Shown here piece after piece: positions 1 through 64,000 of a stretch of DNA of 64,000 nucleotides. A model generated the notes under the pieces. It ran no database searches and was not told the DNA's origin. It worked only from the letters and a program-made list of their open reading frames with translations. Position 1 is the stretch's first letter; every line of letters begins with the position of its first letter. A program made the position numbers and the translations under genes. Source of the stretch: Promethearchaeota archaeon (lineage in GTDB: Archaea; Asgardarchaeota; Lokiarchaeia; Sigyniarchaeales; SOKP01); NCBI GenBank assembly GCA_029838195.1, contig JALGVJ010000014.1:1-64000 (forward strand), given 5' to 3'.

Positions 1-243
1 TACCGGGACACGATTCCCGTGAGCCCGTTCACTTCGCAAGCGTGCGCAGCGTGCTTTCAGCAAGCGGGCACTCTGAGTAGGACGAGGGCGAACGGCATTC
101 CCTACCATGATTTCGAGTGCGATGCGTGCGGTCGCAGCACGTCAAGCGAGCCTCATCTCACGCGGCACTCGAATTCCGCCCGCCTCTCGGCGTTATTACT
201 TCAAGCTCATCTCGAATGCGGTGGCCTCTCGCCGCCGCCGTGA
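1..243 (+). CDS. tnpB: C-terminal fragment of a TnpB-like (IS200/IS605/IS607-associated) protein, 5'-truncated by the window edge
   Basis: Frame 1 is open from base 1: ...VSPFTSQACAAC...FECDACG...TRHSNSARL. This matches the TnpB 'V.P..TSQ.C..C / F.C..CG / RD.NAA' zinc-ribbon and RuvC-III pattern. GC is about 60%, far above the rest of the window. Confidence 0.7.
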   Translation, partial: YRDTIPVSPFTSQACAACFQQAGTLSRTRANGIPYHDFECDACGRSTSSEPHLTRHSNSARLSALLLQAHLECGGLSPPP

Positions 244-300
244 TGCATCAATCACCCTCCCGTTTCCTCTAACGACGGGAGGAAAGGACAATTGGTCCAC
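1..300 (+). mobile_element. Right end of an IS200/IS605-like element, with subterminal hairpins (putative omega-RNA scaffold)
   Basis: Hairpin cctcccgt(256-263)/acgggagg(275-282), small stem ggac/gtcc (286-298), then an abrupt drop to host-like AT richness after position 300. Confidence 0.55.
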
Positions 301-338
301 ATTTGGCCAAATTTATAGTTAGAGTTCTAAGAAAATGA

Positions 339-938
339 TTAACATCCTTTTTTTCTCTCCCTTTTTTTTTTAATTTTCACGTAAATGTTGAAATATGCAT
401 GAGAGGCCATGAATAAATGAAATAAAAAGCATGGTATTAATCCAAAGCTTAAGAAGAGCCCACCTAAACATGAGCCTAATAAAAAAGAATATCCCATGAA
501 TAAATAAACCAATTTTCTTTCTTTAAATGTTCGAATGAAATGGAGATGATAAAGGGAAAAAATGGTGCTTGAGAGAAAAATGCTTGAAATGGCATCTAGG
601 CACCAAACCAAGATACCAATACAATACAATCTAAAAATTAATTCTTCCATGAGCATTGTTAGGGGAAAAATCCCGTAAACAATGAATTTTTTACGTGAGA
701 GCATTGCATTCACAACAACTTGTTGTTTAGTTTCTTCCAACCAATTATCTTTTAAAAATAGCTTGATTATTCCTTCATTAATTAAAAGGAAAAAACAAGT
801 TCCGAAAAAAAGATAAAGGTATGGCAAGATCGTTAGGGGAATCTTCAAAACATGTTCTTCTTGAAAGCCAAAAAATAGAGGAATTAAAAGACCTAAGGTG
901 ATGAGAAAAAGAATTAAATGTTTCGAGAGAGAATTCAA
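339..938 (-). CDS. CPBP (Abi/CAAX-type) intramembrane metalloprotease
   Basis: EExxxR (EELIFR), FxxxH (FSLYH) and HxxxA motifs in a hydrophobic protein. Confidence 0.8.
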   Translation of the reverse strand: MNSLSKHLILFLITLGLLIPLFFGFQEEHVLKIPLTILPYLYLFFGTCFFLLINEGIIKLFLKDNWLEETKQQVVVNAMLSRKKFIVYGIFPLTMLMEELIFRLYCIGILVWCLDAISSIFLSSTIFSLYHLHFIRTFKERKLVYLFMGYSFLLGSCLGGLFLSFGLIPCFLFHLFMASHAYFNIYVKIKKKRERKKGC

Positions 939-981
939 TAAAATCCCTCACTCAATAATGTTATTCACCGTTTAGAGAATA

Positions 982-2361
982 TTATTGAGGTTTTGGTGTT
1001 ATTTTTAATACATGAACCGGTGATTCTGGCAAGTTAGAAGGGAGAAAAATCCTCGTGTGTCCTTGCTCCGCATGCCATTTTAAGAGATTGTCCTGACCAA
1101 GTAGAAGGATTTTAGAACTTTTTTCGAGAACCAAGGACGGTATCGAAAGGGAGGAAATACTAGGAGATGGTAGTTCCATTATAAATAGATATAAATCGTT
1201 TTCCTTACACGTGTATCTAATTTCAATATTTTCATTAGCCTTATCCGAGGGGCGAATCCACGGTCGCGTGCCATAAATCGCCTCTCCGTTAATTTCTAAC
1301 CATTGTCCTAAAGATAATAACACTTTTTTCTGAGCTTCGGGAATGGTACCATCTGCCATTGGACCCACGTTTAATAAAAGATTTCCATTTTTACTCACGA
1401 TATCCACGAACATTCGGATGAGCTCTTCTGATTTTAGATAATCCTCTTCCGATTCAAATTGATTATAGCCAAAAGAATTGCCGATACCCCGTGTCGATTC
1501 CCATTTTTTTTTCTTAATTTTCTTGAAGGTTTTATATTCAGGAGTAATGAAATCCGAATGATCTACTTTTGGAAAATCATCTCCTTTCTCGCGCAGTTGC
1601 TCCCACCTGTCATTTATCACGCCTTCCGGCACCTCATTATAATAATAGCTAAATAATTCAAGCAAATTGTTAGGAGGATATCCTATATCATTCCATAAAA
1701 TGTCGGGTTTATACTCTTCAATGAGCTCTCTCCAATGACTATTTGCATACTCAATATATTCCGGCGTCCTTACCCCATTCTTCAAAAACGTTTTGATATC
1801 TACGATGGGCTGGGGATTAAAGGACCAATCCAATGAACCAGAATAGTAAAATCCCATCTTCATGCCTTTTTTTCTCACGGCTGCTGATAATTCAGCAACA
1901 ATATTTCTGCTCGCATGATAATTTTTCTTTTTTGGATTAGGATGCTTGCTGGGCCACATTAAAAAGCCGTCGTGATGCTTGGTGACTAATACCACGTATT
2001 TAGCTCCTGCTTTCTTAAATAACCCTGCCCATTCGTCTGGGTTCCATTTTTTTATTTCCTCATTAAAGATTTCAACAAAATCATCATAAGTAAAATCTTT
2101 TCCATATTTCTCGAAATGGTATTTTTGAGTTTCTGAGGGAATTCTGAGGGAATTTAAGTACCATTCTGCATAAGGGTTATTCTTGAAATGTTCTTCTATC
2201 CCCCTTTTCATGGATTGAATTAAATCTAATCCCGTCACGGCAAAAGCGGGTACGGAATATAACCCCCAATGAATGAAAATGCCCAGCTTAGCATCATGAA
2301 ACCAAGCTGGAACTTCATGCTTTTTCAAGGATTCTATAGTCGGAGAATATTTCATTTTCAT
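982..2361 (-). CDS. Alpha-L-fucosidase (GH29)
   Basis: WFHDAKLGIFIHWG, YAEWY, TKHHDGF, LWND nucleophile, VSKNGNLLLNVGP. Confidence 0.95.
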   Translation of the reverse strand: MKMKYSPTIESLKKHEVPAWFHDAKLGIFIHWGLYSVPAFAVTGLDLIQSMKRGIEEHFKNNPYAEWYLNSLRIPSETQKYHFEKYGKDFTYDDFVEIFNEEIKKWNPDEWAGLFKKAGAKYVVLVTKHHDGFLMWPSKHPNPKKKNYHASRNIVAELSAAVRKKGMKMGFYYSGSLDWSFNPQPIVDIKTFLKNGVRTPEYIEYANSHWRELIEEYKPDILWNDIGYPPNNLLELFSYYYNEVPEGVINDRWEQLREKGDDFPKVDHSDFITPEYKTFKKIKKKKWESTRGIGNSFGYNQFESEEDYLKSEELIRMFVDIVSKNGNLLLNVGPMADGTIPEAQKKVLLSLGQWLEINGEAIYGTRPWIRPSDKANENIEIRYTCKENDLYLFIMELPSPSISSLSIPSLVLEKSSKILLLGQDNLLKWHAEQGHTRIFLPSNLPESPVHVLKITPKPQ

Positions 2362-2451
2362 ACCTTCATTTTCAATAATTCTATAATGGAAATTGTATTT
2401 AAGAAAATATAAATATTAATCAAATCGAATAAAAGGTGTAAAATAAAAAAA

Positions 2452-2943
2452 ATGAATGAGAAAAAATTGGAGGGCATGGAATTAAATTTAGGGGATCTCA
2501 AAGTAGATCAGTTAGGGTATGTATACCGGGATATAGAAAAGCAAGCCCGTTTTTTAGAGAGCCAATTTCACCTCCCTAAATTCGCTTTTTTTGATAACAT
2601 TGACACGCCATTTAAATACAGGGGAAAAGATACGGTTATTTCCACTAAAATTGGGTTAAGTCGCATTTTCAGCACGCAAATTGAATTAATTCAATTAATT
2701 AAAGGGGAATGCATTTTTAAAGAATTTTTAGATGCCGGAAAAGAAGGGCTCCATCATTTTGGAATATTCGTGGATGATTTGGATTCTTATGTGAAAAAAT
2801 TTACAGATTTAGGATATGAAATTGTCCATCAAGGACAAACATGGCGTCAAAAAGTAACCTATTTTGATACCATGAAACCCTTCGGAATTTTAATCGAATT
2901 TCAAGAAACAATTACAAGAAAGAAAAAAAAACAAATAGAATAA
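2452..2943 (+). CDS. VOC/glyoxalase family protein (methylmalonyl-CoA epimerase-like)
   Basis: DQLGYV, QIELIQ, EGLHHFG and LIEF metal-site pattern. Confidence 0.8.
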   Translation: MNEKKLEGMELNLGDLKVDQLGYVYRDIEKQARFLESQFHLPKFAFFDNIDTPFKYRGKDTVISTKIGLSRIFSTQIELIQLIKGECIFKEFLDAGKEGLHHFGIFVDDLDSYVKKFTDLGYEIVHQGQTWRQKVTYFDTMKPFGILIEFQETITRKKKKQIE

Positions 2944-3000
2944 GGCAATATAATATTGAAATTTTCTTATGAATCTCAATATTGTTTTTTATTTTTTAAT

Positions 3001-4812
3001 TTATATCCCTCTATTCGTTCCATAAAGAGGCCCATAAATACGACAAGCCCGAAAATCTGCTCCTTCTAAATCCATGGTTCCAAATGAGGACCAAGCACTA
3101 GGTCTAAAAATCTTTTCTTCGGAAACATTGTGCATGTTCACGGGCATTCTTAATATGGAAGCCAACGTGATAAAATCGGCTCCCACGTGTCCATAGCAAA
3201 CTGCGGCATGATTTGCACCCCAATTGTTCATTACATCATAGACACTTTTAAATGCGCCTTCTCCCGTTAAACGAGGTACAAACCACGTGGTCGGCCAAGT
3301 ATTGTTGGTCCGATCATCTAAAATCGCATGAATTTCAGGGTCTAAATCAACAGTCCATCCTTCTGCTAATTGCAAAACTAATCCTAACCCCTTCACGATG
3401 TTTATCCTCGACATGGTCACGGGCATGCCCCCTCGGGTAAGAAAATTGGAAGAAAATCCACCGCCTGGGAAATATTCCCTAATTACCGGACACCACCTCG
3501 TGGCGGATAAACATTTTTTCACTTCTTCTTCTGTTATTTCCCAGAATGGTTTTAGAGCAGGTTTTCCATCTTGCTCTTGCTGTCCTGTTCCATCCAGGGT
3601 TGCGGAACCAGAATTAATGAGATGAATAATGCCGTTTTTTGTGATTCCCGTTAATTCTTTTCCCGTGACTCTTTTGACCGCCTCAGGACTCCAATATGTC
3701 CTTACATCTGCGAAAATTTGAGAGGTTTGAGTCAGTAAATGACCAAAAAGCATCGCCATGGCATTTAAAGAATCATTTTCCGTTGCGAAAATGAAAGATT
3801 GCCGAATACCATTCCAATCAAATGAAGAATTCAATATTGATTCCATGAAATCTCCATTTGGCATGAAATCAGTCCAATTTCTTTGCCCTTGAAAGCCTGC
3901 GGCGATGGCATCATGCCCTAAAGACTCCTCTCCAAATCCCAATTCCTTCAACTTAGGATTTCCGATCATTAAATCCCTACAAATCATGGTCATTTTAATG
4001 ACGATTTCCCATTCAGCATCCTTTTCAGCCCGAGTTTTTTGCTTTTCTGGAGGATTTACATCCATGCCTTCTTTACAATACCGTTTTACCCAATTTAGGG
4101 CTTTTTCAAATTCTTCTCGGTCGAAAATGTTCTCTTTTAACCGTCTCGAAATTTCTGACATGTCCACGTATTCGGTTCTCATGCCTAAATAATTCTGAAA
4201 ATAGTCATCTTTCAAAATTGATCCGGCAATTCCCATAGAAACGCTACCAATGGATAGATATGACTTTCCTCTCATCCAAGCCACGGCTAATCCCGCTCTC
4301 GCAAACTTTAATAATTTATCTTTTACATCTTCTGGAATAGTAGTATCCGAAGCATCTTGTACGTCCTTTCCATATATACCAAAAGCAGGAAGCCCTTTTT
4401 GATCGTGGGCAGCTAAAACTGCGGCTAAAAACACGGCTCCCGGACGTTCAGTCCCATTGAATCCCCAAATGGCCTTAGGCATGTAAGGATTAACATCCAT
4501 AACCTCACTGCTATAACACCAACAAGGCGTCACGGTAATGGAAAGCCCCACTTTTTCCCTCTCAAATTTTTCAGCACATTCAGCAGCTTGCGCAACACCT
4601 CCTATAGTGGTATCGGCAATCACGCATTCCACTCTACTACCATTAGGATGCCTCAAGTTATTAGATAAAAAATCAGCACAAGCACCTGCTAACTTCATGG
4701 TCTGCTCTTCCAAGGATTCTCTAACCCCTTTCTCTCGTCCGTCAATGGTTGGACGAATGCCTATTTTGGGAAGAGATCCTTTAAGCCTTCTTACTCCCAC
4801 GTGTCGTTCCAT
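3001..4812 (-). CDS. fucI: L-fucose isomerase
   Basis: [51 protein letters not shown]; 603 aa. Confidence 0.97.
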
Positions 4813-4992
4813 AAGGTCCCACCTTTTTGAGAAAATTCATACTTGATTTAATTTGTTCCATTTCTTGCCTTATTTCATGATCCCTTTAGTTAAAATATTT
4901 CACTTTCATAAATAAAAGATAAGATTTATTATTTGAAATCCTACTATTTATTATTATATTTATTATTATATTTGAGTAAGAGGTTAATTATA

Positions 4993-6513
4993 ATGTCAGA
5001 AGTATATAAAAAACTCGAAAAAATCGTGACGGAAAAATTTATCTCCAATAATCTCATTGTACGGCATGCTTACTCCAGAAATGTCGATCCCGTGCTTCAA
5101 GGTGTTCCCGATATTGTAATTAGACCTAAAAACGCTGAAGAAATATCTGAAATCCTTAAAATCGCCAATGAAGAAAATGTTCCCGTGATTCCAAGGGGCG
5201 GGGGCGATTGTGAATTTGGCGGAAGCAAGCCCGTGGAAGATGGAGGGATCGTGCTTGATATGAAACGCATGAATAATATCATTCACTTAGACGAGGATAA
5301 TTTAACAGTTACCGTAGAAGCAGGAATCTCTTGGGGTAAATTAAATGAATATTTGTGTCATTATGGTCTGTACACGGGTTGCATGGGCCCTGGTTCGGGC
5401 ATGACAGCATCCGTAGGAGGCGGCATATCCCACCATTCTGTTGGAGGAGGTGGTTGTGCAAAATACGGTTCTTGTACTAATCAATTAGTGGGACTCCAAG
5501 TAGTACTTCCCACGGGAGAGATAATTGAGACGGGCTCTAAAGCGAATAAATACACTAAACAGCATTTCAATAGATGTGGAAACGGTCCCGATTTGAATGG
5601 ATTGTTTTGCGGAGATAACGGAATTCTTGGCGTGAAAACCCAAGTTACCTTGCAAGTATTCCCGAGACCTCAATACGCAGATTATAAAACCTTTTTATTG
5701 CCCAGAAAAGATAGGGCGGTATCTTCCAAGATTTTCTCAGAAGTAAGACGTGCAGGCATTGATGTTTATGATTTAATGTATATTTATGATATAATAGTGA
5801 AGATTGGATGTCAACAAGGCATGTTTCCCCTTTGGGATCACATAAAGAAGAAAAGAGCCATTATGTTTTACACTGTTGAGGCGAATTCAGAGGGAGAGTT
5901 AAAGGAAAAAGTGAAACAATTGGATCAAATTTTCCTAAATAATAAATGTGAGTCATTAGGGCCGGAAATCTCGGATGGAAATATCGCCAAGTGGCATTAT
6001 GTTGAACAAGGGCATTGGCAATTTTATCATAATCTCTGGGGTATGGTACCGGCCTTAGAGCCTTGTACAGCAGAATGTTTCACTCCAATTAACATGTATC
6101 CTAAGATTTTAGATGATATTGATCAATGGGACATGGAACATAACGATGACATGCAAGTATTTACAAATATAACAGGACAGCGGCCGATTTCGGGATCTGG
6201 GCCCATTTTATTAATTGATGGGTGCAATGTAGAATTGACATGCGGGTTTACGACATTTGGAAGCTATTATAACGGGGAGATCCATGAAAATTTCGAGGAA
6301 CTCAATTTAAGGCTGTGGAAATCATTTTTAGAGCGAGTGACGAAATGGGGCGTGGAATGGTACATGATGGGCGAGTTTGCGAGCCGATTGATGGTAGATC
6401 TTGAAGCTTATTTACCAGAATATTATAAGCTCTTGGCTACAGTGAAGAATGCTCTCGATCCAAAAAATATCTTAAGTACAGGAAAATTTAATTTTTGGGG
6501 AGGGAAAAGGTAA
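4993..6513 (+). CDS. FAD-linked oxidase, GlcD/D-lactate dehydrogenase family
   Basis: PDIVIRP, PRGGG, DMKRMN, LGVKTQVTL, KNALDPKNIL. ATG at 4993 preferred over TTG at 4933. Confidence 0.85.
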   Translation: MSEVYKKLEKIVTEKFISNNLIVRHAYSRNVDPVLQGVPDIVIRPKNAEEISEILKIANEENVPVIPRGGGDCEFGGSKPVEDGGIVLDMKRMNNIIHLDEDNLTVTVEAGISWGKLNEYLCHYGLYTGCMGPGSGMTASVGGGISHHSVGGGGCAKYGSCTNQLVGLQVVLPTGEIIETGSKANKYTKQHFNRCGNGPDLNGLFCGDNGILGVKTQVTLQVFPRPQYADYKTFLLPRKDRAVSSKIFSEVRRAGIDVYDLMYIYDIIVKIGCQQGMFPLWDHIKKKRAIMFYTVEANSEGELKEKVKQLDQIFLNNKCESLGPEISDGNIAKWHYVEQGHWQFYHNLWGMVPALEPCTAECFTPINMYPKILDDIDQWDMEHNDDMQVFTNITGQRPISGSGPILLIDGCNVELTCGFTTFGSYYNGEIHENFEELNLRLWKSFLERVTKWGVEWYMMGEFASRLMVDLEAYLPEYYKLLATVKNALDPKNILSTGKFNFWGGKR

Positions 6514-7749
6514 ATGACGGAATTAAAACACTTGAAAAAAGAATGGGAAGGAATCATGAGCTGCATGGGCTGTGGAGATTGCGGATATTCAATAAGACCG
6601 GCGGTGGGAAGATATCTAACATGTGCGGTGAAAGAAGCAAAAGGAGAAGAGGGTTTTGAAATTTATTTTTCGCGCGGGAGAATGAACGTACTAAAAAGTG
6701 TATTGGAAGGCAAGCTTCCGTTGAGCAAGGAATTAGCGGAATTCGTATATCAATGCACGGAATGCGCAAATTGTTCGGAAGTATGTCACATGACGCACAA
6801 TGATTTAATCGTGTTAAATACTTCCAAGTGGATTGACCATTATAAAGTATGGGATGCTTTAAGGCGGGATTTAGTTGAAGCAGGAGTTGCTCCTTTAGAA
6901 AGGCATGCCGACCTCATTCGATACATGAAAGATGATTCCATGAAGAATCCTTATGGTGAGCAGAGAGAGAAAAAATACGAATGGGCCGAAGAATTTTCTA
7001 TTTTTAAAGATAAGGGTGAATTTGTATTTTTTGCCGGGTGTACCATGCCCTTACGGCAACAAGAAACTTTGAAAAATATGATGAAGATTTTAAAAGCTGG
7101 TGGAATAGATATCGCTCATTCCAAGGATGAATGGTGTTGTGGTTCTATTGGATTGAGAATTGGAGATTATGATTCGGTTTCTCATCTCATTCAGCATAAT
7201 ATCGATTTATTCAAAAAAATGGGAGCAAAAACCGTCTTCACGGCATGTGCGGGCTGTTACCGCACGTTAAAGAGAGATTATTCCGAAATATTGGGTATTG
7301 ATTTGCCTTTTGAAGTTAAGCATATCACTGAAATATTAATAGATATGTTAAAAAAGAATAAAATTCCTTTTAAACAAGCGGAAGGAGAGAGTAAGCTTGT
7401 TACATATCACGATCCATGTCATTTAGGACGACACATGGATTTATACGAGATTCCAAGAGAAGTCATTTCAAAGATACCTGGCGTGGAATTAATAGAAATG
7501 AGGAGAAACAGAAAACATGCGTGGTGTTGCGGAGCGGGAGGGGGTGTGAAGAGTCAATATCCCGATTTGGCTAAAGAGATTTCGAAAGAGCGGATCAAGG
7601 AAGCCGTGGAGGCGGGAGCAGACATTCTCACCACGAGCTGTCCCTTTTGTATTGGAAATTTTCGGGATGCTTATGATGAATTGGAAGAGGAAATTAAAAA
7701 CAAGATCGAAGTGATCGATCTAATTGATTTGATCGCGTCTAAATTATGA
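6514..7749 (+). CDS. Fe-S oxidoreductase with CCG domains (GlcF/HdrD-like)
   Basis: CxxCxxC clusters, two CCG motifs, YHDPCHLGR; starts directly after the upstream stop. Confidence 0.9.
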   Translation: MTELKHLKKEWEGIMSCMGCGDCGYSIRPAVGRYLTCAVKEAKGEEGFEIYFSRGRMNVLKSVLEGKLPLSKELAEFVYQCTECANCSEVCHMTHNDLIVLNTSKWIDHYKVWDALRRDLVEAGVAPLERHADLIRYMKDDSMKNPYGEQREKKYEWAEEFSIFKDKGEFVFFAGCTMPLRQQETLKNMMKILKAGGIDIAHSKDEWCCGSIGLRIGDYDSVSHLIQHNIDLFKKMGAKTVFTACAGCYRTLKRDYSEILGIDLPFEVKHITEILIDMLKKNKIPFKQAEGESKLVTYHDPCHLGRHMDLYEIPREVISKIPGVELIEMRRNRKHAWCCGAGGGVKSQYPDLAKEISKERIKEAVEAGADILTTSCPFCIGNFRDAYDELEEEIKNKIEVIDLIDLIASKL

Positions 7750-8026
7750 GGGAACATGGAAAAAACCCAATAGAAATAAAAAAATTCAATTATTTTTTTT
7801 CTAAATTTAAAAGAGTATTTGGTTTAAAAGATTAAACATTAAACTTTCTTTGAGGAAAGTTTTTAACAAAAATCGATTAATTATTCTATAAAACCAAATA
7901 TACAATTCATTATCAAGGTATAAGGTCATGTCGATTTCATACATAATTTTTCTTTAGAATTAAAATAAAAATGGAAAAAAGTTCACGATTGAGAATAATC
8001 GTAAAAATCAAGAGATAAATGAAAAA

Positions 8027-9664
8027 ATGGATTTATTAGAACAACAGCAATTAAAACAAAAAATTAAGGAATTAAATTGCCTATATAATCTTTCGACTGC
8101 AATTTCTGAAAAAGGCTTGACGATAGAAGAGATTATTAATCGAACCATTACTATAATTCCTACTGCGTGCTTAGAACCGAATTTGGTTTCCGTACGAATT
8201 TCGTGGAATGGTGATAGTTTTCAATCCAAAAATTTTAGGGAAACTAAATGGCGAATGGAAAGTTTAACGATGATTGAAAAAAAAGAATTAAGAATTGAAT
8301 TGTTTCATGAAGAGCAGCGATTATACTTGCCAGAAGAGCAATCTTTCTTGAATGAAATTTCTCAACGGTTAAAAATGAGCATTGAAAATCGGCTTGTCGT
8401 AGAGAATTTAGAAAATACATTAGAAAGGAGCAAGAGACATGAAATTGAGATGAATTCATTACTAGAAGCAACAAAATTCATTTTTAAATATTCACGATTT
8501 AATGACGCCGCACGGGCCATATTTGATTCCTGTAAAAAATTAATTGGAGCAGCTTCCGGCTATGTAGCATTGTTGTCCGAAGATGGCAAGCAAAATGAAC
8601 TCTTATTTTTAGATTCAGGGGGCTTAGAATGCACTGTTGACCCAACACTTCCGATGCCGATCCGAGGATTGAGAGCAGAAGCTTATAAAACGGCAAAAGC
8701 GGTTTATCATAATGATTTCATGAATAGCAAGTGGCAGCATTTAATACCTGAGGGACATGTGATTCTAAATAATGTCTTGTTTGCCCCATTGAACCTGGAA
8801 GGCAAAACCATTGGAATTATGGGTCTTGCAAACAAAAAAGGGGGTTTTACAGTAAAAGATCTCCAATTAGCTTCAGCTTTTTCAGAATTAGCCGCCATAT
8901 CTCTCTATAATAGTAAGATTTTAGAATCTTTAAAACAATCGGAAAAGAATTATTATCAAGCGTACAATAAATCTGAACTATTGAAAAATATTTTCATGCA
9001 CGACATGAATAACATCATTCAAAATATTAAATCTTCCATGGAATTAATAGAGTATTTCGGCAAGAATGAAAAATTAGGAAAAGAGATAAAAAAATATCTT
9101 GAAATCATTGATGATCAAATAAATCGAGGAATGAAACTCGTTACAAACATCCGTAAAATATCATTATTAGAAGATAGAAAACAGGAACTCTATTTAATTA
9201 ATTTGAACGGGATTTTGGAAAAGACAATTGATTACGTGAAAAATTCCTACGTGGAACAGCAAGTTTTCATTGAAGTACGGAAAAAAGAATTAGATTGTCC
9301 GAAAGTTTTAGCTAATGAATTATTATCAGATGTATTCGAGAATCTTTTGATTAATGCTATCAAATATAATGAAAATACAAGAAAAGAGATCATTATTAAC
9401 ATTGAAAGAAAAAAGGAAAAAAACCAATCATGGGTCATTGTTGAAATTATTGATAATGGTATGGGAATTCCCGATGAAATAAAAGCGATTCTATTTAAAG
9501 AAGAGGTAAAAAGAGGTTATCATAGAAAAGGATTGGGATTAGGATTGATATTAGTTAAAAAAATTATAGATTCTTATAACGGTAAAATATGGATAGAAGA
9601 TAGATTTCGTGGTGATCATTCGAAAGGAAGTAAATTCGTTCTAATGTTAAATTCCTACGATTAA
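8027..9664 (+). CDS. GAF-domain sensor histidine kinase
   Basis: GAF region, H-box FMHDMNN, N-box NLLINAIKY, DNGMGI, GLGLGL. Confidence 0.9.
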   Translation: MDLLEQQQLKQKIKELNCLYNLSTAISEKGLTIEEIINRTITIIPTACLEPNLVSVRISWNGDSFQSKNFRETKWRMESLTMIEKKELRIELFHEEQRLYLPEEQSFLNEISQRLKMSIENRLVVENLENTLERSKRHEIEMNSLLEATKFIFKYSRFNDAARAIFDSCKKLIGAASGYVALLSEDGKQNELLFLDSGGLECTVDPTLPMPIRGLRAEAYKTAKAVYHNDFMNSKWQHLIPEGHVILNNVLFAPLNLEGKTIGIMGLANKKGGFTVKDLQLASAFSELAAISLYNSKILESLKQSEKNYYQAYNKSELLKNIFMHDMNNIIQNIKSSMELIEYFGKNEKLGKEIKKYLEIIDDQINRGMKLVTNIRKISLLEDRKQELYLINLNGILEKTIDYVKNSYVEQQVFIEVRKKELDCPKVLANELLSDVFENLLINAIKYNENTRKEIIINIERKKEKNQSWVIVEIIDNGMGIPDEIKAILFKEEVKRGYHRKGLGLGLILVKKIIDSYNGKIWIEDRFRGDHSKGSKFVLMLNSYD

Positions 9665-9763
9665 GAAGATTTAATACATTGAAGAGGACATTTCGTGGTT
9701 ATAAAGTATATTTTCTTTTTTTAATTTTGCATTATAAAAAATATTAAACGAGGAAATATTCCC

Positions 9764-10387
9764 ATGGAAGATTTAACAATTTTTTTAAGACCAACGGAAT
9801 TTCTTGACCATGATAAAAAGTATGTACGGCAGAAAGCTCTTGGAATAACAGAAGGATTAAAGGATGAGGTGGAGAAGGCCAAAAAACTTTTTTATTTCGT
9901 GCGTGATGAGATAAAATACAACATGTATACTTACATGCCCAAATCTAAATCTAATCTCAAGGCCTCTGTCACTTTGCGAAGAGGGCATGGTTTTTGCATG
10001 TCGAAAGCTGTCTTATTATCTGCCCTTGCGAGAGCCGTGAAAATCCCTGCAAGAATTCACATGGTAGATATAATTAATCACAAGATATCGCAAAAGGTCA
10101 AGGAATTAATGGGCACGAATGTTTTTTTTTGTCATGGCTATAGTGAATTATATATCGATGGAAAATGGATTAAATTCACCCCGGCATTTGATCAATCAAC
10201 AGCAGAGAAAGCAGGTTACCTGCCAAATGCAGAATTTGATGGGGTCCATGATGCCATGCTTTCAAAACACGATTTACATGGAAATTTGTTGGTGGAATAT
10301 ATAAATGATAGGGGCATCTATTCCGATGTTCCTATTGAAGAGATAAGAAAAATATTTGAGAAGGAATATAAATTATTTAAAATATGA
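9764..10387 (+). CDS. Transglutaminase-like protein
   Basis: GFCMSKA (Cys), ARAVKIPAR, HGYSE. Confidence 0.85.
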   Translation: MEDLTIFLRPTEFLDHDKKYVRQKALGITEGLKDEVEKAKKLFYFVRDEIKYNMYTYMPKSKSNLKASVTLRRGHGFCMSKAVLLSALARAVKIPARIHMVDIINHKISQKVKELMGTNVFFCHGYSELYIDGKWIKFTPAFDQSTAEKAGYLPNAEFDGVHDAMLSKHDLHGNLLVEYINDRGIYSDVPIEEIRKIFEKEYKLFKI

Positions 10388-10582
10388 TAATGGAAAAGTG
10401 AAATTTATAATCTTCTCAAAAATCAAGAGTGTTAAAATTTATAAATTAAAAGATAATCTCCATTATTACTTATATTTTTCTTAATTTTTTCCATGTCTAC
10501 TTATTTTTTAGGAGAATAAATATCAAATAGTATTTTTTTCATTCTTTTCTTGAATTACATGAACAAATTAATGGTGGTAAGA

Positions 10583-10750
10583 ATGTTAGACATTCAAAAA
10601 ATTAGGGAAAGAAGAAATAATCTTCAGAATTATAAAGAAGCATTAGAAGAGTATGTAATTTCTCATGGATGTTGTTTATTTCACGATTCCGAAGAATTTT
10701 CTAGGTTTACCGATGAAGAAGACGATATTCTTCCCGAAGAATCTTTATAA
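10583..10750 (+). CDS. Small hypothetical protein (55 aa) with acidic tail
   Basis: ATG at 10583 after a GGTGG SD-like sequence; fills the gap between two co-oriented genes. Confidence 0.45.
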   Translation: MLDIQKIRERRNNLQNYKEALEEYVISHGCCLFHDSEEFSRFTDEEDDILPEESL

Positions 10751-10846
10751 AACTATTATTTCCACATTTTCATGAAAAGTTGAGGTTCCTTTAATAAAAA
10801 ATTCGTTAAACACAATCTTATAAAACCATGAATTATTACTCTAACC

Positions 10847-11512
10847 ATGAACGAGTTCGATATTTATTTAAAACCTACTTATTTTTTTGACATCGAAAAT
10901 AAAAAGCTTAGAAATAAAGCACAAGAACTCACCGCAGATCTCAAATCTGAAAAAGAAAAAGCAATCAAGCTATTTTATTTCGTGCGCGATGAAATAAAAT
11001 ATAACATGAAACTATTCATACCCCAAGTAAAAAAAAATTTCGTTGCAAGTAAAGTTTTGAAAAAAGGGGAAGGTTTTTGCGTGTCTAAATCTATTCTATT
11101 ATCCTCTCTGGCAAGAATCGTGGGTATACCTGCACGAATCCATCTTGTGGACCTCATTAACCATAAAATTTCTCAAAAAGTCATAGATTTTATGGGAACT
11201 AACGTGATGTATTATCATGGATATTCGGAATTTTATTTAAATGGAAAATGGGTTAAACTAACCCCTTCTTTCGATAAAGAAACCGCAATTCGAGGAGGAT
11301 TCCTTCCCATGGTAGAATTCGATGGCGAACATGATGCTGTTTTTCCTCCGCATGATAATGAAGGAAATTTATTTGGAGAGTACATTTACGACCGGGGAGT
11401 TCATGCGGATTTGCCATTGGATGAAATTGACGAGATTTTTTCTGAGAAATACCCCATTTACCGGAAATATTTATCCGGTTTTAAGATTAAAACAGAAGAA
11501 AAAATAATTTGA
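10847..11512 (+). CDS. Transglutaminase-like protein (paralog of 9764-10387)
   Basis: GFCVSKS, IPARIH, HGYSEF; shares LFYFVRDEIKYNM and INHKISQKV with the upstream copy. Confidence 0.85.
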   Translation: MNEFDIYLKPTYFFDIENKKLRNKAQELTADLKSEKEKAIKLFYFVRDEIKYNMKLFIPQVKKNFVASKVLKKGEGFCVSKSILLSSLARIVGIPARIHLVDLINHKISQKVIDFMGTNVMYYHGYSEFYLNGKWVKLTPSFDKETAIRGGFLPMVEFDGEHDAVFPPHDNEGNLFGEYIYDRGVHADLPLDEIDEIFSEKYPIYRKYLSGFKIKTEEKII

Positions 11513-11542
11513 AATAAAAGCACGCTTTATTAATCTTAAATT

Positions 11543-12460
11543 TTACATGAAATATTTTGAATCAAGTCCTAACTCGTTTAAGTGAATTTGGTATTTCCCT
11601 AATTTCCCTCCATAATTTCCCGCAGAAACTTTTATTAACCCATCCATGTTGATGATGCCTTCTATAGTTTCTTTCATTGTTTTTTTCATGATGTCGAGAG
11701 TTAAGCCATTAAAAACGATTTCCGGTATGGAAAGAACACCATCAGGTACTTTATATTCTTCTGGCGGCAGTCTTTCTTTAAGCGTGGGACAAAAAGGATG
11801 ATTCGTGGTGGGGCCGATTTCGGGAAAGTTGGTTTCGGGTTTTGAGCCGGCAGAGCACACATCAAAAGTAGTACATACATCATCTAACTGTTCTATAATT
11901 TTGACCGCTTCCCTTCCCACTCTTATTCCAGAATCAACAGAATCACAAAAAAGCCACAAATTGCCACCCATTACGCCGGGGGCATAATTGATCTCTTCTT
12001 CAATAAGGAAATCATGACCCATCATGATGGGGATATTAATTAAGGATCTTCCGTGTTTCTTAACCACCCATTCATGACCATCCCCGCAATGCCCTACATT
12101 TTCCATCATGTTAAATTTTTCTGAAGTTTCAAACGGGTAAGCATCGAATACCGCAGTCGTGGGTACTACTAAAATTCCCTGTCGGATTCTACGTCCTAAT
12201 TGTTCATAGAATTTTGCTCTTGCCTTCTTACCAGTACCCGTTACCCATAACTGGACAATTGCACCTTCTCTTCCATCAATAGTCTCAGTGGGAGATAACC
12301 ATTTAACAATTCCACCTTCAGCATCTCCAAACACCGTGGAAGGGAGTGCTGTAAAAGATTTCACAGCCCTTTCTAAAAATATTTTATCTTGAGCAGTTAT
12401 CATGACTTGAATTGCCAATCCATTAAAAGCTTCGCAATACGTATTTTCGATTAACGCCAT
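11543..12460 (-). CDS. ftr: Formylmethanofuran:tetrahydromethanopterin formyltransferase
   Basis: IENTYCEAF, AEGGI, GGNL, AGSK, PTTNHPFCPTL, PEIV, SAGNYGGKLG. Confidence 0.92.
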   Translation of the reverse strand: MALIENTYCEAFNGLAIQVMITAQDKIFLERAVKSFTALPSTVFGDAEGGIVKWLSPTETIDGREGAIVQLWVTGTGKKARAKFYEQLGRRIRQGILVVPTTAVFDAYPFETSEKFNMMENVGHCGDGHEWVVKKHGRSLINIPIMMGHDFLIEEEINYAPGVMGGNLWLFCDSVDSGIRVGREAVKIIEQLDDVCTTFDVCSAGSKPETNFPEIGPTTNHPFCPTLKERLPPEEYKVPDGVLSIPEIVFNGLTLDIMKKTMKETIEGIINMDGLIKVSAGNYGGKLGKYQIHLNELGLDSKYFM

Positions 12461-12807
12461 TTTTAATTAACAATTATTTTTTTCATGTTATTTTATTCCA
12501 TTTAATTGAATCATAAATATTAATGAAGGTCTAAAAAAGGTTACCTATTAAATGGGTAATAATTTTATAGTACGGAAAAGTAAAAACAATTTAAATTTCA
12601 CGGGATGATAAGCATCTATTTTTTTTAACATTAAAAATAGCATCATTAGACTTTGAATTAATTACATGCAAAAATAGAAAACTTTTACCTAATTATTTGA
12701 AGATATAAATGGATTGAAGAGAGAAATTTATGATGATTTTCCTAAGATTTAAATAGCAACAAGTATGCTTATTCTTAATTCTTTACCATTAAGAGGATAG
12801 TATTACG

Positions 12808-13451
12808 ATGGTATTAACTGAAGGAATGTTTGAGTTTAATCTATTTTTTACTTTAACGGTCATTCTGTTAATTTATAAGGGGATACTCGCCGTCTATTTA
12901 TTTAGAAAAATAAATAAGACTATTATTTCTGTTCTATGATTTCTACATGACTAAAATTTGATCCTTCTACCTTTCACGTGGAACCAAACTTCGTTTTTTG
13001 GAGAATAGCAATGAATTGGAGCATGTTGGGATATTTTATCATTTTATTCACGGTGGATTGGAAGGTATTAAAATTTAAATTTAAAGGAATATTTACATAC
13101 GTTATCATCGTTGGAATGATTTTAATTTTCATTTATCCGGTTAGCGCGCCTGAAGATTTCATAATTCTTTCTACTATCGGGGGTTTGGGGAATCTTGCAG
13201 AGATAATTTTACCCATCATTTTCTTTTATATTGGGATAAAAACGCCAGGTATTCGGAAATTTGCATTGATGATCGCATTCGGGATAATTATCTATGCAAT
13301 TGGAAGTTCCTTAGTCATTCAATCCGTAATAGACCCTCTTAGAGACACTTATGGTGAGGACATTCAAGTTTTAATCTTTGGATTGTTTTTTGCTTTTAAG
13401 ATTACTGGTTTAACCTTGCTTTCCGTTGGAGTAGTAAATTTTATCATATGA
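12808..13451 (+). pseudogene. Disrupted multi-pass membrane protein
   Basis: ATG at 12808 gives a TM helix that stops early. An RLLFLFYDFYMTK segment follows in another frame, and one extra A shifts it from FDPSTFHVEPN, which continues into ORF 12978-13451. Confidence 0.55.
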
Positions 13452-13646
13452 TCAAGTAATATTAAACAATTTTACTTTTTTTTTCCACATTATTTATCCC
13501 TTGATAAAATATTGATTAAAGCATTCTCCAATCATTCTAAAGAATAAAAGAAAGGAAGGAAACCCTATTAGTTTTATAATGGATTAGTAATTAAGTATTT
13601 TAAAGAGAATATTAATATGTGAAAAAAATCAATTATTAAATATATC

Positions 13647-14570
13647 ATGCCAACGGGAATTTTTCTTTTTGAAGTAGATAAATCATTTGGACCGAACGTG
13701 CTTGCTGAATATTATTTAGGGAAGGAAAAAGTCACGAAGGAGATTTTAAAAACTTTTATAGAGAAATTTGTGAAAAAAAATTTTCAAGATGCGATCACTC
13801 AATCGGGCAACGTAAAATTTTATTCAAGTAAAATTAATGGAGATTCAATTGGTAAAGAGAATTTATTTTTAGGGTTTATTCTTAAAGAAGGGGAAGATGT
13901 AGTTTCTTTAAAAAGCGTGTTTGATAAAAGCGAGAAAAAAGTAATTGAAAAGTATACTAGCGATAAAATCCAGCTAAGAAATGTGTTAAAAGAGATTTTA
14001 ACCTCCATATTGACCTTAATGGACAAGTTAAAAGAACCAAAAATTATTATTGAAACCATCAATGAGAAAACTAAAAAAATGCTGGATGAAGGGAAATTAC
14101 AAAAAGCTCGAGAACTGATTGATTTAGGGGAGGAAATACCTGAAAAATTATCCAATGACATAAAACTTGCTGAAGAATATTATCACCAAGGATTATATAA
14201 AAAAGCTAAAAAAAGTTATTTAAAAGCCGCTAAACTGGCCCATTTAATCCAGGAAGAAGAGATCGTTTCATTTTTAGAAAATAAAGCTGAGCACGTGGGA
14301 AAGATTCCCGAATTAATTAGAGAACGAGAAAATTTAACTAAAGATATGTTTAAAATTTTAAATAGCATTGATCTGAAAGCGTTAGGACTCTACGACTCGC
14401 TAATAGAATTCCTTGATTCCATTATTACTATCTCGCATGCGTTAGAGGATGAAAATTTAGTCGAAATTTTAGCCGAAATGAAACGAATTTCATCGAGAAT
14501 CTCCAGAAGTGCCAAGGATTTAATTTATTTAAACGAAAAATTAAAAGAAATTACTAATAAAATAAGGTAA
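13647..14570 (+). CDS. Hypothetical protein with N-terminal longin/uDENN-like domain and helical C-terminus
   Basis: N-terminal GIFLFEVDKSFGPNVL resembles the uDENN (F/W)D...GP strand-turn; the rest is helical/coiled-coil. Confidence 0.55.
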   Translation: MPTGIFLFEVDKSFGPNVLAEYYLGKEKVTKEILKTFIEKFVKKNFQDAITQSGNVKFYSSKINGDSIGKENLFLGFILKEGEDVVSLKSVFDKSEKKVIEKYTSDKIQLRNVLKEILTSILTLMDKLKEPKIIIETINEKTKKMLDEGKLQKARELIDLGEEIPEKLSNDIKLAEEYYHQGLYKKAKKSYLKAAKLAHLIQEEEIVSFLENKAEHVGKIPELIRERENLTKDMFKILNSIDLKALGLYDSLIEFLDSIITISHALEDENLVEILAEMKRISSRISRSAKDLIYLNEKLKEITNKIR

Positions 14571-14655
14571 TTTCCCTTTAACACCGTGAAAAATTAAAGA
14601 CGTGAAATGATTTTAAAAAAATCTAAAAATCGTAATGAAAAAGGAGAAGAAAATC

Positions 14656-16476
14656 TCATTCCTTATTATTAGACTCATTAGGCGATTCTTCTGGAGGTGG
14701 AGAGACATATTCACCAATATCCGGAAAGATTATTCGAGCCAGTTCCCATCCTTCTTTAGTGGGGTATTTTAATGCATTCGCAATTAATTCTTCTCCAATC
14801 TTGTTATCAATTTCGATCCTATGAATGTTCGGATTATTTTGAAGGAGCATTTCATATTTTGCCCCCCCCGTTCCTCGCGGGACTATCAAGATTGCAGCAT
14901 CAATTGCGCCCTGTGTAATGGCATCCTTTAATCTCTTCGCAGCATAATAGCCTGCCACGCCTGCGCTCCTATCAAAAGTCTTTATGGATGGAATCTCCAA
15001 GCCCCATTTTTTTCCTCCCGTTTCAATCATTGCTGCTAATGTTTGAGGGCGTTTTCCTAAAAGAAACTTGAATTCCATTTGAGTTTTGAAATCTTTTTGC
15101 TTCTCTTCTCCAATCTTTATGATAGTTTTCAAGGCAGCACCTGCGACAGATTGGGGATTCACGTCTATATAATATTCTTCTTCTGCCAAAATGTCTTCAA
15201 TTTTTTTTCGAATTACTTGTCGTGGCTTGGAAAAGTCAATCTCCTCTTCTTCCATGGGAGGAGGAGAGGGCGTTGCAACCATTTCTGCTCCTGCTTCTAA
15301 TAGCTCATCGACGGTCATTTCATCCATGACAATTTTTTCTATGAATCTTCGACATAATTTTATCGAATTTCTCGGATTTCCCTTCGTTTTTTCGTAGATC
15401 ACTTCTATCAATTTTTCGTTCAATGGAAATAAAGGATATAAAGGAGGATTCAAGTTATTCTCCTCCCAAAATACTTCCATTGTCTTAGAAAAGAATATTT
15501 TCAAATCATTTAAGGAGAACGGTTTCAATTCTTGTTCGGGTTCCATTCGAGAGCGTAAAGGCGGATCTGCTATCTCTAGTATTCGTGGCCAAATCTCCTT
15601 TAGCACGGCAATAACAATGACCAATCCTTTTACTTCATTATACAAACGTTTCAGAATTTCAAGAAACTTGCGTTCAGCCGCTTCTCCTAACATTCGATAA
15701 GGAGATTCCAATTCATCAAAATAAAGAATCAAGACGCGGTCTAAATTATCGGTGATGATTTTTATCATGGCTAAGCAAATATCATCGTCCTCAATTACAG
15801 AACTAATACCTAATTCTGCTAGTTCTTCTGCTTCGAGGTCTTCTCCCAATAACCAGCGTTCGGCTAGAGCCTTTTTGTTTTTATCCAATTGATACGTCAC
15901 TAAAGCCTTAACGCAATCAGCGAAAACACCCGGAAATTCTCTAATTCCTTTTTGAATTACTTCATCAATATTAGGTTTTTGAAAAATGCCGCTCTTTTTT
16001 CCGCCCCACTTCTCCTTAACTAATTTTTCTGACACGATATCAAGGATTTCGGGGCCTACTTCTTCAATAATGCATGTATACACGTGTAAAAGCACTCTTA
16101 TACTTGCCGGAGGGCTTGGAACATACACAATGGTCCAATCCACGGGTTCTAACTCACTTACTTCAACTTCTTCATTGTTTTCCATTTCTTGCATTCTTCT
16201 TCGATTTTCTCGCTCTTTATCTTTAAAAGAATGATATGCGTGTGTCTTTCCGGAACCCGCAGTTCCCAGAATGGGAATTAATCGAGAAGATCTATCCCGA
16301 TATGTCTGACGGACTAAACGATATACCTCCCTATCGATATAACTTCTGGGTCGTTGGATATCCACCTTATCCGGTATGTCTCCCCGGCTAACGAAATTTG
16401 AAAAAGGCATTAAAGGCGCTTCTCTTAATACCTCGAGGTACATCTGTTTATCATCATCAGATAATTCTGAATACAT
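14656..16476 (-). CDS. AAA+ P-loop ATPase with C-terminal accessory domain
   Basis: Walker A GTAGSGKT, Walker B ILYFDE, Arg finger LRSR, sensor-2 GNPR, Pro/Glu-rich linker. Confidence 0.8.
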   Translation of the reverse strand: MYSELSDDDKQMYLEVLREAPLMPFSNFVSRGDIPDKVDIQRPRSYIDREVYRLVRQTYRDRSSRLIPILGTAGSGKTHAYHSFKDKERENRRRMQEMENNEEVEVSELEPVDWTIVYVPSPPASIRVLLHVYTCIIEEVGPEILDIVSEKLVKEKWGGKKSGIFQKPNIDEVIQKGIREFPGVFADCVKALVTYQLDKNKKALAERWLLGEDLEAEELAELGISSVIEDDDICLAMIKIITDNLDRVLILYFDELESPYRMLGEAAERKFLEILKRLYNEVKGLVIVIAVLKEIWPRILEIADPPLRSRMEPEQELKPFSLNDLKIFFSKTMEVFWEENNLNPPLYPLFPLNEKLIEVIYEKTKGNPRNSIKLCRRFIEKIVMDEMTVDELLEAGAEMVATPSPPPMEEEEIDFSKPRQVIRKKIEDILAEEEYYIDVNPQSVAGAALKTIIKIGEEKQKDFKTQMEFKFLLGKRPQTLAAMIETGGKKWGLEIPSIKTFDRSAGVAGYYAAKRLKDAITQGAIDAAILIVPRGTGGAKYEMLLQNNPNIHRIEIDNKIGEELIANALKYPTKEGWELARIIFPDIGEYVSPPPEESPNESNNKE

Positions 16477-16856
16477 TTTAATGTCCTCCTCCGTAAACTT
16501 TCATAGTAAAATTTATTATATAAATTCAAGCACGCCTATTCAAATGATAGGAAGATGAGTTGAATTCTAATTTTATGAACTATACATTTAAATATAATTA
16601 TATAAATGTAATTAAATTTGAGATTCTTGTATTAATTTTTTATACACCATTATTTACCCGATTTAATAGAAGTTCACGCAATAAATTAATTATTTTCTTT
16701 TAAAAGTTTTTTCGAAAAATGACAATTAAAATAAATGGGGTATGGTTTTTTTAAATTATTTTACTTTATAATAAATGAATGAGATCGATTTTTTAATGAG
16801 ACATATGAAAATAGCATTATAATTTACCTTTATTAAAAAGAAAAAAGAGGCGTTTC

Positions 16857-17876
16857 ATGAGGTTAGAAAAGGGAGATTTAATTTACTTGATTTCCGTAAT
16901 AATTTTCACCATGTTCATGATTTGGAATATTTTTTTTAGAATGATTGCCTTTAACATTACTTTTTTACTATTTTATATTATCATGCGTTTTTTATCGGGG
17001 TTTGGGCTCATTTTGAGTTTTTCTGCAGGTTTTTTAATATTATTTGATAAAATAGGCGAGAAAATTAAAAAACGGGGAGTGATAATTCTTATTATTATTC
17101 AAATCATCATTCCGATCCTCGTCATTGTCCAAGCAGTATGGGTCATTATAACGAGTTATCAACAAGGAGGGTTCATTTTGCGCACCGGATTTCTATTTTG
17201 GGTCGATACGATATTATTTATTTATGGAATTGGTTCTCTTCTATTGAACTTGTATATTCGGCCGCTTATTAATGAACAATTCCATGAGGCGATCGAGTTA
17301 AGCAGGTTTAAGTGGTGGAAAAAAAATGCTATAAAATTAGCAAGAAGATTTAAGAGAAGATATTTTAATCTCAAAAAGGAACATGTTAAAGCTCAAATTC
17401 AAGACCAAATGACCGTGCAGGAAATATTGGAGTTATGGCAACATAAATTTGCCATCCATTTTCTTTTAATAATTTCCATTGGAACTTTATTTTTTACACC
17501 TTTGGCTTTTATAATTGCAGCGTATTGGGTTAAAATCTACTTGTTATATCGAAAACCGATTAAAAGGTATGAAAAAATTGCCCTGGTAATTGCCATGATC
17601 TGGATTGGATTAGTCGCAATTTTATCTCCATTTTATATTCAAGAATTCTTTTTAACTATCTCCTCTCATTATTGGATTGTCAATATCTTTTATCTCATTG
17701 GCCTCATTTTAGCCACCTTTCTTTTCTTGACAAAAATTCTGAAATTACAGGGCGTAACATTCCATGCCATGAAAATTAAAATTAAGGATCGAAAAATTCG
17801 GAAATTAACTGAACAAAAAATAGAATTGGAAAAAAAATTAAAAAAGAGAAACGAAAAAGAAGATTATTCAATATAA
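16857..17876 (+). CDS. Multi-pass membrane protein, unknown function
   Basis: 339-aa ORF with about 8 hydrophobic segments and a basic coiled tail. Confidence 0.75.
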   Translation: MRLEKGDLIYLISVIIFTMFMIWNIFFRMIAFNITFLLFYIIMRFLSGFGLILSFSAGFLILFDKIGEKIKKRGVIILIIIQIIIPILVIVQAVWVIITSYQQGGFILRTGFLFWVDTILFIYGIGSLLLNLYIRPLINEQFHEAIELSRFKWWKKNAIKLARRFKRRYFNLKKEHVKAQIQDQMTVQEILELWQHKFAIHFLLIISIGTLFFTPLAFIIAAYWVKIYLLYRKPIKRYEKIALVIAMIWIGLVAILSPFYIQEFFLTISSHYWIVNIFYLIGLILATFLFLTKILKLQGVTFHAMKIKIKDRKIRKLTEQKIELEKKLKKRNEKEDYSI

Positions 17877-18015
17877 TGGAAAAGAACATGAGTTTTTATC
17901 AAGATATTGAACTTAAAAAGTATTGATTTTAATAGAGAGAGGTTTGTGGGAATCGAAAAAATTTTTAATATATTGATTAATCTCCTTTTCCACGGTTATT
18001 ATGAGATGATTTGAT

Positions 18016-19185
18016 TTATTCGATGATGATAGTTTCATCCGTCGCATATTTTTGAAGGGCTTTTTCATCCAATTCTACGCCATACCCCGGTTTTTCCGGC
18101 ACCTTAGCCATTCCGCCGCTATAATCTAAGGATTCAATGATGAGATCTTCTTCCATCATTTCCATTCCAAAAAGTTCGGTAGCATGGTCTATTGAGAAAA
18201 ATTGTCCCGCATGTAAATGAATGAGCATGGCAGAGCTTATTCCCAATGGTTCTTTATGAATGACAACTTCCAGTCCTTTACATCTTGCATAATGTATTAG
18301 TTTAAGAGCTTTTGTCACACCTCCGGGACGATCCGATTGAATACCCAGAATACGGGCACCTCCTAATTCTACTAAGCTAATAAAATCTCGCATAGAAAAG
18401 AAATCCTCATGGTTCATTAAGGGTGTATTCACTTTTTTTTGGACGTGAACCATTCCGAGGAAATCTCCCGTGCGAACGGGTTGTTCCACGAAATCAATAT
18501 TATAAGGCTCAATCGCTTTAATTGCTTTAATCGCTTCGGAGGGCGTATAGGCTTGGTTATAATCTACTCGAATTCGGATGGCATCACCGAACGCCTTTCT
18601 TATAGTTTTTACAATTTCAAGATCTTCTTGAATGCCTTTTCCCAATTTCAATCTGAAAGTTCTATAACCTTTTTTATAATAGCTTCTGACTAATCCTTTC
18701 ATCAACATGGGGGAGCCTAAAGGAATGAGGGCGGCAAGGGGAATTTCCGTTGCATTTTTACCTCCCATAAAACAGCAAGCCGGTAAATTGGTTATCTTTC
18801 CCATGAGATCGTAAAGAGCCATATCTAAAGCACCTTTTGCTTGTTCATTGCGCGCCACATTTATATCCATTTTTTTATTAATTTTTTCCACGTTAAAAGG
18901 ATTTTCTCCAATTAAATATTTTGCTAATTTTCCCTTTTTAATAACATCGATGACTTGTTTTGGGGTGATTCCACTTTCGGGCAACCAAATACTGGATTCT
19001 CCTAACCCGTGATTTCCATCATTACAATTTACTTTTATAATTACAAATTCTGCGCCCAACCATTCTTCCTCAGAAGGATGAGCCATTCCAATACCCCCTT
19101 CACTTTCTCCTAAAGCTTTTCTTACGGCGGGTTTAAATGGCACAAACAACGGTGTTAATTCGACACTACTGATTTTTTCTTTCAT
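18016..19185 (-). CDS. Enolase superfamily (mandelate racemase/muconate lactonizing-like) protein
   Basis: GLGE, ALDMALYDLMGK, RVDYN, FVEQP, HED, PGYGVELD. Confidence 0.88.
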   Translation of the reverse strand: MKEKISSVELTPLFVPFKPAVRKALGESEGGIGMAHPSEEEWLGAEFVIIKVNCNDGNHGLGESSIWLPESGITPKQVIDVIKKGKLAKYLIGENPFNVEKINKKMDINVARNEQAKGALDMALYDLMGKITNLPACCFMGGKNATEIPLAALIPLGSPMLMKGLVRSYYKKGYRTFRLKLGKGIQEDLEIVKTIRKAFGDAIRIRVDYNQAYTPSEAIKAIKAIEPYNIDFVEQPVRTGDFLGMVHVQKKVNTPLMNHEDFFSMRDFISLVELGGARILGIQSDRPGGVTKALKLIHYARCKGLEVVIHKEPLGISSAMLIHLHAGQFFSIDHATELFGMEMMEEDLIIESLDYSGGMAKVPEKPGYGVELDEKALQKYATDETIIIE

Positions 19186-19497
19186 TAAGCACCTCTTATT
19201 GAATTCATAATTTAAAATATTATTGGGAAACTATAAATTTTTCATACAAGCATGAAATCTTTAATGGTAAAAATTTTAAGAAGCTCTCCTTATATCCATA
19301 AAGATTTAATGAATAGTTATATTTTTAAATACTTTATTTACGAACACTAGCTCCTTTTTATGAATATATTACACATTACCCTTGTATTAAGAACCTAAAG
19401 GTCTATATTAAATCCATTAAAATTTCAGAAGTTTTTTAACGAATGAAATGTTATTTTAAGCAAGGAATAGTTATATTAGAGGTATAAGAATATACTC

Positions 19498-19791
19498 ATG
19501 CCAGATCATTCTATAGAAATTACAGATGAAGAAAGAGCAAAAATATTTAGCGAGATTTTTGGGACTACGACGGTAAAAGTCACGAGTCCAACCCCCCAAG
19601 AAATAACCCTTCCAGAGGGTAAGACTGTAAAAGCATTTTATTTAGATCTTTCTCAAATTACTCCCGAGCAAAGAAAAAAGTTGGTTTCTTATTTAGCCAA
19701 TACCTTTAATTTTTCGGAGAAAGATGTGGATGAGAAATTAGAAGAGATTGGAGTGCCCATTCTTGATGAAAATTGTGTTTTAAAAGAATAA
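19498..19791 (+). CDS. Hypothetical protein
   Basis: 97-aa ORF with host-like codon usage and an upstream GAGGT. Confidence 0.65.
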   Translation: MPDHSIEITDEERAKIFSEIFGTTTVKVTSPTPQEITLPEGKTVKAFYLDLSQITPEQRKKLVSYLANTFNFSEKDVDEKLEEIGVPILDENCVLKE

Positions 19792-19935
19792 ATTCCAATT
19801 TTTTATTTCTAATTTGACATCTTGTATGTAATAAGGAACACTCCTTCCTTTTACTTGAATTATAAAAATAAAATTTAAATTCTTAACATCAGATACTTTA
19901 TTAGGAGGAACTAAACAAGGAAGGAGAGAGCTTGT

Positions 19936-21081
19936 TTGACGGTTATATGGGATCAAAAAACGGATGCTGTTAAAAAAGGAGACTCGCTGCGTAAAGTAAT
20001 CCCTATCAAGGTCATAGACGATGCGGAGGGGTCTACAATTTATGTATTTAAAAGTAAAATGTTCAAGAATCCTTGGTATACAATTCCCGATGACGAGCTT
20101 GAATTATTTAATAAATTTGTCATGGGAGGATCCCGGGAATATCCCTCCGATGGAAATATACCTTGTGATGTAGTAGCAGGGGAAGTTCGCAAGGTTCTAA
20201 ATTTAATAATGGAGTGTTCCGCTGATCCAAATCACGTCTATTGTAATGAAGCACGAGAAGCATTAAGGCATGGAAAGAAAGCATTAGTTAGGGGCACCTT
20301 AAAACTTTATTTAGGAAAATATACCACTCGAGATTGGAGAAGAAAGCGTTTCACGGATGATATTGATTTTTGGACACGAAATATTAATTTATTGGAATAT
20401 TCTTTAAAAAATTGCAGGTTTATTAAAAACAAAGAAACGGGAGAATGGGAAAAGCTCGTTAAGTGGTTTAATCCTTTCACGAAAGAGGAAAGAACGCAAA
20501 AACTATTCGCTGCAAACAATCTAAACCAAGTTTTAGATTTTGGGGGCGGGAGTTATTTAGAAGGATCTGAATTAAAGGATATTTTTTCTAAAAAAATCAA
20601 AAGAGGGCATGATGTGGATATTAGCGACATGATCAATGTCGCGTTGGTACATCACGGTGTAAAAACGGAACATGAAAAAGAATGGGGAGGAGCTTTGAAA
20701 GCCCTGGAAGAAGCAGCGAATACCAGAAACTCTAGAACTACGGCAAATTTAATAAGTTTATCACAATATTCTTCTGGCATTGCTAATCATTTGCAAAGAA
20801 TTGCCCGAGCTTTAATAAAATATAATGATTTAATATTAGATGAGAAAAGATTTGATGAGGATAAGATAAAAGATATTTGTCGAATCTCCATTCATTGGGA
20901 AAGATTTCATGAAGAACATGGTCTTAAGGAAACGAGAAGCATGCTTCATGAATTTTATCATGAACAAGCAGTCGAAAAAGAACAACATGCTAAAAATTTA
21001 AGAAATTTTTCTAAGTGGGTTCTTGATTTGCTAAATTCCAAATACAAGCACTTGAAAATAAAATTTAGAGTTATTGATTAA
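19936..21081 (+). CDS. Hypothetical protein with nucleotidyltransferase-like motif
   Basis: RGTL...RFTDDIDFW (DxD) and KIKRGHDVD. Confidence 0.55.
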   Translation: MTVIWDQKTDAVKKGDSLRKVIPIKVIDDAEGSTIYVFKSKMFKNPWYTIPDDELELFNKFVMGGSREYPSDGNIPCDVVAGEVRKVLNLIMECSADPNHVYCNEAREALRHGKKALVRGTLKLYLGKYTTRDWRRKRFTDDIDFWTRNINLLEYSLKNCRFIKNKETGEWEKLVKWFNPFTKEERTQKLFAANNLNQVLDFGGGSYLEGSELKDIFSKKIKRGHDVDISDMINVALVHHGVKTEHEKEWGGALKALEEAANTRNSRTTANLISLSQYSSGIANHLQRIARALIKYNDLILDEKRFDEDKIKDICRISIHWERFHEEHGLKETRSMLHEFYHEQAVEKEQHAKNLRNFSKWVLDLLNSKYKHLKIKFRVID

Positions 21082-21172
21082 ATTGAGAAAATCATATCTC
21101 ATGCGCTTAATAATTGATAGGACATAATTTAATAAGACCCGAACCATATTATATAATTAAAAGAATATATAT

Positions 21173-22000
21173 ATGAATTATAGATTTTCAAGAACTACGA
21201 TTAGACCGAAAATATCTTCCTCTTTAAAAATTCCAAATAAAACCCCCTTAATATCACAGATAATTAAAGATAGATTCGGTATTCATAGAGGAATTGAAAG
21301 TCCTTACGCAATGCCTAATTCTTTGGAAGCAATAAAAAGTGCTGTAGATTTAAAACCCGTTTTTGTCGAATTTGATGTAATCCCCGTTAATGGAGACTTA
21401 AAGACAGCACATCCTCCTCAAAAGCCGTTAAATAATTTATCTGAGATATTATCTATTTTTAACGGGACACCCACATTTCCCAAAATTGATTTTAAATTAA
21501 AAGAAGATACTTATAAAGAAGCTATTGATAAATTATTAGAATTAATAAAATATTCCAAAAAGTTCGTATTAATTAACCTCTCAGGGATAAAAAAGAGAAA
21601 CCTCATAATGGATGCTGAATGCTATCTGGCCAACATAATAATGAATTACAAACACTTGCGCATGAACTTGGATCTTGCACGATATCGTCCTCCCCGGCAA
21701 AAATTAGATACATCAACGATAGCACATTTAAAAAATTTGGCAGACGTTGTTCATTCCATTAGCTTAGAAATTTATGAAGAAGATTGGGATTTGGTTTTTG
21801 AAACGGGTATAAATTTTGGAATTAAGAATTTCCAGTTTTGGTTGCGAGGATGGCCCGACGTTCCTCATCCTAAATTAAAATTAAAAACGATCTTGAAAGC
21901 CTTAGAATTAGAAAAGAAATTTAATGTATCCGTCTATTTTGATATTAACCCGAATTGGATAAAAGGCCCAAAAAAATCATTAAATCAATATTATGCTTAA
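21173..22000 (+). CDS. PLC-like/glycerophosphodiester phosphodiesterase fold protein (FAM151/Menorin-like)
   Basis: IHRG...N, VEFDV, TAHPP, KIDFK motifs. Confidence 0.65.
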   Translation: MNYRFSRTTIRPKISSSLKIPNKTPLISQIIKDRFGIHRGIESPYAMPNSLEAIKSAVDLKPVFVEFDVIPVNGDLKTAHPPQKPLNNLSEILSIFNGTPTFPKIDFKLKEDTYKEAIDKLLELIKYSKKFVLINLSGIKKRNLIMDAECYLANIIMNYKHLRMNLDLARYRPPRQKLDTSTIAHLKNLADVVHSISLEIYEEDWDLVFETGINFGIKNFQFWLRGWPDVPHPKLKLKTILKALELEKKFNVSVYFDINPNWIKGPKKSLNQYYA

Positions 22001-22141
22001 TTAAAAGTATTTTTTCTTCTCTTTTTTTAATCCAGACTTTTCATGAGAAAATATTTTCAATATACCTCGTTTTTATTGTGAATTTATCTTCATGAGAAAA
22101 AAAAGAAATAGAAAATTAAAAAAAAAAAATTATAAATTAAA

Positions 22142-23308
22142 CTAGGAATTTCCGTTAGAAATTTCAGTTTTTAGATTCATGAGCTGATAATCAAATTTTT
22201 CAGTGGGTTCACCTTTAATAAAAGACTCCGTTAATCGATAGGCTTCATCATCGGTTAATTGAATGGGAGGATGTTTCGTGAAGTAAGCACTTGGATAATA
22301 AAGGATCCCACCTTCATTTCTATCGAGCGCTAATTTGCAGCACCTGATTGCATCAATGACAATTCCTGCAGAATTGGGTGAATCTTCTACGGATAGACGC
22401 AATTCCAAATTGATTGGAATGTCTCCAAAGATACGGCCTTCCATGCGAAGGAAACAGATCTTATTATCTTTCTGCCAAGCAACCCAATCGCTAGGTCCTA
22501 TATGGATGTTTTCATTTTTTAATCTACTGGCTGCTTGGGATTGGACTGCTTCTGTTTTCGAAATTTTTTTAGAAACCAACCGGCTTCTATCTAGCATGTT
22601 TAAGAAGTCAGTATTTCCTCCAGTATTTAATTGATAAGTCTTATCTAGTTTGACACCTCTTTTTTTAAAGAGATTAGTCAATACTCTATGCACGATTGTC
22701 GCACCTAATTGAGATTTAATATCATCTCCGATGATAGGAATGTTTTTTTCTTCGAACTTTTTTGCCCAGATGGGATCCGAAGCGATGAACACTGGAATGC
22801 AGTTAACGAATCCAACTCCAGCTTCTATAGCACACTCGGCATAAAATTTAGCAGCATTTTCAGAGCCTACGGGAAGAAAGTTCACTAATATCTCCGTGTT
22901 GGTTCTCTTAAGCTCTTCCACGATATCTTCCTTAGTAGGTTCTTTTTCATCTGACAACACGAAGCTATATTCTTCATCATAATCGTTCATGTGTTCAGCA
23001 AAACCATCTAAAATCTTGCCCATTTTCACGATCACGCCTGTTTTTGGAATGTCTCTCCAGAATACCTTGGTACAATTTGGCGGTTGAAAAATTGCTTCTG
23101 CTACATCTTTTCCTACTTTGCGATAATCGATGTCATAAGCACCCACCACTTCAATATCTCCTGGTTTATAGCCTCCAATGTCCCAATGCATCAATCCAAT
23201 TGCATCTTTCTTTGATTTATGCTTGTAATATTCAATTCCTTGAATTAAAGCACTAGCACAATTTCCAAGCCCGATAATAGTGATTTTTATTTTCGAAATG
23301 GTTCTCAC
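22142..23308 (-). CDS. ino1: Myo-inositol-1-phosphate synthase
   Basis: GLGNCASALIQG, LPVGS, GDDIKSQLGAT, QLNTGGNTDF, DSPNSAG. Confidence 0.96.
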   Translation of the reverse strand: MRTISKIKITIIGLGNCASALIQGIEYYKHKSKKDAIGLMHWDIGGYKPGDIEVVGAYDIDYRKVGKDVAEAIFQPPNCTKVFWRDIPKTGVIVKMGKILDGFAEHMNDYDEEYSFVLSDEKEPTKEDIVEELKRTNTEILVNFLPVGSENAAKFYAECAIEAGVGFVNCIPVFIASDPIWAKKFEEKNIPIIGDDIKSQLGATIVHRVLTNLFKKRGVKLDKTYQLNTGGNTDFLNMLDRSRLVSKKISKTEAVQSQAASRLKNENIHIGPSDWVAWQKDNKICFLRMEGRIFGDIPINLELRLSVEDSPNSAGIVIDAIRCCKLALDRNEGGILYYPSAYFTKHPPIQLTDDEAYRLTESFIKGEPTEKFDYQLMNLKTEISNGNS

Positions 23309-23316
23309 CTCCTTTA

Positions 23317-24669
23317 TTATTCCTTATTCCGGCTATAATTTTTTTTTTTCATGTGTTTTATTGCTTGAATGGAATAAACAATACTCGTGATGATCGCATG
23401 AATGCACATGGAAAATATTATCAATTCAAAATGGGCAAAAATGCCCCATGCTAAGACATGTAGCGTATAAATATTTCTTCGGCCATCGAATCTTCTAAAT
23501 AATTGATCAAATCTACTAGAATCCGCCAGGCTTATCCCCATGACTTCTTTATATTGCATGGAACAATGCCTGCTAAAAGAATCTGCTAACAACATGATAA
23601 TTAGAGCAAACACGCTCAAGAAATTCTGGGTAATGAAATAGGAGCCCAAACCGATGCTCACATAAATCGCTTGTTCATATAATTGATCGAACGAATGTTC
23701 TATGTGTCCTACCTTGCTCTCTTTCATTCTCAAGCGAGCGAGCTTTCCATCTACACCATCAAAGATGTTAATTAAAATTAAATTTGCCACGCCGATCCAC
23801 CAATTCAATGTAAGAAAGAAAAACACCGTGATATAAGCTAAAATGTTTACGAAAATCGTGATGTGGTTAGCCGTGATTCGAGTATTTGCTAACAGTCGCA
23901 CGAACAGGTTCTCGAAATGCCGATTGAAATACCAAGCAATTACATCTAAAGTACCTTTTTGAGTGCGCTTTATCAAGAGATTTTTAGCTTTCTTAAAATC
24001 TTTATGATTTTTAAGAGTAAAATATAACAACGGTAAGTGTCTCCGCATGTCCGGCTTGTATGTATCTAATTCATCGGAAGAATGAATAATTGAAGAATCA
24101 AATCTACCATTTTCGAAAAGAGCATCCAAAGAATTAAAGGCTGTTTCAAGGATTTCGGTGCGTCGTTTTACATCTATTTTTGCACCCAATATTATTACAT
24201 CATCATTTTCAGCTTCAACTCCTTGGAAATTCTTTCCTTTTTTAATAATGATCTCTCTGTCATGATGGATCAACGCAGAGATGATTCTATCATCAATTAG
24301 AGCACTTCCATCAAGGATTATTGCTTGTAAGGATGGAAATTCTTTTTGTAGAACGTGGTTTTCGTTAAATAAATGTTCTTTTAATACTTGCGTGTTATTT
24401 AAAATTTTTAAACTTGAAAGCAGGGATTTATCAATATTTTTTAATGATTTTAAAGGTATTGATTCATTAGTAATGAGAAAAATATCTTTAATTCCATTCT
24501 TTTTCAAAAATTTAATATTTCTCTCTAAAATAGAGAGACCACACAAATCTTTTAAATAAAATGGGATCGAATTTATTTTAAAGGGGGAATCGGGAAGAAA
24601 TAATAAACCAAATATATTCTTCCTAATTTTGACCTTCTTAGATAATATTGGTGTCGGCTTTTCCAACAT
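23317..24669 (-). CDS. CDP-alcohol phosphatidyltransferase (DIPP synthase-like) with degenerate N-terminal NTP-transferase domain
   Basis: ITANHIT and DGVDGKLARLR motif. The N-terminal half resembles an NTP transferase but lacks the LAAG loop. Confidence 0.8.
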   Translation of the reverse strand: MLEKPTPILSKKVKIRKNIFGLLFLPDSPFKINSIPFYLKDLCGLSILERNIKFLKKNGIKDIFLITNESIPLKSLKNIDKSLLSSLKILNNTQVLKEHLFNENHVLQKEFPSLQAIILDGSALIDDRIISALIHHDREIIIKKGKNFQGVEAENDDVIILGAKIDVKRRTEILETAFNSLDALFENGRFDSSIIHSSDELDTYKPDMRRHLPLLYFTLKNHKDFKKAKNLLIKRTQKGTLDVIAWYFNRHFENLFVRLLANTRITANHITIFVNILAYITVFFFLTLNWWIGVANLILINIFDGVDGKLARLRMKESKVGHIEHSFDQLYEQAIYVSIGLGSYFITQNFLSVFALIIMLLADSFSRHCSMQYKEVMGISLADSSRFDQLFRRFDGRRNIYTLHVLAWGIFAHFELIIFSMCIHAIITSIVYSIQAIKHMKKKNYSRNKE

Positions 24670-24708
24670 TGAATTTCACTCTCCTTTACACGTGATTTGT
24701 AATTCAAT

Positions 24709-25503
24709 TCATAATGTAATTTCGAAGGGGGTTATATTTGGAGAATTGTTAAATGTATTTATTAAGCAATAATAGTTCGAATAGTTATCCACATCTATCC
24801 AAATAGTATCCGGAACGTCAAGATACCCTACTTTTAGATTCGAACGCAAAGCAGTTAAAATAACATCCGTGACTCCAAAGCGATATTTCCGGGATTCAAC
24901 CCGTTGACATGTCCTTCTTAACGGTTCTGTCTTTAAAATGAAAGCCCCCATATCCAATCGATTGTAATCAACTAATTCTTTCCCCATGTTCATGATATAA
25001 GAATACATGCCATTAACCTTAGTCGCGTCCTCCAAGTCATAATAACCCGGTGTTTCCATGGGATCTGTGGCTAATAGAACATCATATCCATTATATTTTT
25101 TAATTAATTTGCGATAAACATTCTTTGAAAATACATGATCCGCCATTGATAAGAGCACGTGATCTGATTTCACGTGATTTAATCCTAAGTAGAGGCTATA
25201 TCCATTTTCTCTTTCAGGGCTCGGATTATTAATGATTTCAATCGTAAGCTCCGATACATTCGGCAATAACATCTTAACTTGTTTGAACAATCTCTTTTTA
25301 AATCGTTTTTTATTCAAGATTCGACTCGCAACTACATGTATGCTCTTAATTCCCGCTTCGTGCATTGCTGAAATTATATAAGCCAATAAGGAGGCTTTAT
25401 TAAGGCGCAAAAAGTATTTCTTGTAATGCTTGTTCTTGAAATTAAAACGCCTCGATATTCCCGCTGCTAAAATTAATCCTTCTACATGTATTTTTTTCTT
25501 CAT
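24709..25503 (-). CDS. Inositol-1-phosphate cytidylyltransferase-like NTP transferase
   Basis: LILAAGISRRF, ERENGYSL, LSMADH, EDATKV, DMGAF, WIDVD. Confidence 0.8.
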   Translation of the reverse strand: MKKKIHVEGLILAAGISRRFNFKNKHYKKYFLRLNKASLLAYIISAMHEAGIKSIHVVASRILNKKRFKKRLFKQVKMLLPNVSELTIEIINNPSPERENGYSLYLGLNHVKSDHVLLSMADHVFSKNVYRKLIKKYNGYDVLLATDPMETPGYYDLEDATKVNGMYSYIMNMGKELVDYNRLDMGAFILKTEPLRRTCQRVESRKYRFGVTDVILTALRSNLKVGYLDVPDTIWIDVDNYSNYYCLINTFNNSPNITPFEITL

Positions 25504-25947
25504 TTTTGTTTAACCACCTCTGAAGTGAACTATAAATCATTCTATATCTCGACAGAACCCTCTATCAAGTTGGGTTCAATCGAAATATTTTTTATAATAA
25601 TAGGTGTTGAATGTAATATAATATTAGATTTTTAGGGAAAGGGATGAAATTATTATAGAGAAAATCCCTCTCAATAACGTGTTAAATTCTAATATTATTA
25701 TATCCTTTAAATTGAATTTTACTCTTATTTTATAAAATGCCATGTTATTATTTAAAGTTTTCTGTGATTAGGAGATCATTATTTAAAAATTTTATTTGAT
25801 CATATCAAACTTTATCGAAAATTATCAATATTGAATTTTTCTTAGTAATCAATCTCGGAATGCCCTTTATCCATTACATAATAAATTTAATGAAAAGTGG
25901 ATTATTAATTAACAATTATTTAATTGGAAAAAAAAAGGAAAAAAAAA

Positions 25948-27192
25948 ATGCTTGATTATTTAATTAGTGAAGAAAACCGAAAATTGAGGGAAGAAGTAAG
26001 AACTTTTGTTAGAGATGAGGTGCCCCCTTCACTTTTGAGAAAAATGGACAAGGATGAAGTTTGGTATCCAACTGACTTTGTAAAAAATTTGGCAAAACAT
26101 AATTTAATTGGATTAAGATTTCCTAAAAAACATGGAGGGCGGGGTCTTAATTGGGAAAGTGAAGTCCTTGCCTTGGAGGAAATTGGCGTGCTGGGAATGT
26201 CTTTAGGATGCTTATATTCATTAGTTAGCATTTGTGGGGAAGCCCTTACTAAGTTTGGTAATGAAGAACAGAAACAAAAATACTTGGTTCCCATGCTTAA
26301 AGGCGAGAAATTTACCGCAGAAGCTCTTACAGAACCACGAGGAGGAAGTGATTTTTTTGGCGCAACGACGACCGCAGTCAAAGAAAATGATTATTATATC
26401 TTGAATGGAGAGAAACGATTTGTCGTGGGGGCTGAAGGTGCAGATTTCTTTCTCGTCTACGCCAAAACAAATTTGGATCCTAACGTTGACCCTCACGAGG
26501 CATTAAGCCTTTTCATAGTTGATAGATCAGAGGGCGTAAGGACGGAATACTTATACGGCCTAATGGGGACGCGGGGAGGTGGAGCGGGGAGGCTTAAATT
26601 TAAAGATGTAAAAGTTCCTGCTGAAAATATTATTGGGCGAGAGGGCGATGGGAGTAAAATTTTTTATCAAATGATGATTCCTGAAAGACTAACTACAGCA
26701 GCAGGAATCTTGGGCGCAGCAAGAGCTTGCTTAAGGATTGCAACAAAATATAGTTCAAAACGAAAAGCATTTGGGCAAGTAATTCGACGATTTGAAGCCG
26801 TTAGCTTTAATATTGCTGAGAGCATAACGCTTTTAGATGCGGCTCGATCAATTGTTTTTAACACGGCACGAATCATTGACAATGGAGCACCTCCAGCTTT
26901 ACAGCGACGAATGGTATCGGAATCGAAGAAATTTTCCACGGAAGCTTGTTGGAAAGTCATTAACAACGCAATGCAAGTCATGGGAGGAATAGGATATACA
27001 ACGGTGTATCCCATCGAAAGGCTGTTGAGAGATGCTAGATTAGCCTCTATTTGGACCGGCACGAATGAAATAATGAGTCTAATCATCCAACACGAATGGT
27101 ACAAGGAGATCCTAACCGAGAAATGGTTGGGAAGAGATGTAGAACAAGATGCTATTGATGCGGAACATGAGGATGAAAAGCATTATGGATAA
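25948..27192 (+). CDS. Acyl-CoA dehydrogenase
   Basis: [45 protein letters not shown]. Confidence 0.95.
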
Positions 27193-27348
27193 TTTATTTC
27201 ACCATTTTAAGGGGAAATCGTTTATAATGATAAAAGGGAGCAATTAATGATTTTTCATTGAAATGGGAGAGAATAAAAAGATCTCGAAATTAAAAAAAAA
27301 GATCTTACAAATTTATTTAATTAAAAAAAGAGATTTTTATATTATCTT

Positions 27349-28530
27349 TTATAGGATTTCTTTACTTTTTACGCGCACGCGAACCAGTAGATCACGGAGT
27401 TCTAATTTGTCATTATCGCTTTGAATATATTTTTTCTTAACGCCTTCAGATAATGGGATATTGACGATTTTATTTCCTTGTAATGCAACCATTTTTCCGA
27501 AATCCCCGTTCAAAACGAGTTTCATAGCAGCTAATCCAAATCTTAACCCTAAAATCCTGTCGAATGCATTTGGTGTGCCCGCTCTCATGGTATGTCCTAA
27601 TACCACGCTTCGACACTCGAAATCAATGTTATTTTTTTGAAATTCTGCTTTTAAATCTTCTCTTAAATTCAACTCATCCACTAAAATTTGGGAGATGTTT
27701 AAAGCTTGGAGTTTAGGGTTCCCAAATTCATCTTTTGGTAAGTTTTCAATAGTTTCTTGAGATATGGTTTTAAAATCCTTGATTAATGATTCTTTTTTTG
27801 GGTAAGCCCCCTCTGAACATGCGATGATATGATATTTATATCCGGCATTGACTCTTTTCTTTAGTATTTCAATAACATCTTTTTCTAAATCAAATGGGTG
27901 TTCTGGAATTAAAATGATATCGGCTCCAGAAGAAATGCCGCTATATAAGGTGAGAAATCCGGCATCTCTTCCCATGATTTCCACCACGAATACTCGTTGA
28001 TGAGACCTTGCCGTTGTAGTAAGATTATCCAAGGCATTGGAGGCTAATTGAACAGCACTCCAGAAACCAAAAGTGTAATGCGTTCCGGCGAGATCATTAT
28101 CAATGGTTTTAGGACACCCCACGACTTTCGCTTTTGAGTACTCATACATGGCATTAGCAACGCCAAGGGTATCATCTCCCCCAATCACGATTAACGCATC
28201 AATACCTAAAACGTCAAATTGTTTAGCTAATTCTTGGGCTATTTGTTTCTTTAATGTTTCTGTTTCCTCCTCCGTTTTAGCTCTTGATACCGGTTTAAAA
28301 GGGTTTCTACGACTTGTATAGAGATGCGTCCCTCCAATTGTATGAAGATCGTCGTGTTCAGCCACGTTTAATGGAATGGTTTCATTATTGAGAAAGCCTT
28401 TCCAACCTCTTAGAATTCCCACGCATTCAATTCCGGCATCAAATGCTTTTAACATTATAGCATATAATACGGAATTCAAGCCGGGACAATCTCCTCCACC
28501 GGTTAAGATACCTACTTTTTTAATGGTCAT
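27349..28530 (-). CDS. pfp: 6-phosphofructokinase (PfkA family, PPi-type signature)
   Basis: TGGGDCPG, GGDDT, PKTIDND, MGR, LGHTMRAG. Confidence 0.88.
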   Translation of the reverse strand: MTIKKVGILTGGGDCPGLNSVLYAIMLKAFDAGIECVGILRGWKGFLNNETIPLNVAEHDDLHTIGGTHLYTSRRNPFKPVSRAKTEEETETLKKQIAQELAKQFDVLGIDALIVIGGDDTLGVANAMYEYSKAKVVGCPKTIDNDLAGTHYTFGFWSAVQLASNALDNLTTTARSHQRVFVVEIMGRDAGFLTLYSGISSGADIILIPEHPFDLEKDVIEILKKRVNAGYKYHIIACSEGAYPKKESLIKDFKTISQETIENLPKDEFGNPKLQALNISQILVDELNLREDLKAEFQKNNIDFECRSVVLGHTMRAGTPNAFDRILGLRFGLAAMKLVLNGDFGKMVALQGNKIVNIPLSEGVKKKYIQSDNDKLELRDLLVRVRVKSKEIL

Positions 28531-28632
28531 GGTTATATCTTGCTCATGTGACTATACTTGATTTAATTTAAAAACTTGGTAAAATTTAAATATAAAATTT
28601 TAGATATCATCATATTAAATCACGAATGAATC

Positions 28633-29214
28633 TTATTTTTTATCGATCTTTTGAAAACTATACGTGCTAGCATTAACGGGAAGAATATAACTTCCGCCCT
28701 CCGAATCCGTGAGAATTACGGTGAAATTTAAATTTCCCTCTAAAGCCTTATCCAAATCTTCAAGAATTTTAACTATTTTTTCTCTTTCAGGATCGTTTGG
28801 TGGCATGTCTTTCAAAAAAATTAAAACAGCTTCCTTGAATCGTTCTAAAATTCCCTCTACATTAGTTATATAAAAATCTGATTTAGGACCGGGCTCTACG
28901 AGTAATCCTAATTCAGGAATTTCTAACTTTCCCGTGGGGGAACGATATATTTTTGATTTCAAATCCTCCGGACAACTAATGCGCAATGTCATGATTCCTG
29001 CCTCCACGTTAGTCGTCAAGGGGATGATGTCGTTTTTATGAAAATTACAATGGTTACATTCAAATTTAATTATTAACATTTTATCTCCATCGGGGAGGTC
29101 ATGTACATGATGGAATATTTCCAGAATTCCCTCCTCACAGACCGGACATTTGAAAGAAAATTTATCCTCCGAATAAGCATTTGATTTATTCATGGTTAGT
29201 TCTACGTGATTCAT
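28633..29214 (-). CDS. ZPR1 zinc-finger protein (archaeal single module)
   Basis: CPVC...CNHC, EIPELGL.VEPG, ITNVEGIL, D..G.S. Confidence 0.9.
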   Translation of the reverse strand: MNHVELTMNKSNAYSEDKFSFKCPVCEEGILEIFHHVHDLPDGDKMLIIKFECNHCNFHKNDIIPLTTNVEAGIMTLRISCPEDLKSKIYRSPTGKLEIPELGLLVEPGPKSDFYITNVEGILERFKEAVLIFLKDMPPNDPEREKIVKILEDLDKALEGNLNFTVILTDSEGGSYILPVNASTYSFQKIDKK

Positions 29215-29653
29215 TATTAATTTTTAAGGATATTAAGAAGGTAGTGAAATTCTCGTGAAATTTTAACGATCTTTTTAAACAATAAACCTTGAGGATTAAA
29301 ATGATCATGAGTTTTTAATTTTAATTAATGAGGTGGCGCGTTTCATTCATATTTCATGGTTCGGGGAAGTAACTTATATATTTTATCCAAAAAATTTAAA
29401 ATTTACTCATGATTTTAGAAGATTACTTAATATAATATAAAGTGGAAAATCGTGTCGATACCTACTACCTTTAATGTAAATGTTAATGATGGCTACTTTA
29501 TATTATTATTAGACATGTTAATCTTAATTATGGTAGTAGTATTAATCTTACTTTTATAATGCGCCAATAAAAAATACTTTTATATCTTTTATTGGTTGCA
29601 TTGGTGAAATCGTAAAAAAATTAATTAAAAACAAAAAAGATGAAAAAAAATTG

Positions 29654-30244
29654 ATGGAAAAGGTAATTGAGTCGAATAGCAAGCCAATAGAAATAACTTT
29701 TCATGGGAGAGGAGGTCAAACCGCAGTCACGGCAAGTCAATTGCTTGCAGAAATGGCATTTGAAGAAAAATTCGTGGATTGCGTCTCCATTCCAATCATA
29801 GGCGCAGAGCGCCGAGGCGCTCCCATCATAGCTTTTACCAAAATATCCAAGGATAGAGTAATCAAGACTTATGATAGCGTGAAAGAGCCTGATTTCGTTT
29901 TCTTCTTCGATACCTCCTTGCTAGAGATCCCTCGTATACGAGATAGCATTAAAGAAGGAGTGACAATAATCGCAAATAGTAAAAAGCCATTAGATTCGAG
30001 CTTGTTGCCAAAAAATGTTAAAGTATTTATCGTGGATGCCACGGGTATCTGTATTAAATATGGATTAATGCATTCTAGTGGCCCTATTTTGAACATTCCC
30101 ATGATAAGTGCTTTTGGTAAAATAAGTCGATTTTATGGCCTTGATACCATAGAAAAAGTGTTAAAAAGAGAATTTGGAGAAAAAAAATTATCGATTAACA
30201 TGGCCGTAGCAAAAGAAGCATATGAAAACGTAAAGGAGGCATAA
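29654..30244 (+). CDS. porG: Pyruvate/2-ketoisovalerate:ferredoxin oxidoreductase gamma subunit
   Basis: FHGRGGQ, GAERRGAP, VDAT. Confidence 0.9.
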   Translation: MEKVIESNSKPIEITFHGRGGQTAVTASQLLAEMAFEEKFVDCVSIPIIGAERRGAPIIAFTKISKDRVIKTYDSVKEPDFVFFFDTSLLEIPRIRDSIKEGVTIIANSKKPLDSSLLPKNVKVFIVDATGICIKYGLMHSSGPILNIPMISAFGKISRFYGLDTIEKVLKREFGEKKLSINMAVAKEAYENVKEA

Positions 30245-30246
30245 AA

Positions 30247-30597
30247 GTGGCAAAAGCAGATACAGAAAAGTGGAAAAAAATAAATAAAAATAGGGAAACA
30301 CGTCCTAAAGTGCAAGAATATACATGTTGGGAAGAGTTATCCCCAATCCCAATCTCCTTGCCCATTGATGGTGCAATCGGTATCACGGGAGATTGGAGGA
30401 CATTTCGGCCATTGATTAAAAAAGGATGCAACAAATGCGGAATCTGTTGGATGTTTTGCCCAGAAGGAGTAATCCAAAAAAAAGAAGATGGATCTTTTGA
30501 AATTGACTACACTTATTGTAAGGGATGCGGAATTTGCGCCAAAGAATGTCCTACAAAAAATATTGAAATGAAAAGAGAGGCAGATATTGAAAAATGA
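30247..30597 (+). CDS. porD: 2-oxoacid:ferredoxin oxidoreductase delta subunit
   Basis: TGDWR; CNKCGICWMFCP and CKGCGICAKECP 2x[4Fe-4S] motifs. Confidence 0.92.
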   Translation: MAKADTEKWKKINKNRETRPKVQEYTCWEELSPIPISLPIDGAIGITGDWRTFRPLIKKGCNKCGICWMFCPEGVIQKKEDGSFEIDYTYCKGCGICAKECPTKNIEMKREADIEK

Positions 30598-31862
30598 TTG
30601 AACCAGAACACCAAAAAGAGGAATTCGTACAGGAAAAAGAGATTAAAATTATAAAAGGAAATGTGGCTGCTGCTTATGCGGCAAAATCAGCGCGCGTTCA
30701 AGTCATAAGTGCTTATCCCATTACCCCGCAAACCACCGTGGTAGAAAAGCTTTCGGAATTCGTGGACGGGGGCTTGATGCCCGGGACTCAATATATCAGA
30801 GTGGAATCCGAGCATTCTGTCTTGGCTTCCTTGGTAGGCGCTTCAATGGCGGGTGTGCGGACATTTACTGCCACCTCCGGCCAGGGCCTTTTTTACATGA
30901 ATGAAATGGTTCATTGGGCGGCAGGAATGAGATTACCCATAGTAATGGCAATTGCGAGCAGGGGTCCAGCTCCTCCATGGAATATTTGGGCAGATTTTAG
31001 CGACGTAGTGAGTTCCAGGGATACAGGATGGATGTGCTCATTCTGTGCATCGCATCAAGAGATTTACGATGAAATTTTAATGTCATACAAGATTTGCGAG
31101 GATTCTGATGTATTACTTCCGAAATTTGTGGTCTATGGAGGATTTATATTATCTCATACTTCAAAGCCCGTCATTATTGAGGATCAAGAGAAAGTCGATA
31201 ATTTTTTACCTCCGCTACCAGATGAGAAAGGATGGCCTCACGTGTGGATAGATCCTGATCGTCCCATGATGTTTGGAAACTTAATCATGCCTTCAGGATT
31301 TTACATGGAGTTTCGGATGAAAATCCATAATGCGCACATGAGAGCAAAGGAGAAAATCCAGAAAACAGCGAAAGAGTTCAAAGACGTTTTTGGTCGAGAC
31401 TATGGAAACGGTCTCGTTCAAGAATATCGGATGGACGATGCTGAAGTTGCTGTCATAAATTATGGAGATTTAGCCCTCCAAATGGAAGAGGCGGTAGATA
31501 GGGCTCGAGAAGAAGGTTATAACGTTGGATCCGTTAAATTAAGGTGTTTTAGACCCTTTCCTACTGAAGATGTGAGAACCATTGCGAAAAAAGTAAAAGT
31601 TTTAGGAGTAATTGATCGAGCTACAGCGTTTGGTAGCCAAACGGGCGGCCCCGTGAGTGGAGAGGTAAAGGCTGCTTTACATGGTGTTCAAGGAACTGCA
31701 GAAGTCATACCAATAATCAATGGATTAGGAGGACGGGAAGTGTCTTTAGCTCAACAAGTTGACCAATTAAAAATGTTAGTTCACTATAAAGAAACGGGAG
31801 AACTACCTAAAGAGAAATTGGTTAATGGAACAATATGGGATGGATTACTGGAGGTGAAATGA
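30594..31862 (+). CDS. porA: 2-oxoacid:ferredoxin oxidoreductase alpha subunit
   Basis: AYPITPQT, VESEH, TATSGQGL, FRPFP, GLGGR. Confidence 0.92.
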   Translation: MIEPEHQKEEFVQEKEIKIIKGNVAAAYAAKSARVQVISAYPITPQTTVVEKLSEFVDGGLMPGTQYIRVESEHSVLASLVGASMAGVRTFTATSGQGLFYMNEMVHWAAGMRLPIVMAIASRGPAPPWNIWADFSDVVSSRDTGWMCSFCASHQEIYDEILMSYKICEDSDVLLPKFVVYGGFILSHTSKPVIIEDQEKVDNFLPPLPDEKGWPHVWIDPDRPMMFGNLIMPSGFYMEFRMKIHNAHMRAKEKIQKTAKEFKDVFGRDYGNGLVQEYRMDDAEVAVINYGDLALQMEEAVDRAREEGYNVGSVKLRCFRPFPTEDVRTIAKKVKVLGVIDRATAFGSQTGGPVSGEVKAALHGVQGTAEVIPIINGLGGREVSLAQQVDQLKMLVHYKETGELPKEKLVNGTIWDGLLEVK

Positions 31863-31863
31863 A

Positions 31864-32817
31864 ATGGTCTCCTTGAAAGAATTATGGAACGATGAGTTTG
31901 CTTGTCGTGAATGGTTTTTACCCGGCAATTCTTGCTGCGCGGGATGTGGTCTTGAAATTGCCTTGAGATGGGCAATGAAGGCATTAGGACCAAAAACTGC
32001 CTTGGTCACGCCAGCTTCTTGTTTAAACGTGGTGATTGGCTTATGGCCGAAAACAGCTCCAGACTTTCCTTTTACAAACATGGCATTCGCAGCAGGTGCA
32101 GCCGCAGCAACGGGATTTGATGCGGCTTTTAAAGCCAAGGCACATCGATTTCCCGAAGGACCGTGGAAAGAGATGACTTCCTTAGTATTTGCTGGTGATG
32201 GTGGGACTACGGATATAGGTCTTCAGGGATTGAGCGGGGCAGCAGAGCGAAATAGTGATATTATATATGTATGCTATGATAATGAGGCTTACATGAACAC
32301 GGGCATTCAGCGATCTTCAAGTACGCCCCATGGAGCTAAGACAACAACGACACCTTTTGGAAAACAGCGATATAAGAAGGACGTACCTCGGATAATGGAA
32401 GCACATGACATCCCTTATGTAGCTACAGCTTCAATCTCTCATCCATTAGACATCTATGAAAAATTTAAAAAAGCAAAAGATATTAAGGGTTGCCGTTACA
32501 TTCATATATTAGCACCATGTCCCCCAGGATGGGGTTTTCCTTCTGAGGATGCCATAGAAATAGCTAAATTGGCAGTGAAAACAGGTTTTTGGATTCTATA
32601 TGAAGTGGAAAATGGGATAAAAACCCTTTCTAAGCCCAGCAAACCCTTGATAGATCCTTCAAAACGGTTGCCCATCATTGAATATGTTTCAAAACAAAAG
32701 AGATTCTCGGGAATATCCGAAAAGACATTAATAGAACTTCAAGAAGAGAATGATCGGCAATGGAATCGCATCATAAATGAGCTTAAATGCCAAGAAATGA
32801 GAACCAATTCTGAATAA
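31864..32817 (+). CDS. porB: 2-oxoacid:ferredoxin oxidoreductase beta subunit
   Basis: CAGCG, GDGG TPP motif, YDNEAYMNTG, PCPPGW. Confidence 0.92.
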   Translation: MVSLKELWNDEFACREWFLPGNSCCAGCGLEIALRWAMKALGPKTALVTPASCLNVVIGLWPKTAPDFPFTNMAFAAGAAAATGFDAAFKAKAHRFPEGPWKEMTSLVFAGDGGTTDIGLQGLSGAAERNSDIIYVCYDNEAYMNTGIQRSSSTPHGAKTTTTPFGKQRYKKDVPRIMEAHDIPYVATASISHPLDIYEKFKKAKDIKGCRYIHILAPCPPGWGFPSEDAIEIAKLAVKTGFWILYEVENGIKTLSKPSKPLIDPSKRLPIIEYVSKQKRFSGISEKTLIELQEENDRQWNRIINELKCQEMRTNSE

Positions 32818-32906
32818 TTTAAAATTTTCATTTTTTATTTAGATCTTAACTTTTTTATGGAACAAACTCCTTATTTTAATGAAATAAAAGGAGGTAGAGG
32901 AGAGCC

Positions 32907-33566
32907 ATGGGATTCCTCATTAGAGTAGCTGGTAAAAATATTGAAGATACTAAGATGTTTTTAGATATTGCCGTAGATTACATAATTGAAGGAAAGATAG
33001 TGGCATTTCCCATGGATAGCGTGTATGGTTTGGGAGGCGACCCCTTAAATCTTGACGTTATTGAGCGATTAAACCAGATTAAATTTCAGGAGGAAAATAA
33101 AGGATTTTTCTTATTATTAACCGACATGGAAGAAGCAGTAAAGATAGCAGAATTCAATCCCATGGCTCTAAAATTGGCAAAGAAATTTTGGCCGGGCCAA
33201 CTTAATTTAGTTTTAAAGAGGAAAAGTCCTAGCATCATACCGCCTGAAGTGAGTCTGCATGCGGATACGATTGGAATCCAAGTACCTCAGAACCAACTCA
33301 TTCTCACGATCTTGAACTTATTGAAAGAGAGAGGATATTTTGCGGGAATCCTGGCCACTTCTGCGAATTATTCTGATGAGCCTCCTTCGATTAGCGGAAA
33401 AGAAGTAGTACGGAAATTTTTAACTCAAATAGATTTAATTTTAGATGGAGGAGTTTCTGAATTTAAAATTCCCACGACAATGGTAGATTGCACTGGAGAT
33501 ACTCCCGTTTTTCTGCGCATTGGCGTTTTAAAGGAAGAACAGATCTTGGAGGCATTAAAAGAATGA
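32907..33566 (+). CDS. TsaC/Sua5 (YrdC) family protein, divergent active site
   Basis: VAFP.D.VYGL, FWPG.L, TSAN.S, D.G...PTT.VD, LRIG. Confidence 0.85.
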   Translation: MGFLIRVAGKNIEDTKMFLDIAVDYIIEGKIVAFPMDSVYGLGGDPLNLDVIERLNQIKFQEENKGFFLLLTDMEEAVKIAEFNPMALKLAKKFWPGQLNLVLKRKSPSIIPPEVSLHADTIGIQVPQNQLILTILNLLKERGYFAGILATSANYSDEPPSISGKEVVRKFLTQIDLILDGGVSEFKIPTTMVDCTGDTPVFLRIGVLKEEQILEALKE

Positions 33567-33589
33567 GAAAGAAGAGTTGATGAGATGGC

Positions 33590-34132
33590 TTGAATAATTT
33601 TAATCTACTTGTATCTACTTCAAGATATAATGAAATAAATGCGGAAGCCGAGATTTGGTTTTGTTTATTGCTCTGTGGGGATGATTATCCGATAATTTCC
33701 AAGTTGGATTTTCCAGGGTTAGTTATTGCGTTGACTAACAAGGATCCTAAGAAGGTAATTCAAGAGTTACGCAAAATTTTAGAGAATGACCCAAGTTTTT
33801 TCCAATTCATTTTAAAAATCATTCCAATAGACATGGTATGTTATACCAATACAAATATAATTAAAGAATTAATTAAGGAATCGTATAGAAAATATATTGA
33901 TGAACATGAAACTTTTAGAATAATTTTAAATCGTAGAAAGCATGAAAATATCGAGCGTGAAACATTCATAAATACTATTGCTAGCGTGATCGATAATAAA
34001 GTAGATTTGGAAAATCCGGATAAAATTGTGAGAATTGAAATTTTAGGTAATACATGTGGTATTGCGTTCCTCAAGAATGGGGATATCCTCCAGATTTCTG
34101 CTGAATTTCATGAAGAGGAAAATTCATTCTAA
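33590..34132 (+). CDS. THUMP-domain RNA-binding protein (Tan1-like)
   Basis: LKIIPID, TFRI...RR, KVDLENPD.IV.IEIL. Confidence 0.85.
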   Translation: MNNFNLLVSTSRYNEINAEAEIWFCLLLCGDDYPIISKLDFPGLVIALTNKDPKKVIQELRKILENDPSFFQFILKIIPIDMVCYTNTNIIKELIKESYRKYIDEHETFRIILNRRKHENIERETFINTIASVIDNKVDLENPDKIVRIEILGNTCGIAFLKNGDILQISAEFHEEENSF

Positions 34133-34780
34133 GGAAACTTTTTCTAAACTTAATAATGCCATTTCTTCACATATTAAGTCCAATAATACTTTTTCTGCTA
34201 TTTCAGGTTCCGAGTAGAGGGTATTCAAGGATCCCTGTTTTATTCCATGGGATTCCAGAATGATTTTAATTTGCTCCTTATTAAATTTATAGAAATTTTT
34301 AATTTTTTCTAATTTATTGCTTGTTAAGCTTTCAAATTTCACATCACATTCTTTAGTCTTAAATTGTTCTTCTACTTCTTTCATGATTTTTTCACAATTA
34401 TTTTCTGAGGAGATGATGCAGCAAGGAATTCTTTTTTTTAATAATAGTTCATTAGTAACGCCAAAATACTTGAGAGCATTAATAATTTGCCGATTAGCGG
34501 ATAAATAGAGGAGGAATTCAATATTTTTAGATTGAGAGATATTAGTGTTATTAGCAAAAGCTTTTTGAACAAAATAAATAGCAGAATAAACATGATCTTC
34601 ATTTAAAATGTATTCGTCATTGAAAAGTTGGATGACAACCTGATTATTTTTTTTTTGAATGGAATCAATAACTTTAAAAGCGGAATCCAAGTCAAGATTA
34701 CTCTTTTGAAGATCTAATTGGCACAATCCTACAAAATATAATAGTTCTAAATCTTCAATATAAAATTCTTCTACAATCAT
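34124..34780 (-). CDS. cgi121: KEOPS complex subunit Cgi121
   Basis: H...A..A, NIS....EFLLYLSANRQI..AL..FG, C-terminal E.MAL. Confidence 0.85.
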   Translation of the reverse strand: MIVEEFYIEDLELLYFVGLCQLDLQKSNLDLDSAFKVIDSIQKKNNQVVIQLFNDEYILNEDHVYSAIYFVQKAFANNTNISQSKNIEFLLYLSANRQIINALKYFGVTNELLLKKRIPCCIISSENNCEKIMKEVEEQFKTKECDVKFESLTSNKLEKIKNFYKFNKEQIKIILESHGIKQGSLNTLYSEPEIAEKVLLDLICEEMALLSLEKVSLE

Positions 34781-34793
34781 GCGTGGTCACGGT

Positions 34794-35561
34794 TCATAAT
34801 GGTAAAGTCCATTGAAGCCAAGAGGGCATTTGAGAGAAATTAATTCTGATAATAATTAAACATATTAGAAAGAATATTAAGTAACTGGTAAAGAACCAAT
34901 CTTTTAAAGTGTATTTGATTTCATGATAAAAGGTCCTTCTTTTCTTGGAGCCAAAGGCTCTTGATTCTAAAGCTTCAGCCACGTTAAATGCTCTCCTGAT
35001 AGAACATATTATCAAGGGAATTAATAAGGGAAATAAATTCTTGATCTGATTAATAATGCCTTTTTGTTCCATTTCATATCCCCTACTTTTTTGGGCATCG
35101 ATGATGTTCTGAGCTTCCATGGCTATTGTCGGTACGAACCGAAAGGCTAATGAAAATGAAAATCCATATTCATAGGGAATTTTTATGGAGATTAAAGAAA
35201 GTGCTAAATCATTCGGATCCACGGTTAAAAAAAAGATGGAGAATGCAGAGAGCATGATCATTATTCTCAATACCATGGCCAAGGCAAAATTTAATGAGAG
35301 AAAAAGGGTATTAAGTAGGATGATGAGAAAGATGAGAAAAGACATGCCTTGCACGCTTTTCCACCATTCTTTTATCATTTTGCCTAATAATACGATAGGG
35401 AGGATGCTTATAAAAATGATAAATAAGGGCATGATTTCCGTGAAAAGCAAGGCACTAATAGCGTAAGTTAAAGCAAATAGGAATTTCGCACGGGGATCTA
35501 ACTCATGAATTAAAGAATCTTTTTTAAGAAACTTGAAGGCTTCTAAAAATTGTAGGGACAT
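34794..35561 (-). CDS. ecfT: ECF transporter transmembrane component T
   Basis: LDPRAK, RFVPT, AQKSRG and ALESRAF Arg motifs. Confidence 0.92.
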   Translation of the reverse strand: MSLQFLEAFKFLKKDSLIHELDPRAKFLFALTYAISALLFTEIMPLFIIFISILPIVLLGKMIKEWWKSVQGMSFLIFLIILLNTLFLSLNFALAMVLRIMIMLSAFSIFFLTVDPNDLALSLISIKIPYEYGFSFSLAFRFVPTIAMEAQNIIDAQKSRGYEMEQKGIINQIKNLFPLLIPLIICSIRRAFNVAEALESRAFGSKKRRTFYHEIKYTLKDWFFTSYLIFFLICLIIIRINFSQMPSWLQWTLPL

Positions 35562-35572
35562 GTTTCTTTAAT

Positions 35573-36427
35573 TTAACTATTTCCTCTTGTTTTTAAAAAT
35601 TCTTGAATAAATTGTATCATATCGTTAGGACTATGAATCTCTTTAGTAATTTTAATGCCCATTTGTTCTAAAGACTCTTTAAACGAATAAATTTGGGGTA
35701 AAATGAGAGAGCCTTTTTTAATCAATGCTTTATTTTTTAATACTAATCTTGTCGGGCCATCTGCCAAAATTTCTCCCTTTTGCATTAAAATTATTCGAGG
35801 CAGATGTTCCATCGCAAATTCTACATCATGGGTGACGATAATAATAGTTTTTTTCTTTTTCTTTTCCTTTTCTAAAAGCTTTAAGAAGAATTGGTTGTTT
35901 TTATAATCTTGTCCAATGGTAGGTTCATCAAAGATTAAGATTTCGGGATCTCTACAGATGATGGAAGCAACGGAGAGTTTTTTCATTTCGCCTCCTGAAA
36001 GATTTAAGGGAGAGCGGGTTTTATATTGATTTAAATCAAAATCCGTGAGGATCGATTGAATAATCTTATTGTATTCTTCTTTATTGATATCTGTACTTTT
36101 TAAGGAGAATTTGATTTCATCTTCTACCGTATTAGAAAATAATTGATGATTGGGATTTTGAAAAACAAGACCAATTTCTTTTGATAAAGAGGCTGTAGAT
36201 TCGGTATTAATATCATTTCCTTTATAAAATATCGACCCTCGAGTAGGACGGAGGAGTCCATTAAACATTTTGATTAAAGTTGTTTTTCCAGCTCCATTAC
36301 TTCCCATTAATCCCACAATTTCACCTTTTTGTACAGAAAAAGTAATATCTTTAAGCACATTCTCATGAGTATTCGGATATTTATACCAAACATGTAGTAC
36401 GCTAAGAATGGGAGGTTTTTCGGTCAT
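35573..36427 (-). CDS. ecfA2: ECF transporter ATPase
   Basis: GSNGAGKTT, FQNP, LSGGE, FDEPT. Confidence 0.9.
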   Translation of the reverse strand: MTEKPPILSVLHVWYKYPNTHENVLKDITFSVQKGEIVGLMGSNGAGKTTLIKMFNGLLRPTRGSIFYKGNDINTESTASLSKEIGLVFQNPNHQLFSNTVEDEIKFSLKSTDINKEEYNKIIQSILTDFDLNQYKTRSPLNLSGGEMKKLSVASIICRDPEILIFDEPTIGQDYKNNQFFLKLLEKEKKKKKTIIIVTHDVEFAMEHLPRIILMQKGEILADGPTRLVLKNKALIKKGSLILPQIYSFKESLEQMGIKITKEIHSPNDMIQFIQEFLKTRGNS

Positions 36428-36439
36428 TTTTTCGAGTTA

Positions 36440-37285
36440 TTATTCTAAAGAATAATTTTTGATCCAATTTATTGCGCTTTCGATTGAAATAGGGATATTT
36501 CCTCGAAATAATCTTTTTTCCTTTAATTCATGAAAAACGGAATAAATCATGGGTTTATTAATTTCAATTTTTGGATATAGTTCTCCATTAACGATATTTT
36601 TGGCAGAATCATAAGCAAGCACCTTACCATCTTTCATGAGTATGATCTCATCCACTAAAGGCATAATTAGATCCATGCGATGCTCGCTAATAATTACGGT
36701 TAATTCCAATTTTTTTTGAATCTCTTTTAACACGGAGAGAATTTTACGAGCAAAATAGGGATCGAGAGTAGCAGTAGGTTCATCCAAAACCAAGATCTTT
36801 GGCTCTAAAACGAGAATTGAAGCAATAGCTACTCTTTGTTGCTCTCCTCCGCTTAAATTAAAAGGTGCTTTATCCATGAGATGCTGAATGTCCATTAATT
36901 CCGATACTTGTTCAATTTTTTCTTTAATGATTTCTCTGGGTACTCCTAAGTTTTCCAAGCCAAAAGCAATTTCATATTCCACGTTCATGGCAATGAGTTG
37001 ATTTTCAGGATTTTGAAACACGATGCCAACTTCCGTGGACAAATCAGCTATTGACGTGGTCGTGGTATCTTTTCCATTTACGAATACATTACCTTTATAA
37101 TAGCCGGCATAAAATTGGGGAATTAGACCATTCATGCATCTAATTAGGGAAGTCTTACCCGAACCCGTTTCTCCTGCTAATAAAATGAATTTATTTTTAG
37201 AAATTTTTAAATTGATATCATCTAGGGCATGTTTTTCATTTCCTTTATAGCGAAAATAAAAATGTTTAAATTCTATTATAGCCAT
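36440..37285 (-). CDS. ecfA1: ECF transporter ATPase
   Basis: GETGSGKT, FQNPENQ, LSGGEQQR, LDEPT. Confidence 0.9.
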   Translation of the reverse strand: MAIIEFKHFYFRYKGNEKHALDDINLKISKNKFILLAGETGSGKTSLIRCMNGLIPQFYAGYYKGNVFVNGKDTTTTSIADLSTEVGIVFQNPENQLIAMNVEYEIAFGLENLGVPREIIKEKIEQVSELMDIQHLMDKAPFNLSGGEQQRVAIASILVLEPKILVLDEPTATLDPYFARKILSVLKEIQKKLELTVIISEHRMDLIMPLVDEIILMKDGKVLAYDSAKNIVNGELYPKIEINKPMIYSVFHELKEKRLFRGNIPISIESAINWIKNYSLE

Positions 37286-37326
37286 GAATGCTTACTTCTT
37301 TTCCGCTAATTAATGTATTAAAACGG

Positions 37327-38376
37327 TCATTCATTTAAAATTTTTAGAATTTTTTTTAGGATTTCTTCAACCGTGCGTTCTAATGATTTTTGACCATTAA
37401 GGGAGGCTGCGCACGGATGTCCTCCTCCATTTCCATCGGATATATCAGAGACCGATTGAAGAATTTCACTTAAATTCAATCCATATTGATCACATAATTT
37501 CATTTTAGCTCGCATGCTGATTCTAAAATGTTCTCGCCTTTTTTTTGAGTATACCAAGCTAACATCGCATCCAATTTTTACTAAAAGAGAAGCCAAATCC
37601 GCTTCATGGCTTCCCACGTGAGAGATTCCAATTAGCCACCCCTTTTTTTTCATGAGCTTAAGTCTTTGTAGGCCTTTAATCATCGCAATTTTCTCGGAAA
37701 GGGAAGGCTCCTCTTCAAGCATTTCCATGACATCCTTGATCAGTATGTCTTTTTCATTAAGAAGTAAAGCCGCTCTTTTGATGGTATCATTATTTCCATG
37801 CATGAAAAACCCGCTATCAATTAAAAGACCGGCGAGTAATAGAAATTTAAGGGAAGTAGGTAATTTAATATCAAGGATTTTACCAATTTCCCAGATGATT
37901 TCAGAAGTGGAAGAAAATTGAGGAAGAATGAGATTAAATTCGGTTAAATTAGAATTCTGTTTCATTATTGTCGGAACATGATGATCAATAAAAAAATAGG
38001 GGTAATTTTTTAGCGTGAAATTTAATTCTCTCATGAAAGTAATTTGATTCGGATTATTTGTATCTAATATAATGATAACATCGCCAAGGAAAGATGGGGG
38101 ATTAGACTCCAACTCAATTGATATTTCGGGAAATTTTTGTTTAAATTTATGAAGATAAGTTTGAGATGATTTTGATAAGCGAGCATGAAGGATGAACTTT
38201 TTTTTTTTATCTTGGAAAGCAAGGGTGAGAACGTGTTTAAAAACAACCAATGAGGCAAGTGCATCAATATCCGCTTGATCATGAGTAGTTAATAGAATTT
38301 TAGATTTATCCTTGAGAAAAGCTATTATTTTAAAAACCACTTGTTCAAGTTCAGATGCTTGATTATTCTTTTTCAA
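37327..38376 (-). CDS. DHH/DHHA1 family phosphoesterase
   Basis: H..AD.DA, ILDT, IDHH, DSG, GGGH..AA. Confidence 0.9.
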   Translation of the reverse strand: MKKNNQASELEQVVFKIIAFLKDKSKILLTTHDQADIDALASLVVFKHVLTLAFQDKKKKFILHARLSKSSQTYLHKFKQKFPEISIELESNPPSFLGDVIIILDTNNPNQITFMRELNFTLKNYPYFFIDHHVPTIMKQNSNLTEFNLILPQFSSTSEIIWEIGKILDIKLPTSLKFLLLAGLLIDSGFFMHGNNDTIKRAALLLNEKDILIKDVMEMLEEEPSLSEKIAMIKGLQRLKLMKKKGWLIGISHVGSHEADLASLLVKIGCDVSLVYSKKRREHFRISMRAKMKLCDQYGLNLSEILQSVSDISDGNGGGHPCAASLNGQKSLERTVEEILKKILKILNE

Positions 38377-38503
38377 AAAAACCGCATCCTATTCTCATGA
38401 ATTATACTAATTAGATTGAATGAACGGGATGTTAAAAAAACTTGAAATAATCAGAAAAAAAGCAAGAATCCTTTTCTATAATCCCTTGAAGGAACATATT
38501 GAT

Positions 38504-38866
38504 TTAAACGCTCTGATTGCGCAAATCTGATTCAAGCGATTTTCTCATGGTATCAATTTGATTTTTCGTGCGGTCGAGCTTTTGTGCTAAGGTCTTAGAT
38601 CTCATTTCTAGCGTTGCTTTCATTGACTTTTTTTCCGCCAATAATTTATTTCTATCGCAGCGGACTAATATACCGCCTATCGATTTATATACAATTTCCT
38701 CGGGATTTGTTTTTTCTAATTCTTCGATAGCTAATTCCGTTTCTCGCAACGAGGTATCAATTTTAAGTTTTTGAGCAGTTAAATAGTCAAAAGTTTGCTG
38801 TAATTTCTGAAAGTTCAATATTTTTTGTTTAACATCTTCGCTTAAATTATCTAAATTAATTGACAT
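38504..38866 (-). CDS. pfdB: Prefoldin beta subunit
   Basis: Coiled coil - VYKSIGGILV hairpin - coiled coil; conserved position in the exosome superoperon. Confidence 0.92.
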   Translation of the reverse strand: MSINLDNLSEDVKQKILNFQKLQQTFDYLTAQKLKIDTSLRETELAIEELEKTNPEEIVYKSIGGILVRCDRNKLLAEKKSMKATLEMRSKTLAQKLDRTKNQIDTMRKSLESDLRNQSV

Positions 38867-38946
38867 GATTTTTTCTTCAATCTTTCTTTTTTAATTATAT
38901 TATTTTATTGGGTTATTAGAAATGTTAAAAAATTTTGGATTTTAAT

Positions 38947-39219
38947 TCATGATTGGGCAATGATCTGAATTGAATTTTCTACGATTTTTCCTAACGTAAT
39001 GATATCATTGATGGAGGCTCGAAACGCCGTGATATCCTTGCTCTTAATTTCAAAGGATAATAAATTTTTTTTCTTTTTTTTCATACTAATTTGGGAGCGT
39101 TTTGTTTGAAGTCTTTTTAATTCGGGAAGATAAGAATTATACGCAATATTTCGATATCGTGAATTGTTAAAAATAAAATTAATCTTCCCTTGAATAAAAA
39201 AAGCGCTCGAAATTTGCAT
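38947..39219 (-). CDS. pcc1: KEOPS complex subunit Pcc1
   Basis: RS......L.FEI.S.DITAFRASIN; lies downstream of rpl37ae. Confidence 0.85.
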   Translation of the reverse strand: MQISSAFFIQGKINFIFNNSRYRNIAYNSYLPELKRLQTKRSQISMKKKKKNLLSFEIKSKDITAFRASINDIITLGKIVENSIQIIAQS

Positions 39220-39521
39220 TATTCTTCAATTACTTCCAATTCTCTTTGCTTGCGTTTAGAGATTCTGGAAGATTCTAATCCTCTTTGGGTTATTATATAA
39301 TAGGCACCGCCCGTAAATTTCGCATCACATTTTCTACAATGCCATATACCAGTAGAAACTCTATGGACGGCTCCTCTATACTCGCAACGAGGACATTTGA
39401 TCTTCCCCTTCTCCCGTTCCATGACTTTTCTCCAGCGCTTTCTTAAAGTGGTACCGTATCGAGCACCAAATCTCCCGCTAATACCGCTCTTTGATTTTTT
39501 TCTTGCCAAAACCCGCACCAA
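39219..39521 (-). CDS. rpl37ae: 50S ribosomal protein L37Ae (eL43)
   Basis: GRFGARYG, CPRC...GIWHCRKC, FTGGAY. Confidence 0.95.
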   Translation of the reverse strand: MVRVLARKKSKSGISGRFGARYGTTLRKRWRKVMEREKGKIKCPRCEYRGAVHRVSTGIWHCRKCDAKFTGGAYYIITQRGLESSRISKRKQRELEVIEE

Positions 39522-39630
39522 TCAATAATTAATCTTGAGTATTAAATGTTCAAACATGAAATAAAATAAAATTTTTACTAATTTCATGATTTTCTGGCAA
39601 AATTAATAGAGACAAAAAAAAATTTTGGGG

Positions 39631-40470
39631 TTAAGACCCATATTGTCTTAAATTCAATTTTTTTCTAAGATCTTCTGCGATTTCTAAAGTTTTTTTACCC
39701 AAAAATTTCAACTCATCAATACTAAACGTAGCAGGACCACTTTTTTGAATGGAGGTGATCTTATTATTTTCCGTTACTGAAATGGAGATTCTCCCATCTG
39801 AGACTAATTCTTCTGGCAGACTGGGGTCTAAAAATAAAATATCATCGATTTTACCATATGTTACAACGATGGGTAATTCATTAATGATTTGATTACTCGT
39901 CAAATAATTTCCAGTCCATTCCACGCTTCCACCATTGTCTCCTTCTTTCCATTTTCCTTCCGGAATGCGCATTGAAAGTAAGGCTGTTAAAGCTCCAATC
40001 CCTCCACAATCCACTAAATTTCCCCCATGATTAATCACATACATGTCCACGTATAATATATAAACTGCCTTTCCTTCCTTGATACATAATTTTTTTGTTT
40101 GAAGGCAATCTGCATGACGAATTCCTCTATCCACGACTCTCGCTAATTCTATGGATTGCTCATCTGGAGGGCCACTTTCAAAAAGAGGAGAAGCTAAGGG
40201 AAGCAATTCTGCCATGATAGTACATACACCTTCATCAGGCTGATCGGGAAAAGGTTCTCCGATTTCATATTTCACTCCCGTAATTATCCGACTTGCAGCT
40301 AATCGAACGTCCGAAGATCCTTCTGCGGAAGCGATACAATCCGTCTTTATATTAAAATCCCGATATTCCCATAATCCTCTTCCATCTATTCGATTTTCAT
40401 TTTTTAGATTGGATTTTATATAATTCTTCTCGATACTCGAAATCACTCTTTTAATATCCATCATGTTCAC
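39631..40470 (-). CDS. rrp42: Exosome complex subunit Rrp42
   Basis: RIDGR, PFPD.P..G, FESGPP, ELARVVDRGIR. Confidence 0.95.
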   Translation of the reverse strand: MNMMDIKRVISSIEKNYIKSNLKNENRIDGRGLWEYRDFNIKTDCIASAEGSSDVRLAASRIITGVKYEIGEPFPDQPDEGVCTIMAELLPLASPLFESGPPDEQSIELARVVDRGIRHADCLQTKKLCIKEGKAVYILYVDMYVINHGGNLVDCGGIGALTALLSMRIPEGKWKEGDNGGSVEWTGNYLTSNQIINELPIVVTYGKIDDILFLDPSLPEELVSDGRISISVTENNKITSIQKSGPATFSIDELKFLGKKTLEIAEDLRKKLNLRQYGS

Positions 40471-41255
40471 TCTTCGCCTCTTTCTTGGTTATTTTTTTCA
40501 TTTTGTTGAGATATTCGTTCTTGAATATCGATATATTTACGTTTTAAAGCATCTTTCTGGAGGTCATATATCTTTTTCAAGGCTTCTGTTGCCAAATCTA
40601 AACATTCATTATATTCTTCTAACGTCATGTCTCCATCAAATTGTAAAAGAGAAAATTCATTATTGAACCAAGTCATTGCACACGGAAGGTCTGCTTCTCC
40701 CGCTTTGTCTTCAATGCCACTCAAGTCAACGATTAATTTTCCATCAATTTTACCAACGGCAACAGCCGTTACTAAGCTTCTCATGGGAATACCCGCATCA
40801 GCTAAAGCTAACGAAGCTACCGTGGTACTTGCACATCGCGTTCCCCCATCGGCATCAATAACTTGAATAAAGACTTCAAAACTCGTTCCCGGATATAATT
40901 CGAGGAACAAAACGGGTTCCAAGCATTCACCGATGATCATGGAAATTTCCTTTTCCCTACGTCCCGGAGCGGGGCGTTTTCTTTCAAATACGGAAAACGT
41001 GGACATTCGGTAAAAAACCCGTAATATGCCCCGGTCTGGTTTAGCAAGATGATGAGGGTGGACTTCTCTGGGTCCGTAGACCGCTGCATAAATCTTATTG
41101 TTTCCCCATTCAATATATGCACTCCCGTCTGCATTATCAATAACTCCTACTTCCATTTTTATGGGCCTTAATTCAAATAGATCTCTACCATCCAGACGTT
41201 TACCATCTTCTCGGAATAATTTTTCCGGATATTCATCTTTTATTAATAACGTCAT
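40467..41255 (-). CDS. rrp41: Exosome complex exonuclease Rrp41
   Basis: RLDGR..ELRP, ADGSAYIE, YGPRE, ADGGTR, ED..GEAD. Confidence 0.96.
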   Translation of the reverse strand: MTLLIKDEYPEKLFREDGKRLDGRDLFELRPIKMEVGVIDNADGSAYIEWGNNKIYAAVYGPREVHPHHLAKPDRGILRVFYRMSTFSVFERKRPAPGRREKEISMIIGECLEPVLFLELYPGTSFEVFIQVIDADGGTRCASTTVASLALADAGIPMRSLVTAVAVGKIDGKLIVDLSGIEDKAGEADLPCAMTWFNNEFSLLQFDGDMTLEEYNECLDLATEALKKIYDLQKDALKRKYIDIQERISQQNEKNNQERGEE

Positions 41256-42056
41256 TTATTTAATCCCTCTTTTAATTTTTTCATTTTCAATAAACTCTTG
41301 CATTCTATCCGTTAGTCCAACGGTATGGGCTTCTGTCGTAATTTTATAAATCGCATCAATTAGCAGGCGCTCATGAGCAAAAGCTGCTGATGGATCGCCA
41401 TAGATTTCAGATTTAATCCAAATTCTCCCATTTTGAGTAACGAATATATTACATTTAGTTAATTTTTTTAAGATTTTAATCATGGAACCGTTTCGTCCAA
41501 TGATGCGGGGCACTTTTGGAGGTTCAATGGAAATAATTACACCTCCAGTTTTTTTCCCCAAATATTTACCAATAGTGGTTAATTCGGGTTTATTCAAGCG
41601 ATCGGCAGAAAGGACTTTAGCGATTATAGCATCTCCGATCTCATACCTCTCCACCTCTTCTCCTTTTTTATGATCTCCGATTCCCACTTTCACAATCCTT
41701 TTGAGCCGCCTTTTATCTTTTTTCATCATATTTTTTGGTTTTAAAATGGCAAAATCTTTAGCTCCAATATCACACTTGTATTTCACGGGGTTTTTATCAA
41801 TCACTATTGCTAAAACTTTATCGCCCGGACGAGGTGTATAAAAACCTCGAAGAGGTATTACATTAACATAATTTTTAGTTATTTGTTTTAATCCAATGGT
41901 TAAAGAGATGATGGCATTTTTTTTTGGATTTATAATCGTACCTCGTCCTGGTAAATAATTTTGCACGTCTTCTGTTAAGACTTCTCCGGGAATAACAATT
42001 TCCCGTGGAAGTTTATCGTCCTCAAAGACATCTTCTTCTTCAATATCTTCTTCCAT
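41256..42056 (-). CDS. rrp4: Exosome RNA-binding protein Rrp4
   Basis: VIPGE, Y.P..GD, S1 plus KH (KVPRIIG..GSM), NGRIW, EAHT.GLTD. Confidence 0.94.
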   Translation of the reverse strand: MEEDIEEEDVFEDDKLPREIVIPGEVLTEDVQNYLPGRGTIINPKKNAIISLTIGLKQITKNYVNVIPLRGFYTPRPGDKVLAIVIDKNPVKYKCDIGAKDFAILKPKNMMKKDKRRLKRIVKVGIGDHKKGEEVERYEIGDAIIAKVLSADRLNKPELTTIGKYLGKKTGGVIISIEPPKVPRIIGRNGSMIKILKKLTKCNIFVTQNGRIWIKSEIYGDPSAAFAHERLLIDAIYKITTEAHTVGLTDRMQEFIENEKIKRGIK

Positions 42057-42176
42057 TTAATAATCCACACGTTCATTTGTAATTTTAATTAATTTTATAT
42101 AATAACAAAGCATGATTATCATTCATTCATCCAAATCAAGAAATTAACAATATAGCAATTAATTAGGTTTTAAAAA

Positions 42177-42968
42177 TTAAGATTTTAAGATTTTCGTTTG
42201 CACGCGTCCATGAGTTAATTTATTTAATTTATCCATTAATTCCATTTGTAAACCAGCGGGAAGGCTTACAACAGCAACCCACGACCCATCAGATTGCCAC
42301 TCTTCCTTTTTAATTTGAGCGTATTGAGCTACAATATTATATCCTTTTGCGGTATAAGAGGCAGGTATTTTTAATGCCATTTTTACTTGCTCCATTTTGA
42401 TGGGAATGACAGTTTGAATTTTCTTTACGATATCATCTACTTGCTCTTCAGCACTTTTCGTTATGTCAATTTTAACTCCTGCTTGTTCCATGGCTTTTTC
42501 AATTCTTTCTGGAGGATGGGGCTTTTTATTTTGAGGGTTGATTGCATTTTTCGCAATGATCGTGATTAATTGTTTTAAGATTTTTTGTCGCTCTTCTTCT
42601 CTCTGTTCTTTTGCCCATTGAATCCTTCCTTCTAAAAGAATATGAGCACCAATCTCCATGCTATCTGTTGTATTAAACACGGCTTCCATATCACCCACGG
42701 TAGCCCGTTTTCCCCTTTTTAAATCCTCGTATACATCAAATCTCTCAAAGATTAAGCTTAAATCAATCCGTGGATCTTTTAAAAGCTCATTTACGGTATA
42801 TCGCAAATTCTTTTTCCCTTCCTTGATTCGCTTGTTAATTTCTTCTCTTATGATTTTTTTTGCCTCCCATGCTTTCTCCGGGTCCATCAGCATCTCAAAT
42901 ACTCGTCCTGATTTTTCAATACGTCCAATGATAAATTTTCCTAAATCTGTTCTTGGTCTATCTATCAA
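42177..42968 (-). CDS. Ribosome maturation factor SBDS/Sdo1
   Basis: G..FE, INPQ..PHPP.RIE.AM, EEW..DGSW, PAGLQ. Confidence 0.94.
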   Translation of the reverse strand: MIDRPRTDLGKFIIGRIEKSGRVFEMLMDPEKAWEAKKIIREEINKRIKEGKKNLRYTVNELLKDPRIDLSLIFERFDVYEDLKRGKRATVGDMEAVFNTTDSMEIGAHILLEGRIQWAKEQREEERQKILKQLITIIAKNAINPQNKKPHPPERIEKAMEQAGVKIDITKSAEEQVDDIVKKIQTVIPIKMEQVKMALKIPASYTAKGYNIVAQYAQIKKEEWQSDGSWVAVVSLPAGLQMELMDKLNKLTHGRVQTKILKS

Positions 42969-43080
42969 TAAAGGTCCCTTATGATTCTTTTAACTCACTT
43001 TTTTCCTTATCACGCTTTTAGGATTTTTTGTGGAATAAAAAAAGCATTTCCTTAATTCTCATGATAATAAAAAGGAAGTT

Positions 43081-43800
43081 TCAAAATTTTTGAAGATATT
43101 CCTTCTTTTCCTCCAAATTTAATAATCGAAAAGTTCTATCTTCTTGTAATATAAATGCCATGTCGCAGGTATTTTCGTTCAACTTATCACCCATTAGCTC
43201 TTTTAATGCCCTTAATGGAAGGAGTTTCAATTCTTCGTCATTCATATTCTCATCATAGTGCTCTTCCAAGAACGTCCTTGCTTCATTAGCTCCTGAACCG
43301 ATCGCAAATGCTTTATATCCCCACATGGCTCCACTTGGATCAGTTAAAAATAAGGCTGTCGTTCCATCCGTATCGATTCCTCCAATTAGGAAACTTACTC
43401 CAAAAGGACGCACTCCCGCATTTTGAGTAAATGCTTGTTTATATTCACAGATGTTTAAAGTAATGTCTTTTACCGAAATTTTCTCATCATAATTAAGTAA
43501 ATTGATTTGAGCTTGCACGCGCGCACGATCAATTAAAACTCGGGCATCTGCGGTCAATCCCGCAATTGCAACTCCAATGTGATCGTCAATTTTAAAGATT
43601 TTTTCAGAGCCTAATTTTATTTCTTGTAATTCAATACTTTTTTTTTCTACCGCAAACACGACTGAATTTTTATTCTTGCACACAATGGCAGTCGTTCCCC
43701 TACGAACTGCCTCAATAGCATATTCTACTTGGAAGAGGCGGCCTTCTGGTGAAAATTGTGTGATTGCCATATCATATCCTCTTCCCGCTTGTTGAAACAC
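43081..43800 (-). CDS. psmA: Proteasome alpha subunit
   Basis: YD.AIT.FSPEGRLFQVEYA, RPFGVS, TDPSG. Confidence 0.96.
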   Translation of the reverse strand: MFQQAGRGYDMAITQFSPEGRLFQVEYAIEAVRRGTTAIVCKNKNSVVFAVEKKSIELQEIKLGSEKIFKIDDHIGVAIAGLTADARVLIDRARVQAQINLLNYDEKISVKDITLNICEYKQAFTQNAGVRPFGVSFLIGGIDTDGTTALFLTDPSGAMWGYKAFAIGSGANEARTFLEEHYDENMNDEELKLLPLRALKELMGDKLNENTCDMAFILQEDRTFRLLNLEEKKEYLQKF

Positions 43801-44030
43801 TCCTTTGACACCTCTTACAATTAAAATCTTTTAAAATCCTTTAATTACTACTTACTTGTTCTTCTTTGATTTTCTTTTAAATGTCATTAATTAAGAATGA
43901 AATAAATATTTTTTTTAAATAATTTAAAAAATCCTCTGAGAAAAATTTAAAAACATGAAGAGTTCGGTCACCATACTAAATAATCTCCCGTTCTTGAATC
44001 TCCTAAAAAAATTCCCCTAAAATGAAAAAG

Positions 44031-44402
44031 TCATGACCACGCAACCTTGTTCACGTGAATGCTCCACTTTAATAAAAATAAATGCTCATCTCTCGTGTGT
44101 ACTAATAAATAATCCCCCTCTTTTGTCTTCGAACCTAATAAATTTCCCTTCTTCTCACTTAGATTCTTGGCTGCGAATTGTAAATCATCATTCTTTAAAA
44201 TGACATATCGAACACCTTGATATATTAGAGCGGGCGCCCCATTCTTCCAAGCCGATAAAATATACCGTCCTTCTTCAGAAGTGAGAGCATGAGTCCCCCA
44301 TGTGAATAATACCTCCCCATCATTACTTAATATGAAGATCTCTTCCACACCCTCATGCATTCTTACTTGGTCCACCAAAAAATTAAATCTTTCTTCATTC
44401 AT
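44031..44402 (-). CDS. Profilin-like protein
   Basis: 123 aa; IFILSNDG, ALIYQGVRYVILKND...FAAKN...KGNLLG resemble the profilin 'l.i.G.kY.v.r.d' core. Confidence 0.6.
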   Translation of the reverse strand: MNEERFNFLVDQVRMHEGVEEIFILSNDGEVLFTWGTHALTSEEGRYILSAWKNGAPALIYQGVRYVILKNDDLQFAAKNLSEKKGNLLGSKTKEGDYLLVHTRDEHLFLLKWSIHVNKVAWS

Positions 44403-44769
44403 GTTAGCATTTTACTCCCTAATTTAATACGCATCCATACTATTTTTACATGTAAACGCTCATACTTAAATGTATCAAATATTCAAAATTTTAAAGAAAG
44501 ATTGATGCTCAAGAACTTCAGCATCGAAGGGGATATCATGACCCGATTAAATCTCTCGAGTCCTTACACTCATCATTCCTCTCTCTTCCAACTTCTTATA
44601 TTTTCACGCTTCCGAGAAAAGTACAAGAATTCAAATTTTCAAAGTTCATGATATAGGAAAAAATATTAATCAAATCTCATATTATGGGGCTTGAGAGGTA
44701 ATATTTTCTACCCCGCCTTAGAAGGCATGCCTCCCACTACTGCTTAACCCATTTATTCCACGAGAAACC

Positions 44770-45555
44770 ATGCCAACCCTCGTATTATCTGATAAAATTT
44801 ATAACCCTGCCCTAACAAAAAATTTAAACCATCTGACCACGATCTACTCGAAACACCTGCAAGGTTTTACGAAAGGTTTCGAGCATACTAAAATCACTAT
44901 TAAAAAACTACGCTCTTTTGATCAGAGATTTGAAATCTCCATTAGTGGCCCCGAAGAAAAATTTATCTCTAACTTGCTTAAAAAAGAAATCGGAAGCATC
45001 CTTCAATTTGATGAATTAAAGGAAGGAATCATTCTTAAAGGCACTATGGTTGATGTGGGAAAAGTAGGTTTCGGAATATATGTCGACTGTGCCATATTTA
45101 ACCCGCAAACTGATGTATTAATCGAACTCCATTCCCTCCGAAAACAATTATGCAACGGGAAAAAATTGTCCTTGAAAACCATTATTCGCACATTCGATTT
45201 CGCCGATCATTTCCCTATCCACGTATCCATTGATAAAATCAACACTAAAAAAAAAGAAATTCATGGCTCACTCGGAAAACCCACTCTCCGCCTTTTTCAA
45301 ACTATTATTCAACAACAAGTGGAAGCCATTATTGCTTGCGGGACCACTAAAAGCCAATTTAAAAAAAGCTTGGTCCATCACGGACACCTCAAGGATATCA
45401 AATTCCTCAAAAAATTATCCTTCCTCGAACACGTCCTACTCTTAAAAAAAGGTACTAATGCCGCCGGCATCATTAAACAAATTGGACCCGAACTCAGGGG
45501 ATGTAAATTCATGGTACTCAAGCCCCAAAAAATCGCAACCCTCTTACAAGAATAA
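44770..45555 (+). CDS. DUF2110-like archaeal protein (S1-like OB fold)
   Basis: G.MVDVGKVGFGIYVD, L..LR..L, GH..DI...L..LEH, GT.A.GII..IG. Confidence 0.7.
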   Translation: MPTLVLSDKIYNPALTKNLNHLTTIYSKHLQGFTKGFEHTKITIKKLRSFDQRFEISISGPEEKFISNLLKKEIGSILQFDELKEGIILKGTMVDVGKVGFGIYVDCAIFNPQTDVLIELHSLRKQLCNGKKLSLKTIIRTFDFADHFPIHVSIDKINTKKKEIHGSLGKPTLRLFQTIIQQQVEAIIACGTTKSQFKKSLVHHGHLKDIKFLKKLSFLEHVLLLKKGTNAAGIIKQIGPELRGCKFMVLKPQKIATLLQE

Positions 45556-45571
45556 AAGAGGAAATCATGAG

Positions 45572-45681
45572 TGGGCCGGAGGAGGATCGAACTCCTGACC
45601 TTCGCGGTGTATTCGCGAAGAGAAAAATGAACATCTGTCATTCTCTTTAGCGCGACATCATACCCACTAGACTACCGGCCC
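45572..45681 (-). tRNA. tRNA-Val(TAC) with 37-nt BHB intron at position 33/34 (45612-45648)
   Basis: Acceptor GGGCCGG/CCGGCCC, anticodon stem TCGCG/CGCGA, spliced loop CT-TAC-AC, BHB CGCG-CUA / CGCG-AAU. Confidence 0.92.
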
Positions 45682-45701
45682 CCAGTTTCCGATATCTAAA
45701 G

Positions 45702-45815
45702 CGCAAGCGGTGGGATTTTCAAGCTCATCAAAATGATGAGAGCTTTTTGAACCCACGGATCCATATGGACACCGGATTAGCAATCCGGCGCTCTACCAGG
45801 CTAAGCGACGCTTGC
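45702..45815 (-). tRNA. tRNA-Ser(GCT) with 30-nt BHB intron in the T-loop at 59/60 (45716-45745)
   Basis: Acceptor GCAAGCG/CGCTTGC, CCGGA-TTGCTAA-TCCGG, long variable arm, BHB UUCA-AAA / UGAA-AAU. Confidence 0.93.
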
Positions 45816-45982
45816 GCGTCATTGTACTCAAGATCACGGAGATTATGGGATCTGGGAGGGACGCCGTATTCTCACTTGAGCCCATATTTTGATCATAAAG
45901 ATGGAAAATTTTAATACTTTTTGATGCGGGATTTATTGGGAAAAAATGAAAAGAAAAGGAAAATTAAAGGATATTTTTTCCC

Positions 45983-46465
45983 TCAGTCCGCAATGATTTC
46001 GAACACCATTTTTTCAATGATTGGCTTCTTAGTATAGCGCTTATCATAATACCAGCCGACCAAGTGAGCCTCCTGGTTTTTTTCGGGAATCGGTGGAATT
46101 ATAATTATCATGACACCGTTAGACAGGTATTTTAAGATGCGCTTATCGATGTTATGTAATTTATCATTTCCCGAAGGATGAGAATGCGCTTGCCAGACGA
46201 TGTCAACGCCGAGTTCTTGTTTGAATTTGCGCATGTTATAAATCTTAGATTTCTTGTACCGCATCCAGCTTCGGGGCTTTTGATGCGTCTTGGTTTTTTT
46301 TAAATCGGTATTAATGATAAAGCTATTTACAATGCCGAAATTTTCCTTTCTATCAGCAAAAATCCAGAAATGAACGATATAAGGCAGCTCCTCTGCAGCT
46401 TTATTGGTAATTTCGTCAAAAATCCGCTGCGGAATGAGATATCTAAAATCTTTAGCACTGCTCAT
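45983..46465 (-). CDS. JAB/MPN (JAMM-like) domain protein
   Basis: WQAHSHPSG....H..D variant of the HxH-x7-S-x2-D motif. Confidence 0.7.
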   Translation of the reverse strand: MSSAKDFRYLIPQRIFDEITNKAAEELPYIVHFWIFADRKENFGIVNSFIINTDLKKTKTHQKPRSWMRYKKSKIYNMRKFKQELGVDIVWQAHSHPSGNDKLHNIDKRILKYLSNGVMIIIIPPIPEKNQEAHLVGWYYDKRYTKKPIIEKMVFEIIAD

Positions 46466-46690
46466 TGTTCTATACCTCTATGATAAGCATAAGGGGGGAT
46501 AAAATTTATATTTTATGTTTTTTTCTGCTCTTGAAATCGCTAGCACTCGTCTCATGTATATGACATTCGCTATTCATCTCGTTTCTCTCATGATCTTCCA
46601 TTAGTCATCCCTTAAATCGTAAAAATAATATAGTAATGTAAACTTTTTATTATTGATTGAAAACGAAAAATGTAATCAACTCAAGCCACA

Positions 46691-46797
46691 GCAGACGTAG
46701 CCTAGCTGGTAAGACGCCGGCCTTGAGTGCGCATAGGAGAGACCCATGGAAAGCCGGTGCGCGCAAGCGCTCGGGGGTTCGAATCCCTCCGTCTGCG
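46691..46797 (+). tRNA. tRNA-Ser (most likely TGA) with 24-nt intron at 37/38 (46728-46751)
   Basis: Acceptor GCAGACG/CGTCTGC, anticodon stem CCGGC/GCCGG, spliced loop CT-TGA-GA, long variable arm, GGTTCGAATCC. Confidence 0.82.
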
Positions 46798-46954
46798 TTC
46801 TTTCTCTTGAAATGGACTTGAGTATTTTGCATTATTTTTTTAGAAGATTTGTCTTCCATTTGCGAATGTAGAGTGTGGTTCTTCGTAGAGGAATAAAATT
46901 TTTTAAGTTTTATTAATTAATTAGGATAAGAAAAGTAGATGAGAACAGAAAGGC

Positions 46955-47053
46955 GGGCTATTGGCGCAGGCAGGTAGCGCAGCAGGCTCTTAAGAGTTTT
47001 TAAATCTTGGGGTCACCTGACGGTCGGGGGTTCGAATCCCTCATAGCCCGCCA
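46955..47053 (+). tRNA. tRNA-Lys(CTT) with 22-nt intron at 37/38 (46993-47014), followed by genomic CCA
   Basis: Acceptor GGGCTAT/ATAGCCC, loop CT-CTT-AA, central helix CUCU/GGGG. Confidence 0.9.
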
Positions 47054-47450
47054 TTCTTTTTTAAGACATTTCTTATTTTTGGGGTGTTGAAATTTTTTGA
47101 ACTACTAATTTTTTTAGAAGGATCTCATAAGAGAGCTTGTTTTGGACCGAGCCGTGAGGAGAGCCTTGCGGAACAGTAAGGATTTCCTAAAAAAGGCTAA
47201 CAGTACCTTAATTAAACCCATATATTTATGGTAAATCATTTAGGGTTGAGGAGAAAGAGTTTTTTTTTAAGATGGATGAAATAAAAAGAGAAAAAAAGTC
47301 TTTTGCTTTAAAATAAATTTAAATTAATCTTGTTTTTTAATGGTTTTAGATGAGATTCGTGAAGAATTTCATTAGCAGAAATTTGTATTTTTGAAATAAA
47401 TTTCTCCCCACGATTAGGTAAACATGAAAAAGAAAGAACGGGATGGGTCG

Positions 47451-48461
47451 ATGGAGAATGAGTCGAAAGAGGTAAGCAATAATAACATGTTAGGTGGAAG
47501 TACGGATGAGGAAGAATTATTAAAGGCATATTTAGAGAGGAAAGAAAAGCTTCCGCAAGTCATTCAATATGAAAAGGAAACAAGAAATTATGCAATTTGG
47601 GGAGGAAAACTTACAGAAGACTTTAAGAAATGGTTGAAAGGTGAAAAAGTGAATTCGAAGAAAAAAGAGCGCATAAGCTTTTATGTTACAAGGGACATGA
47701 AGAGGAAATGGACGGAATTTGCAAGGGAACAAGGGTTTCGCACCATTTCGAAATTCATTCGCCAAACTATTAACAATTTTATTGAACGTGAGGAAAGCCT
47801 CTCGGGAAGGATGGATGAGACCGCATTAAAAGAGTTCTCTCATGCCTTGAAGCAGCCTCTAACTTCAATTAAGGGATATTCTCAATTATTATTAGAAACG
47901 TATAATGAAGAGCTAAATAATGAGATTAGCAAAACCATATGGAACATTTTTCAGCAGAGCCTTCTCTTGGAAAATACCATCAATTCATTTCTTGATGATA
48001 TGAAAAGCGCAAGAAATCAAATTGACATTCTATTAATAGAAGATGACCTCGCAACCATTCGATTGCTGCGCAGTTATTTTCAGAGCAAGGGAATTAGTTT
48101 AAAAGGAGTGGTTTCAGGCTCTAAAGCTATCGAAGTTTTAAAGCAGACACGACCAAGCGTGATTTTATTAGATATCATCCTTCCAGATTTAAGTGGATAT
48201 GATATTTGTAAGACCATAAAAATGGACAAGCGGTACAAGGATATTCCCGTCTATTATTTAACCGCTATTGCCCGAAACGAGGTCATGAAGCATTTGGAGG
48301 AAACCGGGGCAAACGGGTATATCTTGAAACCATTTGATTTTGCGGATTTTGAAGAAGTTTTAAAATATCTTGAACAACAAAGCCACGATGAGCAAGAGAA
48401 CTCGGGCAATCGGAACAAATTAAATGAGCACGAGGATAAAATGATTGTTAATAAGGAATAA
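47451..48461 (+). CDS. RHH - HisKA - receiver hybrid regulator
   Basis: ERISFYV...ISKFIR (RHH), SHALKQPLTSIKG (HisKA), IEDD / LLDIILP / LTA / KP (REC); no HATPase domain. Start could be 47424. Confidence 0.85.
   Translation: MENESKEVSNNNMLGGSTDEEELLKAYLERKEKLPQVIQYEKETRNYAIWGGKLTEDFKKWLKGEKVNSKKKERISFYVTRDMKRKWTEFAREQGFRTISKFIRQTINNFIEREESLSGRMDETALKEFSHALKQPLTSIKGYSQLLLETYNEELNNEISKTIWNIFQQSLLLENTINSFLDDMKSARNQIDILLIEDDLATIRLLRSYFQSKGISLKGVVSGSKAIEVLKQTRPSVILLDIILPDLSGYDICKTIKMDKRYKDIPVYYLTAIARNEVMKHLEETGANGYILKPFDFADFEEVLKYLEQQSHDEQENSGNRNKLNEHEDKMIVNKE
47682..47729 (+). repeat. 48-bp perfect inverted repeat, copy 1 (partner at 49209-49256)
   Basis: tatgttacaagggacatgaagaggaaatggacggaatttgcaagggaa equals the reverse complement of 49209-49256. 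Confidence 0.9.
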
Positions 48462-48497
48462 TCATGAGAATGATATAATATTTGAAAGGATCCCCTT

Positions 48498-49475
48498 TCA
48501 TTCATCTTGCTGGTTATTTCTTTCGGATTCTTTCGATAGTTTCTTCTTTTCACTCAGATAGTTTAATATCATTTCAAAATCAGCGAAGTCAAAGGGTTTT
48601 AGAATGAGGCCATCGGCCATGCTCTCTTTAATGTTTTTTTCCACCTCAGAACGAGGGATGGCAGTCAATAGATAAACGGGAATATCTTTTAATTCTCGAT
48701 CCATTTTTATCATTTTGGAAAGGTCGTAGCCGCTTAAATCGGGTAAAATGATATCCAGAAGAATTACTTTAGGGTGGCTAATTTTTAACTCTTCTATTGC
48801 TTTAGTCCCGCTAATCACGCCCTTGCAAGAAAAACCCTTGCTTTCAAAATAACTGGTCAGCAAGCGAATCGTGCTGAGGTCGTCCTCAATGAGAAGAATG
48901 TCGGTTCCTTCCGATTCCGTACTAATCTTGTCGAGGATGTTCACGATTTTGTTTTCCAACATGATGGAAGAATCAAATATATTTTGAATGGCATTTCGGA
49001 TATCTTCATTTAAGATTTTATCTTCCGTTTCCAAGAGGAATTGGCTGTAGCCTTTAATGGACGTAAGGGGTTCTTTAAGGGTATGGGAGATAGATTTCAT
49101 GGCCTCTTTATCTAATTTAAATTTTGCTCCTCGGATGGTTCTAGATTTCTCATCAATGAAATGATTCACGGCTTCTCGAATGAATTTTGAAATGGTAGAA
49201 TATCCACATTCCCTTGCAAATTCCGTCCATTTCCTCTTCATGTCCCTTGTAACATATAAACTAATGCGCTCTTTTTCATTCTCGGGTTTTTTTTTGCCTT
49301 TTAACCATTTCTTAAAGTCATTAGTTATTTCCCCTTTCCAAATGGCGTATTTACCCGTTTCTTTTTCATACTGGATCATTTCAAGGGTTTTTTTTAGTTT
49401 CTTGCTGGTATTTATTTTAGAATTCTCGTTTATCTTAGAATGTTCAATATCATTCAAGTTATTAGAATTGGTCAT
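48498..49475 (-). CDS. RHH - HisKA - receiver hybrid regulator (convergent paralog)
   Basis: Same architecture: ERISLYV...ISKFIREAV, SHTLKEPLTSIKG, IEDD, LLDIILPD, KP. Confidence 0.85.
   Translation of the reverse strand: MTNSNNLNDIEHSKINENSKINTSKKLKKTLEMIQYEKETGKYAIWKGEITNDFKKWLKGKKKPENEKERISLYVTRDMKRKWTEFARECGYSTISKFIREAVNHFIDEKSRTIRGAKFKLDKEAMKSISHTLKEPLTSIKGYSQFLLETEDKILNEDIRNAIQNIFDSSIMLENKIVNILDKISTESEGTDILLIEDDLSTIRLLTSYFESKGFSCKGVISGTKAIEELKISHPKVILLDIILPDLSGYDLSKMIKMDRELKDIPVYLLTAIPRSEVEKNIKESMADGLILKPFDFADFEMILNYLSEKKKLSKESERNNQQDE
49209..49256 (-). repeat. 48-bp perfect inverted repeat, copy 2
   Basis: Reverse complement of 47682-47729. Confidence 0.9.
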
Positions 49476-50477
49476 TACATATAATTTTGCATAATTTTGT
49501 ATATTTTTTGATACTCAATGGTAAAAAATTGGTAAAAAATTGGTATAGACCTCTTTTTTTTACAATATTCTTATTAATTTTTTATCCGTTTTATTTTTTT
49601 ATGTTAAACCATTAACCTGAAAGAACCACTTTAGTATCGTTGATTAAAATAATAATTTTAAAAATGGGTGAGATTCGTGGATAAAGTTTTAATTTATAAT
49701 TTTTTTATTGGTTTTTACTCATTGGAAATTTTTTATTTTTTTTTTGATTATTACCATTTTTTTTATCAATTCACTATTTTTTTTTGAAATTATTATCATT
49801 AGTTAAAAAGATTATTGACCCACTTCTTTTGAGGGCAAATTATTATAATGAAAAAAAGGTGGATAATTTATTATAACTTAAAAGAGTTCCACGAATATAA
49901 TCAAGAGAAAAAAATAAATCCATACATGTTAATTCCTTTTTTTCAATTCATTCATTAATTCAATTATAATCCAAGAAATCCAAATCTCTATTTGCGTTAG
50001 AATTCTAAAACTTTTTCTAATCATGAAGATATTATTTTTAATACGCTTGGTGTAAAACTAGTTTGTTTTTGCATATAAAGATAATTCTATGTGTAACCCT
50101 AAAGGTTTTTTACCCCATTGAAGAATGGTTTGTGCAAAAAATTATACATCAGACTTTCAAGTTTTTTGTCAAATGAATATAAGCGATTATAATCTGGAAA
50201 ATATGAATCTTCAGTTTCTATCAGGAATAGTTAATTTTTCATTTTTAAAGCATTGAAAATTATTACAAAAAAGGGTAAAAATGTTTTGTTTCATTTGAAG
50301 AACTATTTTTTATCTAGTAAAAAGTGAGAAAATATTATATCGAATTTTTTCAAATCGAGTTTGTGACTTTTTGCTTCAGAATGAGGAGACACTGTGTAAG
50401 AATTGTAATTTCGTTCCGACAATAACATTTAAATATGATAATTGGATCATAAGATCATAAGAATATGTGTAAAAAAT

Positions 50478-50502
50478 TGGATCATTTTTAAAAAATGATC
50501 CA
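50478..50502. promoter_or_regulatory. Palindromic operator candidate upstream of tfb
   Basis: tggatcattttt-a-aaaaatgatcca (12-bp arms), downstream of a TTTAAATA TATA-like box at 50428-50435. Confidence 0.55.
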
Positions 50503-50537
50503 TTTCTAATTAAAAAGTATTATCTAATAACAGGGGT

Positions 50538-51431
50538 GTGCAAAAATTGGTCGTTGAAATTGATAATTCAATAAATCGTTGTCCTGAATGTTTCGGACAT
50601 GCCATGACAATTCCTGAGAGAGGAGAAACAGTCTGCAAGCAGTGTGGATTAGTAATCACGGAGCGTGAGGTGGATATTCATCATAGCGGCATTAGAGCAT
50701 ATACCAAACAAGATAAGGAGAAAAAAGAGCGAAATGGCAGTCCGATATCCATTTTAATGCCTGATATCGGTTTGAGCACAATTATTGACCGAACAAACAT
50801 TAAAAATCCAGATTTACGACGGGCTGCTAAATGGAACACTCATCTCAATTGGGAAAAGAGAAACATGCTAATTGCAATCACAGAATTAAAGCGAATAGGA
50901 GGAAACTTAAATTTTCCGGACCACGTGAAAAAAGCTGCTGTCCGGCTATACAAAGAAGTATTTAAAAGAAATTTACTGCGAGGAAGATCGATTAATGGAA
51001 TGATCGCTGCTTGTGCTTACTACGTGTGCAAAAATGAAAAAGTTCCCATTACCTTACAAGAAATTTTAGATGAATCTTCCATAAGCGAAAATATTGTAAA
51101 AAGATGTTATAAAATATTGGTGAGTGAATTAAAATTGAAAACATCACATATAGATCCTGTATCTCTCATCCCTAGATATTGTGCGGATTTAAAATTAGAC
51201 ATCCATATAGAAAAAGAAGCTATTAGAATTCTCAAGAATTTCATAAAAAGGGCCCCCATTTCCGGAAAAGATCCTAAAGGGCTCTGTGCAGGCGCCATTT
51301 ATTTGGTAGCTAAATTAAATAACAAAAAGATCTCTCAAAAGGATATTGCGCAAGTCATTGGGGTGACGGAGGTCACTCTCCGAAGCAGGTACAAAGAGCT
51401 GCTGAAATGCATCAGTTATCATATTAATTAA
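50538..51431 (+). CDS. tfb: Transcription initiation factor IIB
   Basis: CPEC...CKQCG zinc ribbon, two cyclin repeats, RGRS, GKDP.G..A, GVTEVTLR.RYKEL. Confidence 0.95.
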   Translation: MQKLVVEIDNSINRCPECFGHAMTIPERGETVCKQCGLVITEREVDIHHSGIRAYTKQDKEKKERNGSPISILMPDIGLSTIIDRTNIKNPDLRRAAKWNTHLNWEKRNMLIAITELKRIGGNLNFPDHVKKAAVRLYKEVFKRNLLRGRSINGMIAACAYYVCKNEKVPITLQEILDESSISENIVKRCYKILVSELKLKTSHIDPVSLIPRYCADLKLDIHIEKEAIRILKNFIKRAPISGKDPKGLCAGAIYLVAKLNNKKISQKDIAQVIGVTEVTLRSRYKELLKCISYHIN

Positions 51432-51839
51432 ATTATTTCTCTTTTTTTGCGAAGTAGATTTAGCTTTTCCAATTTTTTTCAAATTCTTTCGAAAATTTTT
51501 CCAGAATTCAAGAATTCCAAAATTACAAAATTTCTTAACCGTCATTCATACCTCCAAGAATGACCAAGTTGTTAAGTAAATTAGATTTGAAATAACACAA
51601 GAATTCTGGGCTTTTTAAAATTATAAACAAATACTTTACTTGAAGGAAAATAATTTGAAAAAAATCCATTTGAGAAATGTTGAAATGTATTAGTTATCAT
51701 ATTAATTAAATTTTTTATCTCTTTTTCTTGAAAACGAGTTGTTTAGGTATTTTAAACTAGTTTTGCGAAGGGAATGATTTCCTTATAGAATGAAAGAGAT
51801 GATTTTATAAGAGAATTTATTTAAATTATTTAAGATATT

Positions 51840-52565
51840 TTATTTACGATATCCTGTCCTACGTGCGGCTATTTGGCCTACTTTGCGGCCAGGAGGTGCA
51901 TTTCTTGAAATAGTGGTTGGTTTATGTGGAGATTGTTTAGCTCCCCCGCCAAAAGGATGTGAACATGCATTCATGGCGACGCCTCGCACGATGGGCCATT
52001 TTTTAGCTTTCGATCGCAAGTAATGAAATTTATTTCCAGCTTTTAAAAAGGGTTTGTCTGTCCGTCCCCCACCAGCAACCACACCAATGGTACAGAGGCA
52101 ATCTTCATGGAACCATCGGGTTTTTTTCGAGCGGAACAAGACATTAACTTTATTCCCAATTTTATCCTTTATAATTGCTCCAACTCCAGAAGCTCTTGCG
52201 AATTTTCCCCCATCTTGTGGGAAGCTTTCGATATTACATATTACGGTGCCAAGAGGCACGTTTTTGAGGGGTAATATATTCCCAACTTGAATTTTTTCAT
52301 TTTCCCGCTTGGATTGAATGAACTCATTGCCGACGAAGATGCCTTCTGGTGGAAGGTATAAGGATCGTACTCCATCTTCATATTGAATTTCAGCCACGGG
52401 AGCTCCACGTCCAGGGGAATGAATTAAGTCAATGACTTTAAACTTATAGAAGTTTATATCCGGGGTGAAGGAGCGATATTTCACGCGTCCCACGTGGCGA
52501 TGGCTAGGGCTGCGAGCCCACAAGTTTCCTCGGCCTTTTCTTTGTGCTAAGATACGTTTTCCCAT
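51840..52565 (-). CDS. rpl2: 50S ribosomal protein L2 (uL2)
   Basis: MGKRI..QRKGRG, H.PGRGAP, WP.VRGVAMN..HPFGGG, PPGRKVG.IAARRTG. Confidence 0.97.
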   Translation of the reverse strand: MGKRILAQRKGRGNLWARSPSHRHVGRVKYRSFTPDINFYKFKVIDLIHSPGRGAPVAEIQYEDGVRSLYLPPEGIFVGNEFIQSKRENEKIQVGNILPLKNVPLGTVICNIESFPQDGGKFARASGVGAIIKDKIGNKVNVLFRSKKTRWFHEDCLCTIGVVAGGGRTDKPFLKAGNKFHYLRSKAKKWPIVRGVAMNACSHPFGGGAKQSPHKPTTISRNAPPGRKVGQIAARRTGYRK

Positions 52566-52695
52566 GGTATTCACTTAAGTATTAATATTTAATTTAATTA
52601 AGGAATCTATAAAATTTTTTCCATGCGAAAAGAATCGGTTATTTTAAGATAATGGAACGAGAAAGGAGGATAATGAGAGAAAAATGGGTTCATGA

Positions 52696-54054
52696 TTAAA
52701 ATAATTTTTTCGAGAGGAGGGAATCGATATCATAATTATAAGCGATGGGGATTTCTCGATCTAAGATTTCTCCAGCAATGTTTTGCAGTAATAAGGTCTT
52801 GATTTCGTCAGGATCGGAAGTTTGACCAAGTACCCATCCTAATTTAACGTAAGCTACTTCCAAGAGCATGTTTTTTCCGGGAATGACCCCCAAGTTTTGT
52901 AGTTCTCTTCCCGTGGAATAGACATTCATGCCAACAAAGCCATGTAATGTTTGGGTGGTCATGAGAACGGTAATTCCTTCTTCAACTGCTCTTTTGATGG
53001 CGTCATAAGTATAATTACCGACGTGGCCCAATCCAGTTCCCGCAATCACGATTCCTTTATACCCGTTATCCGTGAAGTAATCTATTAATTCACCTTTCAT
53101 GCCGGGATAAGAATAGATTAGGGCGATTTTTTCTTCGAACTTGGTATTAGCAACAGTTTTAAGGTTCTTGTTCTTAGTTTTAATTTTTTTGAACCATTTT
53201 ATCATTCCATTTTGTACCATGCCTAGGGGGATGTCATTAATAGTTCGAAAGGCGTGTCGGGCGGAAGAGTGCATTTTTCTCACGAGCGTGCCTTTATGAA
53301 TCAACCCATATTCATGAGAGGTGGAGCCCAGCATTACAACGACGACTTCTACGAGATTTGAAGTTGCTACTGTGGCGGCGTTAATCAAATTCATCGCAGC
53401 ATCCGAGGAAGGACGATCAGAACTCCTTTGGCTTCCAACAAGAACTACGGGAATGGATAAATCATGCAGCATAAAAGCTAGAGCTGCTGCCGTGTAGCTC
53501 ATGGTATCAGTTCCGTGGCCAATGATGATCCCATCAATTCCCGAGTTGGCGGCTTTTTCAATTTTTTTGGCTAAAGTTTGCCAATATTCCGGTTTCATGT
53601 TTTCGGAAAGTATTTCAAAAACAATTTCCGTGTCAAGATTACAAATTTCAGCTAGTTCGGGCACGGCGCTGTATAATTCACTTGGCGTGAACGAAGGGAT
53701 GACAGCACCGGTGGTATAATCTAAGCGGGAGGCTACTGTTCCCCCCGTTCCAAATAATTTTACATGAGGCAAGTGTTCATTCAATGGAAATTCTTTTTCG
53801 GGAATCTTGTAAATAGCTTTTTTTTTACCAATTTTTTTTATTTCTTTAATTTTGGAGACATGGATGCCAATGTTATAATTATTTTCTAATTTAATTTCCA
53901 CGAAATCCGGGTGTGAATATTCATTTCTCGGTAATAATATACCATCGTAGATTGAGGTATCGGTTTTTATTTGAAGGATGTCCCAAATTTCCAACTCATG
54001 ATCTTGAAGGAACTTTTTAGTTTTCCCCTTGTATCCTTTTAATTCTTCGGTCAT
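52696..54054 (-). CDS. gatD: Glu-tRNA(Gln) amidotransferase subunit D
   Basis: KLENNYNIG, TGGTVASRLDY.TGAV, HGTDT, SQRSSDRPSSD. Confidence 0.96.
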   Translation of the reverse strand: MTEELKGYKGKTKKFLQDHELEIWDILQIKTDTSIYDGILLPRNEYSHPDFVEIKLENNYNIGIHVSKIKEIKKIGKKKAIYKIPEKEFPLNEHLPHVKLFGTGGTVASRLDYTTGAVIPSFTPSELYSAVPELAEICNLDTEIVFEILSENMKPEYWQTLAKKIEKAANSGIDGIIIGHGTDTMSYTAAALAFMLHDLSIPVVLVGSQRSSDRPSSDAAMNLINAATVATSNLVEVVVVMLGSTSHEYGLIHKGTLVRKMHSSARHAFRTINDIPLGMVQNGMIKWFKKIKTKNKNLKTVANTKFEEKIALIYSYPGMKGELIDYFTDNGYKGIVIAGTGLGHVGNYTYDAIKRAVEEGITVLMTTQTLHGFVGMNVYSTGRELQNLGVIPGKNMLLEVAYVKLGWVLGQTSDPDEIKTLLLQNIAGEILDREIPIAYNYDIDSLLSKKLF

Positions 54055-55977
54055 TTATTTCACCTCTTTTATTGTTTTAGTTAGTAAAGTTTTTAATTCT
54101 TTTGATACGACGGCACCATCGATTTTGCCTCTTACTTGTTCCATTATTTCGCCCATTAAAGGTCCCATAGCACGCATTTCTTTTTCTTTAATCAAGGAAA
54201 GATTGTTATCGATAATGTCTTGTATTAAATTTTTTAAATCAGTAATAGAAATTTTTTGAAGGTTTAATTTTTTTCTTATATCTTCGATAGAGAGATGGGG
54301 GGAATCCGCCTTTAAGGCCATGATTTCTTCGATGGCTTCCTTACCGATTTCATTCGATTTCAAGAGAGTAAAGATCTCTTGATAATCCTTCTTTTTTAAG
54401 TTTTCAAGATTTTTTCCTTCCCTTCGCAAAGCTATGGTAGTTTCTAACAAGGTTGTAATGATTAACATGGGATTTTCCGGATAAATTTTCAAGAGAGTTT
54501 CAAACAGGTCTAATTTTCCCGTAAAAATGAGTTCTTTTATCATTCTTTCTTCTATCTTGAATTTCTTTGAATATTCTTGAATAATTTTCCATGGATGAGG
54601 AGGAAGGTTCTCTCGAATAGATTCAATTTCTTGTTCCGTATTTAGAATGGCAAGAGAGTCCGTATCAGGATATAATCTCGCACCGCCATGTAATTCCCTT
54701 AGAAATTCGGTATTTCCATTCTCCAATGCTTTTCTTGTTTCGGGAGGGACTCCGTTAAAAGCATCTTGTACTCGCTTTATTATTACATTCATAGCTTTAC
54801 TTATTTCTTTAGGTGTACCTAACACTAACACGAAACAATCATTTTCTTTAGAGTTCAATTTTTTCCTAATCATGTTAATTTCTTTTTCATCAAATCCATA
54901 CTTATTCAAATCTTCATCTGAATGAATGATGCCTTTTAAGCCAGAGATTGATTTAACCTTGCTACTCACTTCGGTTCCAAACCGATAGTCAGGCATTAGT
55001 TCCATTCCAAAAAGTCCTTTAAATCCCGTAAAATTGATGCCAACTAATTTTTTATCGGATTTTATGCCTTTGACAATGAATCCTTTTTTTTTCAAGTTGA
55101 TAACGTTGGAAACATCGATTATTTCTTGGTTTACATCATTCGGGGTCAATTTTCTTGATTGTAATTCTTTTTTCAATTTCAATAGATTTACTTGTCTTAG
55201 GACTTCATGTTCAATGAGGAGGGGAATCCAATCTAATTTTTGAACACCTTTGATCTCAATTCGTGTTCCATTTTTAATGCTCACGTTAATATCTTGTCGA
55301 ATGGAACCCAAGATTCGTTTTACGTCAGTCATCCATAATAAAAGTCCCAATCTTTCGGCACATTCTTTACATTCGATGGGATCATTAATTTCGGGTTTTG
55401 TAGTGACTTCTACTAAAGGAACTCCCAATCGATCTAATCTGAAATAGTTCGTTTTGCCTTCGGTTTTAATCTTTCTTGCGGCATCTTCTTCTAAACATAA
55501 AATATCAATGCCTATTTTTTTCCCTCCCTCAAGCTTAATATATCCTTCTTTAGCTAAAATCATGGTCCTCTGAAACCCACACGGAACACTTCCATCAAGA
55601 TAATTTTTTCTGCAAACGTGCATTTCCTCAACGACATCCGCATTTAAGAGTAAAGCAATTTGAAGGGCAATTTTTTTGGCCTCTTCATTGCAAGGGAAGG
55701 GAGGCGTTTCATCTAGTTCATAGGTACAAATTACATCGCCATACCCTTCATAAATAATGGTCATATCTTTTTCGTATTCCGTTAACATAGCTTCATCATA
55801 CGTCCCCATTTCCCCTAATACCGGGCGCATAAAACGTTTTACCCGAAAATCCGGTTCTCTTGAGCCTTGAAGCTCATTAGGACAACGACAAAAAAGTTTT
55901 GTTTTAGAATCAAGTTGTTGATGGATTTCTAAACCGCATTTAAGTCCCAATTTCTGATAATCGAGGATACTTTTCAC
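54055..55977 (-). CDS. gatE: Glu-tRNA(Gln) amidotransferase subunit E
   Basis: GLKCGLEIHQQL, DGS...GFQRT, LEEDAAR, LDRLG.PL.E, GSIRQD.NVSI, R.YPDTD. Confidence 0.96.
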   Translation of the reverse strand: MKSILDYQKLGLKCGLEIHQQLDSKTKLFCRCPNELQGSREPDFRVKRFMRPVLGEMGTYDEAMLTEYEKDMTIIYEGYGDVICTYELDETPPFPCNEEAKKIALQIALLLNADVVEEMHVCRKNYLDGSVPCGFQRTMILAKEGYIKLEGGKKIGIDILCLEEDAARKIKTEGKTNYFRLDRLGVPLVEVTTKPEINDPIECKECAERLGLLLWMTDVKRILGSIRQDINVSIKNGTRIEIKGVQKLDWIPLLIEHEVLRQVNLLKLKKELQSRKLTPNDVNQEIIDVSNVINLKKKGFIVKGIKSDKKLVGINFTGFKGLFGMELMPDYRFGTEVSSKVKSISGLKGIIHSDEDLNKYGFDEKEINMIRKKLNSKENDCFVLVLGTPKEISKAMNVIIKRVQDAFNGVPPETRKALENGNTEFLRELHGGARLYPDTDSLAILNTEQEIESIRENLPPHPWKIIQEYSKKFKIEERMIKELIFTGKLDLFETLLKIYPENPMLIITTLLETTIALRREGKNLENLKKKDYQEIFTLLKSNEIGKEAIEEIMALKADSPHLSIEDIRKKLNLQKISITDLKNLIQDIIDNNLSLIKEKEMRAMGPLMGEIMEQVRGKIDGAVVSKELKTLLTKTIKEVK

Positions 55978-56123
55978 GTTAATTCACATCATGTTAAAAC
56001 CTAATTTTTAATAAAAACTTCATGGAAAATAAATTAATATCTCATTAAATAACATGATAAAAACAAATTTAATTTATTCAATATTGCCTATTAAAAGCCT
56101 CATTCATCAAGTATTTAATAGCA

Positions 56124-57209
56124 TTACGTGAGAAAAAAAACACCTTCGCTTTCTATTACATTCGAATGATGAGAAAGGAAATCAATTAGAAAATTTAACT
56201 CTCTTTTAAATCTTTCAGGATTCAATTTAAACTTAAAACTTAATTTCATTTTGCTTTCAATTTCAATCCAGTGGAGCTTCTGAAAGAACTCCAATAAGCT
56301 CAAAAGAAATTTATCTTTAGAATATTTACCAAACTTTCTTAGATCATTTTCCATTTTTTTTAAAATTTGTTCGAATACTCGATAATTTTTGTGGACTATA
56401 ATAATATTTTTATCCGTAGCAAGTTTTTGAAAAAAATACCGATGATCTTCTTCATTGATGATATTTTCGAAATGAATGATTTGAGATAAATTATGATATG
56501 TAAGAGCTTGTCGCTCTTTTTCTCTAGATATATCCTTACAAAAGAGCAAGTCTGTCAATATTACATACATGATACACGTTAAATTTTCCATATCTTGATG
56601 AAACCTTACAACTTTAACACCCAAATATCCAAGAAGGCTTGCATTTAGCTTCATATTTTCAAAAAGGAGGAGGGGAGAGGCTCCTTTAATCTTGATTTCA
56701 AAAGAAAAATCTTGATCGGAATTAGTATTCAAGGGATTTATATTTATCTTTTCTACAATCGTTTTATGAAGATTTGAATTCGCAAATCCATTGAGGAAAT
56801 TAAAAACTTTAGTTTTATCCTTAATTGGTAAATTTTCTTGAAAAATGGATAGTATGTTAATAAACAGCTTTGGAGAATCGTGAAAATGAAAAGGCATGTA
56901 TTTATTTAGTTTTATTAAATCTTCATATTGAAGAGATAATGCTTTAAAAGAGAGATTATCATAAAATTGAATTATATTACCCCCGATAATTTTTTTGATA
57001 TCATCAAGAGATTTATTTTCTTTAAAAAAATTCATTACATTTTCCATTAAAAAATGGATTGTTGAGGATAAACTTTTAAAATTCTTATCATGAGGATTTT
57101 TACCTTGTTGCTCATTGTAATATCGAACTATTCTTTCTTTTAAGGAGGAGGGAAGGACAATGGTTACTCTCTCTGTTTTTTTATTAGATAAAAATTTTTT
57201 CGAACTCAT
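56124..57209 (-). CDS. Hypothetical protein with N-terminal RHH-like DNA-binding domain
   Basis: ERVTIVLPSSLKERI...KSLSS; paralog of 57249-58325 (shared FEN.K, KLHWI). Confidence 0.7.
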   Translation of the reverse strand: MSSKKFLSNKKTERVTIVLPSSLKERIVRYYNEQQGKNPHDKNFKSLSSTIHFLMENVMNFFKENKSLDDIKKIIGGNIIQFYDNLSFKALSLQYEDLIKLNKYMPFHFHDSPKLFINILSIFQENLPIKDKTKVFNFLNGFANSNLHKTIVEKININPLNTNSDQDFSFEIKIKGASPLLLFENMKLNASLLGYLGVKVVRFHQDMENLTCIMYVILTDLLFCKDISREKERQALTYHNLSQIIHFENIINEEDHRYFFQKLATDKNIIIVHKNYRVFEQILKKMENDLRKFGKYSKDKFLLSLLEFFQKLHWIEIESKMKLSFKFKLNPERFKRELNFLIDFLSHHSNVIESEGVFFLT

Positions 57210-57248
57210 TTAATCCCATTTGAATTATTTAATTAAAAAAGAGATTTT

Positions 57249-58325
57249 TCAATTTTTAGGGATAAGATTGATTTTATTTTCTTTTAAATGTTGGAGCTCG
57301 GCATATTGAGAAAGGAATTCCTTTAAATAATCTATCTCCTCTTTGGAATGCTCATTAGAAAGGTTAATGTTAAAAATTAGTTCTTCATCATTTTCGATTG
57401 AAATCCAATGCAATTTCTCAAATATTTTTAATATGTTTAAAAGAAAATTTTCTTTTTTCCCAAATTTTTCAATATCTTTAAGGAACATGTCTATCCAATA
57501 ATCTCGAGTTTTATCTATATTAAATTTAACCACGCATTCTTTATCTTCCGCAAGTTTCATCCATAAGTGATATTCCTTCTCATCATTGATTATTCGTTCA
57601 TGATTTACAAAAAATGAGAGATTATGTTGAATCAATTTTAATCGTTCTGAAGTAGCGATTTCACTTTGATATGCCAGATCAGTATCTTCAAAATAATATC
57701 TACAATACTTCGATTTCTCATTATACAAGCAGTCTGTAATCTTCAATCCAACATAACCATAAATCGCAGCGATCATTTTACAATTTTCAAAATGGAGGTT
57801 TTGATACGTGCCGATGTATTCTAACTTGAATTTGGAAGGAATTCCTCTTTCAATTTCCTCGAAATTATACTCCTTGGTTAATTTATTAGAAATTGCATAG
57901 TTTCTAAAGCGTTCGTGTTTTAACATTAAATCATCCACATCACGAGGGATTTGAATATAAAATTCTTTCAAGGCCAAGAAAAAATCGGTCATGTTATCAT
58001 AAAAAGAGATGTCATATTTATTCGGTTGCACGGCAACCTCATAATAAGGAATAGTGGCACGGAAACTATATTTATCATAAAAAGTTACCATGGTACCATC
58101 CGCATAATTTTTTAAATCATCCAAAGTTTTTCCACTTTCTAATAAATTCATCACGTTTTCCAAGACATAGTTATAAAACGCAGATACACTCTTGTATCTT
58201 TCATCATTGGGTTGCATTTTAGCTTTTTTATTAACATGGCGAGTTATCCAATCTTTTAAAGCCGGCGAAATGGATATCGTTTGTCGGGTTATTTTTTTAT
58301 TGGAGGCCTTTTTTTTAACTGACAT
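57249..58325 (-). CDS. Hypothetical protein with N-terminal RHH-like DNA-binding domain
   Basis: RQTISISPALKDWI...KSVSAF, FENCK, KLHWI. Confidence 0.7.
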   Translation of the reverse strand: MSVKKKASNKKITRQTISISPALKDWITRHVNKKAKMQPNDERYKSVSAFYNYVLENVMNLLESGKTLDDLKNYADGTMVTFYDKYSFRATIPYYEVAVQPNKYDISFYDNMTDFFLALKEFYIQIPRDVDDLMLKHERFRNYAISNKLTKEYNFEEIERGIPSKFKLEYIGTYQNLHFENCKMIAAIYGYVGLKITDCLYNEKSKYCRYYFEDTDLAYQSEIATSERLKLIQHNLSFFVNHERIINDEKEYHLWMKLAEDKECVVKFNIDKTRDYWIDMFLKDIEKFGKKENFLLNILKIFEKLHWISIENDEELIFNINLSNEHSKEEIDYLKEFLSQYAELQHLKENKINLIPKN

Positions 58326-58718
58326 AACATGAGTGAAAAATATTTGATTTAATTATTCATATATTAAATTTATTAATATCTTAAATTTATTTAAATATTT
58401 GTGAAAAATTTCACTTCAAACAAGATTTTGAAAATACATGTTACTTATAATATAGCGTATTTTCTAAAATTTTTTTGCTACCTAAATGCGTGGAAAAAGG
58501 TTGGAATATTTTTTTTCCCCTAAAGTTAATATCTAGATTTAAATACTATTGCAAAATCTTAATATTCGAGATTTTAAGTCATAAAAATTTAAAATCTCAT
58601 GATGAAGTGATTTCGATCTCACCTAAACGGGTAGATAAAAGGAAAGGAGGCGAATAATAAAGACAAAAATCCCCCAATCTTTTACTCCCATCTTTCATTT
58701 TTTACCATTCCTTTAAAA

Positions 58719-60381
58719 TTAAATCAATTTTTTTGAAACATAAGGACCATCTTTTTGATATCCTTGGTTATAAAACCATTGTTTAACGCCTAATCCACTA
58801 ATTACAGCTATTTTTTTTAAACCAAATTCTTCTTTTGAAATTTTTTCTGCTTGTTTTAATAATGTTTTTCCGAGACCTTTGTGTTGGATTTGACCTTGTT
58901 CGCGTGGCGGGGCACCCCAAGGAACTAACATGCCAACGATCTTGATTTCTCGCACGATAGAAGTGTTGCCATCATTTAATTCCTTTCTATGTGCTTTTTC
59001 AGACGGTATTCTCAATCTTAAATAGCCTAATAAGCACGTTCTTTTAATGTCTTCATGAGAGAGAAAAATTTCTTTACCTTCTGAGGCATCATACTCGTAG
59101 CTTAATAACTTAATTTCATTTAAAAGCGCAGCATTGTCTTGATATTTAGGGGTAAGATATCCTAATTCTCTACACCTAATACAACGGCATGAAGCATTTT
59201 TTTCTTTTAATTTCTCATGGATTAACTGTCTTAAGTTGCTTTTTTTACAGCCCGCTTGAATTAAATAGGCAGGGATATCTCGCATTATTCTCTGAATTCT
59301 AATATAAGGAGGGAGAGTTTTTTTCACAGACGCTAATAGATCTATTAATTTTTCTTCCGAATAAGGCACATATTTTCCTTTTTTCCACCAAGAATATAAC
59401 TCAGTTCCTTGAATCACTAAAGTAGGATAGATTTTTAACATATCAGGTCTATAATTAGGATCACTAAATAGTGTTTGGAACATCTCAAGATCTTTCTGAA
59501 GCGAAGAGCCAGGCAAATTGGGCATTACATGAAGATTTACTTTGAATCCAGCATCTTTAGCTATTCGAATTGCTTCAATAGAATCGGCAGTAGAATGGCC
59601 TCTTTTTATTAATTTATAAATATCATCATAAACGGTTTGCACGCCGATTTCTACTCTTGTCGTACCATAATGAAGCATTAAATCAACATGTTCTTCCTTG
59701 CAGTAATCCGGTCTTGTTTCAATTGTCAATCCAACTAATCTTTTACGTGAACGTTCCGCTTTTTTTTTTGCTTCCTCTAATGAAGTCGTATTTTCCCCGA
59801 TTATTCCTTCTAAAGCCCCTTTAACAAAATTTTCCTGATATGAGTGATCTGTCGATAAGAAGGTCCCTCCCATTACGATGAGCTCAATTTTTTATGGTGA
59901 TCCAGGGCATGTCCCGAATCAAGTCCACATCATGACCGATGGCGTCTAAATCAGAAATTCGAGAAAGAACTTGTTCCTTAGGGTCATAATTACAATAAAT
60001 CGACCTCATGGCTGCCGGTTCTCTTCCCGTATATGATTTAGCAACTTTTTCTCCAGGTTGGGAGTGGACACCCGGACAATAAACACATTCACCCGGACAT
60101 AGCAAGGGTTTTGTCATGATTGCGATGACCGTTACACCCGAAAGCGTTCTCGTTGAGCGTCTTTTCAGTAATTTTCGTAAAATTTTTTTTTCTTCTTCAG
60201 ACGCATGACTCAAGATGGTAGCATTTTTGATGACTTTTGGATAGTGATACTTTTTACCAATCTTACCCTTGAGATTAGTGATTTTGCTTTTAGAAAAATT
60301 GGGTTTCTTAATTAAAACTTCAATTATTTCCCGTGCTATTTTATTTTCCAAATTTAAACTATTATTATCTTTTACATCCAT
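58719..60381 (-). CDS. elp3: Elp3 tRNA uridine(34) acetyltransferase (radical SAM plus GNAT), two exons: 60381-59923 and 59891-58719; 543 aa if spliced
   Basis: RTLSGV, CPGECVYCP, KSYTG.EPA, GHDVD|KIELIVMGGTF, TIETRPDY, RVEIGVQT, KIYPTLVI.GT, RI.RDIP, CIRCRE, QHKGLG, VISG.GV. Confidence 0.93.
59892..59922 (-). other. 31-nt bulge-helix-bulge intron within the elp3 mRNA
   Basis: GUGG-AC|U-UGAUUCGGG-ACAUGC-CCUGGAUCA-CCAU-AA|A; excision restores the frame and the conserved motif. Confidence 0.85.
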
Positions 60382-60584
60382 GGTTGAAACATGACATTCT
60401 ATTATTCATATTAAATTAGCATCGAAAATATTCTTTTTGGGTCAATTTTTTACCATTTATTAATGCTTTTAATAATTTTGGAAAAATTTTTCCTTAAAAA
60501 AAGAGGGTTTTGAAAGAAGCTTCTACTGCAAGGGAGCTTGAAAAATTAAATGATTAATAACATGAGGAGATAAGGAAATAATGT

Positions 60585-61433
60585 TTAAATCAACACTTTC
60601 TTTCCCGTAAAATCTCTTTTAAATCTTCCGAAATCATCAACTTTTCTAAGAATTTCAGAATCAAACACGGGGCCATCTGTACATGTTAATAACCCTAAAG
60701 GATCTAACACGCACAGTCCACATAATCCACATCCACATCGCATAATTCTTTCAAGACTAGCTTGTAAAGGAATTCCATATCGTTCGCATGTTTTAAAAAT
60801 TTTAAACATCATTTTTTCTGGCCCGCACGTGTATACTAAAAGATTTTTTGTTCTTTCCCTTGGATAGTCTTTTAAGATTTCCGTGAATATATCCGAGGCC
60901 AATCCTTTTAGCGCATAACTCCCATCATCCGTACAATAGAAATTTGATACATTATCCTCAGGAAAATTTTTACAAAATTCTTTAAATATCATCTCATCTC
61001 TTGTTTTGATGCCTATAACCAACTTGAAGGGATGGTGATTTTCCTTTAATTCTAAAATTAAAGGGCGTAAGGGCGCAAGTCCAATTCCTCCAGCAATTAT
61101 AAATACCTCCTTGCATTTTTCTGGAGGAAGTTCAAATCCATTTCCAAAAGGACCTCTTATTCCAATATAATCGCCAACATTCAAATCTAATAAAGCTTTC
61201 GTGCATTCACCCACTTTTTTAACTGTAATGCTCCAATTTCCTTTAGAATCATAATGGGAAAGAGAAATGGGAATTTCATCCACCCCCGGCACCCAGACCA
61301 TGATGAATTGGCCCGGTCTCGGAGAAATATAGTTATTATTTTTTGGATCCACCGAAAAATTGAGGGTTTTTACATTTTTACATTCTTCAACAACATGCTC
61401 TATTTTTACAGTTCTCACTACATTTTTACTCAA
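60585..61433 (-). CDS. pyrK: Dihydroorotate dehydrogenase electron-transfer subunit
   Basis: PGQF.MVW.PG.DE.P.S, RGPFG, GG.G.AP, CGP, CGCGLCGLC...C.DGPVF. Confidence 0.93.
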   Translation of the reverse strand: MSKNVVRTVKIEHVVEECKNVKTLNFSVDPKNNNYISPRPGQFIMVWVPGVDEIPISLSHYDSKGNWSITVKKVGECTKALLDLNVGDYIGIRGPFGNGFELPPEKCKEVFIIAGGIGLAPLRPLILELKENHHPFKLVIGIKTRDEMIFKEFCKNFPEDNVSNFYCTDDGSYALKGLASDIFTEILKDYPRERTKNLLVYTCGPEKMMFKIFKTCERYGIPLQASLERIMRCGCGLCGLCVLDPLGLLTCTDGPVFDSEILRKVDDFGRFKRDFTGKKVLI

Positions 61434-62379
61434 ATTCGGGTTCCTCCTGTATTTCGTGTTTATGAGCTAACCCAATTAACTCCATGATGGTGTTATAATT
61501 ATTTCTCATTAAATATGCTTTTAAATCTTTTATAATTTTCGTGATTACATCAAATCCTTGATATAAAGCAGTTCCCATTTGAACGGCGGAGGCTCCTGCT
61601 AAAAAAAATTCTATGACATCGTGCCACCATGAAATGCCTCCGCATCCAATAATGGGAATTTTTAAAACTTTATATAAATCATATACTTTCTTAATTGCAA
61701 TAGGATGAATCGCTTTACCTGATAATCCTCCCGAGCCATGAGAAAGAATGGGCTTTTGGGTATTAACATCTATAACCATGGCACTAATTGTATTAATAGC
61801 AACCACCCCATCTGCGCCCGCTTTTTCAGCTGCTAATGCAATATCCGTGATATCGGTAACATTAGGATTCAACTTCACAAATACGGGAAGAGAAATTCTC
61901 TTTTTAATCTCGTGAACCAATTGAAAAGTTAAATCTTTATCAATACCAATGGAGGAAACTTCTGCATGGGGACAAGAGATATTGAGTTCAAGAGCCCATG
62001 CTCCTGAATTTGCCGCTTTAGTTGCAACATCGATATAAGATTGAATAGAACCCCCAAACACGCTCATTATTAAAGGTAGGCTATTATTTTCCGCTGCCTT
62101 GAGTTCTGAAATAAAATTATCAATACCCGGATTGGCCAACCCCACACTGTTTAAAAAGGTGCCGGGATAAATTTCAATAATGGATGGATTTCTATAACCT
62201 TTTCTTGGTCTAGGGCCTATAGATTTAGAAACTACCGCCCCGGCACCAGCAGCAAGCGCTCGTTTCATTGTGGACAATGAGACACCAAGAATACCAGAAG
62301 CTAAAATAAGAGGTGTTTTTAATTTTAATTTCGAGAGGTGAGTTTCTAAAATTTTTTCTTGGAAATCATGAGAGCGCAT
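61426..62379 (-). CDS. pyrD: Dihydroorotate dehydrogenase (family 1B)
   Basis: LASG, NSVGL.NPG, ELNISCPH, VKL.PN, INT, GGLSG, GCGGI. Confidence 0.95.
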   Translation of the reverse strand: MRSHDFQEKILETHLSKLKLKTPLILASGILGVSLSTMKRALAAGAGAVVSKSIGPRPRKGYRNPSIIEIYPGTFLNSVGLANPGIDNFISELKAAENNSLPLIMSVFGGSIQSYIDVATKAANSGAWALELNISCPHAEVSSIGIDKDLTFQLVHEIKKRISLPVFVKLNPNVTDITDIALAAEKAGADGVVAINTISAMVIDVNTQKPILSHGSGGLSGKAIHPIAIKKVYDLYKVLKIPIIGCGGISWWHDVIEFFLAGASAVQMGTALYQGFDVITKIIKDLKAYLMRNNYNTIMELIGLAHKHEIQEEPEFE

Positions 62380-62504
62380 GATGAGTTTAATATTAAATGA
62401 ATATTTTTTTCATTCAAGATAATTGGTTCTTTACCGTATAAATTTTTTTAAAAGAAAATAATGATTATTATGATTTATAATCTTTTCATGAGAGTTTAAG
62501 AAAA

Positions 62505-63746
62505 ATGAAATGCTTTATTATTGATTGTTATATTGGGATCTTTGCGGTAGATGAGGCGGGAAATATCATAAATTTTCAAGATTTTAATGAGGACAGAGAG
62601 CAAAAAATTGCTTTTTTTCGAGAAATAAAAAATAAGACTCTCACGAGAGAATACAAGACTTTTTTAAACGAATTAGTAAATTCAGGCTTTAATCAATTTT
62701 TATTTGACAATAAAGAGCTCGCAGATTTAACTTTTAGCGAGCTAGGATACACTTCTAACTTAGTGAAGGATTCAGAAGAATTTAAGAATTTTAGATTCAA
62801 TCTTACGTCCCATTTAAATCGTATTGGAATTCATAAATCTCAAGCGGATTTATTACGAGAATACAAGGAAATAAGTGAAACTTTGATAAAATATCACGTG
62901 AGTCGGGCGGGAGAAGCTGAAGATTTAATGATCATTCAGACCATAGAAACAATAGATCAGATAAAAAAATCAATCAGTTCATTTACCATGCGATTACGGG
63001 AATGGTATGGGCTATATTTTCCAGAATTAACGGATAAAATTATTGATGATGAAATCGTATTAGCGCAAATAATATCATACCTAGGGGAGCGAGCCTCATT
63101 CACGGAAGAAAATTTAAAAAATTATTTCAATTTTTCTGAGCATTTAGTTCAGTCATTACAAGAAAAGGCTAAAACATCCATGGGTGCAGAAATTGATATC
63201 TCCATGATGCAAGCTTTAGCAAATCAAATTCTTTCCTTGAATGAGTATCGGGTTGAGTTGGAGGATTATTTATCACGGTTGATGGAACAAGTAGCTCCCA
63301 ATTTAACTGCTGTCATTGGTTCATTAATTGGCGCTAAATTAATGGCTAAAGCGGGGAGTTTAAAAAAAGTAGCTTTCATGCCCGCTTCTCGAATACAATT
63401 ATTAGGAGCAGAAAAGGCATTATACAGATTTCTTAAAACGGGACAAAAAGTACCAAAACATGGGCTTATATTTCAATGGAACCAAATAAGAGGAAGCCCC
63501 GCTAGTATTCGAGGAAATATTGCTCGATTAATCGCAAATAAAATTGCGATTGCCGCAAAAATCGATTATTTTGGAGGGGATTTTAAAGGTGAACTCCTTT
63601 CTCAAGAAATTAATGAAAAAATCAAGATGATTAAAAAAAAACTCCCTCGAAAGAAAAAAAAGGAAGAAATTTCATCCCTCCCCGTTCCAAAAAAGAAAAA
63701 AAAGAAAAAAAACAAGAAAAAGAGGAAGAAATATGGAAAAACTTGA
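62505..63746 (+). CDS. nop5: Box C/D sRNP protein Nop5 (Nop56/58)
   Basis: RLREWYGLYFPEL, SMG, APNL, PAS.IQLLGAEKAL, PKHGLIFQ. Confidence 0.95.
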   Translation: MKCFIIDCYIGIFAVDEAGNIINFQDFNEDREQKIAFFREIKNKTLTREYKTFLNELVNSGFNQFLFDNKELADLTFSELGYTSNLVKDSEEFKNFRFNLTSHLNRIGIHKSQADLLREYKEISETLIKYHVSRAGEAEDLMIIQTIETIDQIKKSISSFTMRLREWYGLYFPELTDKIIDDEIVLAQIISYLGERASFTEENLKNYFNFSEHLVQSLQEKAKTSMGAEIDISMMQALANQILSLNEYRVELEDYLSRLMEQVAPNLTAVIGSLIGAKLMAKAGSLKKVAFMPASRIQLLGAEKALYRFLKTGQKVPKHGLIFQWNQIRGSPASIRGNIARLIANKIAIAAKIDYFGGDFKGELLSQEINEKIKMIKKKLPRKKKKEEISSLPVPKKKKKKKNKKKRKKYGKT

Positions 63747-64000
63747 AATACGAGATCATCCCATTTTTAAAGGGGTATATGTATCTCACCATGAACAAGG
63801 AATGAAATTATACACGAAAAATTTAATTCCCGGAAAAGCGATTTATGGAGAAAAATTAGTACCATATAAAGACTTTGAGTTAAGAGAATGGGATCCTTTC
63901 CGGAGTAAATTAGCCGCCATGATTTTAGAGAGGCCAAAACATAATTATTTAGAGAATAAAAATAGCTGTTTATATTTAGGAGCAGCATCAGGAACGACCA
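63733..64000 (+). CDS. flpA: Fibrillarin-like 2'-O-methyltransferase, 3'-truncated by the window edge
   Basis: Translated by hand (absent from the ORF track): MEKLEIR...TKNLIPG..YGEKL...REWDPFRSKLAAMI...LYLGAASGTT; overlaps the nop5 end. Confidence 0.95.
   Translation, partial: MEKLEIRDHPIFKGVYVSHHEQGMKLYTKNLIPGKAIYGEKLVPYKDFELREWDPFRSKLAAMILERPKHNYLENKNSCLYLGAASGTT

What the first reader, a model, noticed from the sequence alone, without database searches (positions are those of the whole stretch)
59880..59935. Candidate tRNA-type (bulge-helix-bulge) intron in the elp3 mRNA of an Asgard-like archaeon
Seen in the sequence: elp3 is split into two ORFs by the 31-nt minus-strand insertion TTGATTCGGGACATGCCCTGGATCACCATAA (59922->59892), inside the conserved GHDVD-KIELIVMGGT motif. 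The RNA folds as a 4-bp central helix GUGG/CCAU, two 3-nt bulges on opposite strands (ACU and AAA), and a 9-bp inner stem UGAUUCGGG/CCUGGAUCA closed by a 6-nt loop. The exon-exon outer helix is weak, so the BHB is relaxed. Established: the archaeal splicing endonuclease cuts after the second nucleotide of each bulge. Here that gives AC|U and AA|A, joining GTG GAC to AAA ATT GAG (V-D-K-I-E) with no residue gained or lost, for a 543-aa Elp3. Unspliced mRNA frameshifts and stops at 59884. The well-known archaeal mRNA BHB intron is in crenarchaeal cbf5; I know of none in elp3 or in Asgard archaea. Automatic annotation would call this a pseudogene.
Basis: partly seen in the sequence, partly recalled or inferred. 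Interest (0 to 1): 0.95.

Follow-up and report, generated by a model that had tools for sequence, protein, structure and literature searches.

The report
tRNA-type mini-intron in Asgard elp3
The only gene for the tRNA-modifying enzyme Elp3 in this Asgard archaeon is interrupted by a 31-base insert shaped like an archaeal tRNA intron; comparison with relatives shows it is conserved and selected rather than a broken gene, which suggests these close relatives of eukaryotes splice some messenger RNAs with their tRNA-splicing enzymes, although no RNA data were available to show the splicing itself.

Summary
The reading as a bulge-helix-bulge (BHB) intron is strongly supported by comparison with relatives, but not shown at the RNA level.

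- **The insert:** elp3 (minus strand) is split by exactly 31 nt (59892-59922) between GTG GAC and AAA ATT GAG. Intron-less relatives read GH-VDKIEL-MGGTF without a break.
- **Other carriers:** The same 31-nt insert sits at the same codon boundary in 4 other MAGs from two other genera and in 7 metagenome contigs.
- **Conserved structure:** All 12 keep the 4-bp helix GUGG/CCAU, the 3-nt 5' bulge and the 3' AAA. The inner stem varies but stays paired (93.6% of cells paired, against 57% or less in shifted registers; 5 pairs changed on both sides).
- **Gene still functional:** Both exons are intact in every copy. dN/dS is 0.0-0.21, the same as in intron-less controls.
- **No read-through:** 9 of 12 inserts carry an in-frame stop.
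- **Enzymes present:** The genome has a catalytic EndA subunit with the loop lysine linked to relaxed substrates, a His-less paralogue, and RtcB.
- **Control:** The same cut rule correctly splices this genome's own tRNA genes.
- **Missing:** No RNA run holds the gene.

The searched literature reports only crenarchaeal cbf5 as a BHB-spliced mRNA. First readers of this scan had already noted the elp3 insert in other genomes, and similar inserts in other genes of this genome.

The parts
59923..60381 (-). elp3 exon 1 (153 codons from ATG 60381; ELP3_N domain and the CxxxCxxC radical-SAM cluster motif; ends ...GHDVD)
59892..59922 (-). 31-nt BHB-type (HBh') intron: last base of the 5' bulge, 9-bp inner stem with 6-nt loop, 3' strand of the central helix (CCAU), and the first two bases of the 3' bulge
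58719..59891 (-). elp3 exon 2 (390 codons plus stop; starts KIELIVMGGTF; Radical_SAM remainder, Radical_SAM_C, GNAT part)
59925..59928 (-). 5' strand of the central 4-bp helix H (GUGG, exon 1); invariant in all 12 carriers
59922..59924 (-). 5' three-nt bulge AC|U; predicted cut after 59923
   Evidence: cut rule checked on this genome's tRNAs
59898..59921 (-). inner helix h' (UGAUUCGGG / CCUGGAUCA) with loop ACAUGC; covaries among carriers
59894..59897 (-). 3' strand of the central helix H (CCAU, intron); invariant in all 12 carriers although the rest of the intron varies
59891..59893 (-). 3' three-nt segment AA|A; predicted cut after 59892; not closed by an adjacent outer helix in this genome
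46955..47053 (+). same-window control: tRNA-Lys(CUU) with a 22-nt canonical BHB intron (46993-47014; H = CUCU/GGGG, bulges UA|A and UC|A)
45571..45681 (-). same-window control: tRNA-Val(UAC) with a 37-nt BHB intron (45612-45648; H = CGCG/CGCG, bulges CU|A and AA|U)

Best explanation
The 31 nt at 59892-59922 (minus strand) are an archaeal bulge-helix-bulge intron of the relaxed HBh' type inside the elp3 pre-mRNA.

**Proposed mechanism**
- The transcript folds into a 4-bp helix (GUGG in exon 1 with CCAU in the intron).
- On the 5' strand this helix is flanked by a 3-nt bulge (AC|U) and a 9-bp intron hairpin. On the 3' strand it is followed by AA|A.
- The heteromeric splicing endonuclease EndA cuts after the second base of each 3-nt element. 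It consists of a catalytic alpha subunit (contig C1) and a His-less beta-like subunit (contig C8).
- RtcB joins the 2',3'-cyclic-phosphate and 5'-OH exon ends. This gives GUG GAC|AAA AUU GAG and a 543-aa Elp3. The 31-nt intron is released, probably as a circle.
- Unspliced mRNA yields only a 165-aa fragment.

**What is shown**
- The insert and its fold.
- Conservation at one site, always 31 nt, with covariation.
- Intact, selected exons.
- Presence of the enzymes.
- Validity of the cut rule on this genome's own tRNAs.

**What is inferred**
- Cleavage and ligation in vivo.
- Any regulatory use of the splicing step.
For: 1. **Exact site and length.** The insert interrupts GH-VD|KIEL-MGGTF with no residue gained or lost. 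In G000 the frame-restoring boundaries cannot slide, and they coincide with the cuts predicted from the helix geometry alone.
2. **Twelve independent carriers.** G000, four MAGs (isolates TEKIR_6S, AMARA_1S, DZ2S.179, DZ3M.111) and seven metagenome contigs all carry 31 nt at the same site.
3. **Structure conservation.** GUGG/CCAU is invariant. 93.6% of cells are paired, against 20-57% for shifted registers. Five pairs change on both sides, and 0 of 500 shuffles reach the covariation score. Each of the five carriers folded singly gives the same H-B-h' architecture.
4. **The gene works.**
   - All exons are open wherever the contig allows.
   - dN/dS between carriers is 0.118 (exon 1) and 0.131 (exon 2) for G084/G094, at dS 0.39 and 0.87. 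It is 0.0 and 0.21 for G006/G049. Intron-less controls give 0.10-0.24.
   - elp3 is single-copy in G000. It is present in 140 of 161 genomes of the class and in 37 of 40 high-quality ones.
5. **Machinery.**
   - The EndA alpha subunit has the catalytic Y/H/K. Its loop lysine aligns with K44 of A. pernix EndA.
   - A His-less paralogue is present, as is RtcB.
   - PMC5829648 reports that Asgard archaea have (alpha-beta)2 EndA with the L1 loop, which allows cleavage of relaxed motifs.
6. **Same-genome substrates.** About two thirds of detectable tRNA genes carry introns. The identical cut rule turns them into normal 72-88-nt tRNAs. Several are relaxed like this one, and 6 of the 11 best candidates have a 3' element AA|N.
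7. **Real in DNA.** Contigs from two studies contain the insert.
8. **Not alone.** A second gene in this genome, a ubiquitin E2, has a 31-nt insert of the same geometry between contiguous halves of one Pfam profile.
Against: - No RNA evidence exists. No spliced read, circular intron or peptide across the junction could be examined.
- In G000 the 3' cut site is not enclosed by an outer exon-exon helix. Cleavage there depends on a broad-specificity EndA, which is inferred from sequence only.
- The central helix strand GUGG and one base of each bulge are exon codons, so part of their invariance is explained by protein coding.
- The carriers are related, so the shuffle statistics overstate independence.
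- My own genome-wide geometric scan could not separate real from decoy candidates. It therefore gives no independent support for a larger class.
Confidence: 0.85

Rival explanations
1. Pseudogene. elp3 was inactivated by a 31-nt insertion and is decaying.
For: The gene is formally frameshifted and would be annotated as two ORFs. Close relatives such as G001, G050 and G066 lack the insert.
Against: - Twelve carriers keep both exons open with no other lesion.
- dN/dS is 0.0-0.21 on both exons, the same as intact controls, at dS up to 0.87.
- The insert is always 31 nt, with an invariant CCAU and covarying stem pairs.
- elp3 is single-copy and near-universal in the class.
Confidence: 0.02
2. Translational recoding. 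Ribosomes either read through the insert with a +1 frameshift on the A-run, or bypass (hop over) the 31 nt as in T4 gene 60 or the mitochondrial byp elements.
For: The insert is short and contains a hairpin. In G000 it ends in a run of six A, on which a Lys-tRNA could slip +1 into the exon-2 frame. G000, G084 and L095 have no stop inside the insert.
Against: - 9 of 12 carriers have an in-frame stop 4-5 codons into the insert, so read-through plus frameshift cannot be the shared mechanism.
- Bypassing needs matching take-off and landing codons. Take-off would be GAC/GAU, but the codon before the resume site is UAA in all carriers.
- The peptide the insert would encode is not conserved, whereas the RNA pairing is.
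Confidence: 0.04
3. A genuinely split enzyme. The 165-aa N-terminal piece and a C-terminal piece started at an internal ATG (59873) are made separately and assemble without any RNA splicing.
For: Both ORFs are conserved and selected. Split genes for other proteins are known in some archaea (my own knowledge).
Against: - The break lies inside the conserved strand KIELIVMGGTF of the radical-SAM core. The C-terminal ORF would start at the Met of that motif and lose KIELIV.
- This model explains neither the fixed 31-nt length nor the invariant GUGG/CCAU helix.
- It also fails to explain the covarying hairpin.
- It does not account for structure-predicted cuts that restore the exact reading frame.
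Confidence: 0.05
4. Assembly or sequencing artefact, or a minority DNA variant.
For: The genome is a MAG with 7.9% estimated contamination.
Against: - The insert is in contigs of two sequencing studies, with no differences and no insert-less form.
- Homologous inserts are in four other MAGs and seven metagenome contigs; the MAG isolate and metagenome record names point to several different projects.
Confidence: 0.01

Closest known systems
BHB intron of the cbf5 pre-mRNA in Crenarchaeota (Desulfurococcales, Sulfolobales; Yokobori et al. 2009, PMC2738675, and the earlier work it cites)
   Same: - A short intron in a protein-coding gene for an RNA-modifying enzyme.
- Frequently a relaxed cleavage motif.
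- Occurs in a lineage with a hetero-oligomeric, broad-specificity splicing endonuclease.
- Patchy, lineage-specific presence and absence.
- Routinely mis-annotated as a broken or shortened gene.
   Different: - A different gene (elp3), phylum (Asgard) and insertion site, with no sequence relationship.
- cbf5 splicing was shown experimentally. Here it is inferred from comparative evidence only.
- In some carriers a long-range exon-exon helix closes the 3' bulge. I did not see that reported for cbf5 in the passages I read.
Archaeal tRNA introns (hBHBh' and relaxed HBh' motifs), including those of this genome
   Same: - Same geometry and same cut positions: a 4-bp helix, 3-nt bulges, and a cut after the second bulge base.
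- Similar size. This genome's tRNA introns found here are 17-42 nt, and the elp3 intron is 31 nt.
- The 3' element AA|N is common to both.
- The same enzymes are presumed to act.
   Different: - The host RNA is an mRNA with no tRNA body to help recognition.
- Removal changes the reading frame of a protein.
Unconventional cytoplasmic splicing of HAC1/XBP1 mRNA (IRE1 cleavage, RtcB or Trl1 ligation). Basis: own knowledge, plus the review PMC13149111.
   Same: - A small, spliceosome-independent, frame-changing intron in an mRNA (26 nt in XBP1).
- Cut by a protein endonuclease at stem-loop structures and sealed by the tRNA ligase.
- Splicing switches which protein is made.
   Different: - The endonuclease is IRE1, which recognises twin 7-nt loops, not EndA and a BHB.
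- It is stress-regulated in eukaryotes. No regulation is shown here.
Translational bypass elements (T4 gene 60 gap; byp elements of Magnusiomyces mitochondria). Basis: own knowledge.
   Same: A short (27-55 nt) hairpin-containing insert within an ORF that does not appear in the protein.
   Different: Those need identical take-off and landing codons. None exists here: the take-off codon would be GAC/GAU and the codon before the resume site is UAA.

Membership tests
Archaeal BHB (EndA-dependent) intron | Central helix of exactly 4 bp with a 3-nt bulge 3' of it on the 5' strand, closed on its other side by an intron helix (h') | tested here: met
   GUGG/CCAU, then ACU, then a 9-bp stem. This is the MFE and centroid structure. 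The same architecture appears in all five carriers folded singly. The helix is invariant in all 12.
Archaeal BHB (EndA-dependent) intron | Second 3-nt bulge on the opposite strand, closed by an outer exon-exon helix (h) (canonical hBHBh') | tested here: not met
   In G000, three A follow CCAU, but no adjacent outer helix forms. The long-range register pairs 7 of 11 positions, which is no better than in intron-less genes. In g11-type carriers a perfect 11-bp long-range helix starts right after AAA. G000 therefore fits the relaxed HBh' subclass, not the canonical form.
Archaeal BHB (EndA-dependent) intron | Cuts after the second base of each 3-nt element yield a functional mature RNA | tested here: met
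   The cuts give GUG GAC|AAA AUU GAG, i.e. VD|KIE, which matches intron-less orthologues with no residue gained or lost. The same rule gives normal tRNAs from this genome's interrupted tRNA genes.
Archaeal BHB (EndA-dependent) intron | Structure maintained by compensatory change among homologous introns | tested here: met
   12 sequences; 93.6% of cells paired; 5 pairs changed on both sides; 0 of 500 shuffles reach the score; shifted registers give 57% or less.
Archaeal BHB (EndA-dependent) intron | Host genome encodes the splicing endonuclease (a type that accepts relaxed motifs) and the RtcB ligase | tested here: met
   PF01974 hits on contigs C1, C8 and C53. The alpha subunit has Y/H/K and the loop lysine aligned with A. 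pernix K44. The beta-like paralogue lacks the His. RtcB scores 553 bits. Activity on relaxed motifs is inferred from PMC5829648.
Archaeal BHB (EndA-dependent) intron | Intron is actually excised and the exons ligated in RNA | not testable with these tools
   No RNA run holds the gene. Only DNA contigs could be laid on it.
Programmed ribosomal frameshift / read-through of the insert | Insert is translatable up to the shift site | tested here: not met
   9 of 12 carriers have an in-frame stop inside the insert.
Translational bypass (hopping) element | Matching take-off and landing codons flank the gap | tested here: not met
   The take-off codon is GAC/GAU and the codon before the resume site is UAA in all carriers.
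Known structured RNA families (group I/II introns, ribozymes, riboswitches) | Match to an Rfam covariance model | tested here: not met
   No Rfam match at E <= 1 in 59600-60200. 31 nt is far below the size of self-splicing introns.

The most novel reading that the evidence does not exclude
Members of this Asgard family (named Promethearchaeota in the public records) may routinely splice messenger RNAs with the tRNA-splicing endonuclease and RtcB.

- Under this reading, elp3 is one of a genome-wide class of about 30-nt frame-breaking mini-introns. I confirmed a second case, a ubiquitin E2 gene. Earlier notes of this scan claim several more in the same genome.
- The elp3 intron would move between lineages by homologous recombination together with about 45 nt or more of flanking exon. 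All 12 carriers share a TCT serine codon that none of 40 non-carriers has.
- In some lineages the intron has recruited a long-range exon-exon helix.
- Splicing could then act as a checkpoint or switch on the production of a tRNA-modifying enzyme.
Probability: 0.5. Interest if true: 0.95.

Novelty: new member of a known kind. Interest (0 to 1): 0.82.

Why it matters
- **Rarity.** Protein-mediated (EndA/RtcB) splicing of an mRNA is documented in archaea for a single gene, crenarchaeal cbf5. This is a second, well-supported case in a different gene.
- **Lineage.** It occurs in the archaeal lineage closest to eukaryotes, so mRNA interruption and repair by the tRNA-splicing machinery may be broader than thought. 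That bears on ideas about how intron tolerance arose before the spliceosome.
- **Annotation.** Automatic annotation of Asgard MAGs will call such genes pseudogenes or split genes, and so undercount core functions such as wobble-uridine modification.
- **Testability.** The 12-sequence alignment gives a defined minimal substrate for testing Asgard EndA specificity. It includes natural variants with and without a closing outer helix.

Tried and rejected
- **RNA evidence.** No RNA holder was listed for the gene, so expression and splicing could not be examined.
- **Genome-wide scan.** I searched for H(4 bp)-B(3)-h' elements whose removal fuses two long open frames. It returned about 5,160 candidates with the real geometry and with two shifted decoy geometries alike, because ordinary adjacent genes dominate. 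It recovered elp3 but gives no evidence for or against a class.
- **Covariance model R1.** Built from five carriers, it found only elp3 in this genome, so there are no sequence-related copies elsewhere.
- **Pattern scans of genome contigs.** They found only the four MAGs already known from the genome search.
- **First tRNA positive control.** It was too permissive and was replaced.
- **Local duplication or target-site repeats.** None were found around the insert.
- **Rfam.** No match.
- **Long-range outer helix (lead e1-5562695).** It holds for g11-type carriers but not convincingly for G000.
- **Co-conversion reading.** Third-position identity is 0.85 in the 20 codons upstream of the junction between g6 and g11 carriers, against about 0.5 gene-wide. 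This is suggestive only. It rests on 20 codons and is partly explained by the pairing constraint.
Full report
**Observation**

On the minus strand, elp3 reads ...GGT CAT GAT GTG GAC, then 31 nt (59922 down to 59892), then AAA ATT GAG CTC ATC GTA ATG GGA GGG ACC TTC.
- The ORF list shows a 165-aa ORF (59884..60381) and, in another frame, an open stretch from 59891 to 58722.
- Pfam assigns ELP3_N to the first part. It assigns Radical_SAM (profile positions 67-158 only) plus Radical_SAM_C to the second. The radical-SAM domain is therefore cut in two.
- In 24 of the first 25 relatives with the motif, the protein reads AIGH-VDKIEL[IV][IV]MGGTF without a break.
- Removing the 31 nt gives VD|KIE with no residue gained or lost, and a 543-aa product.
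- The 43-nt core folds into GUGG/CCAU, a 3-nt bulge, a 9-bp stem and a 6-nt loop (-15.7 kcal/mol, z = -3.45).
- No Rfam family matches, and the insert is not a local duplication.

**The insert is real DNA**

A 339-nt contig of run X1 bridges the insert with no differences. A 289-nt contig of run X2, from a different study, contains the whole insert identically, although it reaches only 10 nt into exon 2. No joined, insert-less form appeared.

**Who carries it**

The organism is an Asgard archaeon. The closest named genomes are Promethearchaeota and Hodarchaeota MAGs at 65-69% identity.
- I searched exon 2 in 135 genomes of the family and 161 of the class. An open frame of only 389-391 aa, meaning a stop just upstream of KIEL, occurs in G000 (genus g1), G006 and G049 (g6), and G084 and G094 (g11). 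It does not occur in any other hit whose contig reaches far enough upstream.
- All five have exactly 31 nt at the identical codon boundary.
- A pattern that asks only for a 14-44-nt gap between the conserved exon codons found the same four other MAGs in the genome collection. It also found seven metagenome contigs, each again with a 31-nt gap.

**Structure is conserved, sequence is not**

- In the 12-sequence alignment, GUGG, CCAU and the AAA after it never vary. The inner stem varies: UGAUUCGGG/CCUGGAUCA here, UGGUACA/UGUGCCA, UGGCAUGC/GUGUGCCA and UGGUACAC/GUGUAUCA elsewhere.
Five pairs show changes on both sides, and none of 500 shuffles reaches the covariation score.
- The five carriers that I folded singly (G000 and the four other MAGs) each give the same helix-bulge-helix architecture.
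- Caveats: the carriers are related, and GUGG is also a Val-Asp codon context. CCAU, however, is pure intron and is still invariant.

**The gene is alive**

- After in-silico removal of the 31 nt, every carrier with a complete contig gives one frame of about 540-564 codons. All 12 have intact exons wherever the contig allows.
- dN/dS between carriers:

| Pair | Exon 1 | Exon 2 | Note |
|---|---|---|---|
| G084/G094 (carriers) | 0.118 | 0.131 | dS 0.39 and 0.87 |
| G006/G049 (carriers) | 0.0 | 0.21 | |
| Intron-less control pairs | 0.10-0.24 | 0.10-0.24 | |

- G000 has a single elp3. Elp3 is found in 140 of 161 genomes of the class, and in 37 of 40 high-quality ones.
- A decaying pseudogene is therefore excluded for practical purposes.

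**Recoding rivals**

- The exon-2 frame is +1 relative to exon 1. The A-run in G000 could in principle support a +1 slip.
- However, 9 of 12 inserts have an in-frame stop 4-5 codons in.
- There are no matching take-off and landing codons for bypassing: the take-off codon is GAC/GAU and the codon before the resume site is UAA.
- The insert-encoded peptide is not conserved, while the RNA pairing is.

**Machinery and same-genome substrates**

- The genome has three PF01974 hits:
  - a 202-aa protein with the catalytic Tyr/His/Lys context, whose best hits are catalytic subunits of crenarchaeal heterotetrameric EndAs (3p1z_B, 3ajv_B, 2zyz_B);
  - a 199-aa paralogue without the His;
  - a 106-aa fragment copy of that paralogue.
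- The catalytic subunit aligns without gaps through the Crenarchaea-specific loop, and it keeps the lysine equivalent to A. pernix K44.
- PMC5829648 reports that Asgard archaea have (alpha-beta)2 EndA with this L1 loop, and that the loop goes with cleavage of relaxed HBh' motifs.
- RtcB lies on the same contig.
- ARAGORN flags introns in about two thirds of the 36 tRNA genes it detects.
- As a positive control I applied the identical rule (4-bp helix, cut after the second base of each 3-nt element) to these genes. It yields normal 72-88-nt tRNAs. Examples are tRNA-Lys(CUU) and tRNA-Val(UAC) in this very window, and a gene that ARAGORN called 'tRNA-Stop', which becomes tRNA-Gln(UUG).
- Several of these tRNA introns have an outer helix of only 0-2 bp. 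Six of the 11 best candidates have a 3' element AA|N, like elp3.

**Outer helix**

A first-stage note on another genome (e1-5562695) claimed a long-range exon-exon helix. I tested it.
- In g11-type carriers, the 11 nt after the 3' AAA are a perfect complement of the exon-1 codons for (Q)VQS. The helix appears in the MFE structure (z = -3.8), starting immediately after the three A. That makes a closed BHB with a 33-nt loop-out.
- In the g6 type it pairs 8 of 11 positions, and in G000 7 of 11. Intron-less genes average 6.6. It is not predicted in the g6-type or G000 folds.
- The G000 intron is therefore the relaxed HBh' form.

**Distribution and origin**

- On an Elp3 tree (quick IQ-TREE, SH-aLRT support), carriers fall into three supported clades. 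Each has an intron-less close relative: G001, G050 and G066.
- All 12 carriers use TCT for the serine 45 nt upstream of the intron. None of 40 non-carriers does (34 use AGY).
- Third-position identity just upstream of the junction is 0.85 between g6 and g11 carriers, against about 0.5 gene-wide.
- My inference, at moderate confidence, is that the intron travels with a flanking exon tract by homologous recombination, or that the tract is held by the pairing constraint. The G000 intron is only about 48% identical to the others, with compensatory stem changes, so it is not a recent arrival.

**Context**

- Earlier notes of this scan (unchecked AI leads) report about 30-nt BHB-like inserts in other genes of this genome, and the same elp3 insert in other genomes.
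- I verified one myself. A ubiquitin-E2 gene on contig C72 has a 31-nt insert with H = CUCC/GGGG, bulges AU|U and AA|A, and a 7-bp stem. Its two halves match UQ_con profile positions 21-62 and 68-139.
- My own unbiased scan could not separate signal from adjacent-gene noise.

**Literature**

Full-text searches found no report of a BHB intron in elp3, or in any Asgard protein gene. The cbf5 intron of Crenarchaeota is the documented precedent (PMC2738675). A 2026 preprint describes heavily interrupted Asgard tRNA genes and two EndA paralogues in 44 of 60 genomes, but it does not mention mRNA.

**Verdict**

This is a genuine, conserved, selected 31-nt element. It is best explained as an EndA/RtcB-spliced intron in elp3 mRNA (confidence 0.85). 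It is a new member of the kind known from cbf5, and possibly part of a larger Asgard class. RNA-level proof is the missing piece.

Noticed in passing
window 45571-45681 (-), 46691-46797 (+), 46955-47053 (+): Three tRNA genes clustered in the window all carry introns. tRNA-Val(UAC) has a 37-nt intron and tRNA-Lys(CUU) a 22-nt intron, and both splice cleanly under the BHB rule. The tRNA-Ser(UGA) gene did not resolve with one strict BHB and may have more than one intron or a relaxed one.
   Followed up: partly
G000 contig C72, L100:644-674 (-): A ubiquitin-conjugating E2 gene is split by a 31-nt insert with the same geometry (H = CUCC/GGGG, bulges AU|U and AA|A, 7-bp stem). The two halves match UQ_con profile positions 21-62 and 68-139, and removing the insert restores the PP-x9-HPN spacing.
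   Followed up: partly
exon 1, about 45 nt upstream of the intron (window ~59962-59972; alignment A3 columns 11-21): All 12 intron carriers use TCT for a conserved serine, where none of 40 intron-less relatives does (34 use AGT/AGC). This fits either co-transfer of the intron with flanking exon or selection for the long-range helix. It is not resolved.
   Followed up: partly
L033:1492-1812 (-) (G000 contig C53): A 106-aa ORF is a truncated, near-identical copy of the middle of the His-less EndA paralogue on contig C8. It may be a gene fragment, a recent partial duplication or contamination from a close strain.
   Followed up: no
G000 contig C40:18101-18204 (+): ARAGORN calls this gene 'tRNA-Stop (tta)'. 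After removing a 29-nt canonical BHB intron (H = CUUU/GAAG, outer helix 7 bp, inner helix 8 bp) it becomes a normal 75-nt tRNA-Gln(UUG). So it is an annotation artefact, not a suppressor tRNA.
   Followed up: partly
L067 (G100:C139:9600-11600): The intron-less elp3 of genome G100 has one in-frame TGA inside exon 2. I did not examine whether it is a sequencing error, a pseudogene or recoding.
   Followed up: no
L034 (G000:C23:93378-94685, about 29 kb beyond the window end): The RtcB ligase gene lies on the same contig as the intron-bearing elp3. There is no evidence that this proximity means anything.
   Followed up: no
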